A stretch of 64,000 bases of DNA from Candidatus Woesearchaeota archaeon (GTDB lineage: Archaea; Nanobdellota; Nanobdellia; SCGC-AAA011-G17; JAGVXY01). The notes below the pieces were generated by a model. It did no database searches and was not told the DNA's origin. It saw only the letters and a program-made list of their open reading frames with translations. This document shows, piece by piece, positions 1 through 64,000 of this stretch. A program made the translations under genes and the position numbers. Position 1 is the first letter of the stretch. Each line of letters opens with the position of its first letter. The stretch is taken from assembly GCA_018303545.1 (NCBI GenBank), contig JAGVXY010000009.1:24350-88349 (forward strand), given 5' to 3'.

Positions 1-897
1 CGAGGGCATAAGTTTTAAAGATAAAAATTTCAAATCCCCCATTCCTGTATTTGATATGCTTAACACAACTTTTCCACTTGACCCTTCTTGCTTAGCATCA
101 GAAGATTTTAAACTTAATATATACTCTGGATCTGCACCAACCAACACGCCGATGTAATTTGATCGAGAGTAATTAACTCCTGAAGCATCATAATAAGTTA
201 GGTAAATAGGCAGTCTGTATGCTTGAGATTCTGCATCAGCCATAACAAACAGGTCAAAAGTGATATTATATTTTGAATTAGCTTCTATTTTAGGAATATT
301 CTTTATCGCTGTTGATCCAACTGTAACCAAAGGAATTGATTCGTTGGTTAATCCTAAGGCTACATTTACATCACTCAAGAAAGTGCCTGCATTATTCCTC
401 AGCATTAAAGTTAATTTTCCCTTCGAGCCGGGATTTAATAATTCGGGTTCAGAAATTACCGATTCAATATTTAAAAAAGCATCCCTTGTTTTTAGCTCAA
501 TCTTCATATCTTTAACTACACTTATTCCCCCGTTGTATTTAACCTCAAAATTAAGATTATAAATTCCAGGCAGAGCATTCTCATCCGCTCGTATTCTAAA
601 ATTAAAAAACTGAGAGTTTCCTCCTTTAATATCCCCCAGTATAACTGTATCTGTGCCAACCACTGAGAAAGGATTGCCAGATAAAGCCTTAATGGAAACA
701 TCATTATAATCGAAATTAGAATCTTCATTAGTTAATTCCAGCCATATCGTGAATTGATCTCCTGCTTGCACTGGAGCAGGTTCATATCTTAGAACTTTAA
801 ATTTTAACTGTGAATCTGGAACGTAAACTGCAACAGCATTTACACCAATAACTATCAATAAAAATACAATTAAAGCAAAAATTATCCCCCTTTTCAT
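1..897 (-). CDS. Exported protein with an S-layer/CARDB-like domain (COG1361-like), partial; the C-terminus lies beyond the window start
   Basis: Absent from the ORF track because there is no in-window stop. The minus-strand ATG at 895-897 overlaps the TGA of the upstream ATPase gene (ATGA). Translation reads MKRGIIFALIVFLLIVIGVNAVAVYVPDSQLKFKVLRYEPAPVQAGDQFTIWLELTN..., a signal/TM segment followed by a beta-rich domain, with no stop back to position 1. This is a common partner of MacB-type ABC pairs. Confidence 0.45.
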   Translation of the reverse strand, partial: MKRGIIFALIVFLLIVIGVNAVAVYVPDSQLKFKVLRYEPAPVQAGDQFTIWLELTNEDSNFDYNDVSIKALSGNPFSVVGTDTVILGDIKGGNSQFFNFRIRADENALPGIYNLNFEVKYNGGISVVKDMKIELKTRDAFLNIESVISEPELLNPGSKGKLTLMLRNNAGTFLSDVNVALGLTNESIPLVTVGSTAIKNIPKIEANSKYNITFDLFVMADAESQAYRLPIYLTYYDASGVNYSRSNYIGVLVGADPEYILSLKSSDAKQEGSSGKVVLSISNTGMGDLKFLSLKLMPS

Positions 898-1586
898 CGC
901 TTTGCCTCTTCAATAACATTACCATCTTTTAGCTTTATAATCCTTTCGGCTCTGTTCCCTATTGTTTGATCATGTGTTACTAAAATTATGGTCCTTTTTT
1001 CTTCCTTATGCAAGGTATCTAATAATGCTAAAACTTCTTGCCCTGTTTTTGAATCTAAATTTCCTGTAGGTTCATCTGCCAAAAGTACTTCTGGATCATT
1101 TACTAAAGCTCTTGCTATCGCAACCCTTTGTCTTTCACCGCCAGATAATTCTGAAGGTTTATGATAAAGTCTGTGACCCAAACCAACCTTTATCAAAAGT
1201 TCTCTTGCTCTTGCAAGCCGCCTTATATTTGATATTCCCTGAAACACTAAAGGCAATTCAACATTTTCTATTGCACTTAAACTAGGAATTAAATTAAAAA
1301 CTTGGAAGATATAGCCTATTTTTCTTCCTCTCAATCTTGCTAAGTCTGATTCTTCCAGTTTTGAAATATCTTTTCCATCAAGAAAGACTTGTCCTCTTGT
1401 AGGTATATCCAAAGAACCAATCATATTGAGGCAGGTAGACTTTCCGGAACCAGATGCACCCATAACAGAAACAAATTCTCCTGAATAAATCTTTATATTA
1501 ACTCCACGTAAAGCTGGAACTTCAACTTCATCCATCTTATAAATTTTCCATACATCTTTTAATTCAATAACTACTTTTTTAGGCAT
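894..1586 (-). CDS. ABC transporter ATP-binding protein (MacB/LolD-like)
   Basis: Walker A GASGSGKST, ABC signature LSGGERQRVAIARAL, Walker B LLADEPTGNLD, H-loop VTHD. Confidence 0.9.
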   Translation of the reverse strand: MPKKVVIELKDVWKIYKMDEVEVPALRGVNIKIYSGEFVSVMGASGSGKSTCLNMIGSLDIPTRGQVFLDGKDISKLEESDLARLRGRKIGYIFQVFNLIPSLSAIENVELPLVFQGISNIRRLARARELLIKVGLGHRLYHKPSELSGGERQRVAIARALVNDPEVLLADEPTGNLDSKTGQEVLALLDTLHKEEKRTIILVTHDQTIGNRAERIIKLKDGNVIEEAKR

Positions 1587-1638
1587 ATAAGAGAAAAAGA
1601 CAAGCCATATTTAAAAAATTAACTATAAAATAAAAAAA

Positions 1639-2265
1639 TTATGGGAAATAAACAACTTTTTTCTTGCTAGAGTATTTGTATATCCCTAAAAGAGCAATCA
1701 ATGCAATCAATATGCCTATGATATAACGGGCATATTGCCTTATATCCAATGTTTTAACTTTTGCATAATCAACAACACCTGCACCAGTAAGCTCTACAGA
1801 ATCGATTATTTCTTTATCTTCATCCAAATATTTCTTCTCATCAGGTGCTCTTTCTTCAGCAGTTAAATCCCTAATGGCAATAGTTGCCCTGCTCATATTT
1901 TCAATTTTCTTAACAGAAATTACATCTATGACGATATCATCAACCATGTCTCTATTAACATCCACCCTTAAGACTTCACCTTCAAGCGCAATAGACATAT
2001 ATGCAACAGGGTATCTTTTATCAGAATCGTCAGCAAAAGAAAATAGTTTAAAATCAATCCCTGGTTTGCTTCCTTCTGTTCTAATCTTATCTATTCCCAG
2101 AACGTGTGTCCCATCAAAAATATTGTGCAATTTTATTTCATCTTTTTCGCCCATTTCAAAGAACTGGACATTATTAAAAGAATCAGTTACGTCTATTCTT
2201 TCTGCAGCATAAACTACAGAACTTAACATAGCCAATACCATTAAAAACATTAAAATTTTTCTCAT
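1639..2265 (-). CDS. Secreted hypothetical protein with N-terminal signal peptide and C-terminal TM anchor
   Basis: The likely start is the internal Met (MRKILMFLMVLAMLSSVVYA), preceded by GGAGGGG. The C-terminal hydrophobic stretch is IIGILIALIALLGIY followed by KK. It lies in an operon with the ABC ATPase. Confidence 0.5.
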   Translation of the reverse strand: MRKILMFLMVLAMLSSVVYAAERIDVTDSFNNVQFFEMGEKDEIKLHNIFDGTHVLGIDKIRTEGSKPGIDFKLFSFADDSDKRYPVAYMSIALEGEVLRVDVNRDMVDDIVIDVISVKKIENMSRATIAIRDLTAEERAPDEKKYLDEDKEIIDSVELTGAGVVDYAKVKTLDIRQYARYIIGILIALIALLGIYKYSSKKKVVYFP

Positions 2266-2335
2266 GTAATCCCCTCCATAAATTTGATTGAACTCTTGAT
2301 TGTCTAGCTTTTTATAAAGATTTCTGTTTTTCGAA

Positions 2336-2385
2336 GCAATTATTCGAAAATCTTCCGGAAATAGCTTAAAAAGGCTTAAAAAACC
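2336..2385. promoter_or_regulatory. 50-bp conserved promoter/operator element, copy 1 (TTCCGGAA palindrome plus BRE/TATA-like aaaaggcttaaaaaa)
   Basis: 49/50 identical to 3669-3718. Both copies end exactly 20 nt before the first ATG of a + strand gene. Confidence 0.5.
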
Positions 2386-2543
2386 CAAAATTCAAGCATA
2401 AAAAGATGATAAATTGGAATATACATCTGCTGATTATTGTTTCACTTACGCTCTCCGTTTTCGTGGTTCCATTATGCATCCAAAGCGAAAGTTTTATAAA
2501 TAACCAATATTTAGGTTTATATGAACCAATAAAGTGGTTAAAT

Positions 2544-3164
2544 ATGATTACCGAAAAACAGCTAAAACTATTTGAAGTGTTTGCAAAAAAACCGTTTGCA
2601 GAACATATGCGGAAAGAGATAAAGAAAGAATCAAAAGAAAAATCAAACAACAAATTAGCATTGGTTATAAATCAATTAAAAAAAGAAAACGTGTTAATAG
2701 AGAGAAAAATTGGAAAATCTGGGCTTTTGACTCTTAATCTTGAAAATGATTTGACCTTTTATTATCTTGCCTTATCCAATGACAATCGGATTAATCGCCT
2801 TGCAAAGATTGCCTTAGAAAGTCTGAAAAAAGAAATTGCTGAAGATACACCTTTCTATTCAATTGTGATTTTTGGATCTTATGCGGCAAATGAGCAGAAA
2901 AAAGGTTCAGATTTGGACATAGCAATATTTATTGAAAATGAGGGAAAAAGAAAACAGATAGAAGCATCAGCAAATAGTGCCAAATTAAAAAGTATTCTTG
3001 AAATGGATGTTCATATTATACCAAAAGCAGAAATGCTTGATATGCTAACCAATAAAGAAGAAAATTTAGGCAAGCAGATAGCACGAAAACACTTGGCCGT
3101 TCATAATCAGGGGATATTTTACAATATAATCAAAGAGGGAATGAATCATGGATTCCGAATATAA
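2544..3164 (+). CDS. wHTH-fused minimal nucleotidyltransferase (MNT; HepT/MntA-type antitoxin-like)
   Basis: Pol-beta NTase motif IVIFGSYAANEQKKGSDLDIAIF. The N-terminal winged-helix begins at the internal Met 2544 (MITEKQLKLFEVFAKKP). The ORF-track start at 2406 adds an implausible hydrophobic extension. It overlaps the downstream HEPN gene by 17 bp. Confidence 0.75.
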   Translation: MITEKQLKLFEVFAKKPFAEHMRKEIKKESKEKSNNKLALVINQLKKENVLIERKIGKSGLLTLNLENDLTFYYLALSNDNRINRLAKIALESLKKEIAEDTPFYSIVIFGSYAANEQKKGSDLDIAIFIENEGKRKQIEASANSAKLKSILEMDVHIIPKAEMLDMLTNKEENLGKQIARKHLAVHNQGIFYNIIKEGMNHGFRI

Positions 3165-3636
3165 AATTTATCTTGCAAGAGCTCAAAACGAATTAAACTT
3201 GTCAACTATGATTCAAAAAATAAGTGATGATAAAAATATGCAGATTGAAATCTTCGGAGTGAAAGAAGACACTTATTATAGTGCAACAACCTCTCATGCA
3301 TACTATTCAATATTCTACGCCGCAAAAGCATATCTTTTGCTAAAAGGGATTAAAACGCAGGCACCTGAAGAGCATAAGAAAACGTTTGATGAGTTTTCAA
3401 AGCTTGTTGATAAAGGCATAGTTGATGTTGAATTGCTGAAGATTTATCAGAACATGATAGTTAAAGCAGATACACTCTTGCACATTTTTGAATTTGAGAA
3501 AAGCAAGCGGGGGAAGTTTACTTACAAAAGAATACCGCAGGCAAACCAAGAGCCAGCGCAAGAAAGTATCGAGAACGCGCAAATATTTTTTAACAATATA
3601 TTCAGATTATGCGAAAAGACTAAGGAAGATTCCTAA
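3148..3636 (+). CDS. HEPN domain protein (toxin partner of MNT)
   Basis: Archaeal HEPN signature AYYSIFYAAKAYLLLKGIKTQAPEEHKKTFDEF. Translationally coupled to the upstream MNT. Confidence 0.7.
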   Translation: MDSEYKIYLARAQNELNLSTMIQKISDDKNMQIEIFGVKEDTYYSATTSHAYYSIFYAAKAYLLLKGIKTQAPEEHKKTFDEFSKLVDKGIVDVELLKIYQNMIVKADTLLHIFEFEKSKRGKFTYKRIPQANQEPAQESIENAQIFFNNIFRLCEKTKEDS

Positions 3637-3668
3637 ACCTTTGGTCGTAGTCTAAACTTTCTTTTTAG

Positions 3669-3718
3669 GCAATTATTCGAAAATCTTCCGGAAATAGCTC
3701 AAAAAGGCTTAAAAAACC
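3669..3718. promoter_or_regulatory. 50-bp conserved promoter/operator element, copy 2
   Basis: See copy 1. It lies 20 nt upstream of the PLD gene ATG at 3739. Confidence 0.5.
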
Positions 3719-3738
3719 AGTAATTTTAGCACAAGAAT

Positions 3739-4728
3739 ATGGTAAATTTCAATAAAACTATCTTAATTACTGCATTAATTGCGTTCTCTATTTTAATAGT
3801 ATTGCTCAACACCGGAGAACCAGTGCTAACTTCAAAAACAATAATTCAAGAAAAACCTGTAATAAAGGAATATGGCCCTGAAATAAAAGTCTATTTCTGT
3901 CAGATGGAAAACTGTAGTTTGAAATTAATAGAATATATTAAAAACGCAACTACAATTCATTGCGCATTTTTTGATTTAGACAATAAACCCATAATAAATG
4001 CATTATTAAATAAAAAAGATGTTAAAATTGTTCTTGATGATACAAGCAAAACAACTTATCCTTATGCAAGAACAGATAATCAAAATCAATTAAGTCATAA
4101 TAAATTTTGCGTTTTCGATTCTTCAATCATCTGGACTGGCAGCCAGAATCCAACAGATCGCTGTACTTATCTCAATGATAATAATGCAATAGTAATAGAA
4201 TCAAAAACTTTGGCAAAAAATTATGAGGCTGAATTCGTAGAGCTTTGGAATGGAATTTACGGCAGAGGTTACGAAATAAGCAACCCAATCATTTATTTTA
4301 ATGATAAAAAAATAGAAAATTATTTCTGTCCTGAAGATGATTGCAAAAAGCAGGTCTTAAAAACCTTAAACAGCGCATCAGAATCAATTTATATTCTAGC
4401 TTTCAGTCTTACATTAGATGAAATAGGTGATTTGTTAATAAAAAAACAATCTGACTTGGATATAAAGGGGGTCTTTGAAAGAACTCAAGTAAATAAGTAT
4501 CATGAATTTTATAAGCTGAATGATTCAAATATCTCGGTTAAGTGGGATTCAAATAAATATAACATGCACCACAAAGTTTTCATAATAGACAAAAAAATAG
4601 TTCTTACAGGTTCTGCTAATCCTACGCAAGGGGGCTATGAAAAGAACGATGAAAATATTTTGATAATTCATGATGAAACTATTGCAAATTATTACCTGAG
4701 AGAGTTTAATCGTATCTGGAACAGGTAA
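3739..4728 (+). CDS. Phospholipase D superfamily protein with two HKD motifs, N-terminal signal/TM
   Basis: Motifs HNKFCVFDSSIIWTGSQNPT and HHKVFIIDKKIVLTGSANPT, each HxKx4Dx6GSxN. N-terminal hydrophobic segment ILITALIAFSILIVLL. Confidence 0.8.
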   Translation: MVNFNKTILITALIAFSILIVLLNTGEPVLTSKTIIQEKPVIKEYGPEIKVYFCQMENCSLKLIEYIKNATTIHCAFFDLDNKPIINALLNKKDVKIVLDDTSKTTYPYARTDNQNQLSHNKFCVFDSSIIWTGSQNPTDRCTYLNDNNAIVIESKTLAKNYEAEFVELWNGIYGRGYEISNPIIYFNDKKIENYFCPEDDCKKQVLKTLNSASESIYILAFSLTLDEIGDLLIKKQSDLDIKGVFERTQVNKYHEFYKLNDSNISVKWDSNKYNMHHKVFIIDKKIVLTGSANPTQGGYEKNDENILIIHDETIANYYLREFNRIWNR

Positions 4729-4761
4729 AGTATATAAATAAAATTAGATTCTTGAAGCAAT

Positions 4762-6531
4762 ATGTCACGTATAGCAATAGTAAATAAGGATAAATGTAAT
4801 CCGGTAAACTGCGGCAACCATTTTTGCATGCGTATCTGCCCCAGGAACATGCTTGGAGAGGAGTGCATAGTTAAGGGACCAGACTCAAAACCAATAATTG
4901 ACGAAGTTCTCTGTACCGGCTGTGGCATATGCACACATCGTTGTATTTTCGAAGCAATAAGAATAATAAATCTCCCGGAGGCATTAAAAGAAAATCCGGT
5001 CCATCGTTTTGGTGCCAATGCATTCGAATTATTTCATTTGCCGATTCCTAAAAAAGGCAAAGTTGTAGGAATCATAGGAAGAAATGGTATAGGAAAATCT
5101 ACTGCTTTCAATATTCTTTCAGGAAAAGTTATTCCCAATTTAGGCAATTATAATAAGGAACCATCGAAAGAAGAAATTATTGCAAAATATTCAACAACTC
5201 AATTAGGGGATTATTTTAGGCAATTATATGCAAATAAAATAGTTGTTTCATACAAACCTCAGAGAATAGAATTATTACCAAAAGTATACTCAGGAAAGGT
5301 CGGAGCACTATTAAAGAAAATAGATGAAAGAAAAATTTCAGAAAAATTAATGAAAGAATTAGAATTGGAAAACTTAAAAGACCGTGAATTAAGTCAGCTT
5401 TCAGGCGGTGAATTGCAAAAGGTCGCAATAATCGCAGCAGCTTCAAAAAAAGCAGATGTTTACTATTTTGATGAGCCGGCTTCATTTTTAGACGTTACTG
5501 CAAGAATTAAAGTTGCAAAATTAATTCGAGATTTGGCAGAAGATTCAGCAGTTTTAGTAGTTGAGCATGATTTAGCAACAATAGATTATATCAGCGATGA
5601 AATTCAGATCGTTTATGGTCAAGCTGGCGCTTATGGAGTTATATCCAACTCCCAAGGTGTAAGTCGTGGAATAAATGAATATTTAGACGGCTTCATAACC
5701 AGTGATAATGTTCGTTTTAGAGACTATTCGATAGTTTTTGGTAAATATAACGTAGAAAAAAGAAGGCATGAAATTTTATTCGAACTCCCCGAATTTGAAA
5801 AATCATTCGGTGATTTTAAATTAAAAACAATCAAAGGTGAAATCATTAAAGGCGAAGTTATGACTATCATGGGTGCAAACGGCTTAGGAAAAACAACTTT
5901 CCTCAAATTATTAGCAGGAGAAATAAAACCAGATAAAGGTTTAGTGAAAGAAAAAATAAAGATCGCTTACAAGGTGCAATATCCTACATCGGATGTTGAA
6001 GGCACAGTGCAAATGTGGCTTTTAAAATCCGCAAGAGAATTATTCAATTCCGGTTGGTACAAGCAGAACATTCTGGAAAAATTAGGATTAAATAAATTAT
6101 TAGACAATGAAATAAAGCATCTTTCGGGCGGTGAATTGCAGAAAGTTTACATTGCAGTTACTTTATCGCAAGATGCAGATATTTATGCTTTTGATGAGCC
6201 TTCAGCATTCATTGATGTCGAAGATCGTTTAAAAGTTGCAGAAGTAATAAAAGAATTCATAATCAAAAAAGACAAAGCTGCAATAGTAGTAGACCATGAT
6301 GTTCAGTTCATAGATTACATTTCAGATTCTATGCTTGTTTTCGAAGGCGTTCCTGGAAAGCACGGCAAAGTTGAAGGTCCCTTGAGCAAAACAGATGGCA
6401 TGAACAAAGTTTTAAAAATGTTAGATATAACTTATAGAGTAGATAAAGAAAACAACCGTCCAAGAATCAACAAGCACAATTCAGCGTTAGATAAAACGCA
6501 AAAGAAAGAAAATAAGTATTATCGCAGTTAA
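4762..6531 (+). CDS. abcE1: ABCE1 / RNase L inhibitor (ribosome recycling ATPase)
   Basis: N-terminal 4Fe-4S cysteine clusters (CNPVNCGNHFCMRICP, CTGCGICTHRC), then two ABC domains with GRNGIGKST/GANGLGKTT, LSGGELQKV x2 and Walker B. Confidence 0.95.
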   Translation: MSRIAIVNKDKCNPVNCGNHFCMRICPRNMLGEECIVKGPDSKPIIDEVLCTGCGICTHRCIFEAIRIINLPEALKENPVHRFGANAFELFHLPIPKKGKVVGIIGRNGIGKSTAFNILSGKVIPNLGNYNKEPSKEEIIAKYSTTQLGDYFRQLYANKIVVSYKPQRIELLPKVYSGKVGALLKKIDERKISEKLMKELELENLKDRELSQLSGGELQKVAIIAAASKKADVYYFDEPASFLDVTARIKVAKLIRDLAEDSAVLVVEHDLATIDYISDEIQIVYGQAGAYGVISNSQGVSRGINEYLDGFITSDNVRFRDYSIVFGKYNVEKRRHEILFELPEFEKSFGDFKLKTIKGEIIKGEVMTIMGANGLGKTTFLKLLAGEIKPDKGLVKEKIKIAYKVQYPTSDVEGTVQMWLLKSARELFNSGWYKQNILEKLGLNKLLDNEIKHLSGGELQKVYIAVTLSQDADIYAFDEPSAFIDVEDRLKVAEVIKEFIIKKDKAAIVVDHDVQFIDYISDSMLVFEGVPGKHGKVEGPLSKTDGMNKVLKMLDITYRVDKENNRPRINKHNSALDKTQKKENKYYRS

Positions 6532-6541
6532 TTAAATAAAA

Positions 6542-7216
6542 TCAGTGTCCATTAATTCTATAATGTTTTTCGCATCTTCCCTGATAAGAAACATTTTCAT
6601 TATTTTTAATATCTGCGCCAACAGAGACTAAAGGAGAATTGTAAGGTGCAGGATTTCCATCAATAAGCTTCTGTGTATAAATTGCAGTTGGCACACCATC
6701 ATGCCCGCATATACTGCCATTCTTAAATTCATACATGCAAAGTGCCCTTCTCGAAATATTGAATCCTATTACCATCAAATCTCCCATATGCTTATCTGAA
6801 AAGACAATAGGCTCCTCACCCAAATGTTTAGAATCTCTAAAGGGAAAAGGCTCTCCCCTAAAACTCATATTCAAACCCGCAACAATAATCAGTTTATCAC
6901 GTCTAAACTCATAGCAAAAATCTACTATTTTTTCATCAAAGAATTGTATTTCATCAATGCCAATAATATCTGGTTTTTGCTCACCTACGATTTTGTATAA
7001 TTCGTCCGTGCTAGGTACTACAATCGCAGGTCTTTTATGCGCATTATGCGATGAAACATCAATTGCAGAATATTTTTCATCAAGTTCAGATCGATTATCA
7101 AGAGTAGGCTTAAATAATAAAATACGTTTTTTAGTTATATCCAATCTATCCAATCGGTCAAGTAATTCTCCTGTTTTACCGGAAAACATACATCCCGTAA
7201 TAAGTTCAAGCGCCAT
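6542..7216 (-). CDS. tdk: Thymidine kinase
   Basis: ITGCMFSGKTGELL P-loop and C-terminal Cys/His zinc ribbon (CGHDG...C..H). The likely start is the internal Met at 7216 (MALELITG). Confidence 0.9.
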   Translation of the reverse strand: MALELITGCMFSGKTGELLDRLDRLDITKKRILLFKPTLDNRSELDEKYSAIDVSSHNAHKRPAIVVPSTDELYKIVGEQKPDIIGIDEIQFFDEKIVDFCYEFRRDKLIIVAGLNMSFRGEPFPFRDSKHLGEEPIVFSDKHMGDLMVIGFNISRRALCMYEFKNGSICGHDGVPTAIYTQKLIDGNPAPYNSPLVSVGADIKNNENVSYQGRCEKHYRINGH

Positions 7217-7340
7217 TTCAACAACCAAAGAGTTATCCGATATAAAAATACTTTCAAATTCAATTAAATACATCCGATAATATATATTCAACTAAAAAAA
7301 TACAAAAATTTATATAAAGTCAGCTATCTCTCCCAAAATT

Positions 7341-8528
7341 ATGGCCCGTAAAGTCTCAATTTGCATTGATGGAGTTCCCTTTAGGACTATAATAGATCTG
7401 CAAAAACAGGGGTATTTCCAAGAGTTTAAAGCGCCAAATAGGGTTATCTCAGCATATCCTAGTTTGACAAGGCCAAACCATTCTGTATTTCACAATTATA
7501 AGAAGCCAAAATGTTACGAATCTATTGGTTTTCAAAAGCGCAAGAACCTTCCGTACTATATTATAATAGATAAGGATTTCAGAAAAAAGAAGACTTTTGA
7601 ATCTCTTTACACCACAGTCGGAAAGACAAGAGACAAAATTAGGGCTTTCACAAAATCATATTTCAGCCCAAACCATAAAAAACTATTTAAAAAACTTGAG
7701 GCTCAATTAGAACGCTACATTTTAGGCAATTATAGCAACAATATCTGGGTTATTACTTATGATCAAATAACACATAGATATGGCACAGAACGCACAAAAA
7801 GAGAATTAAAAAGTCTCTCGAAATTATTTTCTCGTATAATCCATGAGCATCCTGAATTAGAAATCTCTTTATGGTCCGATCATGGGGCAATAAACTGTAC
7901 TCATTTCATTGACTTAAAGCGCAAATTCAAGGATTATGGTTTCAGTGTTCACAATAGATTGTGGAAAGAAAAATCAGTCATCCTCTCTGCTCCAGGTATA
8001 ACTAATTTTATCCCCTTATTTCACACTCCTTCGTATAGCAAAGAGATTCACGCAATATTGGACAAAATAGATGAAATTAGCTTCTTTGTTTATCATGAAA
8101 AAGAAGACATAATCATTAGAAAAAATAAATTAACAGCTAGAATCACAAAAAGGGAAAATAAATTTAAATATGAAGTTTTAACAGGAGACCCTCTAAATTA
8201 TTCTGAAATAATAAATAATCTTGAAAAAGATCAAAATGGATTTATATCCAATGATTTATTATTTATAAATACAACAAATCATAAATATCCCGATGCATTG
8301 CATCGCATATATAATGCATTTCGTATAGTTGAAAATCCCGGTGATGTTTTGATAGATTTAGAGGAAGGATTTTTCTTCGGGAAAAAAATTTTCAGGAAAG
8401 GGGGCAAAGGCACCCATGGCAGTTTATCAAATAATTGTTCAGAATGTTTTTATATGGATCTTAATCAAGAAAGAGATACCTCAAAAGTTTTAAGAATTGA
8501 AGAAGTTTCTGAACATTTCAATGTCTGA
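7341..8528 (+). CDS. Alkaline-phosphatase-superfamily protein, type I phosphodiesterase / nucleotide pyrophosphatase-like
   Basis: N-terminal metal site ICIDGVPFRT and nucleophile motif PSLTRPNHSVF, compared with NPP DGFR and TKTFPNH. Confidence 0.6.
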   Translation: MARKVSICIDGVPFRTIIDLQKQGYFQEFKAPNRVISAYPSLTRPNHSVFHNYKKPKCYESIGFQKRKNLPYYIIIDKDFRKKKTFESLYTTVGKTRDKIRAFTKSYFSPNHKKLFKKLEAQLERYILGNYSNNIWVITYDQITHRYGTERTKRELKSLSKLFSRIIHEHPELEISLWSDHGAINCTHFIDLKRKFKDYGFSVHNRLWKEKSVILSAPGITNFIPLFHTPSYSKEIHAILDKIDEISFFVYHEKEDIIIRKNKLTARITKRENKFKYEVLTGDPLNYSEIINNLEKDQNGFISNDLLFINTTNHKYPDALHRIYNAFRIVENPGDVLIDLEEGFFFGKKIFRKGGKGTHGSLSNNCSECFYMDLNQERDTSKVLRIEEVSEHFNV

Positions 8529-8667
8529 ATTCTTTTCTATTAAGTGGCATAAACAGCCTTATTATTCAAAATATATGATTTAAATGAGAAATTTTTATAA
8601 ACAGCCATTAAATAATAGATTAGAACATAATTTTATATCATTTACAATAAAAGGGGGATGAATAAAA

Positions 8668-8910
8668 ATGAATACATTCATAGGATTTATACTTGCTCAC
8701 AAAGTGGCTTCAGTCATTGCAGCCATTGTGATAATTGTCGCATTGTATGTTTACTTCAGAGAATCTCCGAATAAGCATATGAGAAAAGCAATAAATTATC
8801 ATAAGAAAGGTGAGATTTATTACAATAAGGGAGACATAGCGTCAGCTGAGGATTTTTACGGCGCAGCTGAATATCATAGAGAAAAATCAACAGAATTAAG
8901 AGAGGCATGA
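8668..8910 (+). CDS. Small membrane protein (N-terminal TM), first gene of a three-gene operon
   Basis: SD-like AAGGGGGATG upstream. TM segment VASVIAAIVIIVALYVYF. The stop overlaps the ATG of the next gene (TGATGA). Confidence 0.4.
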   Translation: MNTFIGFILAHKVASVIAAIVIIVALYVYFRESPNKHMRKAINYHKKGEIYYNKGDIASAEDFYGAAEYHREKSTELREA

Positions 8911-9884
8911 TGAATATGGATAGATGGTTTGAAGAACTGGATTTTGACAAAAACCCATTTGACACTAATCCGCTTAATGGTCATTCTGAATTTGTAGGCC
9001 ATAGCGGTATAAAAGACGAAATAATCTACAGGATCATTTCTGGTAACATGCTTGTTATCGAAGGTTCACCTGAGACAGGAAAGACGACTTTGCTTAAATT
9101 TGCAATTGATAACTTCAAAGGCAAGGGCAAGGTCATTTATGTAGACTGCAAGCGCATGGATCCGGACTTTAATATCACAAATTTGGTCTTCGGAAACATA
9201 AGTTTGCTTGATAAATTGCGCGGAAGCAAGCCAAAGAATATGATTCTCCTTTTGGATGAAATTCAATTCTTATCAAAAAAGAACTCTGAAAGGATAAAAC
9301 ATTTATATGATCACAACTATATTCGTGCGGTTGTATTCACAAGCAAGAGTTTTAACAAGGTGAATATCTCACCAAGCTTAAAGCATAGAATAGGTAGAAG
9401 GATCATCCATTTGAAAGAGCTTACTGAATATGATGCAATAGAAATTATAAGGGGCAGAATCGGAGAGCATAAAATTCTTTCTGATGATATGATAAAAGAA
9501 ATATTCAAGAAATCGAATGGTTCGCCAAAACAGTTATTAGAAAATTGTGAGAAACTCTGCGCTTATGCAGTTGAAAACGGTGAAGAAACAGTTCTCCAAG
9601 AGCACATTAATGCGCTTTTGGGCGGAAAATCTTCCAAGGCAGCTAAACAATCAAAGGCTCCAAAAGAAGAAATTCTCGAACCGGAAGAAATAGTAGAAAC
9701 TAGCAGGACAATAGAAGAAAATGAACCTGTTGTTGAAGTCTTAGAAGATGAAGACCCCGTTGTTGAGCCTTTAGAAGAAGACAAGGATACAAAAAAAGTC
9801 AACATCGTCTATGAAAAGCCACAAATTGTCATCGGGCCTAAGGAAGAAGGCGCCGAAAAAGACATTGCAGAAAGGTATTATTAG
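8907..9884 (+). CDS. P-loop NTPase, AAA-like (paralog 1) with acidic C-terminal tail
   Basis: Walker A GSPETGKTT, Walker B ILLLDE, N-terminal NPF motif, C-terminal LLENCE motif, acidic repeat tail EEPVVEVLEDEDPVVEPLEED. Confidence 0.6.
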   Translation: MMNMDRWFEELDFDKNPFDTNPLNGHSEFVGHSGIKDEIIYRIISGNMLVIEGSPETGKTTLLKFAIDNFKGKGKVIYVDCKRMDPDFNITNLVFGNISLLDKLRGSKPKNMILLLDEIQFLSKKNSERIKHLYDHNYIRAVVFTSKSFNKVNISPSLKHRIGRRIIHLKELTEYDAIEIIRGRIGEHKILSDDMIKEIFKKSNGSPKQLLENCEKLCAYAVENGEETVLQEHINALLGGKSSKAAKQSKAPKEEILEPEEIVETSRTIEENEPVVEVLEDEDPVVEPLEEDKDTKKVNIVYEKPQIVIGPKEEGAEKDIAERYY

Positions 9885-9896
9885 GAGGAATGAAAG

Positions 9897-10622
9897 ATGA
9901 AACAAACATGGTACAAACAACTTGGTTTTTATAACAATCCTTTCAGCATAAAGCCTGCTGCATTTCACGATGACATTGTAGGCTATGAAAAGGAAGTTGA
10001 ACAAATTTTAGACCTGGTGGAAATGGGTGCTATAATAAGCTTAGAAGGCGACTTTGGATTAGGAAAAACATCTATTCTAAAGAGGATTGTAGCTGAATTT
10101 GGGGGCAATAAAAAAATTGTTTACTACAGCTGCAATACTACTGAATCCAATATTGATTACGATAAATTATTGATCGAGAGGCATGGATTCATAGGTCGTT
10201 TATTAAAGCTTAAATCAAAGGAAATGATTCTTTTGCTTGATGAGGCTCAAGATCTTTCAGCAGAAGATTCTGAAAAGCTTCTTGAATACTATAGAGAAGG
10301 ATTTTTCAAATCCATCGTCCTAGTAAGTAAAGAAGGAAAAAACGAGTATCAAGCAGGAATAAAAAAGCTAATAGGTAAAAATATTTTCAAGCTGAAAAAA
10401 CTTTCAGATGAAGAAGCAGTTAAACTAGTCAGAAAAAGAATTGGTAACTTGAGTTTCTTGACAGATGACATGATTATCGATATTTACAAGAAATCTGAAA
10501 ATAATCCAAGAGTATTATTGGAAAACTGCGAAGATGTCTGTAAGGAAGCCGTCGAAGAGATGGAAGACAAGGTTCAGAAAGAACAAGTCAAGAACATAAT
10601 CGATAAAAAAGCCTTATTTTAA
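9897..10622 (+). CDS. P-loop NTPase, AAA-like (paralog 2)
   Basis: Walker A GDFGLGKTS, Walker B ILLLDE, and the same NPF and LLENCE motifs. SD GGAGGA upstream. Confidence 0.6.
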   Translation: MKQTWYKQLGFYNNPFSIKPAAFHDDIVGYEKEVEQILDLVEMGAIISLEGDFGLGKTSILKRIVAEFGGNKKIVYYSCNTTESNIDYDKLLIERHGFIGRLLKLKSKEMILLLDEAQDLSAEDSEKLLEYYREGFFKSIVLVSKEGKNEYQAGIKKLIGKNIFKLKKLSDEEAVKLVRKRIGNLSFLTDDMIIDIYKKSENNPRVLLENCEDVCKEAVEEMEDKVQKEQVKNIIDKKALF

Positions 10623-10701
10623 TTTTTTTTAATTAATTCTTTATTTTATAATACAAAAAAAACAAAAACTATTATGAATGGTATAGTATCTAAGAATTAA
10701 G

Positions 10702-10863
10702 TTAGAACTTTTTTCTCTTGCTATAACAGTCTCTGCAGAAAACAGGTTTGCCTGCTGTTGGCTTGAATGGTACTTCACATTCAGCTCCACACTCAGAACA
10801 AGTTGCTTTGTGCATCTCTCTTGGCCCAAAATCCCTTCTTGGACCTCTGTCGAATTCTTTCAT
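10702..10863 (-). CDS. 53-aa zinc-ribbon protein (CxxC...CxxC)
   Basis: Hand-translated MKEFDRGPRRDFGPREMHKATCSECGAECEVPFKPTAGKPVFCRDCYSKRKKF, with GGAG 6 nt upstream. The ORF track reports an overlapping ORF (10641..10829) in a different frame. Confidence 0.55.
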   Translation of the reverse strand: MKEFDRGPRRDFGPREMHKATCSECGAECEVPFKPTAGKPVFCRDCYSKRKKF

Positions 10864-10994
10864 TTTTTCTCCTTAAACATAAAAGAAATTACTTTCGTTT
10901 ATGTATGAAGATATATTTGTAGTCCCTATTTATAAACTTTTGCCCTGTTTAGACGAAAGAAACGATTATAAATAACCCTATCTTATGTCTCTAA

Positions 10995-11627
10995 ATGAGC
11001 ATTTTAACAGAGATTTTAAGCCATGTAGGTGTATTCTGTATCCAAGTTATCTCTTATTTAGGCTATTTTGGCGTTTTCGTCCTTATGACGATGGAAAGCA
11101 TGATTTTTCCTATCCCTTCTGAGCTGGTTATGCCATTTGCAGGCTTTTTAGCAGCCACAGGAGAAATGAATCTCTATTTAGTTATAGTATTTAGCTCTTT
11201 AGGCAGTATATTTGGTTCTTGGCTTTCCTATTGTCTTGGAAGATATGGGGGCAATAGATTTATTTTGAAATATGGCAAATATTTCTTCCTAGATGAAACA
11301 GATTTAATGAAGACAGAAAAATGGTTCAAAGAAAAAGGTGAAAAAACAGTTCTGATAAGCAGATTCATTCCTGTTGTCAGGCATTTAATATCTATACCTG
11401 CCGGGATAGGAAAGATGGACTTGAAGAAATTCTTTTTGTATACTTTAATAGGTGCAACTGCTTGGAACGCTTTCTTAGCATATTTAGGATTTCTGTTAGG
11501 CAAGAACTGGGCCTTAGTTAGAGCATATTCTGAGTATTTCTCTATAATTATAGTTGCCTTGTTGCTTATTGCAGGTTCTTATTTCATTTACAGGCACATC
11601 AAGCACAAGTTGAAGAAAACGAATTAA
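10995..11627 (+). CDS. DedA family membrane protein
   Basis: DedA core ISRFIPVVRHLISIPAGIGKM plus multiple TM segments. Confidence 0.85.
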   Translation: MSILTEILSHVGVFCIQVISYLGYFGVFVLMTMESMIFPIPSELVMPFAGFLAATGEMNLYLVIVFSSLGSIFGSWLSYCLGRYGGNRFILKYGKYFFLDETDLMKTEKWFKEKGEKTVLISRFIPVVRHLISIPAGIGKMDLKKFFLYTLIGATAWNAFLAYLGFLLGKNWALVRAYSEYFSIIIVALLLIAGSYFIYRHIKHKLKKTN

Positions 11628-12131
11628 TTATTCTCTTAGGAAATATAAAATTTGATCGTACGGAATTTTTCTCGCGCCATTTATCCAGCAGCTGAGTTGT
11701 TTTATTTCGGAAGGAGTTAGCTCAATTCCTTCAAATGTTCTTCCTACATAACTCATCGAAAAATCATCTGTCAGCTTAATATGGTCATTATAAATCCCAG
11801 TAAGCCTGCCGAGTGAGGATACTCTTGTGGCGCCAAGGAACTTGGCTAACTTATGTTTTTTGGGATTAAAATAGACTTCTACACATCTGCCAATATCCTG
11901 TTTATCAAACTTATCTCTGCTTAATTCACAAGCGCCAATGACTTCATAATTTGATATCAAACCATAAGACAAATTTTTTTCAACGTTAAAACTTCTCCAA
12001 GGAACCGGTCGGTATATAATTCCTACTTTCATAGAATTATTACCAATCTCGAGCAGCTCGCCTGCTAAATCTCGCCTCTCTTTAAGAATAATTTTAATCT
12101 GTTTTCCAATGTCTTCTTTGTTTATATTCAT
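11628..12131 (-). CDS. Hypothetical protein (167 aa) next to kae1
   Basis: ORF only, with no motif I can name. Its position beside Kae1 invites the KEOPS-subunit question, but that is not supported by sequence. Confidence 0.4.
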   Translation of the reverse strand: MNINKEDIGKQIKIILKERRDLAGELLEIGNNSMKVGIIYRPVPWRSFNVEKNLSYGLISNYEVIGACELSRDKFDKQDIGRCVEVYFNPKKHKLAKFLGATRVSSLGRLTGIYNDHIKLTDDFSMSYVGRTFEGIELTPSEIKQLSCWINGARKIPYDQILYFLRE

Positions 12132-12196
12132 ATGATCTAATAAAACCTAGAGAATTATTTAATCTTTTCTGAAAAAATTATTCAAATAAGAATAAA

Positions 12197-13183
12197 TTAA
12201 AGAACCCAAAACACATCAATGTCATCAGATCTTTCTTTCGGCAAAATATCTATCTCTTCTAACTTCAAAGGTTTGTATCCCGAATTCATATACATTATTC
12301 CAAGCCAAGCAATCATAGCCGCATTATCCCCTGCATACCTCAAAGGCGCAGCATAATATTTAGCATTTCTTTCTAAGCACATAGTCTCAAGCATTTCTTT
12401 AAATCTAGAATTGGCAGCAACTCCGCCAATTACCAAAACTTCATCTTTATCGCAGTGCGCCAAAGCTCTTTCAGTTATTTCTGTAACCATTGCAAAAAGG
12501 GTCTCTTGCAAAGAGTAGCAGATATCTTCTAATTTATACTTTCCGGATTTAACCATACTTCCTGCTTTGGTTATAATTCCAGAAAAAGCGACATCCATCC
12601 CTTTTACAGCATAAGGCAATTCTACATACTTTCCCCTTTTCGCAAGTTCCTCAATTTTAGGTCCAGCTGGAAATCCTAACCCCACTTCACGACCAAATTT
12701 ATCAAGGGCATTTCCAATTCCCACACAAAGGGTCTCACCAAATACCCTATACCGTCCTCCTTCTAAAGCAATTATCTGTGTATTTGCACCAGAAACAAAA
12801 ACGAATATTGGATCTTTGGCATTAGTCAGTAATTTTCCTATCTCTAAATGCGCGCAAATGTGATTTACAGGCACTAAAGGAATTTCAAGTCTTAAAGCCC
12901 ACCTTTTGGCTATTTCCATCCCTGCAAGCAAGCATGGGGCTAATCCAGGTGCATTTGAAAGAGCAACGAAATCTATATCTTCTTTTTTAACATTAGCTTG
13001 GGTCAATGCATCTTCAATAACCTTATCTCCAATTTTAAGATGATGTTTTTTAACTTCATTTGGGATCATACCTCCCTCAGTAGTCGTATACATATCTCGA
13101 ACTTCACTCAATATTTTACCTTCTCCAGTAACTACTGAAGCTCCAAAAGTATGTGCAGTCGTCTCAATACCTAAGCATAGCAT
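12197..13183 (-). CDS. kae1: tRNA N6-adenosine threonylcarbamoyltransferase Kae1 (KEOPS catalytic subunit)
   Basis: MLCLGIETTAHTFGASVV N-terminus, metal-binding HICAHLE, Kae1/TsaD fold length. Confidence 0.9.
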   Translation of the reverse strand: MLCLGIETTAHTFGASVVTGEGKILSEVRDMYTTTEGGMIPNEVKKHHLKIGDKVIEDALTQANVKKEDIDFVALSNAPGLAPCLLAGMEIAKRWALRLEIPLVPVNHICAHLEIGKLLTNAKDPIFVFVSGANTQIIALEGGRYRVFGETLCVGIGNALDKFGREVGLGFPAGPKIEELAKRGKYVELPYAVKGMDVAFSGIITKAGSMVKSGKYKLEDICYSLQETLFAMVTEITERALAHCDKDEVLVIGGVAANSRFKEMLETMCLERNAKYYAAPLRYAGDNAAMIAWLGIMYMNSGYKPLKLEEIDILPKERSDDIDVFWVL

Positions 13184-13224
13184 AAGTTAAAATTATCAAA
13201 GAAGTGTTTTAAATATCTTTCTGT

Positions 13225-13578
13225 CTAGAGCATCTTCAAAGAGCCGGTAATCTTATCAATCTCTTCTTCTTTATCGGGTCCTATTCCCAGGCAAGTTGTT
13301 GTAGGTGAATCAAAGTACGTTCTTCCAGCATCAGTTATAAGGGCAGTAACCAAGCCCAAACTATCTGCCTCAGCTTTTAGTTTGTGTAAATCATTTATCC
13401 CCAGAACTTTCAAAACAACCTTCTTCATGCCCTGCTTTCTCCATTCTTTCAATTTGTCTTTATCTGCTTTCAAAGCTGCTTCAACAGCCGCATGACCTAC
13501 TTGTGCAGCCAATTTACCCGGAGGCATCTTTAAATCCATCCTTACAAGGATTACCTGTTTCATTTCCATATTCCTCAT
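13225..13578 (-). CDS. pth2: Peptidyl-tRNA hydrolase, archaeal type (Pth2)
   Basis: VILVRMDLKMPPGKLAAQVGHAAV and the conserved C-terminal D(A)GRT(Y/Q) motif, here as TDAGRTYF. The true start is probably MEMKQ or MKQ. Confidence 0.85.
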   Translation of the reverse strand: MRNMEMKQVILVRMDLKMPPGKLAAQVGHAAVEAALKADKDKLKEWRKQGMKKVVLKVLGINDLHKLKAEADSLGLVTALITDAGRTYFDSPTTTCLGIGPDKEEEIDKITGSLKML

Positions 13579-13664
13579 AAGATTTAAGCAGATATATAAA
13601 ACTTTTTAAAATATAATATTGAAGTCCATAAATCTTTAAAAGTTCATTTCTACATATTAATCTT

Positions 13665-14423
13665 ATGGCCAATTCTCTGTCTTTCGAATTGAAACGTTTT
13701 CAAGATTCACTATTAGATGCAATGTATCATAATGTAGATGTATCTGAAAAGCCCAAAAATGAAATTCGACTATCTATTTCAAAGAAAAAAGGTCAATTTT
13801 CTGCATCGGCAATTCATTCTTCAAAAGAAAATATAAATAAAAATGTCTGGGCGCTCACAAAACTCCACACTGTTGAAAACAATAAGCCTGTAATAATTGA
13901 ATTGATGAATTTGGTTCATGAATTAAATCAGGAATTCAACAAGAAAAACTATATGAACTCATTGGAGATAATACAAAAGATAAAATTAGAGCAAAAAAAA
14001 TTAATTATTCCTGAAAGCGAAAATAATAAAATGACAATAGACCGACCAAAATTAAACCCAGAGATAGCCCAAGAAGTTTTAGCGGATATAGAAGAGTTAG
14101 AAAATGCTTATAATGCCTCCTGTTACAGGAGCTGTATTATTCTTTGTGGTAGAATCCTAGAAACTTGCCTGCATCGTAAATATTACGACGTAACCGGTTT
14201 TGACATTTTAGAAAAAAATCCAGGCATAGGTTTGGGCACATTAATCGCAAAGATGCAGGAAAAAGATATCAAATTAGATCCAGGCATAACGCAGCAAATC
14301 CATTTAATCAACAATGTAAGGATTTTCTCAGTTCATAAGAAAAGAGACTTATTTATTCCAACAAGGCAGCAGACATATGCAATAATTTTATTCACTCTGG
14401 ATATTGTTTCTAAAATGTTTTAA
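13665..14423 (+). CDS. Hypothetical protein (252 aa)
   Basis: ORF only. C-terminal CYRSCIILCGRILETCLH ... LINNVRIFSVHKK faintly resembles DUF4145-type helical domains. Confidence 0.4.
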   Translation: MANSLSFELKRFQDSLLDAMYHNVDVSEKPKNEIRLSISKKKGQFSASAIHSSKENINKNVWALTKLHTVENNKPVIIELMNLVHELNQEFNKKNYMNSLEIIQKIKLEQKKLIIPESENNKMTIDRPKLNPEIAQEVLADIEELENAYNASCYRSCIILCGRILETCLHRKYYDVTGFDILEKNPGIGLGTLIAKMQEKDIKLDPGITQQIHLINNVRIFSVHKKRDLFIPTRQQTYAIILFTLDIVSKMF

Positions 14424-15120
14424 TCCATTCTAAAATTCTTTTAGTCTCATTAAACGACAAGCTATCAACAGTCTTGTCAGGCACGTGAAATTTAAGAAGT
14501 ATTGCTTTAATCTCATTTTTTGTTTTATTTTTAAGTTTGCATAAAGTTTCCCTTATCGCATTTGCCACCTTTTTGTCTTCCTGTAATAGCAATTCTTTTA
14601 TTGCTTTGCTTTCAGTTTCATTTGGTTTTATTTCTACAATTGCAGATACAACTTTAGGCAAAGGAGAAAATGAGCTTGGAGGCACTTCTTCAAGGATCTT
14701 AATTTCAAAGAAATATTTGCTTATTAACCCTATTTTAGTTTCATCTCTTATTAATATATCTGCAAAACTCTTGCTTACTGTTAATATTGCAAGCTTAAAA
14801 TCGCAGTGCATTAGTTTTTTGATTAAGGGTTCAGAAATTGAATAAGGAATATTAGACACTAATTTATCAAATTCCCGAGGCAAAAGTTCCAAAGCATTGC
14901 CCTTAACAACCTTTACATTTTTTATTTTCTCAAGTTCATCAATGAATGCATTATCCATTTCAAATGCTTCAATCTTAACCTTCCTAGCCAAAAATCTCGT
15001 TAAGTTTCCAGAACCAGGACCAATTTCAATTACTTTTTCATTTTCTTTTAAATCAGCATAATCTACAATTCTTTCTATCAAATCAATATCTACCATGAAA
15101 TGCTGATCAAAGTAAGTCAC
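14410..15120 (-). CDS. rsmA: 16S rRNA (adenine1518/1519-N6)-dimethyltransferase KsgA/Dim1
   Basis: FDQHFMVD (the GQNFL-type motif), SAM site IEIGPGSGNLT, catalytic NIPY. Confidence 0.85.
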   Translation of the reverse strand: MTYFDQHFMVDIDLIERIVDYADLKENEKVIEIGPGSGNLTRFLARKVKIEAFEMDNAFIDELEKIKNVKVVKGNALELLPREFDKLVSNIPYSISEPLIKKLMHCDFKLAILTVSKSFADILIRDETKIGLISKYFFEIKILEEVPPSSFSPLPKVVSAIVEIKPNETESKAIKELLLQEDKKVANAIRETLCKLKNKTKNEIKAILLKFHVPDKTVDSLSFNETKRILEWIKTF

Positions 15121-15151
15121 AAAAATAAAAGAAATAAAAAAATTTAAAAGC

Positions 15152-17092
15152 TTATCGCTTTTTTAATACAAAATAAATGGCGAATCCTATTCCTGCTAAA
15201 ACCGCAATACCAAATATCCAAATCCAGATATTGCTCTTGCTTCCAGCTTCTGGAGGCAATGTGCTTGATTCTGTACCAGTACCTGCCACATTTTCTCCGG
15301 TAGTAGATCCAGTTTGTTCGCTAGATGTGCTCTTTTCAGCAGAGATTGCGAAATAACTAAATCCAGGGACATTTGCAGAATAGTACACATATTGGTCATC
15401 TTCGCTCAATATTGTTGCAGTGTATGATGTCCATTCTACAGCCCATCTATTCAGCCTCACATCAGCTTTATCAAATCCATTTTCAGTAAGCCATGACTTG
15501 CTGACTTTGAACTTGATAGTTGCTGTATCAATGTTGTTTGTAGCAATATTGCTAACAGTTATTAGCACATATTTATACAGACCCCCATCTACATTTGTAG
15601 TTATAGTCGAAGGTTTTGTATTGACTTGTTCAACTTTAAGAACAACATTGCTAGCGCTATTTATAACAGCGATATCAACACCTGTTACTCCTATTGCGTC
15701 AACTTTAGAAGCAGCCGTCTCAAATTGAGCTACTCCGCCTGCGGCAATAGAATCAACGCCAACGGTACTTGAAACAGTTGTTGTGCCCGAAGATCCACCT
15801 GCACCTGAAGACGTTGTCGATGAGTGTGGGGATACCACAAATGTCGTTGATGAAAGTTTATAATAGCCCGCATCATCTCTAGCACCACATCTCAAAGTGT
15901 ATGTTCCAGCTTCACCTGTGTCCGTAAAGGTCAAACTTGAAGGGTTAACTATCGCACCAGATGGCTTAATAATCGTCATTGCATCATAAGTCAACGAGCT
16001 ATCAACGGTATCTGAATAAGTGCAACTTAAAGTGAATGCTGTTGTCAATGAAGTTCCAGTCGTAGGAGTTACACTTGGTGTAACCGTAGGTGCAGCACCA
16101 TCAATTGTTATATTGTAGTACTTTCCATCATTCGTAAAATTGACTTGTCTACCTGAGCTAGTGTATACATAAATCATAAAGCTCAAGACAGCGCCATCAG
16201 TGGTCAATCTTGCGGGTTCTAGGAATGTATTCAACGTATAATTATAAAATACAACACTAGATGCATTTGCTACAAGAGATAGATTAGTCACATTCATATA
16301 ATTTACATTTGGTACACCACCTGTCGAATTGTAATATATTCTGACTCCTGTAATATTTCTAATTGCGCCGGTGACATTATATGCCGTAATATTAATTGTC
16401 AATTGCGTCACATTAGTTGCATTAAGAAATCCTGCCCCTGCCGCACCAGTGGTTCCATTGAAATCACCCTCTGAATCATATAGAGTATTAACCCCATCTG
16501 TAGCAGAAAAGAGATTATATTCAACAGTCTTAAGATAGAAACTCTGTATCGCTGTTGATGAAGAGTTTGCTGCAATCAATGCCTGAGTTGCAGTAGTGTT
16601 ATATTGTGTACAATTTATATACCAATGAACCACGCCTTCAGCTAATCCTCCAGTTAATGCAGGACCGCCTATTCCTGGAATCAATACATAATTTGTATGA
16701 TTAGTCACATGAGGGCCAGTTATATTCGCAACTCTAGCTAAATCTGTTCCTGGAATGTCGGCATATAATGTACAATTAGCCGAGTCATTATTTGGCGCAA
16801 CCGGAATTGTCGAATTAGTATAATTAAAAATGAAAGCTGGAGTTGTATTGTAAACCAATGCCCCCCCAGTCAAACCGGTATCTTTAATTGAAACAATAAC
16901 TGTCGGGGAAGTCCAAGCTTCCAAACCAAGTTCAGAATCCAAATCCCCTGCTGTTGCTCCACCAGTTAAATCTGTGTCTGAAATAGATAAGTTCTTGCCT
17001 GTAGTGAGCTGCCCTACAAAAAATAATACAGCAAAAACCATTAAGAAACCAACCAAAATACTAACTATAACTTTATTTTCCAAAACCATCAC
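15152..17092 (-). CDS. Cell-surface glycoprotein (signal peptide, many N-glycosylation sequons, PGF-pre-PGF-like domain, C-terminal TM anchor)
   Basis: N-terminal TM/signal, many dozen NxS/T sequons, Thr/Ser-rich linkers, domain ending ...YYSANVPGFSYFAISAEK, C-terminal IWIWIFGIAVLAGIGFAIYFVLKKR. Confidence 0.6.
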   Translation of the reverse strand: MMVLENKVIVSILVGFLMVFAVLFFVGQLTTGKNLSISDTDLTGGATAGDLDSELGLEAWTSPTVIVSIKDTGLTGGALVYNTTPAFIFNYTNSTIPVAPNNDSANCTLYADIPGTDLARVANITGPHVTNHTNYVLIPGIGGPALTGGLAEGVVHWYINCTQYNTTATQALIAANSSSTAIQSFYLKTVEYNLFSATDGVNTLYDSEGDFNGTTGAAGAGFLNATNVTQLTINITAYNVTGAIRNITGVRIYYNSTGGVPNVNYMNVTNLSLVANASSVVFYNYTLNTFLEPARLTTDGAVLSFMIYVYTSSGRQVNFTNDGKYYNITIDGAAPTVTPSVTPTTGTSLTTAFTLSCTYSDTVDSSLTYDAMTIIKPSGAIVNPSSLTFTDTGEAGTYTLRCGARDDAGYYKLSSTTFVVSPHSSTTSSGAGGSSGTTTVSSTVGVDSIAAGGVAQFETAASKVDAIGVTGVDIAVINSASNVVLKVEQVNTKPSTITTNVDGGLYKYVLITVSNIATNNIDTATIKFKVSKSWLTENGFDKADVRLNRWAVEWTSYTATILSEDDQYVYYSANVPGFSYFAISAEKSTSSEQTGSTTGENVAGTGTESSTLPPEAGSKSNIWIWIFGIAVLAGIGFAIYFVLKKR

Positions 17093-17184
17093 CTCTCATT
17101 TTTTCTCTCAAACTAATAATATTACAAGAAAACAATATTTATGTATTAATAAACTTTTCTATAAATTCTATTTAAAAAAAAATA

Positions 17185-18951
17185 TTATTTCTTCGCTATA
17201 TCCAACTTTATATGCAAATCTTTCAGCATCTGCTTGTCGGGATCTGAAGGGCACCCATCCATAGGGCATTCCATTTTTTTATTTTTGGGAAATGCGTAAA
17301 CTTCTCTTATATCATCATAGCCCAACATAACCATCAATAACCTGTCAAAACCTGGTGCAATTCCACCATGAGGCGGAGCGCCATATCTGAAAGCTTCCAT
17401 CAAAAATCCAAATTGCTGTTCAGCATCTTCCATCGTCAAACCAATAACATCCATTACTCTTTGCTGCACATCTCTTCTGTTTATCCTTATGCTTCCAGAG
17501 CAAATCTCATATCCATTTATTACCATATCATATAATTTCCCTTTCACTTTTCCTGGATCTGTTTCTAATAATTCTAAATCCTCATCTCTTGGAGCAGTAA
17601 AAATGTGATGCATAGCAAGCCATCTCTCAGTATCATTATCCCATTCAAATAATGGAAAATCCGTAACCCAGCATATTTCAAAAGCATCCTTATTTATTAG
17701 ATTTAATTTCTTTCCTAAATGATTTCTTATCTGACCTAAAGCAGAGCAGGCAATTCTAAACTCATCAGCAACAAACAACAATAAATCGCCGTTTTTTGCA
17801 TTAGTATGTTTAATCAATTTAATTAGCAATTCTTCAGAAAAATATTTAGTAACAGAACTTTCTAATTTTCCGTTTGCCATTTTCATCCAGGCAAGACCTT
17901 TAGCCCTATAAACTTTGGCAACCTCTTCAAGTTCATCAATATCCTTCCTCGAAAATTCAGCACATTTTTTAACATTTAAGCACTTAACAACGCCTTTATT
18001 ATCTAAGGCTTGTTTGAAAACCCCAAAATTTGAATGCTTTACAATTTCAGAAACATCGCAAAGTTCTAAACCAAATCTTAAATCAGGTTTGTCAACGCCA
18101 TACTTATTCATTGCTTCATCATAGGTCATTCTTTTAAACGGAGTTTTGATCTCTGCATTTATTCCTTTCTTAAAGCATTCCTTCATGAGCCCTTCAACAA
18201 CCTGAAAAATATCTTCCTGTTCGGCAAAGCTCATTTCAATATCAATTTGTGTAAATTCCGGCTGTCTGTCTCCTCGATTATCTTCGTCTCTTAGGCATCT
18301 TGCGATTTGAAAATATCTGTCACATCCAGAAACCATTAATATTTGTTTGTATAATTGGGGTGACTGCGGCAAAGAATAAAACTTTCCCGGACTCACTCTA
18401 CTTGGTACAACAAAATCTCTTGCCCCCTCAGGGGTCGATCTAATCAATAAAGGGGTTTCAATCTCCAAAAATCCCTTAGATGATAAATATTCTCTTGCAG
18501 CCAAAGCAACTTTATGTCTGACAAGCAGATTCCTCTGCATCTCAGGCCTTCTCAAATCCAAGTACCTATATTTTAACCTTAAAAATTCATTTGCTAATTT
18601 TCTATCATCAATCTCAAAGGGTGGAACATCAGATTTATTTAATATCTCAAGTTCATCAGCAAACATCTCAACTTCACCAGTATCCATATTTGGATTTATC
18701 ATGCCTTTTTTTCTTTCTCTTAATTTACCTTTAACTTTAATGACAAATTCTCTTCCTAAATGTTCCGCTTCCTTGTGGAGCTTAGCTAAATGAGAAGGAT
18801 CAAAAACCACTTGGGTTAAACCATACCTATCCCTTAAATCGATAAAAATCACTCCGCCATGGTCTCTTCTGCTTTGAACCCATCCACAAAGAGTTATTGT
18901 TTTATTAATATCTTTTCTTCTTAATTCTCCACAGGTATTTGTTCTGAGCAT
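17185..18951 (-). CDS. aspS: Aspartyl-tRNA synthetase, bacterial type
   Basis: N-terminal anticodon-binding RTNTCGELRRKDINKTITLCGWVQSRRDHGGVIFIDLRDRYG. Class II motifs, 588 aa including the bacterial GAD insertion. Confidence 0.95.
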   Translation of the reverse strand: MLRTNTCGELRRKDINKTITLCGWVQSRRDHGGVIFIDLRDRYGLTQVVFDPSHLAKLHKEAEHLGREFVIKVKGKLRERKKGMINPNMDTGEVEMFADELEILNKSDVPPFEIDDRKLANEFLRLKYRYLDLRRPEMQRNLLVRHKVALAAREYLSSKGFLEIETPLLIRSTPEGARDFVVPSRVSPGKFYSLPQSPQLYKQILMVSGCDRYFQIARCLRDEDNRGDRQPEFTQIDIEMSFAEQEDIFQVVEGLMKECFKKGINAEIKTPFKRMTYDEAMNKYGVDKPDLRFGLELCDVSEIVKHSNFGVFKQALDNKGVVKCLNVKKCAEFSRKDIDELEEVAKVYRAKGLAWMKMANGKLESSVTKYFSEELLIKLIKHTNAKNGDLLLFVADEFRIACSALGQIRNHLGKKLNLINKDAFEICWVTDFPLFEWDNDTERWLAMHHIFTAPRDEDLELLETDPGKVKGKLYDMVINGYEICSGSIRINRRDVQQRVMDVIGLTMEDAEQQFGFLMEAFRYGAPPHGGIAPGFDRLLMVMLGYDDIREVYAFPKNKKMECPMDGCPSDPDKQMLKDLHIKLDIAKK

Positions 18952-18988
18952 ATTAGGTAATAAAAGGGAATTTACTTATATATAAATT

Positions 18989-19519
18989 TTACTTGCCCAA
19001 AGTCCTTAGAATCTTATCTTTAATCACTTTTATCGGCATTTTCGTCGTATCAATAACTAAATCGTAATTCTTAAAATCACAATAATCCACGTTGTATTTG
19101 CTCAGGAATCTTTTTCTTAATGAGTCATTTCTTTCTCTCAATTTATATTCCGCATCTTTTAGGCTTAAATAATGCTCTTCACTCCTGCCCTCTTTGAATA
19201 TTCTCTCCGCAGCAACTCGGTCAGAGACATCCAAAAAAATTTTAAAGGAATGCGGAATGAAAAAAAATGAAAGTCTTCCATCCATCACAAAATTATTTTC
19301 AATTTCTCCAAACCTTTTCTGTTTGTTGTCAATTTCATTGTCAATCTTAGGATCTTTATCTGCAAGCTTCCCAAGTTCATCAAAACTTAATCCTTTCTCT
19401 TTGGCTAGATCTCTGAAAAAATCCCCTGATGATTTATGTTTCAGTCCAAGTGATTTAGCAAGTTCTTTAGCAATTGTGCTTTTTCCGCTTCCATTCTTGC
19501 CGGATATAGTGATTATCAT
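18989..19519 (-). CDS. cmk: Cytidylate kinase, archaeal type
   Basis: MIITISGKNGSGKSTIAKELAK; about 176 aa. 4-bp overlap with tmk. Confidence 0.8.
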   Translation of the reverse strand: MIITISGKNGSGKSTIAKELAKSLGLKHKSSGDFFRDLAKEKGLSFDELGKLADKDPKIDNEIDNKQKRFGEIENNFVMDGRLSFFFIPHSFKIFLDVSDRVAAERIFKEGRSEEHYLSLKDAEYKLRERNDSLRKRFLSKYNVDYCDFKNYDLVIDTTKMPIKVIKDKILRTLGK

Positions 19520-20211
19520 CTTAATACATAAAATCCTGATTCAAGTTTCATAAATTTGCTTAAACTAGGATCAAAAGCCTCAATAACTTTAATTAATATA
19601 TCTCGAACTTCATTAATATTTCCTCTAGCATTAATCATAACAAATTTTTCATCATCAAATAAACTAGGTAATTTGTTATATCCTTCGAATGTTTTTCTCA
19701 TATCATCAGCCTTAGCCTCAAAAACATCAGCTTCATCATTTTTTTGGGCATATCTTCTTTTTGCGGCTTCATATGGATCAACATCCATAATGATATTTAA
19801 ATCTGGAATTGCTAAAAAAGCCTTATTTAAATTATGATATTGTTTGAATAAATTAACATCCAATCCCATTCTTTGTGTTTGATAAACTGCGGTAGAATCA
19901 TAATTCCTAGCCCCAATAACAATTTCTCCTAAATCTAATGCGGGCTGATATTCCACTTCATTTTTGTCGCGCCTATCTGCATAATATAGGCACATCGCCC
20001 CATACGCATCAACTTTTAATAACCCCTTAAGAAAAAGATCCCTTATTATATCTCGGCCAATAGTCCCTTTTTTCTTTGAGGGCTCTTCAAAACAGCTTAC
20101 CTTATAACCCTTATTTTCAAGATATTCTTTAAGCAAAACACTTTGAGTACTTTTACCATTTCCAGGTCCGCCTTCTAAGTTTATATATCTTAAATCAGGA
20201 TGTATTTTCAT
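19516..20211 (-). CDS. tmk: Thymidylate kinase
   Basis: INLEGGPGNGKSTQ P-loop and DRY-like ADRR. The likely start is the internal Met at 20211 (MKIHPDLRYINLEGG). Confidence 0.85.
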   Translation of the reverse strand: MKIHPDLRYINLEGGPGNGKSTQSVLLKEYLENKGYKVSCFEEPSKKKGTIGRDIIRDLFLKGLLKVDAYGAMCLYYADRRDKNEVEYQPALDLGEIVIGARNYDSTAVYQTQRMGLDVNLFKQYHNLNKAFLAIPDLNIIMDVDPYEAAKRRYAQKNDEADVFEAKADDMRKTFEGYNKLPSLFDDEKFVMINARGNINEVRDILIKVIEAFDPSLSKFMKLESGFYVLR

Positions 20212-20490
20212 TTTAATTAATATCGAAAAAACAAATTTATAATTATTATTATTATCAAAACTCACTATTAGAGTTAAAACTCAATGAATCTGTCTAAAAA
20301 AACTTCAAAACAACTAATTAAAACGTTAATAACCCAATTACAAGGGGCTAGGAACGTTAGGGAATATTTAAGAAACTAAATCAAAGGGCATGCACGAAAG
20401 CAGAACACTGAAAGAATTGTAAAAGCGCTTAAGAAAATCAAATACTTGTTTAACAAAATATTTAAATAATGCAAAAACAATTAAAGCTTC

Positions 20491-20778
20491 ATGAATCTAA
20501 TAACAGATATAAAATTAAAGAAATATTTTTCAATTACTGAAAAAGCATTAAAAAAAGCAAAAATCAAGATCCCAGAGAGAACGCACCTTCATGTCGTAGC
20601 GATGGACTTCTACAATATGGCTGAACTTTATTTCAATGATGCAAAGCACTTTGAGCAGAAAGGAAATCTAGTAAATGCATTCGCAGCCTTAAACTACGCT
20701 CACGGATGGTTAGACGCAGGTGCTAGACTAGGATTATTTGATGTCAAGCATGATTCTAAATTATTTACGGTTGATTAA
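20491..20778 (+). CDS. DUF357-like archaeal protein
   Basis: C-terminal LNYAHGWLDAGARLGL signature. Confidence 0.5.
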   Translation: MNLITDIKLKKYFSITEKALKKAKIKIPERTHLHVVAMDFYNMAELYFNDAKHFEQKGNLVNAFAALNYAHGWLDAGARLGLFDVKHDSKLFTVD

Positions 20779-21062
20779 TACAACCTTTTAAGAACTCCTG
20801 CATTCAAATCCTTTTTAAAATGTTTTTGGATTTGATTAATACTAGATTCATACTTTTCAGAAAATCTTTTATTAAAAATCCCAATGGAGTCTTCTAAACC
20901 GAATATACTGTCTCGAACATGAGAATCAATGCTATTAGAATACAAAAACATTTTCCATTGAATATCCCTAACGTATTCATCCAAACTTGCCTTAAAACCA
21001 AGCATCGCCTCGTCTAAAGACATAACCATCCATTTATATAATCCCAGAAAATATAAAAACAT
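20775..21062 (-). CDS. Hypothetical protein
   Basis: ORF only. Convergent with the upstream gene. Confidence 0.3.
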   Translation of the reverse strand: MFLYFLGLYKWMVMSLDEAMLGFKASLDEYVRDIQWKMFLYSNSIDSHVRDSIFGLEDSIGIFNKRFSEKYESSINQIQKHFKKDLNAGVLKRLY

Positions 21063-21144
21063 TTATCTCCTATAATATACATTGTTTGAAACAGATATTT
21101 TCAATCAATAATGCTTTTAAATCGCACCTATTTAATGAAGTTTA

Positions 21145-21858
21145 ATGGTAGACCAAATCAAAAAAAATGCTTCTAAAATGATGGAAGATCATAGTGCATT
21201 TGAAGATTCCCCATTTGCAAAAATTGTGCCAAATATTCTTAGCAAGGGAATCGACAATGTAAATCTATCTATGTTTGAAGAAGATAAAAGGAAACAGATT
21301 CTAAACACAGTAGGAGATTTTTGTTTAGAAAAAGGAAAATTAGCTGAAGCATTGAAAGCATTTTACAAAGCAGGTAATGGGGCAAAATTATCAAAAGTTG
21401 GAGATCAATTAAGAGATCTTGGTCGCTATGATCAAGCATTGGAAACTTATAATCTTGCCAAAGATTTCGGAAAGATTGAACGTTTGGGTGATTATTGTTA
21501 TAAGCAGGGCGACATGAGCAATGCTGCAAAAGCCTATGTATTCGTGAATAATGTTCAAAAAATAGTTCTTGTCGGGGAAGAATGTGTAAAAAGAGGAAGA
21601 TATGATTTGGCAATAGATATTTTTTACGATTCTGGAGACATGCCAAGATTAATCGCATTAGGTGAAAAATGTCTAAATGAAAATCAGCTTGTTCTTGCAG
21701 CAAAAGCATTTGAAATAGCAATGGATAAAGGCAAATTAAATGAGCTAGGAGATATTCTCCTAAAGAAAGGCGAATATGATGCAGCCTTAAAATCATACCA
21801 AAGGGCGAATAACCATCAAATGGTTGATTTCATAAGAGAAAATTTTCAGATTGTTTAA
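21145..21858 (+). CDS. Helical-repeat protein (six tandem 29-aa repeats)
   Basis: Repeats of the form G(K/R)(L/Y)(A/D)xAL(K/E)x(F/Y)...(K/R)LG(D/E), for example GKLAEALKAFYKAGNGAKLSKVGDQLRDL and GRYDQALETYNLAKDFGKIERLGDYCYKQ. Confidence 0.45.
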   Translation: MVDQIKKNASKMMEDHSAFEDSPFAKIVPNILSKGIDNVNLSMFEEDKRKQILNTVGDFCLEKGKLAEALKAFYKAGNGAKLSKVGDQLRDLGRYDQALETYNLAKDFGKIERLGDYCYKQGDMSNAAKAYVFVNNVQKIVLVGEECVKRGRYDLAIDIFYDSGDMPRLIALGEKCLNENQLVLAAKAFEIAMDKGKLNELGDILLKKGEYDAALKSYQRANNHQMVDFIRENFQIV

Positions 21859-21870
21859 TTAAGACCCATA

Positions 21871-22122
21871 ATGACAGAAAATAACTTAATCAGTTTAGTG
21901 TTGGAATCAAGGCATTGCGAAGGCAAAAAAGCAAAATTAACAGCGTATGATCAAACCGGATGGCAAATGGCAATATGCACCTGCGGTAAAGAATACTTGC
22001 ATGATAATGGTGCAATTGGGCAAGCATTAGGAAAAAAACCAACAGAAGAAATAACGATAGAAGAAATAAAAAATTACTCAGACAATTATTATTGCATTCC
22101 TCTAGCGATGTTTGAATCTTAA
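21871..22122 (+). CDS. Small Cys/His-containing hypothetical protein
   Basis: ORF only (83 aa; C16, C36, C38, C74). Confidence 0.3.
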   Translation: MTENNLISLVLESRHCEGKKAKLTAYDQTGWQMAICTCGKEYLHDNGAIGQALGKKPTEEITIEEIKNYSDNYYCIPLAMFES

Positions 22123-22125
22123 TTT

Positions 22126-22335
22126 TTATCTGCTTACAATCTCAATAGTAATAGGCATGGGCTGTATAATATAATTTTCTTCCTTAAGTCTGCCCAACGC
22201 CTCATAAACCTGCTGTTCGCCTATGCCAAACTCTCCAGCCTCAAATATAAGAGTTTCAGTAAGAATGCTATTTGTCCTCTGCGTCAACTTTTTTATTATG
22301 TTTTTTATAACTTCGTCCTCTTTCAAAATGCCCAC
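22126..22335 (-). CDS. Hypothetical small protein (GTG start in the ORF track)
   Basis: ORF only. The reported start codon is GTG. Confidence 0.3.
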   Translation of the reverse strand: MGILKEDEVIKNIIKKLTQRTNSILTETLIFEAGEFGIGEQQVYEALGRLKEENYIIQPMPITIEIVSR

Positions 22336-22442
22336 CTCTTTTTAAAATCAGAAAGTTCTGCTTGCTTTTGATTGTGGCAAAAAGGGCATGCAGGAAATTT
22401 AACATCAAAAAATCCCCCACAATCAGCACATTTTTTCCTCAT
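22323..22442 (-). CDS. Possible 39-aa zinc-ribbon ORF (CxxC-x10-CxxC)
   Basis: Hand-translated MRKKCADCGGFFDVKFPACPFCHNQKQAELSDFKKRWAF. Its 3' end overlaps the GTG start of 22126..22335. The upstream SD is weak. Confidence 0.25.
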   Translation of the reverse strand: MRKKCADCGGFFDVKFPACPFCHNQKQAELSDFKKRWAF

Positions 22443-22633
22443 CAGTTCAAGCCATCCCTCTTTTTTAAAACAAGAAAAATTCTTAAACTAATTAATGTTT
22501 TTTTCATTTATAAACATTAGGTTTATGTAATAAATATCTTTTAGTCCCTATTATAAAAAGCAATTTTTAGTAAGCATAAATATTTATAAAGAAATTTTTT
22601 GTGCAGTGGTGATTGATGTTTGTCATTCAATGA

Positions 22634-23506
22634 TTACAATGTTTTCTTCAAGGCAGCTATCGCAACTTCAATTTGGTCGTCTGTGGGCTGTCTAGTGGTA
22701 ATTTTCTGTACAAACAATCCAGGATAACTTAAGAATTTAGTGAATTTTCTCTTGCCTGCAAATTTTATTGTCTCATAAGACATTCCAGAAATTACTGGTA
22801 GCAATAAAAGCCTATACGCAAATTTTTCAAAAAAACTTAAATTCAAAGGCAAAAAAGAATAAACCACAACGCTCATTATCAAAACAATGATAATAAAACT
22901 TGTTCCACATCTTGGGTGTAATGTAGAATATTTCTTAACATTCTTAACTGTCAGTGGTTCTCCTGCTTCATAGCAGTAAACCGTCTTATGCTCGGCCCCA
23001 TGATACATAAAGACTCTTTTTACATCTTTCATAAAAGATATTGCAAACACATAACCTATGAACATTGAAATTTTTATTATTCCTTCCATACTATTAAAAG
23101 CCCAAGTATCCCTCAATAGCCCTAAATTATTATATATAAGCTGCGTAGCCAATAAAGGCAAAAATTTGAAAATGGCAATTGCAAAGATTAGTGCAAAAAA
23201 TATCGAGCCAAACAAAGGCCAGAAGCCAAAAGATTCTTTTTCTTTACTTTCCCCTTCATCGAGAGCCTTATTTGCAGAAAAGTTCAAAGCTTTTGTGCCT
23301 ATTACTAGCATATCAATCAACTGTATTACGCCTCGTAAAAATGGTAATTTTAATATCTTTGATTTATCTGCAAATGATTTTGTATCTTCAACCTTATATA
23401 CTAATTTCTTAGAAGGAAGTCTCACAACTATAGCTGTTTTTTTGGGAGAACGCATCATCACGCCTTCCATAACTGCCTGCCCCCCAATTAAATATTTTTC
23501 GCTCAT
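22634..23506 (-). CDS. DUF1385 family membrane protein (YqhQ-like)
   Basis: IGGQAVMEGVMMRSP N-motif, HGAEHK, multiple TM segments. The likely start is the internal Met (MSEKYLIGGQ). Confidence 0.75.
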   Translation of the reverse strand: MSEKYLIGGQAVMEGVMMRSPKKTAIVVRLPSKKLVYKVEDTKSFADKSKILKLPFLRGVIQLIDMLVIGTKALNFSANKALDEGESKEKESFGFWPLFGSIFFALIFAIAIFKFLPLLATQLIYNNLGLLRDTWAFNSMEGIIKISMFIGYVFAISFMKDVKRVFMYHGAEHKTVYCYEAGEPLTVKNVKKYSTLHPRCGTSFIIIVLIMSVVVYSFLPLNLSFFEKFAYRLLLLPVISGMSYETIKFAGKRKFTKFLSYPGLFVQKITTRQPTDDQIEVAIAALKKTL

Positions 23507-23605
23507 GGAAATTAAAATGGTAAACAATATTATATAAATGTTTTTAATTTATTAGAATGCATACTCCTGCTAATCAATAAAAAATAAAGAAATAGAAATT
23601 AAATT

Positions 23606-24406
23606 TTAAGCTTCAACCTTTGTCCAGCTAACATCAAACATGTCGCCCATTGCTTTTGCAAAGAAAGGCGAGCTTGCCCAAATGCCTACATCGTAGCTTT
23701 CATGCACTTCTGCATCATCATTCATCATGAAAACAACTTCCTTATTATCAATGACTGCAAATCTAGCATTAATTCTTCCGATATTCTTGACATCTGCGAC
23801 CTCTTTCAAAGACTTAACAGCTTCATCATTCTCTTTTGTGAATGGAGATATAATTTTTATCTTCACACCGCTAGTCTTAAGTTTTTTGAATTGTTTCTTG
23901 TACAGGTCATTTTTTCTGATTAAACCATTAGCGCTTGTGACTAAAAATATGCTTTTCTCTGCTCTATTGAACATTGATCTCAAGTGCTCATAGACATTTT
24001 CTCTGCCTTTCAAGGCACCAGAAACATTTGCAGGATCAACATTCTTTATGCCTTGCTTGTGCAGCAATTCCAATTCGGTATAAATCTCAGTATTTCTCAC
24101 AGTATCCAAAGAAGCAATATGCTCTTCAGTTCTCTTAGCCAAACTATTCTTTACTCTTGTAACTATCTCTTTAGGTTCAACCGCAAGATATTTGATAGGC
24201 TTGCCAAGCTTCATTACAATAAATCCCTTCTTCTCCAAAGACTCAAGAACATCATAGCTTCTTGACCTTGGAACAGAACTTATATCACTAAGTTCACCAG
24301 CTGTTGCAACACCTTTGGAAAGCAATGCAATCCAAATCTTGACTTCATAAATATTCAAATCAAATACACTTCTCAACTTTTTCAAAAAATCATTAGGTAC
24401 TAACAT
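23606..24406 (-). CDS. TrmB family transcriptional regulator
   Basis: N-terminal wHTH LNIYEVKIWIALLSKGVATAGELSDISSVPRSRSYDVLESLEKKGFI plus a C-terminal TrmB domain. Confidence 0.85.
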   Translation of the reverse strand: MLVPNDFLKKLRSVFDLNIYEVKIWIALLSKGVATAGELSDISSVPRSRSYDVLESLEKKGFIVMKLGKPIKYLAVEPKEIVTRVKNSLAKRTEEHIASLDTVRNTEIYTELELLHKQGIKNVDPANVSGALKGRENVYEHLRSMFNRAEKSIFLVTSANGLIRKNDLYKKQFKKLKTSGVKIKIISPFTKENDEAVKSLKEVADVKNIGRINARFAVIDNKEVVFMMNDDAEVHESYDVGIWASSPFFAKAMGDMFDVSWTKVEA

Positions 24407-24529
24407 TTTTCATATCCTCCTGCATTCTACCCCTTCAAGCACATTAGACTAAGAACTAATATTTAAACCTTTCGGTTTTGTTGTATCTGTTCAGTAGTAA
24501 TATGAAAAAAGAAATTTTTAAGAAACAGG

Positions 24530-26080
24530 CTATAAAACCCTATTCTTTGATAGTCTATGCGCAATGGCTAAAATAACTACCAATCCCGCTATTATACCTG
24601 CTACAATGTACAAGCCCTCCTGTATTTCTTGTAGATTCGCTGAAAATAGAACTACTTTCCTTAATATATTGTCTCCTAATACATAGGGATTAAATTCTAC
24701 ATATGTTCTTATTTTAATAGGTATGCTCTCCAAAGGTAATATAGCATTAGAAAATATCAAAAAGATGCAACCTAAGCAAATCGATGCTAAAGTCGAACCT
24801 TCTTCAGACCCCGAAACATTTCCAATAACCATGCCTAAAAGTATAAACATAGTTGAAAGAGCAAGAACGGCTAATGCAGTTAAAGGAAGTATTGTAAAAA
24901 TCTGTTCCTTAAAGAATATCCAGCTTACAGAAAATATGATAATAAGTTGCACAAAAACAATAAGCAAATTAGTCAAAAAAGTGGAAAAAACAAAAAGGAA
25001 ATCTGAAGTGGGCGTAATAAAATTTCTGAAGTAAGAAGAAGATATCTTTTCTCTTATCACAACTAAAGATGAAAGTAACAATGAAACAAACATAACGACG
25101 ATTAAAAGTAACGTGGGGAATAAATAATTCAAATTCGTTTTCTGTTCTGTTATCGGATGCATTGTTGTTGAAATTGGGTTCGCAATGCTTGCCGCATTTG
25201 TAACTGCAATTGAATCTATGTTTGCATTTATGCCTGTAAGCCCATTCCTTATCTCGGTAATTTGAGTAGATGCAGAATCCACGCTGCTGGTAACTGCCTC
25301 AAAAGAAGCCAATAAACTTGAAGTAGTCGTCGCAGCATTTGTAAGTTTAGCATTTAATGCATTATAATCTGCTTCCAATGTGGCAATATTTGTATTTATT
25401 GAACTTATATCACTGCTACTCAAATTTTTGCTTGAAGCCAATGAACTTAGTTGACCTGAAACAGTTGAGAAAAGCGCAGCATTTGCCCCTGCGGTAAAAT
25501 TCATTAAACCAAGATTCTCTTTGGCTGCTGTTGCGCTTGATTTTACTTGACTATTAGACGTCAATAATCCTTCCAATGCAGTTAATTGGGAAAAAACTGT
25601 ATTTTTAGAACTCAATAAAACATTTATTATGTTATTGGTCATATCTAAGCTTAATTGATTCGAAGTTCCAGAAATTTTATCATTTATAGTGCTTGTAATT
25701 AACGAGGCCAAATTTTTCCTTGAATCATCCACATATATATCCAAATTCTTTGTTGCAAAATTATCCACACTCAAACCAGGCGGAAAAATAACGCAAATAT
25801 GATATTCTTCAACCTTAATACCTGACATGCATGACGCAGCATCGTTTACCTTTATTACTTTATAATTCTCAGATTGTAAACTCATAACAATTGAGTCAGC
25901 AAGACTAGAATACTGATCCGAATAGCATGCAATTTTGATATCTGAAACACCAGTGGAACTAAAAGCAGTCCCAACGAGGAATATTAGTAATAATGGGCCT
26001 AAGAGCAATATGAGGGAAGTAATTTTTGATCTAAACAAAAGAGTGATATTTCGACCCATTAACACAAGTAATTTCATCAT
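24530..26080 (-). CDS. ABC-2 family permease with large extracellular low-complexity domain (YhgE/Pip-like)
   Basis: N-terminal TM, an S/T/N/A-rich coiled region of about 250 aa, C-terminal multi-TM block. Adjacent to the ATPase gene. Confidence 0.7.
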   Translation of the reverse strand: MMKLLVLMGRNITLLFRSKITSLILLLGPLLLIFLVGTAFSSTGVSDIKIACYSDQYSSLADSIVMSLQSENYKVIKVNDAASCMSGIKVEEYHICVIFPPGLSVDNFATKNLDIYVDDSRKNLASLITSTINDKISGTSNQLSLDMTNNIINVLLSSKNTVFSQLTALEGLLTSNSQVKSSATAAKENLGLMNFTAGANAALFSTVSGQLSSLASSKNLSSSDISSINTNIATLEADYNALNAKLTNAATTTSSLLASFEAVTSSVDSASTQITEIRNGLTGINANIDSIAVTNAASIANPISTTMHPITEQKTNLNYLFPTLLLIVVMFVSLLLSSLVVIREKISSSYFRNFITPTSDFLFVFSTFLTNLLIVFVQLIIIFSVSWIFFKEQIFTILPLTALAVLALSTMFILLGMVIGNVSGSEEGSTLASICLGCIFLIFSNAILPLESIPIKIRTYVEFNPYVLGDNILRKVVLFSANLQEIQEGLYIVAGIIAGLVVILAIAHRLSKNRVL

Positions 26081-26082
26081 CT

Positions 26083-27267
26083 TTATTCGTCTCCAAAAAG
26101 GCCTTTCTTCTTAGGTCCTTCTTCCTTCATTTCATCTTTCATCATTTCTATCTCTTTCTTTTTCATCAAATCACTATCAAAAAAGCCATCATCCTCTTTT
26201 TTTGCAGGTCCGAAAATAGCGCTCTTAAAAATAGCGACCTTAACCTGTCTTAAATAATCCTTAAGCTTAACCCACCTGCTCAGCTCTTGTGGGGCCTTAT
26301 CTACAATTTTTGATTCATCAAGATGTATACCCTTAATGGTCAATGCCTTAAATATTTCCTGCAAGGTAGGTCTATTCAGTTCTAAATTTAATAATGCCAT
26401 ACCTTCGCTGTCAATAAAACTTAATAATCCCCTTAGTGTGAGTTTTGAACTTTCAGTAAATATAGTCAAGGAATTTGCCTTCTTTGTTATATTCTTAACT
26501 TTGAACTTGGGATTTTTTAAATATGTAATCATACGCTTGTAATCTGCAGGAGCAGTTTCAAGCATTATCTCTTCACTCTTTGTATATAATTGCCTCAATT
26601 CATCAGGTGTTCCTGAAACCAAAATCTTGCCTTCGTGCAATATTGCCAGTCTTGTGCATATCAATTCCATATCTGCAAGCAAATGCGAAGTTATTACCAC
26701 CGTTGTACCCGTTTCATTTATTTTCTTTATCAGCAATAAAATTTCATTTCTTAGATGTGGGTCTAAATCTTCAGTAGGCTCATCTAAAATAAGAATCTCT
26801 GGTTTATGCAGCATTGAGCAAGTAATATCAAGCCTTCTTTTCATTCCTTTTGAAAGATCTTTTGCTTTATTCTTTGCAGCATAATCTAATTCCATAAATT
26901 TCAATAGTTCATCCGCTCTCTTTGCCGCATTCTTCTTACTTAATCCATAAAGTTGACCAAAATATAATAAATTCTCCCTCACAGTTAAATTCTCATAGAA
27001 TGAACCTTCTTGTGTTGCAAAACCAAATCTCGATTTTACGCTACTTTGGTTTTTAGAAACATTTGTAAATTTGAAAAAAACTTTTCCCGAATCAGGCTGT
27101 AAAAACCCAATAAGAATATTCAATAAAGTTGTCTTTCCCGCACCAGAAAGTCCTATTATCCCAAATCTTTCACCGGGCTGAACTTGTAAATCCACCCCAT
27201 CGAGGACCTTTTTGTCTCCAAACCTCTTTTTTACATTGACAAAATTTAAAAACGTTGCATCAGGCAT
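26083..27267 (-). CDS. ABC transporter ATP-binding protein with C-terminal extension
   Basis: GLSGAGKTTLLNIL, signature LSKGMKRRLDITCSML, Walker B ILILDEPTEDLD. Confidence 0.85.
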   Translation of the reverse strand: MPDATFLNFVNVKKRFGDKKVLDGVDLQVQPGERFGIIGLSGAGKTTLLNILIGFLQPDSGKVFFKFTNVSKNQSSVKSRFGFATQEGSFYENLTVRENLLYFGQLYGLSKKNAAKRADELLKFMELDYAAKNKAKDLSKGMKRRLDITCSMLHKPEILILDEPTEDLDPHLRNEILLLIKKINETGTTVVITSHLLADMELICTRLAILHEGKILVSGTPDELRQLYTKSEEIMLETAPADYKRMITYLKNPKFKVKNITKKANSLTIFTESSKLTLRGLLSFIDSEGMALLNLELNRPTLQEIFKALTIKGIHLDESKIVDKAPQELSRWVKLKDYLRQVKVAIFKSAIFGPAKKEDDGFFDSDLMKKKEIEMMKDEMKEEGPKKKGLFGDE

Positions 27268-27328
27268 TTATATAAGTGGAATGATTTTTCTATTTATAAG
27301 CTTTTCTTATTAAAAAAACTTAGAAGTA

Positions 27329-27574
27329 TTATAGATATTTTTTTCTATGCCTAATTTCAATTATAAATATTGTTAGTTTATTTTCTTTTATATCTAAGAT
27401 TAAACGGTATTCTCCAACTCTTAATCTAAAATATGGTGAGTTAACAAGTCTTAAGATATAAGAGTAAGGCCGTATTTTTATTCTTTCTAAAGTAGAAATG
27501 ATTCTTTTTTGAACTTCTCGATTAAATTTGTAAAACTGTTTTTCAGCAGTTTCGGAGAATTCAAAAGAATACAT
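27329..27574 (-). CDS. RelE/ParE family toxin
   Basis: RLRVGEYRLILDIKENKLTIFIIEIRHRKKYL C-terminal signature. Confidence 0.75.
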   Translation of the reverse strand: MYSFEFSETAEKQFYKFNREVQKRIISTLERIKIRPYSYILRLVNSPYFRLRVGEYRLILDIKENKLTIFIIEIRHRKKYL

Positions 27575-27813
27575 TACAGCTTCAGCTCTTTCTTTATTTT
27601 ATCTAACGTTACAGTTTTTCCCTCTTTTATTTCTTTTTCGGACTGGGCTATATTTTTCTTTGTTTCTTCAGATAACTCCATGGTATCTTCAAGAAGATCC
27701 CAAATTACTTCTTCATAACTTTCCTTTTCATACATTTTTCTGTCTCTTAATGTATCCATCAATTTTTCACTTATTTGTATTGTTGTAGCCATAGCCATTA
27801 TATAACCCACCAT
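27574..27813 (-). CDS. Antitoxin partner of the RelE-like toxin
   Basis: 79-aa acidic helical protein directly upstream. The stop abuts the toxin start by 1 nt. Confidence 0.55.
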   Translation of the reverse strand: MVGYIMAMATTIQISEKLMDTLRDRKMYEKESYEEVIWDLLEDTMELSEETKKNIAQSEKEIKEGKTVTLDKIKKELKL

Positions 27814-28149
27814 AGTATTTAAAATTTTCTAAAAAAAATAGCTTCGTTAGAAGCTATCCATAACTTTTTCTAAGTAGCTCACAGGTTTGATATCTGTAAT
27901 GCTAACTTTGTGAATAATCCACTTTCCATCATCGCTCTTTCTTATAGTTGTTTCTACTATTGGTTGTTTATTTAATTCCTCGATTTTCTTTTCTCTTAGT
28001 TCTATCATTTTTCAAGCCTCCTTTGAAAATTTATTTAATTGAAACTCAAGGTCTTAAAATAAGTTTGTTAAAAAAAATAGTTGCTATTTTTACTATTTGC
28101 GTAAATCTTTCAGAAACATTTTTAAAGATAGGCAAGAATTTTTAATTTA

Positions 28150-28692
28150 ATGATAGATAAAAACGAGTTTAAAGACATTAAAACAGAATTAGAAAACCTG
28201 GAAGTGCAGAGAGAGAAGACTATCCAAACTTCAAGAGAAATAATCAAGCTTTCAAAACTTATCATATATAGTATACATAGAAACAATACGAGTAACACAG
28301 AATCACTAATCCAAGAGATTAAATCAAAAATAAAATCAATAAAAAACAATGAGCCTACAGCATCAGTGGCAAAGCAAGAATACGTCGAAGCAATAACTTA
28401 TTATGAAATTATAAAAAATAAAAAACTTCCAACAAGAAAAGATTTGGAGGTTAATACTGAAGATTACCTTTTGGGATTAGCCGATCTTACAGGTGAACTG
28501 GTAAGAAAGGCAGTTAATGAAGCAATAAATAATAATTTTGATGAAGTCCAAAAACTTAAAAATATTGTAGAAAATTTATATGGTGAATTCCTGCAGTTCA
28601 ACCCTCGTTCTTCCCACTTGAGAAAAAAAATAGATTCAGTAAGATGGAATCTCCAGAAGCTTGAAGAATTGCTTCTTAAAAGGATAATCTAA
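28150..28692 (+). CDS. Translin-family-like protein
   Basis: EDYLLGLADLTGELVRKAV matches the translin DYLLGLADLTGEL core. All-helical, 180 aa. Confidence 0.5.
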   Translation: MIDKNEFKDIKTELENLEVQREKTIQTSREIIKLSKLIIYSIHRNNTSNTESLIQEIKSKIKSIKNNEPTASVAKQEYVEAITYYEIIKNKKLPTRKDLEVNTEDYLLGLADLTGELVRKAVNEAINNNFDEVQKLKNIVENLYGEFLQFNPRSSHLRKKIDSVRWNLQKLEELLLKRII

Positions 28693-28733
28693 CCGATAAA
28701 TATATAAATAAACCCTAGCTTAAATACAATAAA

Positions 28734-29009
28734 ATGATAGAACTAGGCGGAAATATAAGGCTGGAAGGCTTTGAAGACGCAGAGAAGGGGAGTTTGGTCA
28801 TTATAAAGAAAATAGTAGGAAATTATGTAAGAAATATGCAGCAAAATCACAAGTTCAAAAGCTTGGAATTAATGATGAAAAATAAGGTCAATTTCAGCGC
28901 AAAACTGGAATTAGAAAACAAGAAAATAGAATCAAAGATAGAGAATAAAAACGTCTTTTTTGGCCTCAATGGGGTATTGAAAGACGTTTCGGAGCAATTG
29001 GGTGAATAA
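28734..29009 (+). CDS. Hypothetical protein upstream of rpl21e
   Basis: ORF only. Confidence 0.3.
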   Translation: MIELGGNIRLEGFEDAEKGSLVIIKKIVGNYVRNMQQNHKFKSLELMMKNKVNFSAKLELENKKIESKIENKNVFFGLNGVLKDVSEQLGE

Positions 29010-29011
29010 AC

Positions 29012-29302
29012 ATGGCAGGCAGACTAGGCGGAATGAGAAGGAAGACAAGGGCTCTTATGAGGAAGAATGTAAGGGCAAAAGGAAAGATTTCAATAAAGAA
29101 TTATCTGCAGAAATTTCAGACGGGCGAAAAGGTCTATCTTATTGCAGATTCTTCAGTTCATGAAGGAATGTTTTTTCCAAGATATCACAATAAATCAGGT
29201 GAAGTCATAGGTAAGAAGGGTACTTGCTACGAAGTCATGATTCATGATGGAAGTGTGAAAAAAATAATGATTGTTCATCCTGTCCATTTAAAGAGAGTAT
29301 AA
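29012..29302 (+). CDS. rpl21e: Ribosomal protein L21e
   Basis: GMRRKTRALMRKNVRAKGKISIKNYLQKFQTGEKV...HEGMFFPRYHNKSGEV. Confidence 0.9.
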   Translation: MAGRLGGMRRKTRALMRKNVRAKGKISIKNYLQKFQTGEKVYLIADSSVHEGMFFPRYHNKSGEVIGKKGTCYEVMIHDGSVKKIMIVHPVHLKRV

Positions 29303-29303
29303 A

Positions 29304-29636
29304 ATGTCAGACATAAAAATATTGGAAGAAAGACCAATTTCAATGGTTGAAGTGAAGAGTGCTTTAGATAAGTCTAAAAAAGACAATGAATTAAATTTCA
29401 GGGCTTTGAAGGCTTCAGAATATATGAATGCATTCGTAAAATTAAAACCTAAAGAATACAAAGAACTTTATGATAAAATAGAAGCCTTGGCGATACCAAG
29501 ACTTAAAGACAAGCATATAATTAAGATATTGGACATAATGCCTCAAGAAATAGAATCAATGAAAGCATTGTTCATAAATGATACCGTTACAGTAAAACAA
29601 GACGATCTTAAGAGGATACTTGAGGCCTTAAAGTGA
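29304..29636 (+). CDS. rpoF: DNA-directed RNA polymerase subunit F (Rpo4)
   Basis: About 110 aa, ILEERPISMVEVKSALDK start. Canonical position between L21e and DUF655. Confidence 0.65.
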   Translation: MSDIKILEERPISMVEVKSALDKSKKDNELNFRALKASEYMNAFVKLKPKEYKELYDKIEALAIPRLKDKHIIKILDIMPQEIESMKALFINDTVTVKQDDLKRILEALK

Positions 29637-29645
29637 AATTCAAAG

Positions 29646-30215
29646 ATGAACCAAATAAATCCTGCACCGCGCGAAGAATTCGCGATTGTACTGGACTTCC
29701 TTCCGAACGGTTATCCATTCGGAGTGCGAGGAGAATTCCAGAGAAAGTTTCCAGTAGCTCAAGGCATCGGAAAAATTCGTTTTGGACTTCTAGAATTAGC
29801 GCCTAAAAAAGGTATTTCATTACAGCCTGGTCAGGAAGTTTATCTCGGCGAAGGCAAAAGGGACGAAATACATCACATAATCGGCAAATTATCTTATTCC
29901 CGATTGACAGAAACAGCAAAGACGGAAGTTAAATTCATACTTGAAAAATTAATCAAAGAGAATGAGCAGAGATTTATCAAATTTTTCAATGAGGCTGGTC
30001 CAATAAATATGAGGAGACATTACCTAGAATTATTGCCAGGTGTAGGAAAAAAACACATGTGGGAAATCATAGAGCAAAGGAAGGAAAAACCATTTGAGAA
30101 TTTTGAAGACATTAAAAGCAGAGTTAAACTCCTCCCAGATCCTGAAAAATTAGTAATGAAAAGAATAATCAGTGAATTCGAAGAAAATGATAACTATCAT
30201 ATTTTTACCTCATAA
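29646..30215 (+). CDS. DUF655 archaeal RNA-binding protein (HhH)
   Basis: FAIVLDFLPNGYPFG...YLELLPGVGKKHMWEIIEQRK (HhH). Conserved archaeal neighbour of rpoF. Confidence 0.75.
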   Translation: MNQINPAPREEFAIVLDFLPNGYPFGVRGEFQRKFPVAQGIGKIRFGLLELAPKKGISLQPGQEVYLGEGKRDEIHHIIGKLSYSRLTETAKTEVKFILEKLIKENEQRFIKFFNEAGPINMRRHYLELLPGVGKKHMWEIIEQRKEKPFENFEDIKSRVKLLPDPEKLVMKRIISEFEENDNYHIFTS

Positions 30216-30256
30216 AAACGATAGGTTTTTAAAGGGTAAATAGTTTTTAAGCTAAG

Positions 30257-30730
30257 ATGGCAGAAAACACCAAATTCAAAGGTTTGGTGCGTATCGTTGA
30301 CACGAACGTACCGGGAGAAAAAAACCTAGTACAAGCCTTAATAAAAATAAAAGGCGTAGGTTCGATTTACGCGAACGCAGTAATTAGGACAGCAAAATTA
30401 AATCCTCTCGGAAAAATAGGTGATCTTTCTGACGAACAGATAAAACATTTAGAAGGTATAATAAAAAATCCACTAAATCATAACATACCTTCATTCATTC
30501 TTAACAGAAAAAAAGATCCAGAAACTGGTTCTGATAAGCATCTTCTTACCACAGATATTACCTTCATTAAAGATTTTGATATTAAAACTATGAAGCGAAT
30601 AAAAAGTTACAGGGGCATGCGTCATGCTTATGGTCAGCCATGCAGAGGTCAGAAAACGAGATCCCACTTTAGAACAGGAAGTTCAGTAGGAGTAAAAAGA
30701 AAAGCCAATCCGGGCAAAGCAGGGAAGTAA
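30257..30730 (+). CDS. rps13: Ribosomal protein S13 (uS13)
   Basis: VRIVDTNVPGEKNLVQALIKIKGVG...YRGMRHAYGQPCRGQKTRS. Confidence 0.95.
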   Translation: MAENTKFKGLVRIVDTNVPGEKNLVQALIKIKGVGSIYANAVIRTAKLNPLGKIGDLSDEQIKHLEGIIKNPLNHNIPSFILNRKKDPETGSDKHLLTTDITFIKDFDIKTMKRIKSYRGMRHAYGQPCRGQKTRSHFRTGSSVGVKRKANPGKAGK

Positions 30731-30735
30731 AATAA

Positions 30736-31344
30736 ATGGGTGATCCAAAACAAACAAGGAAAAAGTACGCAACTCCAAGTCATCCTTGGAACCGAGAACG
30801 CATTGAAGAAGAGCGCGTCATCAAGAGAGATTATGGTCTAAAAAATAAAAAAGAAATCTGGAAGATGCAGAGCATTTTAAGCAGATCAAAAGATCAAGCA
30901 AAAAGATTGATTCCTCAAATTTCCGCTCAGGCGAAAAAAGAAGAAAAGGATTTAATTCAAAGATTGCATAAGATGGGCTTGATTTCAGCAACTGCAAAAT
31001 TGGAAGACGTTTTAGGTTTAACTGCAAAAGATGTCATGGAACGAAGATTGCAAACAATTGTTTTCAAGAAAGGTCTTGCTCGTTCAGTCATTCAATCTCG
31101 TCAATTTATATCTCATGGTCATGTATTTGTAAATAACCGTAAAGTCACAGTTCCTTCTTATATCGTTCTTAAAGGCGAAGAAAATTCAATTTCATTCGAT
31201 CCCGCTTCTGCATTGGCAAGTCCAGAGCATCCCGAACGAGTTGTTGAAAAAGTAGAAAAACCGAAAATAATAACTGCTGAACAAATAGTCGCAGAAGAGC
31301 ACAATCTTGAAGAAGAGATTAAAGAGGGGGAAATAATCCAATGA
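30736..31344 (+). CDS. rps4: Ribosomal protein S4 (uS4)
   Basis: [18 protein letters not shown]-terminus and S4 domain. Confidence 0.95.
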
Positions 31345-31748
31345 TCAGAGAAGCGCCTAAAAAATTAAGATGGGGTATTGCGCACATTTATTCTTCATAT
31401 AATGATACAATAATTCATATTACTGATATTACTGGTTCAGAAACTCTTGCGCGAGCAAGTGGAGGCATGGTAGTCAAAGCTCACAGACTGGAATCCAGTC
31501 CTACTGCCGCAATGACTGCAGCAAAAAAAGCCGCTGAAGAAGCAATAGAAAAAGGAATCAGTGCATTGCACATCAGAATAAAAGCGCCAGGTGGTCACAA
31601 TGGTCCTAACAATCCAGGTCCAGGTGCGCAGGCAGCAGTAAGAGCATTATCTAGGATGGGATTGAGAATAGGCACCATTGAAGATGTTACAACTGTTCCT
31701 CATGACGGCTGTAAGAAAAAGGGCGGCAGAAGAGGGAGGAGAGTATAA
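31341..31748 (+). CDS. rps11: Ribosomal protein S11 (uS11)
   Basis: [19 protein letters not shown]...[12 protein letters not shown]. Confidence 0.95.
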
Positions 31749-32537
31749 ATGGAAGTCAAAACTTCTTCATTAAAGGTAAAGAATAAATCACGTTTCTTAA
31801 TTAAAGGAATAAATAATGCATATGCCAACACAATAAGAAGATTAATCACTGCAGAAACGCCTGTCATGGCAATTGATGAAGTTGAAATAATCTGCAACGA
31901 TTCTGCATTATATGATGAAATACTTGCTCATCGTTTGGGTCTTGTGCCATTTACCACTGATCTTAAATCTTATGTTTTGAAAGAAGATTGCAAGTGCAAG
32001 GGTGAAGGCTGTGCTCAGTGTACATTAAAGATGACTTTGAAAAAATCTGGTCCGTGTAATGTTTACACTTCCGATATCAAAACTCAAGATCCTAAAGTAA
32101 AACCCGTCTTCCCAAAGATGCTGTTAACAAAACTATTAGAGGGCCAAAATATAGAATTTATTGCAATCGCTCGTTTAGGCATAGGCAAAGAGCACGCAAA
32201 ATTCATTCCAGGTTTATGTTTTTATCAAGGCTATCCTGAATTTAAGATTGAAAAAGGCAAATTTGAAAATGATGTTTGTGCAAAAGTATGCCCCAAGAAA
32301 ATCCTTGTTGTAAAAAATAAAAATCTTTCAGTAACAGATGAAGAAAAATGTGATTTGTGCGGGGCATGTCATGATTGCTGCCCAGAATTCGTACAAGTTC
32401 ATGGTTCATCTGAAGATTTCATATTCACAATAGAGCCATGGGGTCAGCTCGATGAAAAAGAAATGCTTGTTACAGCTATAGAAGGATTTAATAAAAAATT
32501 AAAAAGTTTAGCGGATGATATTAAGGATCTAAAATGA
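31749..32537 (+). CDS. rpoD: DNA-directed RNA polymerase subunit D (Rpo3) with 4Fe-4S insertion
   Basis: ANTIRRLITAETPVMAIDEVEI and ferredoxin-like CDLCGACHDCCPE. Confidence 0.9.
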   Translation: MEVKTSSLKVKNKSRFLIKGINNAYANTIRRLITAETPVMAIDEVEIICNDSALYDEILAHRLGLVPFTTDLKSYVLKEDCKCKGEGCAQCTLKMTLKKSGPCNVYTSDIKTQDPKVKPVFPKMLLTKLLEGQNIEFIAIARLGIGKEHAKFIPGLCFYQGYPEFKIEKGKFENDVCAKVCPKKILVVKNKNLSVTDEEKCDLCGACHDCCPEFVQVHGSSEDFIFTIEPWGQLDEKEMLVTAIEGFNKKLKSLADDIKDLK

Positions 32538-32866
32538 AAACAGACATACAAAAAAGATATCTTGTAAAGGAGCTTCGCAAAATGAAAGTTCCTCTCTGGA
32601 CCAGAGTAGCTGAAGAACTCGAAAGGCCTACAAGAAATATGCGCTCTGTTAATTTGTCCAAGATATCCGAGCATGCAGGCAAGGAAATAATATTGGTGCC
32701 AGGCAAAGTATTGGCAACAGGAAGCTTAGATAAAAAAGTAACAATAGCGGCCTTCAAGTTTTCAATGGCTGCATTGAATAAAATAAAAAGTTCCGGCAAA
32801 GCAATGTCCTTGAAAGAATTGATGAAATCAAACCCTGCAGGAAAAGGAATAAAGATTATTGGTTAA
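32534..32866 (+). CDS. rpl18e: Ribosomal protein L18e
   Basis: 110 aa. Position between rpoD and rpl13. KRYLVKELRKMKVPLWTRVAEEL. Confidence 0.85.
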   Translation: MKTDIQKRYLVKELRKMKVPLWTRVAEELERPTRNMRSVNLSKISEHAGKEIILVPGKVLATGSLDKKVTIAAFKFSMAALNKIKSSGKAMSLKELMKSNPAGKGIKIIG

Positions 32867-32871
32867 AAAAA

Positions 32872-33294
32872 ATGGAATATACCTTGATTATCAACGGCGA
32901 AGGTTTAGTTATGGGTCGCTTAGCAGCCACAGTAGCTAAAAAGTTATTAAATGGAGAGTCAGTTGCAATAGTCAATTGTGAAAAAGTAATTATCACAGGA
33001 AATAAGGAAGCAACTTATGAGAAATATTTCGCGCACACTCATAGGGGCAGAACAACTAGGGGTCCTTACTTCCCAAGAAGATCAGATTTATTTTTAAAAA
33101 GAATAATTCGTGGAATGCTTCCAAACAAAAGAACTAGGGGCAGAAACGCATTAAGAAATATTCGCTGCTTCATTGGTGTTCCAATTGAATTAGAAGGCAA
33201 GGAACAGATAACTATAAAAGAAGCAAAGAAAGAAATTATATCCAATTACATCACGATACATAATTTAACAAAACTATTGGGAGCAAAGGCATAA
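32872..33294 (+). CDS. rpl13: Ribosomal protein L13 (uL13)
   Basis: LVMGRLAATVAKKLLNGESVAIVNCEKVIITG. Confidence 0.95.
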   Translation: MEYTLIINGEGLVMGRLAATVAKKLLNGESVAIVNCEKVIITGNKEATYEKYFAHTHRGRTTRGPYFPRRSDLFLKRIIRGMLPNKRTRGRNALRNIRCFIGVPIELEGKEQITIKEAKKEIISNYITIHNLTKLLGAKA

Positions 33295-33295
33295 A

Positions 33296-33700
33296 ATGGC
33301 AAAATCAGTTGTTCACGTTTCAGGAAAAAGAAAATCTGCAATCGCAAGAGCAACTCTTGTAGAGGGCAAAGGAAGCGTAAGAATAAATGGTCAGAAGCTG
33401 GATACATTTGGAAATTCTCTTGCTCGTGACCGCATTATAGAACCATTGATGATTGCAGGGGATTTTTCAAAGAAAATCGATATTTCTGTTAATGTTTATG
33501 GCGGAGGCTGGCAGGGCCAAGCTGAAGCTTCAAGATTAGTTGTTGCCAAGGGATTAGTAGAATTCACGGGCAGCAAGAAATTAAAGCAGGACTTTTTAGA
33601 TTATGACAGGCATCTTTTAGTTGCTGACGTCAGAAGAAAAGAACCAAGAAAACCAAACGATTCCAAAGCAAGAGCTAACCGTCAGAAGTCGTACAGATAA
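33296..33700 (+). CDS. rps9: Ribosomal protein S9 (uS9)
   Basis: GKRKSAIARATLVEGKGSVRING...ANRQKSYR C-terminus. Confidence 0.95.
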   Translation: MAKSVVHVSGKRKSAIARATLVEGKGSVRINGQKLDTFGNSLARDRIIEPLMIAGDFSKKIDISVNVYGGGWQGQAEASRLVVAKGLVEFTGSKKLKQDFLDYDRHLLVADVRRKEPRKPNDSKARANRQKSYR

Positions 33701-33743
33701 AACGAAAGCTTTAAAAATTTCTTTCTTATTTTTATAGTTAAAC

Positions 33744-33817
33744 GGGCCCATAGCTTAGCTTGGTTGAGCAACTGACTCTTAATCAGTAGGTCAAGGGTTC
33801 AAATCCCTTTGGGCCCG
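33744..33817 (+). tRNA. tRNA-Lys (anticodon CTT)
   Basis: Hand-folded. Acceptor GGGCCCA/TGGGCCC, D-arm with GG, anticodon stem ACTGA/TCAGT, loop CTCTTAA, T-arm AAGGG-TTCAAAT-CCCTT, followed by an oligo-T terminator. Confidence 0.85.
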
Positions 33818-33964
33818 CTTTTTTAGCAATATCTTCAGATTCGTATCTTCCAAGTTTGAAAGGAAAAAAATATTTAGAATTTGTATTCTCGATGTAGTTA
33901 GAAATTTAATAAGAATACCCTCTCTTTTTTATTTGTGCAAAAAATTATATTCTTTTTTATAAAT

Positions 33965-34555
33965 CTAACGCCTTAAATAGGTTATTACTTCTCTAAAACC
34001 TGCCTTCATAAGCAAGGTTTTATCTTTGTTTGCGGGAATATATGTGAACTGCCTATTGTAAGCAATTATTTCTGGCCCATAAGTCATATTGAATGAAAGC
34101 AAATTAATAGAATCCTTCTTGAAGACTAATCTATCTCGTGCGGACACGGCAAAATTAGCTGCTCCAAGAAATAAAGCAATATCTTCTGGATGAAAATGGC
34201 ATATGCCCTGGTATTTTCCCCTACAAGGAAAAAGTTTAACAGTTGATCTAAATCCCTCTCCAATAAGGCCCAGTTTTTTGCCTGTTCCAATATCTAAAAT
34301 ATTGTTAATTTGAACATAATGCTTAAAGCTCTGCTCCTGCAGCAAAGTACCCCATTCTATCTTGCTTTTTTCAGCGGTTTTTTGTAGAATTCCCTCTAAT
34401 CCAAATAAATCCGTAATCTGTACATATTCTGCAAATTCATATCTGCATTCTTCTTTATATTTTTGTATAAGCTGAATTTCTCTGTTAAGTCTGTATACAG
34501 AACAAACTCGAATAGAATTAAAAAGTATACCCAGCATATAACTCAATGGGTCCAT
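33965..34555 (-). CDS. Hypothetical protein (196 aa), last gene of the nucleotidyltransferase-module operon
   Basis: ORF only. Contains CHFHPED...SARD, but the spacing does not fit the JAB HxHx7Sx2D motif. Confidence 0.35.
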   Translation of the reverse strand: MDPLSYMLGILFNSIRVCSVYRLNREIQLIQKYKEECRYEFAEYVQITDLFGLEGILQKTAEKSKIEWGTLLQEQSFKHYVQINNILDIGTGKKLGLIGEGFRSTVKLFPCRGKYQGICHFHPEDIALFLGAANFAVSARDRLVFKKDSINLLSFNMTYGPEIIAYNRQFTYIPANKDKTLLMKAGFREVITYLRR

Positions 34556-34615
34556 TACACATAAAGCAAATGCATTTAGATTAATAAAATATGCCTATGC
34601 AGGGATTCGAAAACC

Positions 34616-34768
34616 TTATTTGATAATTTTTTTATGCTGGGAGCTCCATATTTTATTTGGAGTCTTTTTGACCCATTCAGCATACATATCAATAAACTTC
34701 AGTCTCTCTTCAAAGTTTTGTTCTTTGGATTTTTTCAGTTTATTCAAATCTATATTTAGATTTTTCAT
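34616..34768 (-). CDS. 50-aa small partner protein of the nucleotidyltransferase-like gene (module copy A)
   Basis: Absent from the ORF track (<60 aa). Hand-translated MKNLNIDLNKLKKSKEQNFEERLKFIDMYAEWVKKTPNKIWSSQHKKIIK. ATGA overlap with the upstream gene. Homologous to 61296..61499 (LKFIDMYAEWVKK vs LEYVEFYAEKLKE). Confidence 0.45.
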   Translation of the reverse strand: MKNLNIDLNKLKKSKEQNFEERLKFIDMYAEWVKKTPNKIWSSQHKKIIK

Positions 34769-35364
34769 TTTATATATTTGTTATATTTTTCTTCTATTTT
34801 AAGCTTTCTATTGAATGAATGCATTTTTTCTAAATTCAATTTGTCTTTGAATATTCTAAACAGATATCTTGCATCTTCTATGTCTTTCTCACTGCCCAAA
34901 AATAGTTTATATGATATCTGCAATTCTAATGGAGAAATATAAGTTAAGTTGCCATTTAATATCACCTTAATTCTCGAATTCAATGCCAATTCCCCTATCC
35001 TGTCTTGGGGAAACTTAATTTCCATATTGGGTAAAAATTCGCCCTTAAATGAGAACCTTATCGCATTGTTATTCAAAAGATATTGTTCGTAGGCAGTTTT
35101 TGCATCTTCGGTATTTAAGCATTCAAATTTCTCATATAATTTTAACCACAAATCTTGAAATCTCGTAAAAGTTAATTTTTCAAATAAAAGATCAATGTCC
35201 TCCGATGATCTGCTGCGCCCGAATAATATCGCAACATAACCTGACACTACAACATATTTAATTCCCAAATCATTCAATATTGACACAAACTCTATTGCAA
35301 ATTCATCTAGGGGACTGAGTTCTTTTTTGAATGCAATCTCATTCTCTGAATAATCTAATTCCAT
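34765..35364 (-). CDS. Pol-beta-superfamily nucleotidyltransferase-like protein with helical C-terminal domain (module copy A)
   Basis: VVVSGYVAILFGRSRSSEDIDLLF (a hG[GS]x9-13DhD-type motif). Clear paralog of 61496..62098 across three blocks. Confidence 0.55.
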   Translation of the reverse strand: MELDYSENEIAFKKELSPLDEFAIEFVSILNDLGIKYVVVSGYVAILFGRSRSSEDIDLLFEKLTFTRFQDLWLKLYEKFECLNTEDAKTAYEQYLLNNNAIRFSFKGEFLPNMEIKFPQDRIGELALNSRIKVILNGNLTYISPLELQISYKLFLGSEKDIEDARYLFRIFKDKLNLEKMHSFNRKLKIEEKYNKYIK

Positions 35365-35429
35365 ACATCTTTTAATATTTCAAAAGCAATTTATAAACCT
35401 TGCGCGACCATTTGGCAAGTGAATAGAAA

Positions 35430-35513
35430 CGCCTAGGCAGGGATTCGAACCCCGAAATCCTTGCGGAAACTGGCTCTCAAGGCCAGCGCACTACCAGGTT
35501 ATGCGACCTAGGC
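35430..35513 (-). tRNA. tRNA-Ser (anticodon TGA)
   Basis: Hand-folded from the reverse complement. Acceptor GCCTAGG/CCTAGGC, anticodon stem CTGGC/GCCAG, loop CTTGAGA, long variable arm, T-arm CGGGG-TTCGAAT-CCCTG. 84 nt. Confidence 0.85.
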
Positions 35514-35542
35514 ACTAAAGTAAATCTCCTCAAATAGAATAT

Positions 35543-35809
35543 TTAAACCTTTTTATTTTCAGCTATTTTGAGTATATCCAATTCTTTCATGCCTTTTGCA
35601 ATCAATCTTTTCTTTCCTTCTTTCGCTATCATTTCAAGCTCTTTTATCAGATCTTCTTTTGAGGGAATGTTAATTTTCTTCAGTATTACACTGTCTTTGC
35701 TTCCTATTACTGCAAACACAGTTCCCTCAACCGCATTAAGCTCGCCCCTTATATCTTGGGGAATTACAATCTGCCCTTTCGATGACATTTTTACCGTTTC
35801 AATATCCAT
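35543..35809 (-). CDS. AbrB/MazE/SpoVT-type DNA-binding protein (antitoxin-like)
   Basis: SSKGQIVIPQDIRGEL swapped-hairpin motif. The likely start is the internal Met at 35809, preceded by GGAGGT 7 nt upstream. Confidence 0.65.
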   Translation of the reverse strand: MDIETVKMSSKGQIVIPQDIRGELNAVEGTVFAVIGSKDSVILKKINIPSKEDLIKELEMIAKEGKKRLIAKGMKELDILKIAENKKV

Positions 35810-35828
35810 TTTAAATACCTCCAACAAT

Positions 35829-35847
35829 CTTACTTTCTTACAGTAAG
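35829..35847. repeat. Inverted repeat cttact-N7-agtaag upstream of the AbrB-like gene (between tRNA-Ser and tnpB)
   Basis: Seen directly. Possible operator, or left-end hairpin of the TnpB element. Confidence 0.3.
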
Positions 35848-35997
35848 ACAATAGAATATTTAAAGCTTTTTATTTTAACCATTTAAGTTTAAAGAACATA
35901 ATGCCTTACAATATGCCACAGTTGAGCAACATTATTAAACAAACCACTTGACAAACGCGCACGATTGGTTTATAATATTACTTTTGCATAAATTCAT

Positions 35998-37170
35998 TTG
36001 ATGATAAAAAACTACAAGTTTAGGATTTATCCAAATAAAATGCAGAATAATGCACTGCAAACCACATTGAAACAGGTTAGATTCGTGTACAATAAGCAGC
36101 TAGAACTTAAAATTAAGATATACAAAGATGAAAGCAAAAACCTTTCACAATTTGAATTGAACGATTATTTAATCGAATTAAAGAAAAAATATCCCTTTCT
36201 TCTAAAGCTGCATTCTCAAGTTCTGCAGAATATAAATCAAAGAATCAACTTAGCATTCAAGAGTTTTTACCTCAGGGCAAAAAGAGGCGAGAAGCCAGGG
36301 TTTCCAAGATTTAAGGGCAAGAATAGATATGATTCAATAACTTATCCGCAATCTGGATTTTCATTGAATGACAAGTTATATATTTCAAAAATCGGGGAAA
36401 TAAATATAGTGAAACATAGGTATATCAAAGGAAGGATAAAGACAATGACTATAAAAAGAACTGCTACAAACAAATGGTTTGCATTTTTTACCGCAATGCA
36501 AGAAAATAAACCTAGCAAAATAATCAATAGGCAAATAGTGGGCATAGATCTCGGACTATCTCATTTTTATGCAGATAGCAGAGGGAATATCATAAATAAC
36601 CCAAGATATCTGAGAAACTCTGAGCAGAGATTAATAAAAATTCAAAGGAAACATTCAAGAAAAAGGAAAGGAGGCCATAACAGAAAAAAATCTAGATTAA
36701 AACTAGCTATAATCCATGAAAAGATCACTAACCAAAGGAATGATTTCTTGCATAAGGAATCAAGAAAATTGGCAAATGATTACTCATTCGTTGCTGTTGA
36801 AAAATTATCAATAAAAGATATGTCCAAAAACAGATACTTAGCGAAATCAATTGCAGATGTATCATGGCATAAATTTCTGCAGATGCTTGCTTACAAAGTG
36901 GAAGAAACTGGTGGCAAGCTCGTGAAAATTAATGCTCATGGAACGTCGCAGCATTGTATATGTGGCAATAAAGTAGAAAAGACGTTGGCAATAAGAACCC
37001 ATAGATGCAATAATTGCGGAGTTGAAATTGACAGAGATATTATGTCTGCAATCATTATAGAAAAACTTGCCTTTTTTGGCACTACCGCAGGAAGTGCGGA
37101 AAGTAACGCTTGGGGATATGAAAGGATGCTTTCGTCGGTGAACCAAGAACTCTCTTTGCATTCAAGTTGA
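35998..37170 (+). CDS. tnpB: IS200/IS605-family TnpB (OrfB; RuvC-like RNA-guided nuclease)
   Basis: OrfB N-terminus MIKNYKFRIYPNKMQ, RuvC-like IVGIDLG, zinc finger CICGNKVEKTLAIRTHRCNNCG. 390 aa. Confidence 0.9.
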   Translation: MMIKNYKFRIYPNKMQNNALQTTLKQVRFVYNKQLELKIKIYKDESKNLSQFELNDYLIELKKKYPFLLKLHSQVLQNINQRINLAFKSFYLRAKRGEKPGFPRFKGKNRYDSITYPQSGFSLNDKLYISKIGEINIVKHRYIKGRIKTMTIKRTATNKWFAFFTAMQENKPSKIINRQIVGIDLGLSHFYADSRGNIINNPRYLRNSEQRLIKIQRKHSRKRKGGHNRKKSRLKLAIIHEKITNQRNDFLHKESRKLANDYSFVAVEKLSIKDMSKNRYLAKSIADVSWHKFLQMLAYKVEETGGKLVKINAHGTSQHCICGNKVEKTLAIRTHRCNNCGVEIDRDIMSAIIIEKLAFFGTTAGSAESNAWGYERMLSSVNQELSLHSS

Positions 37171-37177
37171 TGGATGC

Positions 37178-37195
37178 TTCGGAGTTTGCTCCGAA
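37178..37195 (+). repeat. Subterminal hairpin ttcggag-tttg-ctccgaa immediately 3' of tnpB (IS605-type right end / candidate omega-RNA region)
   Basis: Perfect 7-bp stem, 8 nt after the tnpB stop. Confidence 0.4.
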
Positions 37196-37205
37196 TTGGG
37201 AGGCT

Positions 37206-37856
37206 TCACTTTCTCATTATTCCGAGCATATAAAGCCCAAATTTAGAAGCATCTTTTAGCAGATCATCCTCTGTCACGCCCTCAATAACCACACATCCGT
37301 TATTCTCTTGGTATATTCTTGTCTGGTTGGCTAATTTCATATACAGCACGCCAGAAGTTTCATTTACATCAGCACAAGTAATTACTGGATTATCTTTATA
37401 TTCTTCTGTCATAGCCCCAATGGTCTCTTTATTGAATAATTTTCCTGAAGACATAACCCTTGCCAATTCAATAGAAGCAAGAACAGTTTTTCCTTGAAGC
37501 CTTTCATCATGATCTATAGTTATAAAATACATATTCTTGCTTTGTATGTATTCTCTGTCTATATCTATAGGTATATCTTCAAGTTCTCTAGGCCCATATC
37601 TGAAATCAAAGTAATATGGGACATTATCTATCAAAATAGTCACTCTTGAAATATTTGTCAAATCCTCCCTTATTTCTTCAACAGGATAACTATCGAAGCC
37701 GTTATCGTAATTATACTTCCCAGTTAATTCAGAGAATGTGTTTGTATCTTTGATTAAATAGACAAAAACAGCAAAAATTACCAATATGGCAACAAGTGCT
37801 CCCATGATAATATCAATTCCCTTTTCCATTTTATTCAAAAACTGTTTCAAGAACAA
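37206..37856 (-). CDS. Membrane-anchored hypothetical protein (tandem paralog A)
   Basis: N-terminal TM. Shares ...KLANQTRIYQENNGCVVIEG... with 37831..38397 (...KFMQANESKVSFDENCLIIEG...). Confidence 0.4.
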   Translation of the reverse strand: MFLKQFLNKMEKGIDIIMGALVAILVIFAVFVYLIKDTNTFSELTGKYNYDNGFDSYPVEEIREDLTNISRVTILIDNVPYYFDFRYGPRELEDIPIDIDREYIQSKNMYFITIDHDERLQGKTVLASIELARVMSSGKLFNKETIGAMTEEYKDNPVITCADVNETSGVLYMKLANQTRIYQENNGCVVIEGVTEDDLLKDASKFGLYMLGIMRK

Positions 37857-38397
37857 ATCTTTCAGTTGGAATATTTAAATCTTCCCCTTCTATTATAAGG
37901 CAGTTTTCATCAAAGCTTACTTTAGATTCATTGGCTTGCATGAATTTAACAATAAGGATTTTATTGGTCGCATCTTTGCAGTCTTTTAATGGCAGATTCT
38001 CACACCCGCTTCCATCATTATAGCAGGCCATATTTGTTGCAGCAGGGATATACATTTTAAGATTATTTGTATATGAATATAACGCTGGACGGTAATTCAA
38101 TCCTGGTGCAACAGAAAAGTATGCTTTTTCATAGCTTGAATATTTAAATCCCTCTATGCCCACAAGAGTTATATTTTTCATCAATTCTCTAGGATCGTTC
38201 ATAAGTGTAATCAATACATCTTCATTATATCCAACCCAATTGCTGTCTACCTGAGTGAACTTATGTCCATTAAATTCAACCGTTTCATTACTCTCATCAC
38301 CAAAATAGCCAAACACACTAAAAGTCATGAGAAAAATAATTAATAACCCGAAAATTATCTGCGTTCTCTTCTTCTTTACCTTGTCTCTATCTCTCAT
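37831..38397 (-). CDS. Membrane-anchored hypothetical protein (tandem paralog B; KKKRTQ-hydrophobic N-terminus)
   Basis: See paralog A. N-terminus KKKRTQIIFGLLIIFLM. Confidence 0.4.
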   Translation of the reverse strand: MRDRDKVKKKRTQIIFGLLIIFLMTFSVFGYFGDESNETVEFNGHKFTQVDSNWVGYNEDVLITLMNDPRELMKNITLVGIEGFKYSSYEKAYFSVAPGLNYRPALYSYTNNLKMYIPAATNMACYNDGSGCENLPLKDCKDATNKILIVKFMQANESKVSFDENCLIIEGEDLNIPTERFVLETVFE

Positions 38398-38438
38398 AGT
38401 ATAATGATAAAAAAAGAAGTAAGATATAAACTTTTTGG

Positions 38439-39293
38439 TTAAGCCGTGACTTTAATTAAGGCATATCTATTCTTTTGCTCATCATGATAAGGGAATATTT
38501 CGACAACAGTTACATCTAAGTCCCCAAGCTGTTTAGTTGTGCCTAAAATCACTTTTTTGTATGAATTACCCCCATTAAAGTCAAATCCAACACCCTTTTG
38601 ATCAATATATTCTATATCTGAAATGGTAATGGTTTGATTGGCAATAGTTATTTTATCGTGAACATAAGCTAAATATTCATCTGCCTTTAAAGCAAAGGGT
38701 TCAACTTTAATCGTAACATAGCTTTCTTGTCCCACAGATGCAGTCCAGTATCTTTTCGTTATCACAATTCTTTTATTCTTAAATATTTCAGCATCATTTA
38801 CATTATTCAGCGCAAGCTCAGTTCCATCAATATCAAAAGTAGAAGTGCCATCTTTTTCGTAGCTTAGAAGTGTAAATTCCATTCCATCAAGAGTTGCTGT
38901 TTCTCCTGCTGTTTTAAAAGTATATTCATTTGTGGAGACTACCCTAATTCCTCCGTCTAAAGCTTTGCAGTCATTTGGGCAATTGCATGAATTTTCTCCA
39001 GTCTTGCAGAAGCCATCTCCGCATTTTGCGCATACAAAAGCGCCTAACAATACTTGGCAGTTTTGTTCCGGTGTTGTCGGATTTAGGCTGTCTAATCCTT
39101 CGCAGCATTCATTTCCGGGAATTACTGCTCCAATCTTTCCCTCTTCAATGCAGGGCATTTTATTTTCCGAAGTGCATAAATCTGCGCTTTCAGCTTCAGT
39201 CCCATCAGGGCATATAAAAACTTTATTCTCTTCTGCGCAGCCAGCTAAAAACAGCAGAATAACAATCAACACCAATAATCCTCTTTTCATCAT
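38439..39293 (-). CDS. Cys-rich lipobox-bearing secreted protein (paralog 1)
   Basis: Signal MMKRGLLVLIVILLFLAGC, about 14 Cys in the N-terminal 110 aa. C-terminal domain shared with 39344..40012 (ADEYLAYVHDKITI / ADEYLLFVGEKVTI; FPYHDEQKNRYALIKV / FPKHDYQKDNYAIIKI). Confidence 0.45.
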   Translation of the reverse strand: MMKRGLLVLIVILLFLAGCAEENKVFICPDGTEAESADLCTSENKMPCIEEGKIGAVIPGNECCEGLDSLNPTTPEQNCQVLLGAFVCAKCGDGFCKTGENSCNCPNDCKALDGGIRVVSTNEYTFKTAGETATLDGMEFTLLSYEKDGTSTFDIDGTELALNNVNDAEIFKNKRIVITKRYWTASVGQESYVTIKVEPFALKADEYLAYVHDKITIANQTITISDIEYIDQKGVGFDFNGGNSYKKVILGTTKQLGDLDVTVVEIFPYHDEQKNRYALIKVTA

Positions 39294-39343
39294 AAATTCA
39301 CCACCTTATTAAATAAAATAAATAAAATAATATATAAATCTTT

Positions 39344-40012
39344 TTATCCTTTGACGATTTTTATAATCGCATAGTTGTCTTTTTGATAGTCATGCTTTGG
39401 GAACGCCTGTATATTGGTTATTTTCCAGCCTGCAACCTTTGTATTTGAATTATCATCAGTTACGCCAGGCATAAGCTCGACATCTTGATTCCCATCAAAT
39501 AGCATAGACAATTTATTTTGCATATCTATTTGCTCAAGTAAAAAATTTGTTCCATCTATTGTTACCTTTTCACCGACAAATAATAGATATTCGTCTGCGC
39601 CAAGTTCAAACTTTTTGCATTCTATCAAAACATTATTTCCTTCTGGTTTAGTTTCACTATAAATGTGCTGCCGTATTTTAAGGGTCACGCCATTTACAAT
39701 CTCTAAGGTTTTTGTGCCTTGAATTGTAGTTTTCATGTCATCTACACTTACGCCAAAATTAGCATATTTATCATGAGTCAATAATTTTAATGTTTTTCCC
39801 TCGCACATTACTGAATCACCTACTTTCATTGTGAACTCTCCGCTTGTTATTGTTTGATCCACATTTTGAGTTCCTGTATCTGCTGTTTTTTCCTGTTCTT
39901 CAGGGCATTGAATCATGTCATTAACTATTGTCCCATCTGGACACACATACTTTGCTCCGCATCCGCTTAAAATAAGCACCGCGAAAACTAAAATTGCTAA
40001 AATGTATTTCAT
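39344..40012 (-). CDS. Cys-containing lipobox-bearing secreted protein (paralog 2)
   Basis: Signal MKYILAILVFAVLILSGC. Conserved C-terminal domain, see 38439..39293. Confidence 0.45.
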   Translation of the reverse strand: MKYILAILVFAVLILSGCGAKYVCPDGTIVNDMIQCPEEQEKTADTGTQNVDQTITSGEFTMKVGDSVMCEGKTLKLLTHDKYANFGVSVDDMKTTIQGTKTLEIVNGVTLKIRQHIYSETKPEGNNVLIECKKFELGADEYLLFVGEKVTIDGTNFLLEQIDMQNKLSMLFDGNQDVELMPGVTDDNSNTKVAGWKITNIQAFPKHDYQKDNYAIIKIVKG

Positions 40013-40153
40013 ATTTTAAACACCTCCAATATATTGATAGAATTAATAATAATCATTTAATTTATAAAGTTTATCTAAGAAAAAATAAAATGTTAATTTT
40101 CAATCAATAATTTCGAAGCAGAACAAGCAATATAGGATTATAGGTACATAAAT

Positions 40154-40816
40154 TCATAATTCAACACTGCCGCTTAAGATAATTCCATTAAGAATATTCT
40201 CTCTAAGATTTTTATGTATTTCGTTCCATGACCCATAGAAATTTAAGCTTATTTTTCTCTCAAGCTTTTTTTCAAAATTGACCGTATTTACTTCTTTATC
40301 TTTAATTCCAATAATAGCAATATCAATATCCGAACAAAGTTCACCTACTTCATTGGCAATTATGTCTTCTCCTCTCGAATAGCTGCCAAATAAGACTATT
40401 GAAGCGCCGGGAAACAGTTCGTATAAGTATTCGGAAAGTCCAGATTCATATATCATCCTTAGATTTTCTGATCTTTTAAGCTCTATTGCTTTTGAATTAT
40501 TTCTGTTAAGCTCGACCATTGTTAAATTAATTGTTTTTGATTTTTTTATCATAACGAGCTCATCTTTACAAAATACCGTCAAAGAATTCGAAACAGCTGT
40601 CGGAGATGCTTTTAGCAATTTTGCTAGTTCCCGCATATTCATAGGCTGTCCGACTTTCAGGCAAAGTAATCTGAAAAGTTTAGCTTGTAAGCGTGTCCAA
40701 ATAAATTTATATATATCCATTTTATTAGATACGTATCCACTAAAGTTTATATAACTTTCGGTTTTATCATAATAATCAGTTTCAATTTCAGACGCAAGGC
40801 TCATAGTAATTCTCAA
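40154..40816 (-). CDS. wHTH-fused minimal nucleotidyltransferase (second of three in the window)
   Basis: IVLFGSYSRGEDI...SDIDIAII, N-terminal wHTH, C-terminal ENILNGIILSG shared with 48722..49252. Confidence 0.7.
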   Translation of the reverse strand: MRITMSLASEIETDYYDKTESYINFSGYVSNKMDIYKFIWTRLQAKLFRLLCLKVGQPMNMRELAKLLKASPTAVSNSLTVFCKDELVMIKKSKTINLTMVELNRNNSKAIELKRSENLRMIYESGLSEYLYELFPGASIVLFGSYSRGEDIIANEVGELCSDIDIAIIGIKDKEVNTVNFEKKLERKISLNFYGSWNEIHKNLRENILNGIILSGSVEL

Positions 40817-40964
40817 GACAGTTATTAACTCAATTTAAGGGGGCTTGTAGGTTTATATGACTTCTCCAAGAAAAATCGGAAGATTTTCGATAAGTAATCA
40901 ATTAATATATCTAAGAAAAAATGAAGAACCTCGGACTAAAGTCCGAGGTATCTCGAAGATAAAA

Positions 40965-41369
40965 TTACCACGCACCTTGCGAAGATGAGATGTAGTGCTT
41001 GATGGTTTCTGTGGTCACGTTTCCAACGCTTCTGAAGAATTTGCCTGAACTCCAAAAATGTCCTCTTCTGAAGTGTCTCCTCAGCCAAGGATGCTGCTTA
41101 AAAATTCTGTAAGCAGAATATCCTTTGAATAATTGCAGCGCCTTGGAAACGCTTATTGTGTGTGGAACTTCGACAAAGATATGTATGTGGTCCGGCTGTA
41201 CGATGAGTTCATACACCTCAAATTTGTGCTTTGCAGCAACTTCCCGAAGGACTTGCTCGCAAAGATCCCTAAGTTTTGCGAATTTGAACGGATCTTTGGC
41301 ATATTTTGGCTTCCATACAAAGTGAAATGCATTCTGTCCCGCTGCGTGTCTAAATCTATTTATTTCCAT
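40965..41369 (-). CDS. tnpA: IS200/IS605-family Y1 (HUH) transposase TnpA
   Basis: HUH motif HIHIFVEVP, catalytic Tyr region GYSAYRIF, 134 aa. Confidence 0.9.
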   Translation of the reverse strand: MEINRFRHAAGQNAFHFVWKPKYAKDPFKFAKLRDLCEQVLREVAAKHKFEVYELIVQPDHIHIFVEVPHTISVSKALQLFKGYSAYRIFKQHPWLRRHFRRGHFWSSGKFFRSVGNVTTETIKHYISSSQGAW

Positions 41370-41477
41370 TTTATTCTCCTGCGCAAAGCTTAAGAATACA
41401 GCACACTACTTACTAAATGGATTACGTGAGTGCGCCGATTCCGTTGCGCACTCTTATTTTTATTTTAAAAATTTAAG

Positions 41478-41589
41478 AAGATTTAGTTTACCCTGCGCTA
41501 AAGCGCAAGGTATTCTTACAATGTAATAAAAAAAAGATTTAGTTTACCCTGCGCTAAAGCGCAAGGTATTCTTACAATGTAATAAAAAA
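41478..41589. repeat. Perfect tandem direct repeat, 2 x 56 bp, each containing an imperfect palindrome ccctgcgc-taaa-gcgcaagg
   Basis: Seen directly. agatttagtttaccctgcgctaaagcgcaaggtattcttacaatgtaataaaaaaa occurs twice. Confidence 0.8.
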
Positions 41590-41611
41590 AATAAAAAAAT
41601 ATTAGTTAGGT

Positions 41612-43642
41612 TTAACTAACTGATATGTCGCTATTCGAAGTTCCGCTGATCTTAGCTTCTGCTTTATCAACAGTCATCAAGTAGGTTTCATACTCAGCAA
41701 CAGCTTTGCAAGCTCTTCTTGTATCAGCTGCACTTGTACCAGCAACAAGCATTGCTACATTGTCACCGTTCTCAACCAACTTTACCATTGCTTCACCAGA
41801 TGCTAGTTCCCAGCCATCACAAGTCACACCGAATAGACTTGCTGATAGTGCGTTTGCACATGGACCACCTATAGCTACGATGTTATAGGAAGCCGGACTT
41901 GAAACTTCACTTGCTAGCTTTGACACTGGACTGATAGACGTAGGTACATATGATGAACCTCCGCTTGTCACAACAGCGCTTGGGCCTTTAACGACGATGT
42001 TCGCATAGACTTGGTCAGATGGGATCATTAATGAAACCTCATCACTTGCACCATGGCTCTTAGGATTCAATATCTTGATTCCATAAGCGTTTCTATGGTC
42101 TTCATCTTTTGTACCAATGCTAGTTGTACCACTTACCAACTCGCTTGCTTCTTCAGTATCCTTTGCAGGACCTAATGAAGTAACATCGGCAGTAGTATTC
42201 TGCATTTTTCCCACATATTTTATTTTATGTGGTGAGTCCTTATCCTTGTAGAAGATAGCTGGAGTGCTATTCATATCTACTCCGAATTGAACCATCGTAG
42301 TGTACGCTATCCAAACTTCTTTAGTCTTTACATCACTGGTTACATTTTGGTCCCCAAGTATGTTTGCACCATGCACAGTAAGTCCTTCGTCTAATGGAGT
42401 ACTTATGTGGATAGTTGACATGCTGGTATTTGTTCCGCCAGATCCCCATGCATCACTCAAGTCTGTATTTGTCTCAAGCTCGATTGTCAATGCCTTATAC
42501 TGATCATCTGGAACAGACAATGAGTCTAAGCAAACTGATGCAAAGCTGTTTGGCATACTGATGCATTCTCCAACCTTTTTAGGGCTATCCGAATAGTCAT
42601 CAAAGTAGTTGTCGTTCTGCACACCTAGGATTTGACCTGTGCTTACAGCAAATATATTTGCAATACTCCATACCCAGTCAGGATCATCTTGGTCTTCACC
42701 AATAAATGCGTCCCCGCTGTCGTATGTTTCAGCAGATTGTGTACCGACTACTAAATTAGCCGATGACTCGCCAGCATTAGACTTTGCGATTACACTGTCA
42801 ACAGTGATCTCTAGTCCATTTACTGTGTTTGTAGTGGCTGTGTTAATGACTTTTGTGACGCCATCAACGCTCACTGAAACACTTGCTGAGCCAACAGATA
42901 ACAACTTTACTTCTTTGCCGTTAACTGTTACTGTCTCGCCTTCAGTTAGGTAATACTCTTCACCAACATAAGCAGTCAACGTAGTTCCGGTTGACGCTAC
43001 ATTTGTGATTTTCAAAGTCTTTCCTAAGAACTTGATTTCAGCTGGTTGTGCGGTTGTTGATGCGTTTAAACTTATCGCTTCATCAAACACATAGTAATAA
43101 TTTATTACTTTTCTAGCTGGTAGCTCGAAGTATATGTCCGACTTGTAGTCATCATCGCTGCTTGTCAACGAAGTTTGAGGTAAAGGACCGCCTGTGAAGT
43201 TTAACTTCTCAGATGTGTCATATACAGCGCCTTGGAATGTTATTTCTCCATCGAAGAAACCTTCCAAATCATCGTCCTGCAGTTCAGCATCAAACTTGTT
43301 TACACCGGATGTTATGTTCCATCCTAATGCGATTTTATTAGTCTTACCACCTGTAACAGAAACAGTTGTTCCGCCAGATGTGACTTTTGTCTTTGCTAGG
43401 TATTGCATATTTGCTGTGATCAGGCTCAGACCTAATGTGTCTGCAGCATCTGCTTTATCACCTACAACAAATACGTTTTTGCTATTGTAGACACCATTTG
43501 TGTCAACGAATGGAGCTGGATACTCGCTTAGCTTCAATGCCATAGCGCCAGTCAATGTTGCACCCAACATTGCCATTCCTGTACCAACAGCAGCAACTAC
43601 CTTCATAGCTTTCTTAGCTTTTAGTACATACTTTTCATGCAT
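41612..43642 (-). CDS. S-layer protein, Methanococcus-type (S_layer_N / S_layer_C-like)
   Basis: Signal peptide, then LKLSEYPAPFVDTNGVYNSKNVFVVGDKADAADTLGLSLI (N-terminal S-layer motif), and C-terminal YNIVAIGGPCANALSASLFGVTCDGWEL. SD GGAGGTG 9 nt upstream. Confidence 0.7.
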   Translation of the reverse strand: MHEKYVLKAKKAMKVVAAVGTGMAMLGATLTGAMALKLSEYPAPFVDTNGVYNSKNVFVVGDKADAADTLGLSLITANMQYLAKTKVTSGGTTVSVTGGKTNKIALGWNITSGVNKFDAELQDDDLEGFFDGEITFQGAVYDTSEKLNFTGGPLPQTSLTSSDDDYKSDIYFELPARKVINYYYVFDEAISLNASTTAQPAEIKFLGKTLKITNVASTGTTLTAYVGEEYYLTEGETVTVNGKEVKLLSVGSASVSVSVDGVTKVINTATTNTVNGLEITVDSVIAKSNAGESSANLVVGTQSAETYDSGDAFIGEDQDDPDWVWSIANIFAVSTGQILGVQNDNYFDDYSDSPKKVGECISMPNSFASVCLDSLSVPDDQYKALTIELETNTDLSDAWGSGGTNTSMSTIHISTPLDEGLTVHGANILGDQNVTSDVKTKEVWIAYTTMVQFGVDMNSTPAIFYKDKDSPHKIKYVGKMQNTTADVTSLGPAKDTEEASELVSGTTSIGTKDEDHRNAYGIKILNPKSHGASDEVSLMIPSDQVYANIVVKGPSAVVTSGGSSYVPTSISPVSKLASEVSSPASYNIVAIGGPCANALSASLFGVTCDGWELASGEAMVKLVENGDNVAMLVAGTSAADTRRACKAVAEYETYLMTVDKAEAKISGTSNSDISVS

Positions 43643-43927
43643 GTGTTAAACACCTCCGTGTTCTTATTTCCCACCCTGATTTTCAGGGCAGTCTAATGTT
43701 TTTCAACATTATACCCATACCTAACCATAGTTAGGCATAAACCTATAAATGACGGATTTCTTTTATAAATATTTCTGTATTTGATAACATATTAAACCCT
43801 CAATTCTCAAGTTTTAGAAGGCCACAGCCCGTATAACCCCATTTAACCGATAAATCGAGTTGACTACTGCGCATAAACAACAACTATTAAAAAGGGGTTT
43901 AAATAGGTTACGCAAAAAACACTATTT

Positions 43928-44386
43928 TTAGTATGAAGTAGTATTACTGCAGAATTTAATATTAACAAAGAAAGTTCCTTCTGGTCCAGTAGAAATTGGT
44001 GTGTCATAAGTGATTCCATACTTGCAGGGATCATTAATTTTAACAATAGACTGATTATTCAACAGGTAATTAAAATAGTAAGGCTTATCCCACCCAAGAG
44101 AATTCATTATTTTAGGCACTTCTTCTTTCACAAGTTCACAAGCATCCTTTCCGCAGACATCCAAATTTAAATAACAATCTTCTAAAATCTTTTTCATATC
44201 AGATTCACCACAAGGAGTATATTTGCCTATAGCATTAACTAAATTAGCTCCAAACAATTTATACCTTGCATTGTCAATATTCGAACTTTGAGGAGTTAAA
44301 CGAAACATTAGAAACACAACAGCAATTATCACAATAAGTATTACAATTATTACCATCCCCACAATTTCAATCTGTGCTCGCCTCAT
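43928..44386 (-). CDS. Pilin-like protein with class III signal peptide (MRRAQ|IEIV...)
   Basis: The likely start is the internal Met at 44386. The n-region RRA precedes Q and a long hydrophobic stretch with early Glu. Confidence 0.4.
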   Translation of the reverse strand: MRRAQIEIVGMVIIVILIVIIAVVFLMFRLTPQSSNIDNARYKLFGANLVNAIGKYTPCGESDMKKILEDCYLNLDVCGKDACELVKEEVPKIMNSLGWDKPYYFNYLLNNQSIVKINDPCKYGITYDTPISTGPEGTFFVNIKFCSNTTSY

Positions 44387-44608
44387 AAATAATATAATAA
44401 TCCAGACATTAATAAAGCTTATTGCCATTTTTTTAGAATTTTAATAAGACTGAATGGCTCAGATTATTTTTCAATTTCATTGTCTAAACGGAGTCAATTA
44501 GAAGATTATTGACAAAACAACTACCTCTTTCCGAAAGGCATATTAATCTTACCCCTACATTTTAAAAAAAAGAAAAGATTTAAATATTTGTAGGGATAAG
44601 GGATATTC

Positions 44609-45502
44609 ATGGTGAGCGTAAAGAAAAGGATTATAGGAAACAGGGAATATTACTATTTGGAGCACTCTTTCAGAGAAGGGAGCCTCATAAAAAAGAAAGA
44701 GCTGTACTTAGGTGCAAAAGTTCCAGGAAATATTGAAAATATAAAGAAAAGCTTTATCGATGAAATCGACAGAGAAAAATGGTACAAGGTTCTTGACTAT
44801 ATTAAACAGGAATTTTCTAAAGAAGCAAATGCAACTCCTGCCTCAGATAAGCTTAAAGAGATGGAATCATTCATGATTAAATTCACCTATGACACTCAGA
44901 GGATAGAGGGATCAAAGCTGACATTGAGAGAAACCGCAAATCTTCTTGATAAGGGAATAGGTCCAAAAGAAAAGCCAGTAAGGGACGCAAAAGAAGCCGA
45001 GGCTCATAAAAAAGTATTTTATGAGATGCTGAATTGCAAGAAAAATCTAACTATGAGTCTAATTTTGCATTGGCACAGGGAATTATTCATCAGTACCAAG
45101 CAAGATATTGCTGGCAAGATTCGTGCTCATGGTGTATCAATCTCTGGCAGTAGATTCACTCCTCCTTTTCCCTCAGAGATAAACTCGTTATTGGATGAAT
45201 TTTTCAGATGGTATAATAATAGCAAGTATAAGATGCACCCAGTTGAATTATCTGCGATGGTTCATTTAAAATTTGTTACTATACACCCTTTTGGTGATGG
45301 AAATGGGAGAATTTCTCGGCTTATGATGAATTTTATACTGCATAAATTCAATTATCCCCTTCTCGATATCACTTATGAAAACAGAGCCAGTTATTATAAT
45401 GCACTTGAAAGATCGCAGAGAAAAAATAATGAACGCATATTTGCCCAATGGTTCATTAAAAGGTATATAAAAGAAAATAAGAAATATTTGAAATCATATT
45501 AA
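44609..45502 (+). CDS. Fic family protein (class II, auto-inhibited adenylyltransferase-like)
   Basis: Fic motif HPFGDGNGRISR, with the inhibitory motif TQRIEG ([S/T]xxxE[G/N]) N-terminal to it. Confidence 0.85.
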   Translation: MVSVKKRIIGNREYYYLEHSFREGSLIKKKELYLGAKVPGNIENIKKSFIDEIDREKWYKVLDYIKQEFSKEANATPASDKLKEMESFMIKFTYDTQRIEGSKLTLRETANLLDKGIGPKEKPVRDAKEAEAHKKVFYEMLNCKKNLTMSLILHWHRELFISTKQDIAGKIRAHGVSISGSRFTPPFPSEINSLLDEFFRWYNNSKYKMHPVELSAMVHLKFVTIHPFGDGNGRISRLMMNFILHKFNYPLLDITYENRASYYNALERSQRKNNERIFAQWFIKRYIKENKKYLKSY

Positions 45503-45527
45503 CTTGCAGGAGATTCAATATCTTTTT

Positions 45528-46052
45528 TCATTCTGTTGAATAGACCTCCAGTTTTCCTATATAATACGTATCCTCAGAAGGTAAATATAATGATAAAGGT
45601 GTCGAGACAACGGTCGTAGTTTTCTTGCCTTCATCATAAAGAGTATACACTCCGCAATTATCCGGCCATTCCATTTTATTTACCATTTTTGCATCACATT
45701 CTACATCACTTTGTATAGGGTAAACCATCCTCACAACAACTTTGAACCCGGTAAATAAAGGCATATATTTTGATTTCTCCTTCATTACTTTCTCTTTGAA
45801 TGCAAATAATTTAAGCATATCAACGCAATTATCTGGACTCTCATATTTGCTGCACACAATCTCAGGCATTGAAGGCACAAAAGCCAATAAAACTGTTCTC
45901 TCAGTATTGGCGAATTCATCTTGTGTTTCTTCTATGCTTGTATGCTGCGCAGTAAAATAAAGATAAATTCCTAAAAATAGTAATACAAAGAAGACTACCA
46001 AAACAGAAATAGTTTCCATCATCTGAATCTGCCCTTTAGAAAAGCGGAACAC
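45528..46052 (-). CDS. Pilin-like protein with class III signal peptide (FSKG|QIQMMETISVLVVFF)
   Basis: KG-Q cleavage-type motif, Glu at +5, long hydrophobic helix. Third gene of a tight operon. Confidence 0.5.
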   Translation of the reverse strand: MFRFSKGQIQMMETISVLVVFFVLLFLGIYLYFTAQHTSIEETQDEFANTERTVLLAFVPSMPEIVCSKYESPDNCVDMLKLFAFKEKVMKEKSKYMPLFTGFKVVVRMVYPIQSDVECDAKMVNKMEWPDNCGVYTLYDEGKKTTTVVSTPLSLYLPSEDTYYIGKLEVYSTE

Positions 46053-46965
46053 AGCCAGACCCCCTTAAATTTGAATTTTCATCAGCTAAATTTTGTCTGA
46101 AATTCTCAAAACCCGAAGCAGAATTAGATTTATAGAACAGCCCTAAGGTTCTGCTCATCAAAGCATATCCGCAGTTTGGATCCTGCACTTTCTGTGATAA
46201 AAAATTAGATTTCCTTATGTAAATATCAGAAACTAGCTGCAGTTGTTCTAAGGCCTTGTCTTTCATGCAGTCATAGTTTCCTTTAGAATCCGACATTATC
46301 GCTCCAAGCATCATCTCATAGCCTATATAATATGAGCTCCCGTCATTAAAAGTTACAATTCCTGATTCCTTGCCGTCAATTTCAATAATCTCCCCATACT
46401 GCCTCAATGTATTATCCACAGGTTTATTGATAAAAACAAATTTTAATATTTTAGATGATTTCTCCGCATTTAAAATATTTTTAGAAGGCGTTGAAAAATT
46501 TAAGAAATCGATAAATGTTTTCTCATCACCAGAAATAAGTTCTAACTTAGTTTCATCATCAGCTATTACATAAATTTTATTTTTAGAATCTTTCAGATAA
46601 AATATATTCGCAATCCAAAAAGGATATTCCCAGCGCTTGCTCCATATGAAAAGTTTATTCCCTTGCATTTCTCTAGGCCCGAAAATTATTAAATTTACAG
46701 TCTGCGGATTCATATCCTCAACAGTTAATTTATTGCAGTTAAGATAAACATTTGAAGTTCTTGGCAAGTCTATTGTATCTTTTTGATTGTTAGCGTACCC
46801 CATTGCCAAAACTTTGTCATAAAGCATATTCTGAATTTGAAAGGAAACTTTTGCTCCCCCAAGATCAATCATCCCCGAAGCAAAGAAGATAAAAAACGCA
46901 AGTATCACCACACCGACGATAGAGACAAAAATCCAGGTCAGTGAATTTTCTATCTGCCCTTTCAT
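46036..46965 (-). CDS. Pilin-like protein with class III signal peptide (MKG|QIENSLTWIFVSIVGVV)
   Basis: KG-Q motif. ATGA overlap with the upstream gene. 309 aa. Confidence 0.5.
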   Translation of the reverse strand: MKGQIENSLTWIFVSIVGVVILAFFIFFASGMIDLGGAKVSFQIQNMLYDKVLAMGYANNQKDTIDLPRTSNVYLNCNKLTVEDMNPQTVNLIIFGPREMQGNKLFIWSKRWEYPFWIANIFYLKDSKNKIYVIADDETKLELISGDEKTFIDFLNFSTPSKNILNAEKSSKILKFVFINKPVDNTLRQYGEIIEIDGKESGIVTFNDGSSYYIGYEMMLGAIMSDSKGNYDCMKDKALEQLQLVSDIYIRKSNFLSQKVQDPNCGYALMSRTLGLFYKSNSASGFENFRQNLADENSNLRGSGCVPLF

Positions 46966-47444
46966 GGTGATTTTACTTCCACTATTGCACCCTTAGATTC
47001 CAAATCGTAACTCTTGCCATTTTCAAAGCATAATGGGTTAATAGCTTCATTATTTCTTAAATTAGAAACAGCAAACATAAGATCACAATCCTCTGTTTCC
47101 ATAGGCAGATAATACACATTCTTTCTTCCGTTTTGTATTACTGTTTTATATTCTTGCACAAGGTAATGGTTGTTATTTATTGGATTTTCAGAATTATAGA
47201 AGCATATCATATTCACTTTAGATGTTAATGAAGTCTTATAGCCTTGTCTTGATCCAGTATCCATTCTAAGCATTGATTTGACATCATTGTCTAATTTATT
47301 GTTGAAATCCTGTATTTTTACGCATTCGGCAAACTGCAGATATTTTACTATCTGTGATCCGCCCCATAAAAGAATCATCCCCGCAACAATAATTGCAAAG
47401 ATATACACCAACGGCATTCCAAGAAGCTGTCCTCTTTTTTTCAT
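46962..47444 (-). CDS. Pilin-like protein with class III signal peptide (MKKRG|QLLGMPLVYIFAIIV)
   Basis: KRG-Q motif. First gene of the three-gene operon. Confidence 0.5.
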   Translation of the reverse strand: MKKRGQLLGMPLVYIFAIIVAGMILLWGGSQIVKYLQFAECVKIQDFNNKLDNDVKSMLRMDTGSRQGYKTSLTSKVNMICFYNSENPINNNHYLVQEYKTVIQNGRKNVYYLPMETEDCDLMFAVSNLRNNEAINPLCFENGKSYDLESKGAIVEVKSP

Positions 47445-47505
47445 AGAATAAGTAAATATCTCTGAAATTTATAAAACTAATTGTTTTGTGCTTTTAGAAT
47501 AAGTC

Positions 47506-47757
47506 TTAGACTTCAAAAGATTCTTTTTTTGCATCAAGTTTCAAAAGAGCATCAATAACATCCTGTTTCTTTGCGACTTTTCGGCCCTGAATCTGCATCT
47601 CATACTTTAGAAGCAAAGCAATCTTTTCGGCAATTTCCACAAACTTGGCGTCAATCTGCTCCATCGCTTCATTATTAATTTTGACACTCTTGCTTTTGAA
47701 TAAATTGCAAAGTTTGTTTCTTTTTAATATGTTAATTGTTTCTATATTTTTTTTCAT
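47506..47757 (-). CDS. Histone-fold DNA-binding protein (archaeal histone-like)
   Basis: AMEQIDAKFVEIAEKIALLLKYEMQIQGRKVAKKQDVIDAL, compared with the archaeal histone ...AxxHAGRKTVKxEDIxLA pattern. Confidence 0.5.
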   Translation of the reverse strand: MKKNIETINILKRNKLCNLFKSKSVKINNEAMEQIDAKFVEIAEKIALLLKYEMQIQGRKVAKKQDVIDALLKLDAKKESFEV

Positions 47758-47763
47758 TTTTTA

Positions 47764-48303
47764 TTAATGCATTAATAAATAGTTTTTCTTGTATTTTGCG
47801 CCGAACTTCAAAAATAAATCTTCAAACAATTTTTCATTTTCAGCAGGCATGAAGAATACCTGCCGCGTCAGCCACTCGCCGTTGTATCGTTCCACCAAAG
47901 AATCTTTTCCCCTCAGGATATTAACTAGCCTTACTTTATCGCTTGCAGAAAGCCCATTCAGTTCATAAAAGAACATTAGTTTTGCGGAAAATTTAAAAAC
48001 TTCTGAAAAAGGCTTATTATGCCTCAGGCTGTACCCTTCTCTAAGCAGAGTATTTATGAGGGAAACTGGTTTGATAAAAAAATCATTAATCGAAATGATG
48101 CTTATATGCGCGCCCTCCAGCTCAATTTTGATTTCTTTTTTGCATATTACTGCGGCATCTATATCATCAGGGTTTATTTTTCCCTTTGCAGCAGATCCAA
48201 ATATTACAACATCAAGTACTGATTCATTTTTCAGAATATTTTTCAGGTCATTTATTAATGGAGTTTTTAAGTTCATATGCATATTTCCTCGCTTCAGCAA
48301 CAT
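47764..48303 (-). CDS. Minimal nucleotidyltransferase (MNT) domain protein
   Basis: VVIFGSAAKGKINPDDIDAAVI. Overlaps the upstream HEPN gene by 56 bp. Confidence 0.75.
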   Translation of the reverse strand: MLLKRGNMHMNLKTPLINDLKNILKNESVLDVVIFGSAAKGKINPDDIDAAVICKKEIKIELEGAHISIISINDFFIKPVSLINTLLREGYSLRHNKPFSEVFKFSAKLMFFYELNGLSASDKVRLVNILRGKDSLVERYNGEWLTRQVFFMPAENEKLFEDLFLKFGAKYKKNYLLMH

Positions 48304-48595
48304 CTTTTAATCCAAGCCGGAGATTATAGGTTTTGACATAAGTCTTGAATAATTTTGAGGCATTAGTATACACTTCAGGAAAATATTTCATGAGTAAAGA
48401 AAATCTTTCATTATGATTCTTGGGAAGAATCTTTATCTGGATATAAATACGATAGTCGCACAAGATAACTATCGCTTTAAAAAAGTCAGAGATTGCGGCA
48501 TTGAATCTTTTTTTCGTGAGATTATCCTCGCCAGAATCTAAAAATTCATTTGCATTTTTCAAAAGCTCTTCCATTAATACATTAATAATTATCAT
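48248..48595 (-). CDS. HEPN domain protein
   Basis: RFNAAISDFFKAIVILCDYRI helical HEPN core, 115 aa. Cognate of the downstream MNT. Confidence 0.65.
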   Translation of the reverse strand: MIIINVLMEELLKNANEFLDSGEDNLTKKRFNAAISDFFKAIVILCDYRIYIQIKILPKNHNERFSLLMKYFPEVYTNASKLFKTYVKTYNLRLGLKDVAEARKYAYELKNSINK

Positions 48596-48616
48596 AGATT
48601 TATAAGCTTTTCGTTA

Positions 48617-48628
48617 ATGCATTAATTT
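48617..48628. promoter_or_regulatory. Palindrome TTAATGCATTAA in the divergent promoter region between the HEPN-MNT operon and the wHTH-MNT gene
   Basis: Seen directly. A candidate operator, not verified. Confidence 0.3.
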
Positions 48629-48721
48629 AATAAGTTAATTTGGTTCAATTAAAGATTAAAATTAAACCAAAAAGCTTTTAAATGTATAATAAAATATACA
48701 ATTGTATAAAATAAAAGACAG

Positions 48722-49252
48722 ATGTATAAAAAAATAGATGCAAAAAATCAGGTTTTGAAGGTATTGTTTGAAAATCCAACTTACAGATACCATATTCGAG
48801 AGTTAGCCTCCGTTTCTAGACTAAATCCTAATACCATAATAAATGTTGCCATTTTGTTAGAAAAAGAAAATTTAATCCAAATTATCAAAAAAAAGCATGT
48901 AACAGAAATATATGCCAATCTAGAAAGCAAGGAATTCATAAGAAAAAAGAGATTGTTCAATATTGCTCAGCTTTATGATTCAGGACTGGTTGATTTTATT
49001 GATAGTAAATATTTTCCTAAGGTTATCAGTGTTATTGGCAGTTACAGTTCAGGAGAAGATATTGAAAAAAGTGATATTGATCTAATTGTTATAAATAATA
49101 CAGATAAAAAAATTATTGATCTTTCGCAGTTTGAGAAGAAATTATCAAGAAATATTCATTTAATCTTGACAGACTACCGAAATATTTCCGAAGAATTCTA
49201 CGCAAGTTTGATAAACGGGGTTATTCTTTCAGGTTTTCTTGATAAAAGGTGA
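48722..49252 (+). CDS. wHTH-fused minimal nucleotidyltransferase (third of three)
   Basis: ISVIGSYSSGEDIEKSDIDLIVI, N-terminal wHTH, C-terminal SLINGVILSG. Confidence 0.75.
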   Translation: MYKKIDAKNQVLKVLFENPTYRYHIRELASVSRLNPNTIINVAILLEKENLIQIIKKKHVTEIYANLESKEFIRKKRLFNIAQLYDSGLVDFIDSKYFPKVISVIGSYSSGEDIEKSDIDLIVINNTDKKIIDLSQFEKKLSRNIHLILTDYRNISEEFYASLINGVILSGFLDKR

Positions 49253-49336
49253 AACCATTTAAATATTTCCTTCAAATAAGTGAAGTCAAAAGAAAATAGA
49301 AAAAATAATAGTTAATATTAATTAAAAAAAAGAAAT

Positions 49337-52300
49337 TTACCTGTATGTTTTTACGCGGTATATTACCCAGGCAATTGCTAAGAGTATCAGCAAGATAAGC
49401 AGTATGATTAAGCTTACCTTAGTCCCTGTTCCAATTACCGCACCAGTAATCTGATTTCCTGCATCAGAGATGGCTTCACTATTTAATGCATCAATATCCT
49501 TAGTTTCCTCTGTGTTCGTTGGAATAATCACTGGTTCAGATATTGCAGGTACTATTACAGCAGGCACAGGCACAACAATACTGCTGCCCCCACTGCCGCC
49601 TCCCCCTCCACCGCCGCCAGGCGCCACGTAAGGCGCTGATCCAAATGCCCCAAATAAACTAAAGTGGGTCACATTTGCCCATACATAATCATTTATTGTA
49701 TCTATTCCCTGGTTAGGTTCCAACTGCCAATTTCCTAGAGTTTCATTGAAATAATATATTCTCAATGTATTCTCATCTATCCCTAAGGCATCTAATTCAG
49801 ACTGGTTGTAATAGATTTTTATTAAAGCCCATTCTAATGCCCCTTCTGTGTTTGTATCAATCTCAACATTGATACCTTTCAGATAAGTTAGTCCAGCTGT
49901 TGCCCCAGAAGGATCAACATCTGCGCCAGCAATAGTTACTGTTGATGTTACACTGCTATTTAGATAGAATGTAATATTTGTATCTGCTCCAGGTGCTTCA
50001 ATCTCTGTCATATTATAGGCATCAATCATAGTCTGCAATTGTTCAATTGAAGTCACATTTCCATTCAAATTTATTTCGGGATTATTATCCAAGATGATTG
50101 TGCAGCTTACAAGTTCCAAGACTCCGCCATCAAAAATTATGCCCTGACCATCTGTATCAATGGAAATATTGTTGTTTATGCATTTTGCATTGCCATCAAT
50201 CATCCAATAAACATACATAGGCCTATTATCATAGATACCCCACGCCCCATTGTTATCAAACACACCGTTAGTCAAATGGGCGATAGAATTGCCATCGACA
50301 TACAATCCTGTATTTGCTGGAGGTAGGCAAACATCCATAACACTATCATCATTCGCATTAAATGTAGGATTAATGATAGTCTCTTCAGATGAAACTAGTC
50401 TCATACCCTCACAGTTATATTCTGCTAAGTTATTTTCAAATATATTGCCATTTGAATCAGCGGAGAATATTCCTATTTCATTGTATCGAACTGTATTCTC
50501 ATAGATATTATTGCCTGTTGAACTTCCAATATCAAGGCCATTTCCTATGCCCCCAATGGCAGTTCTTGTATCAAACAAATCACCTGTGTTATTTGCAATA
50601 GTATTGCTGTAGACCTGATTGTTATCGGAATTCGAGAGTCTTATTCCTGCATATAAATTGCCAGTAACTGTATTATCATAAATGACATTCTCTGCAGAAT
50701 ACTTGATATTTATTCCGACTTTTGCATCACGGACCACATTGCCTGAGATTGTGTTGTTATCTGAATTCAGCCTTACATCAATATTGTGCTGGAAAGTACC
50801 TTGTCCATTATTGTTGTGCACATAGTTGTCCAAAATCTGATTATTACTGGACTCCTTCAAATAAATTCCTCTGTCAAAACCCGAAATGGCACAATTCTTA
50901 ACCATAATATCGGATCTGCCTGCAACATAAATCCCATTGCCAGAATCACCGGTAATCGAATGTTTATTGCAGTTCAAGGCAATGTCATCTGCACCAATAT
51001 TTAATCCATTTATTGTTGCACCCTTTCCAGGTAATCTACAGTCAATATCTTTCTCCAATGTCAAATCTTCTTTGATTGTATCTCCGCACTGAACATTGCT
51101 TCCGTCAATAAGATTAACAATGAAAGTATGGCTTGAATCTTCAATTATTGAATTTCCTGCAAGGTCTTCTGCTCCACTTACAGTAATTGTTTCAGTTGTT
51201 AGATCAACTCTTGGCAAAGAATAAACAAAACAGAATGTTTCTGAAAGTTTATCTCTGCAATCATCAACAGTTTGAGCTCCGCCGTCAGGGCTTACTGTGA
51301 TAGCAGGAATATTAGTTATATATTCGCTGAATATTACTCTAATTTCTGGTTGTGAATCCTTATCATATATTACTCCATCAGAGCTTACAGAAACAATAGT
51401 AGGAATTACGGTATCAACAGTGAACCCTGAAACATCAAGGTGCCCAGAATTTCCGGCATTATCTGTAAGTACCAGTGCACAATCCAAATATATGTCATCT
51501 CCTAACGTATTAAAGGTAATAGTCTGTGTTCCTGCAGTATACTCTTGTTCAATTGAGGTGCATGCACCATTAAATTGTAAAAGACCTGCCTCATCTGTGT
51601 TAAAAGTATAATCTGGGGTATTGTCATTGGTATTTACTGGCACAGGAATTATTTCTGTTAAAACCGGTGCAGTATTATCTACAATTACATTTACCTTATT
51701 AGATGAAAAAACATTTCCGGTATTATCATAAGCTTCAACCCATAAGCTATAGGGGCCATCAGCAACAGAAGTTGTATCCCATTCAATGGAATATAAACCA
51801 TTTAAGTCACTATAAATTCCACGGCCTATGAATACATTTGAACCGCCATTCACAAACCAAAAATTAACATAATCGATTTTACTGGCTTTGTCATTAGCAT
51901 CCGCATTGATAGTAATTAGTTTGTTTAAATATTTATTTTCTTCCGGAAAAATTATAGTTGCAACTGGTGCAGTATTATCTAATCTTACATCAATTAATTT
52001 TTCAGGTGTTTCAATATTTCCAGCATTATCAACGGAATAATAAGAAATTGCATAAGTGCCCTCGTCACTTATGGAGATGGAATTTCCAACGATGGGTTTG
52101 GAATCATCAATGGAATAATATGTATTACTGCAACCACTGCCACCAATGCCATCATCACAAGTTAAGGTAATTGTAAATGGATTATTTTGCCAACCACTGG
52201 GAGCGTCATCCGTGGTAGCTGGAGCTGTAACATCTCCTACAACCATCGCACTGCCTCCGCTAACACTAAAAATAATCATAGCTATTAATAAGACTGAAAT

Positions 52301-52381
52301 AAAAATTGATCTTCTATTGTTTGTCATAATCTTCGTCCCCCAACATTTCATTTGATATAATTTTTTCGAAAGCGTAAACAT
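49337..52381 (-). CDS. Giant (1014 aa) surface protein with right-handed parallel beta-helix repeats, Gly-rich stalk and C-terminal TM anchor
   Basis: Signal/TM N-terminus. PbH1-type repeats (NNNGQGTFQHNIDVRLNSDNNTISGNVVRDAKVGINIKYSAENVIYDNTVTGN...). GGGGGGGGSGGSS stalk, then IILLILLILLAIAWVIY followed by RVKTYR. Confidence 0.65.
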   Translation of the reverse strand: MFTLSKKLYQMKCWGTKIMTNNRRSIFISVLLIAMIIFSVSGGSAMVVGDVTAPATTDDAPSGWQNNPFTITLTCDDGIGGSGCSNTYYSIDDSKPIVGNSISISDEGTYAISYYSVDNAGNIETPEKLIDVRLDNTAPVATIIFPEENKYLNKLITINADANDKASKIDYVNFWFVNGGSNVFIGRGIYSDLNGLYSIEWDTTSVADGPYSLWVEAYDNTGNVFSSNKVNVIVDNTAPVLTEIIPVPVNTNDNTPDYTFNTDEAGLLQFNGACTSIEQEYTAGTQTITFNTLGDDIYLDCALVLTDNAGNSGHLDVSGFTVDTVIPTIVSVSSDGVIYDKDSQPEIRVIFSEYITNIPAITVSPDGGAQTVDDCRDKLSETFCFVYSLPRVDLTTETITVSGAEDLAGNSIIEDSSHTFIVNLIDGSNVQCGDTIKEDLTLEKDIDCRLPGKGATINGLNIGADDIALNCNKHSITGDSGNGIYVAGRSDIMVKNCAISGFDRGIYLKESSNNQILDNYVHNNNGQGTFQHNIDVRLNSDNNTISGNVVRDAKVGINIKYSAENVIYDNTVTGNLYAGIRLSNSDNNQVYSNTIANNTGDLFDTRTAIGGIGNGLDIGSSTGNNIYENTVRYNEIGIFSADSNGNIFENNLAEYNCEGMRLVSSEETIINPTFNANDDSVMDVCLPPANTGLYVDGNSIAHLTNGVFDNNGAWGIYDNRPMYVYWMIDGNAKCINNNISIDTDGQGIIFDGGVLELVSCTIILDNNPEINLNGNVTSIEQLQTMIDAYNMTEIEAPGADTNITFYLNSSVTSTVTIAGADVDPSGATAGLTYLKGINVEIDTNTEGALEWALIKIYYNQSELDALGIDENTLRIYYFNETLGNWQLEPNQGIDTINDYVWANVTHFSLFGAFGSAPYVAPGGGGGGGGSGGSSIVVPVPAVIVPAISEPVIIPTNTEETKDIDALNSEAISDAGNQITGAVIGTGTKVSLIILLILLILLAIAWVIYRVKTYR

Positions 52382-52523
52382 TAAATTCGCTCGAACGCAT
52401 ATTAATTTCAGATGAAAATAGGGTGCACCTTAATAAAGTTTTGTATTTATGTTGACTTTACACTAATAACAATAATTTAATACTAAAAATAACCCCTCTA
52501 AAAGAACAAATAAAAAAATAAAT

Positions 52524-53258
52524 TTAATTTAAATTCACACTAAAAGCAACAGGCGCAACAGTCTGAGATTCAGTTGTTATCAAAGATGAAATTTGATCAT
52601 CAGCAATCTCACCGACAAATTTGTATTTACCAATATATTTGTCATACAAATAAACGCCCATCAATCCAGTAGTCTGGCTGTCTTTAGTTATGAATACAGA
52701 TCTTGTGCTCAAAACACCAAAAGGACCATCAAGCTTATTTCCATCAAGTTTCAAAACTTCATAAGGAACAGTATTCTTTGAATAGACAGAAATATACAGC
52801 GCTTCTTGGCCTTCATTGTATTTTGGTGCAATTACTCTGTCTCTTGCATAAGCCATGCCCATTTTTGTTGAAAGCACAACTCTCTCTCCAGGTAAGCCCC
52901 CATTTTTCTTAAGATTGATCAAAACTTCATCTTTAAGCGAATAGCCGTTCTTTCCTGCAGGATTCAATATATGATCCAATTTATCAGTAAAATCAGGAAG
53001 GTACACAGCAACTTTTGACCAGCTTATGTCTTTGCCATTAAGTATAATTTCATCATGCTCAACAGCAGCATTTCTCATGCCAAGTCCAATCAAAAGATTA
53101 TCTGAAAGGCCCCAGTTTGTCTTTATATTGTCTGAGTATATCTGCATCTCAAGTCCAAAAGTTGAGTTATCAACTTTGGCATCAGAAAATGGAGCAAAAG
53201 CAGAAATAACCAGCACAATTGCGGCTAATATTGTTAGTTTAATATTAAAGGTTTTCAT
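52524..53258 (-). CDS. Secreted hypothetical protein (signal peptide)
   Basis: MKTFNIKLTILAAIVLVISAFAPFSDA signal. Same strand as the giant-protein cluster. Confidence 0.4.
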   Translation of the reverse strand: MKTFNIKLTILAAIVLVISAFAPFSDAKVDNSTFGLEMQIYSDNIKTNWGLSDNLLIGLGMRNAAVEHDEIILNGKDISWSKVAVYLPDFTDKLDHILNPAGKNGYSLKDEVLINLKKNGGLPGERVVLSTKMGMAYARDRVIAPKYNEGQEALYISVYSKNTVPYEVLKLDGNKLDGPFGVLSTRSVFITKDSQTTGLMGVYLYDKYIGKYKFVGEIADDQISSLITTESQTVAPVAFSVNLN

Positions 53259-53367
53259 GGGGTTGGATATTAAGTCCTATTTAAATACTTTATGGTAGTT
53301 ACAATCAGTAATTCAGGTTTAAGGCAGAAATGAAGTTATCCATAGTTAAAAACTAAATTAAAAAAAT

Positions 53368-56300
53368 CTAAATTTCTTCTTCAGTATAGATTATATACTC
53401 GCCTAAATTGCCATAAATATCCTTGCACTTAACATAAAACTTGTCATAACTCAATGAAGTCTCATGCACTTTGGAATTATCTCCAGTCATCTTATTCCCT
53501 TCCCCAAATCTGAAATTTTTGTCTCCAGATTCGCAGGAGCAGTCTTCATCAGTCTCAATATATAATGTTCCCTCTGTGAAAATATACATAAGTTTCGGCG
53601 CAGTAGTATCTGCCGTAACCCTAAAGGTAGTATTAGTATTGACTTGGTTTCCTGCTGCATCTCTGCAGGCCACATAATATTTATATTCAGCCATAGGCAA
53701 AATTAATGGCTGTTCATGCAGTGTTTCATTTGTTTTGAAGAAATAAACCATATTCTCAAAAACAGTATCCTTATCAGCGAAAGCGCACATTGCCTTTCCA
53801 TTATCTGCTCCTTTCTCAGTAAGCACTTTTAATGTAACATTATTTGTGTATAATTCTCCTGAAGGCCCAATAGAAACAACTTTCAATGCTTCAGTTCCTT
53901 TCAAGCTAAATTTATAGCTGTCTTCATTAAAGTTTTTTGACATATCTTCACATTTAAAATAATAATTAGTCTCTTGATTTGGTTTTATTCCTGTTAATTT
54001 TGTTTTGCATTCATAGAGCCCACCAAACACTCCGGCTATATCATAAGCTGCGGTGGCGCATTGCATGCTTGTATTCATTGAAATATAATCAACATCATTG
54101 AAATCCCACTTGCATCTCGCAGGCTCACTTACATATACACTTAAATCAGTATCATTTTTATTAGCTGCAATCATTGCTCCATTAGTTAGACTTGTCTGTT
54201 CAATTACCGGCGCTGTTAAATCCGGTGAAGGATCTATCGAGAATCTTACAAAGTAATCATTCTCATTTGCATTTCCCGCTCCGTCCTGGCATCTTATATA
54301 TAGAGTTACAGTATTTCCGTTTACTAATTGTATAACTTGGTTTCCATCTGTATAGCTTGCATTAGGCAGCATTAATTGCGATGACTGATTGTATCTGTAT
54401 AAACTATCCTGCACATAGAATGCAGGCATATCATTATATTTAACAGAATGATTTGCGCTGATTTTGCACTGCGCAGGTTCATTAGTTCTAATTCCAAATG
54501 TTATTGGTTGGAATGCTTTTACTTTTGGCTGTATTTCAAAGCCTGGATTTCCTTGGTAAGTTATTTCTCTTAATGTGTATCCCTCTTTTAATTTTTCAGG
54601 CCATGGTTTTATTATTGGTGCGTTGACATCATTTGGATGCATATTTACGCAAGTCTCATTGTTTCCAGTTCCTGGATTTAATAATGTGCAGTATTTTCCT
54701 AAAGATTTGCATCTGTATTCAGAGCAAGGTTTTATTGGATCCTTATTGCATTCTTCACAGTCTCTTCCACCATCAGGCGCTTCCCATGGTGCGCAGTTTA
54801 CAACAATAGTTTTTGTTTTTTCTGAAGCTGCAACAATATCAACAACTTGATAGATTGTGTATATCCATAACAGTGTATTAAATAATTGCATAAATCCACC
54901 TGCTGCCCCCCCAGTAGAAGAATATTTCGAAACGGATGTTGCCCCTTTCGCATCTGCAGCACTTGAAGCTACTTGATTACCTAAACTTCCATCAGCATTT
55001 ATAGCATACTTATACCATCCATTTTGTGTATTAGTGTAGAGAAAATCTTTTCCAATAAAAACATTGTCTGTACCAAGGTTTCTAATGCCATTAGCCAATT
55101 CTTCTTGTCCTATTGAATTTAATCCTAAATCATAAGTTATTGCTGCCTGTCCAGTCAACCCAAAAGCCTCAGTTCTAACACCAGTTAAAGTAGATTGTTT
55201 GCTAACCATTGCGGCAGAAGATTTTGGTCCGAGGGCGAAACCACTAAATATCTTGTCAATATTCGACCAACCCCATCCCGCGTGACCCCAAGAGGCAATA
55301 CCAGTAAGAGCCATCCATGAAAGTATCATCCATCCGCCTTTCCTATCAAGTTCATCCAACATTCCAGGTTTCTGGTCTTTATATTTATCAGCAGGGAATT
55401 GCAATTCCAAAAATTTAGTAACTTCAGATTTAGTTAATTTCAATCCAGATTCAGTAAACACACCTAAATAATTAAAGTAAGCTCCGCAGTCTCCCTGCGC
55501 AATGCAAGAGGTACTTTGAGCTAGTAGCCAATCTTTTTCTAAGCAGTGACAGTTTCTTACGCATTTCCATTTGTCGCTTATCCCTCCAACAGCAGGAATA
55601 TATTTCCCAATCAATGAAGTCCATCCGCCAGCAGCATAAGTAACCTCACATTTTGATGAAGCTTGTTCACATGCATCAATATTTGTTCCGCCAGTTGGAT
55701 TAGTGCTAGAACTTGAAGTTGAAGTCGCAGCCGCCGCAGCATTTCCCGAACCAGATTGACTAGAACCGGTAGTAAAGCTAGCAGAACCTAAATCATCACC
55801 CCAAAAAGTAAATCCAGGAGGAACCATAGGCACACACTTTCCAGGAGAATCTTTGCTCACTTCATTTCCAGTAGATTTAACGACAGCATCTCCCCACCAA
55901 TAGCAGTCCCTATATTGCAGTTCGGTGCAGCATTTGTATGCATCTTCCAATTTATCAACATAAGAATTCATCGCATCTTCAGAATCAATCTCTTCAAACG
56001 TGGGATCTTCTACATTGCATGCAGCGCAATCAGCCCATCTGTTTTCTCTGCATCTACCTTCAATATATTCTCCTCGGGAAGCAAGCAATGTAAACGAAGT
56101 GCCGGTAGAAAGAGGCTCTGAACCTAAAATACCCTGAACGCAAATCTGTTCCCTATAATCTGCGCAAGGTTCAACAGTAGTCTCACCGTTTATACAAATC
56201 TGTCTGAACTGTCTCGAACCTACAGCATCTCTGCCCCAGCCAGTAGCTCCATCATATAAACACCATGACTCACCATTCTTTTTGTCTCCACCTGAAGCAG

Positions 56301-57108
56301 GAGAACTAGTTTCTTTGTAAACACTTGAGCAGTCAACAGAGTTGCATTTAGCATTTGCTTCATCAACAGCCTTGCATAACGTACCCGAAGCATAATCGCA
56401 GTCTTCAGCGATGTCTTCTGGATTTCCGCATGAATCAAACCAATAAACATCTTCTTTGTAACAAGCTTTATGATGATGAGAAGCGCAGTCGCAGCTTAAT
56501 TTTTTATCTGAACAAAAAGTATCCTTGTGAAAACCTATAGAACTTCCAATATCTGCACTCTGTTCTCCGCAGCTTTCTCTAGCAGTCCATGAGCAGGTAT
56601 CTTGAGAAACGCAGCAGCCCATTTCATTATTTCTGCAAGAATCAACGCATTCTTGTTCAGAAGCAGCATCTTTAAAATCCATCTGCACAAAAGGAAATTT
56701 TTGAGTTTCAGTTTTACAGCGCGTTTGTGTCACATAAGAGCATTCAGTTCCAATAGTGCAGCATCCTCTGGTGCATTTAGGATCATTGCACTCAGGAGAA
56801 GCAAGCCAAACAATTCCTTCGCCTTTGCTTTGCGCAAGAGACCTTGGAACATTTTTGTAGCATACTCCAACTTCTTCATCAACGCCGCATCCTAACTGGC
56901 AGTAACTTGTTTGTTCGCAAGCAGTAGGCGCAGAATTGAAATTAGCATCGCAACTCTTAGCATCAGTATACATGCAATACTCTCCATTAACGGTTTTCTC
57001 GCAGCACCTTAAATCTTGCACAACCGCTTCAGCAGAAGGAGTATACACTGAGAAAATGGAAAAAATTATTACTGTACATAAAAACATCGATGTTATTTTC
57101 TTTATCAA
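53368..57108 (-). CDS. Giant (about 1240 aa) cysteine-rich surface protein with internal hydrophobic segments (paralog 1)
   Basis: TTG start in the ORF track; a likely ATG at 57087 gives a clean signal peptide MFLCTVIIFSIFSVYTPSAEA. About 50 Cys in the first 330 aa. S/T/G linker, two or three hydrophobic segments, then a beta-rich C-terminal domain about 450 aa long. Paralogous to 58030..61089. Confidence 0.6.
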   Translation of the reverse strand: MIKKITSMFLCTVIIFSIFSVYTPSAEAVVQDLRCCEKTVNGEYCMYTDAKSCDANFNSAPTACEQTSYCQLGCGVDEEVGVCYKNVPRSLAQSKGEGIVWLASPECNDPKCTRGCCTIGTECSYVTQTRCKTETQKFPFVQMDFKDAASEQECVDSCRNNEMGCCVSQDTCSWTARESCGEQSADIGSSIGFHKDTFCSDKKLSCDCASHHHKACYKEDVYWFDSCGNPEDIAEDCDYASGTLCKAVDEANAKCNSVDCSSVYKETSSPASGGDKKNGESWCLYDGATGWGRDAVGSRQFRQICINGETTVEPCADYREQICVQGILGSEPLSTGTSFTLLASRGEYIEGRCRENRWADCAACNVEDPTFEEIDSEDAMNSYVDKLEDAYKCCTELQYRDCYWWGDAVVKSTGNEVSKDSPGKCVPMVPPGFTFWGDDLGSASFTTGSSQSGSGNAAAAATSTSSSSTNPTGGTNIDACEQASSKCEVTYAAGGWTSLIGKYIPAVGGISDKWKCVRNCHCLEKDWLLAQSTSCIAQGDCGAYFNYLGVFTESGLKLTKSEVTKFLELQFPADKYKDQKPGMLDELDRKGGWMILSWMALTGIASWGHAGWGWSNIDKIFSGFALGPKSSAAMVSKQSTLTGVRTEAFGLTGQAAITYDLGLNSIGQEELANGIRNLGTDNVFIGKDFLYTNTQNGWYKYAINADGSLGNQVASSAADAKGATSVSKYSSTGGAAGGFMQLFNTLLWIYTIYQVVDIVAASEKTKTIVVNCAPWEAPDGGRDCEECNKDPIKPCSEYRCKSLGKYCTLLNPGTGNNETCVNMHPNDVNAPIIKPWPEKLKEGYTLREITYQGNPGFEIQPKVKAFQPITFGIRTNEPAQCKISANHSVKYNDMPAFYVQDSLYRYNQSSQLMLPNASYTDGNQVIQLVNGNTVTLYIRCQDGAGNANENDYFVRFSIDPSPDLTAPVIEQTSLTNGAMIAANKNDTDLSVYVSEPARCKWDFNDVDYISMNTSMQCATAAYDIAGVFGGLYECKTKLTGIKPNQETNYYFKCEDMSKNFNEDSYKFSLKGTEALKVVSIGPSGELYTNNVTLKVLTEKGADNGKAMCAFADKDTVFENMVYFFKTNETLHEQPLILPMAEYKYYVACRDAAGNQVNTNTTFRVTADTTAPKLMYIFTEGTLYIETDEDCSCESGDKNFRFGEGNKMTGDNSKVHETSLSYDKFYVKCKDIYGNLGEYIIYTEEEI

Positions 57109-57878
57109 CTAGGTTCACCCTCTACAAAAAACTGGAACATTAATCCATCTGTAGTCTGTGTTCTTTTTATCTGGTATAATTTATCAGGATAAGGCCGGTG
57201 TTTGTAAATCATATATTTCCCCGTTTTTGAAAGCATGTATATAAGCTGATCAAAATCTCCAAATTCAGTTTCGACATTTATTATGTCCTGTGAAACATCA
57301 TACAAATCGCCTAAAGGCAAATTAACCATAGTATTGAATTTATTTTCGGTAATTGTAATATCTTTCTGTGTCAGCACAACAGGGTAAGTTACATCAACTT
57401 GCACATTTTCCTTATTTATAATTACCGTTGCCTTTGGCATTCCCTGTCCGCTTACAGTTACGCCTGAAAATATTGATGAAAAAGAATTTACATCTATGCA
57501 TTTCTGCAGATTAAAATTTATCACCTGTGAAAGGTCTTTTTCCATATCTGAAATTGTAAGCATTTTATTATAGCATGTAGGCTGACCCTTAATATTATAG
57601 CAAAGATAGCTTACAGTAGTCCCATTAAATAATTTGTAAGATTTTGGAGTCAGCTGTCCGCCTTTCAAAGCAATCTCTCTTATTGGCCCATTAGCCGATT
57701 CATCAACACATTCTTGAATATGTTCTCTTATTGGCCCAAATTCTGTCTGCACTGTCTCTATAGTAATCGTTCCTGGCAGAATTCTTTCTCTAAATGCCAA
57801 AGTCAGGCCTATTACCCCTACTATTAGAATCCCTAATATAATATAGATTGTTACTTGACCTCTTTTTCCCATTTCCAT
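57105..57878 (-). CDS. Pilin-like protein with class III signal peptide (MEMGKRG|QVTIYIILGILIVGV) inside the giant-protein cluster
   Basis: KRG-Q motif plus a long hydrophobic helix. Lies immediately upstream of giant paralog 1. Confidence 0.5.
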   Translation of the reverse strand: MEMGKRGQVTIYIILGILIVGVIGLTLAFRERILPGTITIETVQTEFGPIREHIQECVDESANGPIREIALKGGQLTPKSYKLFNGTTVSYLCYNIKGQPTCYNKMLTISDMEKDLSQVINFNLQKCIDVNSFSSIFSGVTVSGQGMPKATVIINKENVQVDVTYPVVLTQKDITITENKFNTMVNLPLGDLYDVSQDIINVETEFGDFDQLIYMLSKTGKYMIYKHRPYPDKLYQIKRTQTTDGLMFQFFVEGEPS

Positions 57879-58029
57879 TTTCCCTGAATACCCCTTTCTA
57901 TTTAAATATTTTGATTATGAATATACGATTATTTCAGTCATTGCATTGCCGTATTGATCGATGCATTTCACATGATAAGCGGTTGTTGATAGTGGCGCTC
58001 CATGCAATGTTGTATTTATTCCAGACATA

Positions 58030-61000
58030 TCATATCCCTGACCAAGTCATATTTGAATATTGGCATGTTGTTATTTCGCTCAGTTCAATTCTAAGTTCTG
58101 TGTCTCTGAATATTCCTAATAATAAAGGCGCCGAAGTATCTACAGTTATTCTAAATTTAGTTGCATTGCTGGCAACATTTCCGGCAATATCTGTACATTC
58201 AAAATTATAATTATATTCCCCTAACTTTAATCCTTGCAGTAATTGTCTGTGCACTGAGCTTGAAGTTTCCATCATCTCAATCATGCCTCTTCCTTTTTCA
58301 GCAAAAGAGCATATTGCTTTTCCGCCTTCAGCTCCTCCGAAAGTTCCTAATTTTAATTCTGCGTTTGTTGAATATATCTCTTTTCCCATTGTGGGTTCAA
58401 CAAAAGTTATTTTTAATTCATCAGTGCCAATTACAGAAATTGGATAGCTCTGCTGGTTTGTATTTCCATATCTGTCCTGGCATCTTATATAATACTGATT
58501 TGCTCCTTTTGAAATATTTGGTAAAATTATTAGTGCATTAAATCCAAAATTAGAATAGCTATTAGCGCTCAATCCGCCATACTGCATCAGTTCATAATCT
58601 GTGTCAATTGTATCGACTCTGCAAGTTCCAGGCTCATTTAAAGTTACTGTTAAAGGTGAGTAAGTTACATTAAAAGGTATGAACGCTCCATCTTTCAGGC
58701 TTACATTTTCTATCACCGGGGCTGTTAAATCTGGGCCTTCTTTTGTTTTATATTTTATTACATAATATATGGGATTATCATTTCCTTGATAGTCTGAACA
58801 TTTTATTGCATAACTATATTCTGTATTAGGTTCCATTACGGAAATAGTCATTGTGTGATTTAATCTGAACATCACATCTTCAAAGTAACTTGCAGGCATC
58901 TCTTCGAACTTCTTTGGATATTGTATATCTGCATTCGTATCTACTTTGCATTGTGCAGGCTCTGAAGTCTCAATGCCAAAAGTTATTGGCTTGAATGGAT
59001 CAACTAAAGGTAAAATATTATATCCGGATTGTGCTCCATCTTGAATTTGATATTCTTTATTTAAAACTTCCAACCAAGGTTTTATCATCGGTGCATTAAC
59101 ATCATTCGGATGCGCTACAACACAAGTCTCATTTCCTGTTCCTTCATTTACTAATTTGCAGTCCGCTCCTAAAGATCTGCATTTATATTCAGAACATACT
59201 TTGAAAGGCCCCGTGCATTCCTCGCATTTATTTTCTTTAGGTGCCGTCCACGGAGCGCAGATAGAGGTAAAAATATGTTCATGCTGCTCACTTCCTGAAG
59301 TTACAAGCCAGGTAATTATTAAAATTATCGCTAAAACAATCCAACCCCAAATGGGAATTACACCAAGCCATCCTGAACCAGCCACAACACTCCCCAGAGC
59401 GCCCTTAGCTGCCGCAAGAGCAAGAATACTAATTGTTCCACCTGTAAACGTAACTGCCCCAACCGTTACAGTTGCTGTTGCAAAAACCAAGATATAAATA
59501 GAAATTAAAGTAGCAGCAATTCCACCATAAGCTCCAAATTGATTGATAGTTCCTATTGTGTTCATTTCACTTAAAACAGCATCACTAATGCTACCCAAAA
59601 CATCCATCATAACACTTAAGCCACCATGAACTCCGTAAGTTGCCCAATAATTCCATAAATATTCAGGAACACCACTATATTCTAAATTGCCATCAGCTGA
59701 TCGGACCATCCATTTTGGAGGGCCGCTAGGATCCCAATTATCTTGATAAGCGGATTTTAAATCAAAAGAATCCAAACCGCCTTTGACTAATTCAACATTA
59801 TATGCTGGACCGCAATCTCCCTTGCTCTTGCAATATAATAAAACATTATCTGCAAATTTTTGCTGCAAGGTTTCTTGATTAATTTCATGCCAGTCTGCAA
59901 AAGTATTTTTTTTATAATAAAAATAATGGGCTTCAATATTTGCTTCTGAGCAAGTTTCAGCAACAGTTTCATCTTCAGTATCCCAGAACTTAAATCCTTC
60001 AGGAACAGTAGTTATAGATGTATTCCAATTTTCAATGCAAGCCGCAGCAGCATAAGATCCTCTGTCAGCGCTAGCTTTTCCCTGCAGACAAATTTCTTCT
60101 CTATAATCTTTGCACTCTTCATACACTTCTTCACCATTTATACATAAGTGTCTATAGTGTCTAGAGCCAACAGCATCAGTCCAATTTCCAGTAGGTCCTT
60201 CATAAATGCACCAAGATTCTCCATTCATCCTAAAGCCACCAAGTCTAGCATCATGAACATTCTTCTCATCGGTATAAGTAGAAGTGCAATCTAAAGAAGA
60301 GCAAGAAGCCGTATTGTTATCTATCTGCTTACAAAGTGTCCCTTTGGCATAATCACAATCATCTGCAATCCCTTCCATGTTTCCGCATGAATCAAAATAA
60401 TAAACATCTTCACCGACACATTGAGTTTTATATTGTTTCGTACAGTCACAACCTAAACTTGAATCTGAACAGTAAGTATTAAAATTAAATTGAATACCTT
60501 GACTAGTCAAGGCTTGTCGGCTTTCACAGTCATCCCTAGTTGTCCAAGAGCACTCCCCGAGACCTAGAGAGCAGCACCCATGGTCTTGCCCCTGGCAGTA
60601 GCCAACACATTCTAATTCAGAAGTGGCATCCCTAAAATCCATCGATAAATAAGGAAAATTAGAAACAGCATTTTTACATTCTAACTGGGTAGACATAAAG
60701 CATTGGTCTCCAATTACACAGCAGTTTTTTTGGCATTCAGGAACTTGGCAAAGTGGATCAGCACTAAATAATCCGTCTTTAGAAGCGCAAGTCGGCTGCG
60801 GTGTATTTTTATAGCATGCCCCATCATTTTTATCATAGCAGCAACCTAATTTGCAGAAAGAAGAAGCCTCACAGGACGAAGCGGAAACCCTGTATCCTGG
60901 ATTGCACTGGTCCTGCGTTGTATACTGGCAAGTCTCTCCGCCCTTAGTAATCTCACAGCAGACTTTATTCGCATCCCCATTCGTATTCTCATCTTCAGCA

Positions 61001-61089
61001 TTGACTTCGGAAACAAAATAAGAAAAAGCAACAATGGCAATAATCATAATAAAGCACATGCTCACCGCTTTTTCTTTTAAAAATATCAT
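58030..61089 (-). CDS. Giant (1019 aa) cysteine-rich surface protein with internal multi-TM block (paralog 2)
   Basis: Signal peptide. Cys-rich N-terminal domain alignable to paralog 1 (VCCEITKGGETCQY... vs RCCEKTVNGEYCMY...). Conserved CAPWTAPKENKCEECTGPFKVCSEYKCRSLG module. About 75-aa hydrophobic block. Confidence 0.6.
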   Translation of the reverse strand: MIFLKEKAVSMCFIMIIAIVAFSYFVSEVNAEDENTNGDANKVCCEITKGGETCQYTTQDQCNPGYRVSASSCEASSFCKLGCCYDKNDGACYKNTPQPTCASKDGLFSADPLCQVPECQKNCCVIGDQCFMSTQLECKNAVSNFPYLSMDFRDATSELECVGYCQGQDHGCCSLGLGECSWTTRDDCESRQALTSQGIQFNFNTYCSDSSLGCDCTKQYKTQCVGEDVYYFDSCGNMEGIADDCDYAKGTLCKQIDNNTASCSSLDCTSTYTDEKNVHDARLGGFRMNGESWCIYEGPTGNWTDAVGSRHYRHLCINGEEVYEECKDYREEICLQGKASADRGSYAAAACIENWNTSITTVPEGFKFWDTEDETVAETCSEANIEAHYFYYKKNTFADWHEINQETLQQKFADNVLLYCKSKGDCGPAYNVELVKGGLDSFDLKSAYQDNWDPSGPPKWMVRSADGNLEYSGVPEYLWNYWATYGVHGGLSVMMDVLGSISDAVLSEMNTIGTINQFGAYGGIAATLISIYILVFATATVTVGAVTFTGGTISILALAAAKGALGSVVAGSGWLGVIPIWGWIVLAIILIITWLVTSGSEQHEHIFTSICAPWTAPKENKCEECTGPFKVCSEYKCRSLGADCKLVNEGTGNETCVVAHPNDVNAPMIKPWLEVLNKEYQIQDGAQSGYNILPLVDPFKPITFGIETSEPAQCKVDTNADIQYPKKFEEMPASYFEDVMFRLNHTMTISVMEPNTEYSYAIKCSDYQGNDNPIYYVIKYKTKEGPDLTAPVIENVSLKDGAFIPFNVTYSPLTVTLNEPGTCRVDTIDTDYELMQYGGLSANSYSNFGFNALIILPNISKGANQYYIRCQDRYGNTNQQSYPISVIGTDELKITFVEPTMGKEIYSTNAELKLGTFGGAEGGKAICSFAEKGRGMIEMMETSSSVHRQLLQGLKLGEYNYNFECTDIAGNVASNATKFRITVDTSAPLLLGIFRDTELRIELSEITTCQYSNMTWSGI

Positions 61090-61295
61090 AAAGAGAAAAG
61101 AGAGTTATAGAATATTTAAAGTTTACTCAATCTCATCAACAATCGCATTCATCGGTCTAACTTTCTGCACTGTTCCTTTCTTGCCGCAGAATGGGCAGAC
61201 AGATTCAAAACGATTTCTTCTGAAATTGTATCCGCAGCCAACGCATTGATAGCTTATTTTTTCTTCCATGTTAAAAAATAAATCTTTCTCATTTA

Positions 61296-61499
61296 TTAAT
61301 CTTTCTCAAGCAACCCGATAGCTTTCAAGTATTTTCTTGCATTAGTCTTGAAATCTTCGCCGAACATATTCTTAAATAGGCTCTGGCTTGACTTCAATTG
61401 CGATTCAATCAATATCTTTTGTTGCCTAAACAGAGAGCCATCTTCCTTAAGTTTCTCGGCATAGAATTCAACATATTCTAAATCATTCATAGGCCTCAT
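61296..61499 (-). CDS. 67-aa small partner protein of the nucleotidyltransferase-like gene (module copy B)
   Basis: ATGA overlap with the upstream gene. Homologous to the 50-aa ORF at 34616..34768. Confidence 0.45.
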   Translation of the reverse strand: MRPMNDLEYVEFYAEKLKEDGSLFRQQKILIESQLKSSQSLFKNMFGEDFKTNARKYLKAIGLLEKD

Positions 61500-62098
61500 T
61501 TTAATTCATCCCTTATTATAATTTCATACCTTTTAAAGTTTTCTTCTTTAATCAGGTCAGAAAAGAAAGTTCTCAAATGTTTTGCATCTTCCATATCTTT
61601 TTTGCCAGCCAGTATTATTTCCTTATATAATATTTCAAATTCAATAGGAGGAATCTTAAATTCAAAATCTCCAACTTTAATTTTCTGGGGATGAGAATAT
61701 TCAAAAGATTTGGCCTTCTTGCTCTTATCAAATGGGACCAGTTCTATATTAGGATACATCTTATTAATTTCAGCAAATCTTACGCTATTCATATTTTTAA
61801 TATAAGGATAAACTTCCGTAGAATTATCGCCCTGATAGCACCAAAATTTATTTTCAATCAAATCATTAAATAGAGAAACAAACTTATTTTCATTCATTAT
61901 AGACACTATAATATCAACATCTTCCGTGCCTCTTGCTCTCCCTGTGGAAATGCTTACAAAACCGCTTACAATCAAATAATCCGCATGTTTTTTTAGTACT
62001 TTCAAAAACTTTTTTACAAAGAGATCTAATTCAGTCAATTCCCTGTCAATTACAATTATTCCTCCTTCAACAGAATAGCCTTTCATAAAAAGAATCAA
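61496..62098 (-). CDS. Pol-beta-superfamily nucleotidyltransferase-like protein (module copy B)
   Basis: YLIVSGFVSISTGRARGTEDVDIIV. Paralog of 34765..35364 (IPPIEFEILYKEIILAGKKDMEDAKHL vs ISPLELQISYKLFLGSEKDIEDARYL). Confidence 0.55.
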   Translation of the reverse strand: MILFMKGYSVEGGIIVIDRELTELDLFVKKFLKVLKKHADYLIVSGFVSISTGRARGTEDVDIIVSIMNENKFVSLFNDLIENKFWCYQGDNSTEVYPYIKNMNSVRFAEINKMYPNIELVPFDKSKKAKSFEYSHPQKIKVGDFEFKIPPIEFEILYKEIILAGKKDMEDAKHLRTFFSDLIKEENFKRYEIIIRDELK

Positions 62099-62133
62099 AA
62101 GAATAGGATATATAAATACTTCGCCGACCTATG

Positions 62134-63120
62134 TCAAGTGGATTCAAATACCTGTTCAAGAAAAACAGTAGCATATGAGCCCTTAGGTAAAAAGAATCTA
62201 AATCGCTGGGAACTTCCCTTAAATGGATAAACTTTCAATTTTGTAACTTTAACAATTCCTTCCCTCTTTCCAGCATGTAAATTGTAAAATTCAGTTTTAA
62301 AATCTTTCAACTCAATGCCTTCTTTTTTCAATAGGTTAGTATAAATTTCATCTGGTTTTGAATCAAAGCCTAAAACTTCAACTTCATCAGCAACTTTTAT
62401 TTTAAGATATAAATTAAACAAATAAGCCTGATATGCTTGTAAAAATAAAGTTAGTAATCTTTTAGGTAAAGAGAGCATTGCTTTTTTGTAATCTTTAGTC
62501 TCAGTAAATATTCGAACAACACTGATTTCATTTATTAGATATCTAGGTATAATTTTAAAATCCAATTTCTCTCTTAATTTACGTCTAAATTCTCTGTGAT
62601 CTTTAGTTTCAGTTTCATAATCTCTAAGCACATATTCAAAGAAAGCTTTTTCATAGTCCCTTTTCATTAGATATTTTCCAACCAGATGCGTATTAGCTCT
62701 GAACTCTCCTCCAAAGCGTTGCTGCCCAAAATAATTCACAAATTCATCAGGCACATCTGCGGATTTTTTTAAGCCCCGAACAATTATATCAAAATCATTT
62801 CCTTCGAGCATCCCAAGACCTATTTGTTTGGTGCCATAACCCAAAATCTTAATCGAAATATCTTTTATCTTTACCCTCTTAAGCATATTTTCATATTTTC
62901 TCAAGCATGAAACAAACTGTTCTGTTATTCCTGCATAATCTTTCAATCCTGCATAGCCGAAGTCATTGCATTTAGTTCTTTTAGAAAGTTCATTCAAGGC
63001 TTTCATAGTGGTCCAGTTTTTCTTCTTCAATAAAAAATAAATGTAATTGCCCTTTTCATCAAATTTCAAATCAAGAACCTCTTTAACCTTGAAATCTTCA
63101 GGTTGAAATTTAAGTATCAT
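62134..63120 (-). CDS. truD: tRNA pseudouridine synthase TruD/Pus7-type
   Basis: Catalytic-Asp motif GYAGLKDYAGITEQF. FKVKE N-terminus. 328 aa. Confidence 0.8.
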   Translation of the reverse strand: MILKFQPEDFKVKEVLDLKFDEKGNYIYFLLKKKNWTTMKALNELSKRTKCNDFGYAGLKDYAGITEQFVSCLRKYENMLKRVKIKDISIKILGYGTKQIGLGMLEGNDFDIIVRGLKKSADVPDEFVNYFGQQRFGGEFRANTHLVGKYLMKRDYEKAFFEYVLRDYETETKDHREFRRKLREKLDFKIIPRYLINEISVVRIFTETKDYKKAMLSLPKRLLTLFLQAYQAYLFNLYLKIKVADEVEVLGFDSKPDEIYTNLLKKEGIELKDFKTEFYNLHAGKREGIVKVTKLKVYPFKGSSQRFRFFLPKGSYATVFLEQVFEST

Positions 63121-63791
63121 GGTAGTTCCACGCTTTCCAGCTTATATCCTTCTGCAATCTTGAAGCCAGGTATTCCAAAAAGATTTAATGCCCTTCCTGT
63201 AACTAAGTTCGGTTTAAATTCCAAAACTAATGCATTGTGCTTATTGTCAAGAATTACATACTCATTGGAAAATGTATCTTTAGCACTTATCGCCTTCATA
63301 TTTACAGTCATATTGTTCACACCACTATACACCTTCATAGGGTAAGTTATATATCCTTTATTTTCTAACACAAGCAATCCTAATGGCGAAGAGGTTTCAA
63401 CTGCATTTCCCAGTGCATCAATAAAAACATTTGATCCCTTAAATTCTATATCCCACTTTGTTTTCCCTTCATATTTGAGCCAGATAAATGAATCTTTTGA
63501 AAGCCACATCATTGCCGTGCTTGTCACAATCTCTTCCTCATTTGTATTCAGATTAATCCGTTCTCTTTTAAACTTCTCGAACCCATTTGAAGGTTTGCTT
63601 TCTATTACAGCAACATCATTTTCAAATGAAAGCACTCTTATTTTTTCCAAATCGTTACTTTCAATAGAATAAGGTTGAATATTCATTACTAAGTCTTTCT
63701 CAAGATTGAACTCGAAATTCAAATATTCATTATTTTGAGAGCAGCCAGAAATTAACAAAAAAATTAAGATAATCATAAAACCCCATTTCAT
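63117..63791 (-). CDS. Lipobox-bearing secreted hypothetical protein
   Basis: MKWGFMIILIFLLISGC signal with a lipobox-like LISGC. Confidence 0.45.
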   Translation of the reverse strand: MKWGFMIILIFLLISGCSQNNEYLNFEFNLEKDLVMNIQPYSIESNDLEKIRVLSFENDVAVIESKPSNGFEKFKRERINLNTNEEEIVTSTAMMWLSKDSFIWLKYEGKTKWDIEFKGSNVFIDALGNAVETSSPLGLLVLENKGYITYPMKVYSGVNNMTVNMKAISAKDTFSNEYVILDNKHNALVLEFKPNLVTGRALNLFGIPGFKIAEGYKLESVELP

Positions 63792-63827
63792 TAGAATCAG
63801 ATTGTTAAAAAGGCTATAAAAATATTT

Positions 63828-64000
63828 CTATATTTTTCTCGTTTTTATAGCATTTACAGGGCAATTTTCTTCTGCATCTTTAGCGCAACCCAACTCCTCA
63901 ACTTTAGCTTCAAGAACTTCTGCTTTATTATCTTCGTTCATAGCAAAGTTATCCGAGCATACGCTGACACAAAGTCCGCAACCAATGCATTTGTCCTTGT
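63828..64000 (-). CDS. 4Fe-4S ferredoxin-domain protein, C-terminal fragment (N-terminus lies beyond the window end)
   Basis: Hand-translated ...KDKCIGCGLCVSVCSDNFAMNEDNKAEVLEAKVEELGCAKDAEENCPVNAIKTRKI, with stop at 63828-63830. Confidence 0.5.
   Translation of the reverse strand, partial: KDKCIGCGLCVSVCSDNFAMNEDNKAEVLEAKVEELGCAKDAEENCPVNAIKTRKI

Follow-up and report, generated by a model that had tools for sequence, protein, structure and literature searches.

Module B is one of two ancient paralogous copies, within the 64,000-nucleotide stretch of DNA analysed here (the window), of an archaeal two-gene unit in which a very probably active nucleotidyltransferase of the MenT1/DUF1814-like structural class is paired with a small basic protein that resembles DUF8150 and is predicted to form three helices. 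We give about equal chances of being right or wrong to the proposal that the pair is a two-subunit MenT-like nucleotidyltransferase, probably acting on RNA 3' ends, which is housekeeping or long domesticated and is not a mobile addiction or immunity module. Woesearchaeota and Pacearchaeota have tiny genomes in which a large share of the genes is without known function, and in these lineages a MenT1-like enzyme and its newly described small partner, separate or fused, behave as one of the most conserved gene pairs. To our knowledge, those members of the MenT/AbiEii class of nucleotidyltransferases that have been characterised belong to defence or addiction modules, in which they are toxins that arrest growth. 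If the archaeal pair is a housekeeping RNA-tailoring enzyme, it adds a new step to RNA metabolism in archaea and is a case of a toxin and a housekeeping enzyme being kin; if it is a toxin-antitoxin system, it is an unusually stable pair with a new class of antitoxin. Under either reading it is a testable family, whose small subunit is at present a DUF or is left unannotated, as on RefSeq haloarchaeal plasmids.

The features of both modules are listed in Table 1. An initial annotation of the window had described module B as a second copy with the same two-gene layout and ATGA overlap as module A, and this is indeed seen at both loci. The stop codon of the large gene of module B overlaps the start codon of the small one, because the minus strand reads ATGA at this point, and the overlap would provide translational coupling. 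The ORF finder had placed the start of the large gene at a TTG codon at 62098 (ORF 61496..62098). The true start is probably the ATG at 62086, which has a TATA-like box 30 nt before it and gives a protein of 196 aa with the MKGY.. beginning that all homologs share; the TTG is probably not used. The box falls in the 47-nt gap after truD, and a TATA-like motif starting at -28 to -30 is present in 57 of 82 homologous loci; this positional analysis was used in place of a sigma-70 promoter and terminator scan, which follows a bacterial model and is uninformative for an archaeon. Judged by motif position, module B would be a single short operon with a putative promoter of its own and probably a leaderless mRNA. 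Both of its ORFs are genuine genes: in 79 of 80 species-representative genomes the large gene is followed directly by the small one, and purifying selection acts on the two, as described below. The locus tags in the window are J4468_01110 and J4468_00975 (Candidatus Woesearchaeota MAG), and such proteins are named 'hypothetical' by their sources.

Table 1. Positions of the genes and sequence elements of modules A and B in the window.
Feature	Position	Strand	Remark
Large gene, module B	61496..62086	-	196-aa MenT1-like nucleotidyltransferase
Small gene, module B	61296..61499	-	67-aa basic helical partner, distantly DUF8150-related
ATGA stop/start overlap, module B	61496..61499	-	plus strand reads tcat
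TATA-like box TTTATATA, module B	62109..62116	-	30 nt 5' of ATG 62086
Nucleotidyltransferase motif I/II, codons S41-D58 (SGFVSISTGRARGTEDVD)	61913..61966	-	conserved columns
Large gene, module A	34765..35364	-	199 aa
Small gene, module A	34616..34768	-	50 aa, DUF8150 type
ATGA overlap, module A	34765-34768	-	layout as in module B
TATA-like box TTTATAAA	35390..35397	-	upstream of module A

The AlphaFold2 model of the large protein (pLDDT 94.5, pTM 0.90) has a predicted nucleotidyltransferase fold of the pol-beta type, to which the solved MenT structures are closest. When this model was compared with the PDB by Foldseek, the MenT1 toxin of M. tuberculosis came out on top (E=1e-6), followed in this order by MenT3/TglT, 5uvd, LnuA, TM1012, and ANT(2'')-Ia, and in both structure searches MenT1 clearly outscored the small-molecule transferases of the LnuA / ANT(2'')-Ia / LicD-FKRP type. 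Identity to MenT1 at the sequence level is 17%. The active site of MenT1 comprises R37, T39, D41xD43, K137, D149, and D152 (PMC11375011). Residues R52, T54, D56, D58, E115, K155, D164, and D167 of the archaeal protein are conserved and spaced like those of MenT1; of the four motifs I-IV that mark MenAT/AbiE toxins, motif III with its Lys and motif IV with its Asp residues are putatively equivalent. Motif I/II contains the metal-binding D56 and D58 together with T54, two residues before the first Asp like T39 of MenT1, and a serine or threonine is kept at this position in 63 of 63 matched family members. Across 69 diverse relatives (22–36% identity) R52, K155, D164, and D167 are invariant, and G42, G49, R50, D56, D58, R103, P112, E115, E149, and K163 are conserved in at least 90%. 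With a residue pattern that mirrors the active site of MenT1, the large protein is very probably catalytically active, and the earlier call of a nucleotidyltransferase-like protein is well supported by fold and conserved active-site residues.

Family searches placed the proteins less easily. The four proteins of the two modules gave nothing significant in Pfam, NCBIfam, PADLOC, or PHROGs. AbiEii/DUF1814 (PF08843) is matched by neither large protein of the window at E<=1 and, among the 69 relatives, by one weakly (1.5e-3, below the gathering score). DUF2204 (PF09970) and DUF6036 (PF19502) are the only Pfam families reached by several family members, with weak matches in 7 (best E 1e-5) and 5 (best E 4e-5) of the 69 relatives, respectively, and neither is matched by the window proteins. 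Other matches are isolated: Aminoglyc_resit in one of the 69 relatives, Polbeta for the module B enzyme at E=0.07, PDC-M21B as the sole PADLOC match (E=0.005 over 40 residues), and a single weak match of the large-family profile to 5uvd among PDB sequences (E=0.11), with zero PHROGs matches at E<=0.05. By such searches the large subunit belongs to no Pfam family. In the literature we found no characterisation of DUF2204 or DUF6036, the former being mentioned incidentally only and the latter not at all, nor any account of a toxin-antitoxin system with a nucleotidyltransferase in Woesearchaeota.

The pairing of the two genes is close as well as frequent: of 73 homologous loci, 66 have overlapping genes and 37 have the ATGA form of overlap. 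Natural fusions of 249–299 aa make up about 15 protein clusters; the small-partner profile matches their C-terminal part, which in several cases also carries Pfam DUF8150 (PF26477). One of these fusions is located on an 839-kb contig, and at a B-type locus (L048) the two genes are joined by in-frame read-through. The AlphaFold2 model of a fusion (overall pTM 0.86) contains a disordered linker (189-199) followed by three helices with pLDDT of about 90, which suggests that the small domain packs on the enzyme in a defined way. A fold search with the fusion model lengthens the alignment to MenT3 and MenT4 only modestly, which is too little to support a replacement of their C-terminal helices by the small domain. 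In the fusion protein P0396 (299 aa) a small-partner-like segment is present twice in succession, and the second one resembles the A-type small protein (..QRLEFIDMYSEWLNKT..). The small proteins are basic, with a median pI of 9.9 and a charge of +6.5 in the B type, and the large ones are mildly acidic. Precomputed PF26477 matches are common to the A-type and intermediate small proteins and to the C-terminal part of the fusions; the B-type small proteins have none and are linked to the family by profile only (E=4.2e-8 to the intermediate class described below). When the small-protein profile was compared with the whole PDB, MenA1 in complex 8an5 included, no chain was found below E=0.6, and a search for literature on DUF8150 returned none. 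Only one of 80 loci (L051, 3989..4576) is without a small partner, and its enzyme carries the changes S41N, P112S, and E149G at otherwise conserved positions. This enzyme gene is directly followed on the same strand by a 424-aa ORF.

Modules A and B lie about 26.7 kb apart, and alignment of their large proteins over 172 aa gives 33% identity (E=6e-24), so that the description of two diverged copies within 27 kb holds. For the small proteins, BLASTP gave no alignment at E<=100, which is literally the outcome named beforehand as refuting the initial annotation, but their relationship is recovered by profiles. Among the genome loci an intermediate class of modules (L082-L086) was found, whose small proteins (...DRxxFVDxWAxYVxxxPDKxWSKQQNxLINSQ...) bridge the two types: the HMM of this class matches both small A (E=2.9e-13) and small B (E=4.2e-8), and the B-type HMM matches small A at E=1.8e-5. 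Comparison of the profiles by hhalign gave 6e-12 for A with the intermediate class, 2.4e-6 for B with the intermediate class, and 2.8e-4 for B with A, and the joint alignment has the common core [FY][IV]xx[YW]Axx[LVM]K......[WF]xxxQxxx[LF]Ixx Q. On this profile evidence the two small proteins are homologous, with a divergence too deep for pairwise detection. The split between the two types is old, because each has its own orthologs, at 52-63% identity for A and 63-73% for B in the best 120 clusters each, whereas only 33% is shared between A and B; the view that the copies diverged long ago and are not a recent repeat is thus upheld. By these identities A and B form two paralogous groups of ancient origin that extend across both Woesearchaeota and Pacearchaeota. 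The window is the one case in which the two types were seen in the same genome. In a second genome, an Aenigmarchaeota-labelled MAG (L088), two pairs are found 2.4 kb apart, one A-like and the other of the intermediate class.

The family is widely distributed within these lineages. At E<=0.001 the B-type large protein matches 618 database clusters and the A-type large protein 2040, and a joint profile matches 997 clusters at 50% identity. At least 562 loci are present in species-representative genomes, with labels that are almost all Woesearchaeota, Pacearchaeota, or 'Nanoarchaeota', and the pair is also present in a Methanofastidiosia-labelled MAG. The B type is single-copy, because its best 75 loci come from 75 different assemblies. 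No homolog was found in IMG/VR, GenBank phages, or PHROGs. Twelve haloarchaeal plasmids carry distant pairs of 27-33% identity. In the two plasmids that were examined, L090 and L091 (NZ_CP084474.1 and NZ_CP101157.1), an unannotated small partner is present downstream of the enzyme (E=2e-19 and 8e-19; about 3551..3799 in L090), an ORF that the gene table supplied with the plasmid collection, known to have gaps, does not list. An HTH-domain gene lies 70 nt upstream of the enzyme in L090.

Both genes of the module are under purifying selection: in close pairs, pairwise dN/dS spans 0.04-0.25 in the large gene and 0.02-0.34 in its small partner, and the sole pair with unsaturated dS gives 0.12. The enzyme is also better conserved than a flanking gene shared by the same pair of genomes in 29 of 29 comparisons (28 for copy B and 1 for copy A). 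At locus L014, the clearest case, the B-type enzyme is 67% identical, compared with 34-47% for six proteins of a ribosomal cluster. Over locus pairs the identity of the enzyme exceeds that of the flank in 79% of cases, and in close genomes it tracks that of the flank, the values for flank and enzyme being 94.6% vs 92.9% and 66% vs 76%. Such a pattern is the mark of slow evolution by vertical descent, the opposite of the diversifying selection that the initial annotation had read from the two diverged copies: an overall dN/dS of about 0.1, the 29 flank comparisons, the single copy in 75 genomes, and the lack of virus or phage matches all contradict it, with the caveat as to mobile distribution that distant homologs do sit on haloarchaeal plasmids. 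Part of this excess conservation over the flanks may stem from horizontal spread inside the lineage long ago.

How such a unit may work can be sketched by analogy with MenT1. The large subunit would hold NTP-Mg2+ through D56, D58, and E115, with K155, D164, and D167 completing the site, and the nucleotide would be transferred to a hydroxyl acceptor, most likely an RNA 3' end such as that of tRNA. Both proteins would act as one physical unit, which in some lineages is a single polypeptide. The small partner would bind the enzyme stably and may serve as a substrate-binding or gating subunit, its positive charge complementing the acidic catalytic subunit, and the pair would be free of toxicity. 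Throughout Woesearchaeota and Pacearchaeota it appears to be vertically inherited, single-copy, and strongly constrained. We favour a housekeeping or domesticated two-subunit enzyme because of this constraint, single-copy vertical inheritance, the near-universal pairing, the stable fusions, and the basic partner. Several observations weigh against it, namely that the nearest characterised relatives (MenT1, MenT3, and AbiEii) are toxins, that conserved neighbours are lacking, that distant pairs occur on the 12 haloarchaeal plasmids, in one case right behind an HTH gene, and that a genome can contain several paralogous pairs, as in the window and in L088; toxin-antitoxin modules typically show all of these features too.

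These same observations lead to the principal alternative, a genuine toxin-antitoxin system of the MenAT1 type, which we consider a serious though less likely rival. The large protein would then be a toxin that adds nucleotides to tRNA acceptor ends and blocks translation, and the small protein its antitoxin, which would sequester the toxin and/or induce inhibitory autophosphorylation of T54. The likeness to toxin-antitoxin or immunity modules noted at the outset has a structural basis, since MenT1 (Rv0078A, with MenA1, Rv0078B; PDB 8an4/8an5) is both the top match and the closest solved structure. Sizes agree as well, with about 195 aa for MenT1 and 68 aa for the helical MenA1 against 196 and 67 aa here, and a serine or threonine is kept at the position equivalent to the phospho-acceptor. 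The compact, overlapping, and autonomous bicistron without conserved neighbours, the several paralogs per genome, and the homologous pairs on haloarchaeal plasmids point in the same direction, as do the MazE-like and TnpB genes that adjoin copy A and the fact that the sole partner-less locus has an enzyme altered at S41, P112, and E149.

However, the patchy, mobile, and fast-evolving pattern of such modules was not found. A toxin is expected to decay or be patchy, whereas dN/dS is about 0.1, the enzyme outdoes every shared flanking gene compared, ribosomal proteins included for copy B, and each subfamily is single-copy per genome and apparently vertical. In M. tuberculosis, menA1 is encoded upstream of menT1 (PMC10435456), whereas the archaeal partner is encoded downstream, and a toxin-first order is unusual for the class. 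The partner is also basic rather than acidic, is unrelated in sequence to any PDB chain at E<0.6, with MenA1 (8an5) among those searched, and occurs in stable fusions on long chromosomal contigs, and PADLOC, PHROGs, and virus collections gave no significant match. Compared with MenAT1, the archaeal pair thus differs in lineage, in the low identity of its enzyme, in the absence of a Pfam AbiEii/DUF1814 match in the window proteins, in gene order, and in being near-universal, single-copy, strongly purified, and also present as fusions. AbiE and MenAT3-4 also differ in organisation, with toxins of about 290 aa and a large HTH-containing COG5340 AbiEi antitoxin encoded upstream, in contrast to a 196-aa enzyme with a partner of 50-70 aa downstream. 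Considered by sequence and gene organisation, the pair falls outside the MenAT/AbiE family, because it has no PF08843 match, its partner lies downstream, and this partner is unlike any solved structure in sequence.

A stronger form of the housekeeping proposal seems unlikely to us. Here the pair would be no toxin system at all but an essential, lineage-wide RNA (tRNA) 3'-end nucleotidyltransferase holoenzyme of DPANN archaea, with a MenT-like catalytic subunit and a basic DUF8150 RNA-binding subunit, and the paralogs (A, B, and intermediate) would divide substrates or nucleotides among themselves. Split CC- and A-adding enzymes share out their work in a similar way. If this were true, the MenT/AbiEii toxins would be weaponised relatives of a housekeeping enzyme, or the pair would be a domesticated toxin. 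Neither of the two tRNA genes in the window, tRNA-Lys(CTT) and tRNA-Ser(TGA), encodes a 3' CCA, and thus the organism must add CCA post-transcriptionally. The idea that the A and B paralogs replace the CCA-adding enzyme was nevertheless set aside, since class 1 or class 2 CCA enzymes are reported in DPANN genomes (2026 preprint), and it is retained only as part of the holoenzyme case. Genes for tRNA are not enriched in the flanks of the family, with 15 in 60 loci, which is about the genome average by a rough estimate.

It is rather improbable that the large protein, aided by an accessory subunit, is a small-molecule or glycan transferase of the LnuA / ANT(2'')-Ia / LicD-FKRP type, whose acceptor would be a metabolite, an antibiotic, or a cell-surface component; the corresponding reaction, nucleotidylylation or phospho-alcohol transfer, is equally improbable. 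Among such enzymes, LnuA and ANT(2'')-Ia follow MenT1 in the structural ranking, and MenT1 scores clearly higher in both searches. LnuA, ANT(2'')-Ia, and TM1012 are single-subunit antibiotic enzymes of patchy, mobile spread with no significant sequence similarity to the archaeal protein, and the known enzymes of this type work without a partner. Moreover, near-universal presence in single copy and conservation above that of ribosomal proteins would be unexpected in a resistance enzyme, and glycosylation or lipid genes are not conserved nearby. Least of all do we believe in a type VII-like arrangement, in which the nucleotidyltransferase would covalently modify its own small partner as MNT AMPylates the HEPN toxin: the pairing with a small protein and the intact active site are formally compatible with it, and MNT-HEPN (type II/VII) is likewise a nucleotidyltransferase and a small helical protein in an overlapping bicistron, but MNT is about 100-140 aa, so that the enzyme here is about twice the minimal size, the small protein has neither the Rx4-6H motif of the HEPN partner nor a Pfam HEPN match, and none of the hydroxyl residues is kept in all classes of small protein, the Y/W and S/A positions being variable.

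No conserved neighbours of the module were found in 88 loci, the most frequent real neighbour family being present in at most 6 of them. The initial annotation had placed copy B next to a cluster of giant proteins, and it does adjoin giant secreted-protein genes (58030..61089 and beyond) with a 48-aa zinc-ribbon ORF in between; this adjacency is incidental, as it is not conserved in other genomes. A functional link of module B to the giant-protein cluster or to truD was rejected on the same ground, neither adjacency being kept in the other loci among the 88 examined. The cluster (49337..61089, minus strand) encodes giant Cys-rich signal-peptide proteins of 1014, 1246, and 1019 aa, of which one has beta-helix/NosD and bacterial Ig-like domains and the rest are almost unannotated. 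The zinc-ribbon ORF (61123..61269, minus strand) contains two CxxC pairs, has weak Ogr_Delta and rubredoxin-like Pfam matches, and lies 26 nt downstream of the small gene of module B, with T-rich sequence in between; at the annotated loci L001 and L002 the pair is followed by different genes. Module B is itself immediately preceded, on the strand it occupies, by the gene of a TruD-family tRNA pseudouridine synthase (62134..63120, minus strand; Pfam E=5e-72). A metallo-beta-lactamase-fold gene stands beside the module at L004 (5795..6724) and L089 (3362..3928), an anecdotal observation that is absent from the 88-locus neighbour analysis; the gene at L004 is of Lactamase_B_4, an RNase Z-type family.

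Module A has surroundings of a different kind. It is bracketed by the tRNA-Lys(CTT) gene at 33744..33818 on the plus strand and the tRNA-Ser(TGA) gene at 35429..35514 on the minus strand, and beside it lies a 196-aa ORF (33965..34555, minus strand) with an HFHPED motif and no Pfam match. Beyond the module are found a MazE/AbrB-like small protein (35546..35809, minus strand; Pfam E=3e-4) and an IS605 OrfB/TnpB gene (35998..37170, plus strand) with a Cas12f-like TNB domain, and this suggests that the area past module A is a locally mobile or toxin-antitoxin-rich patch.
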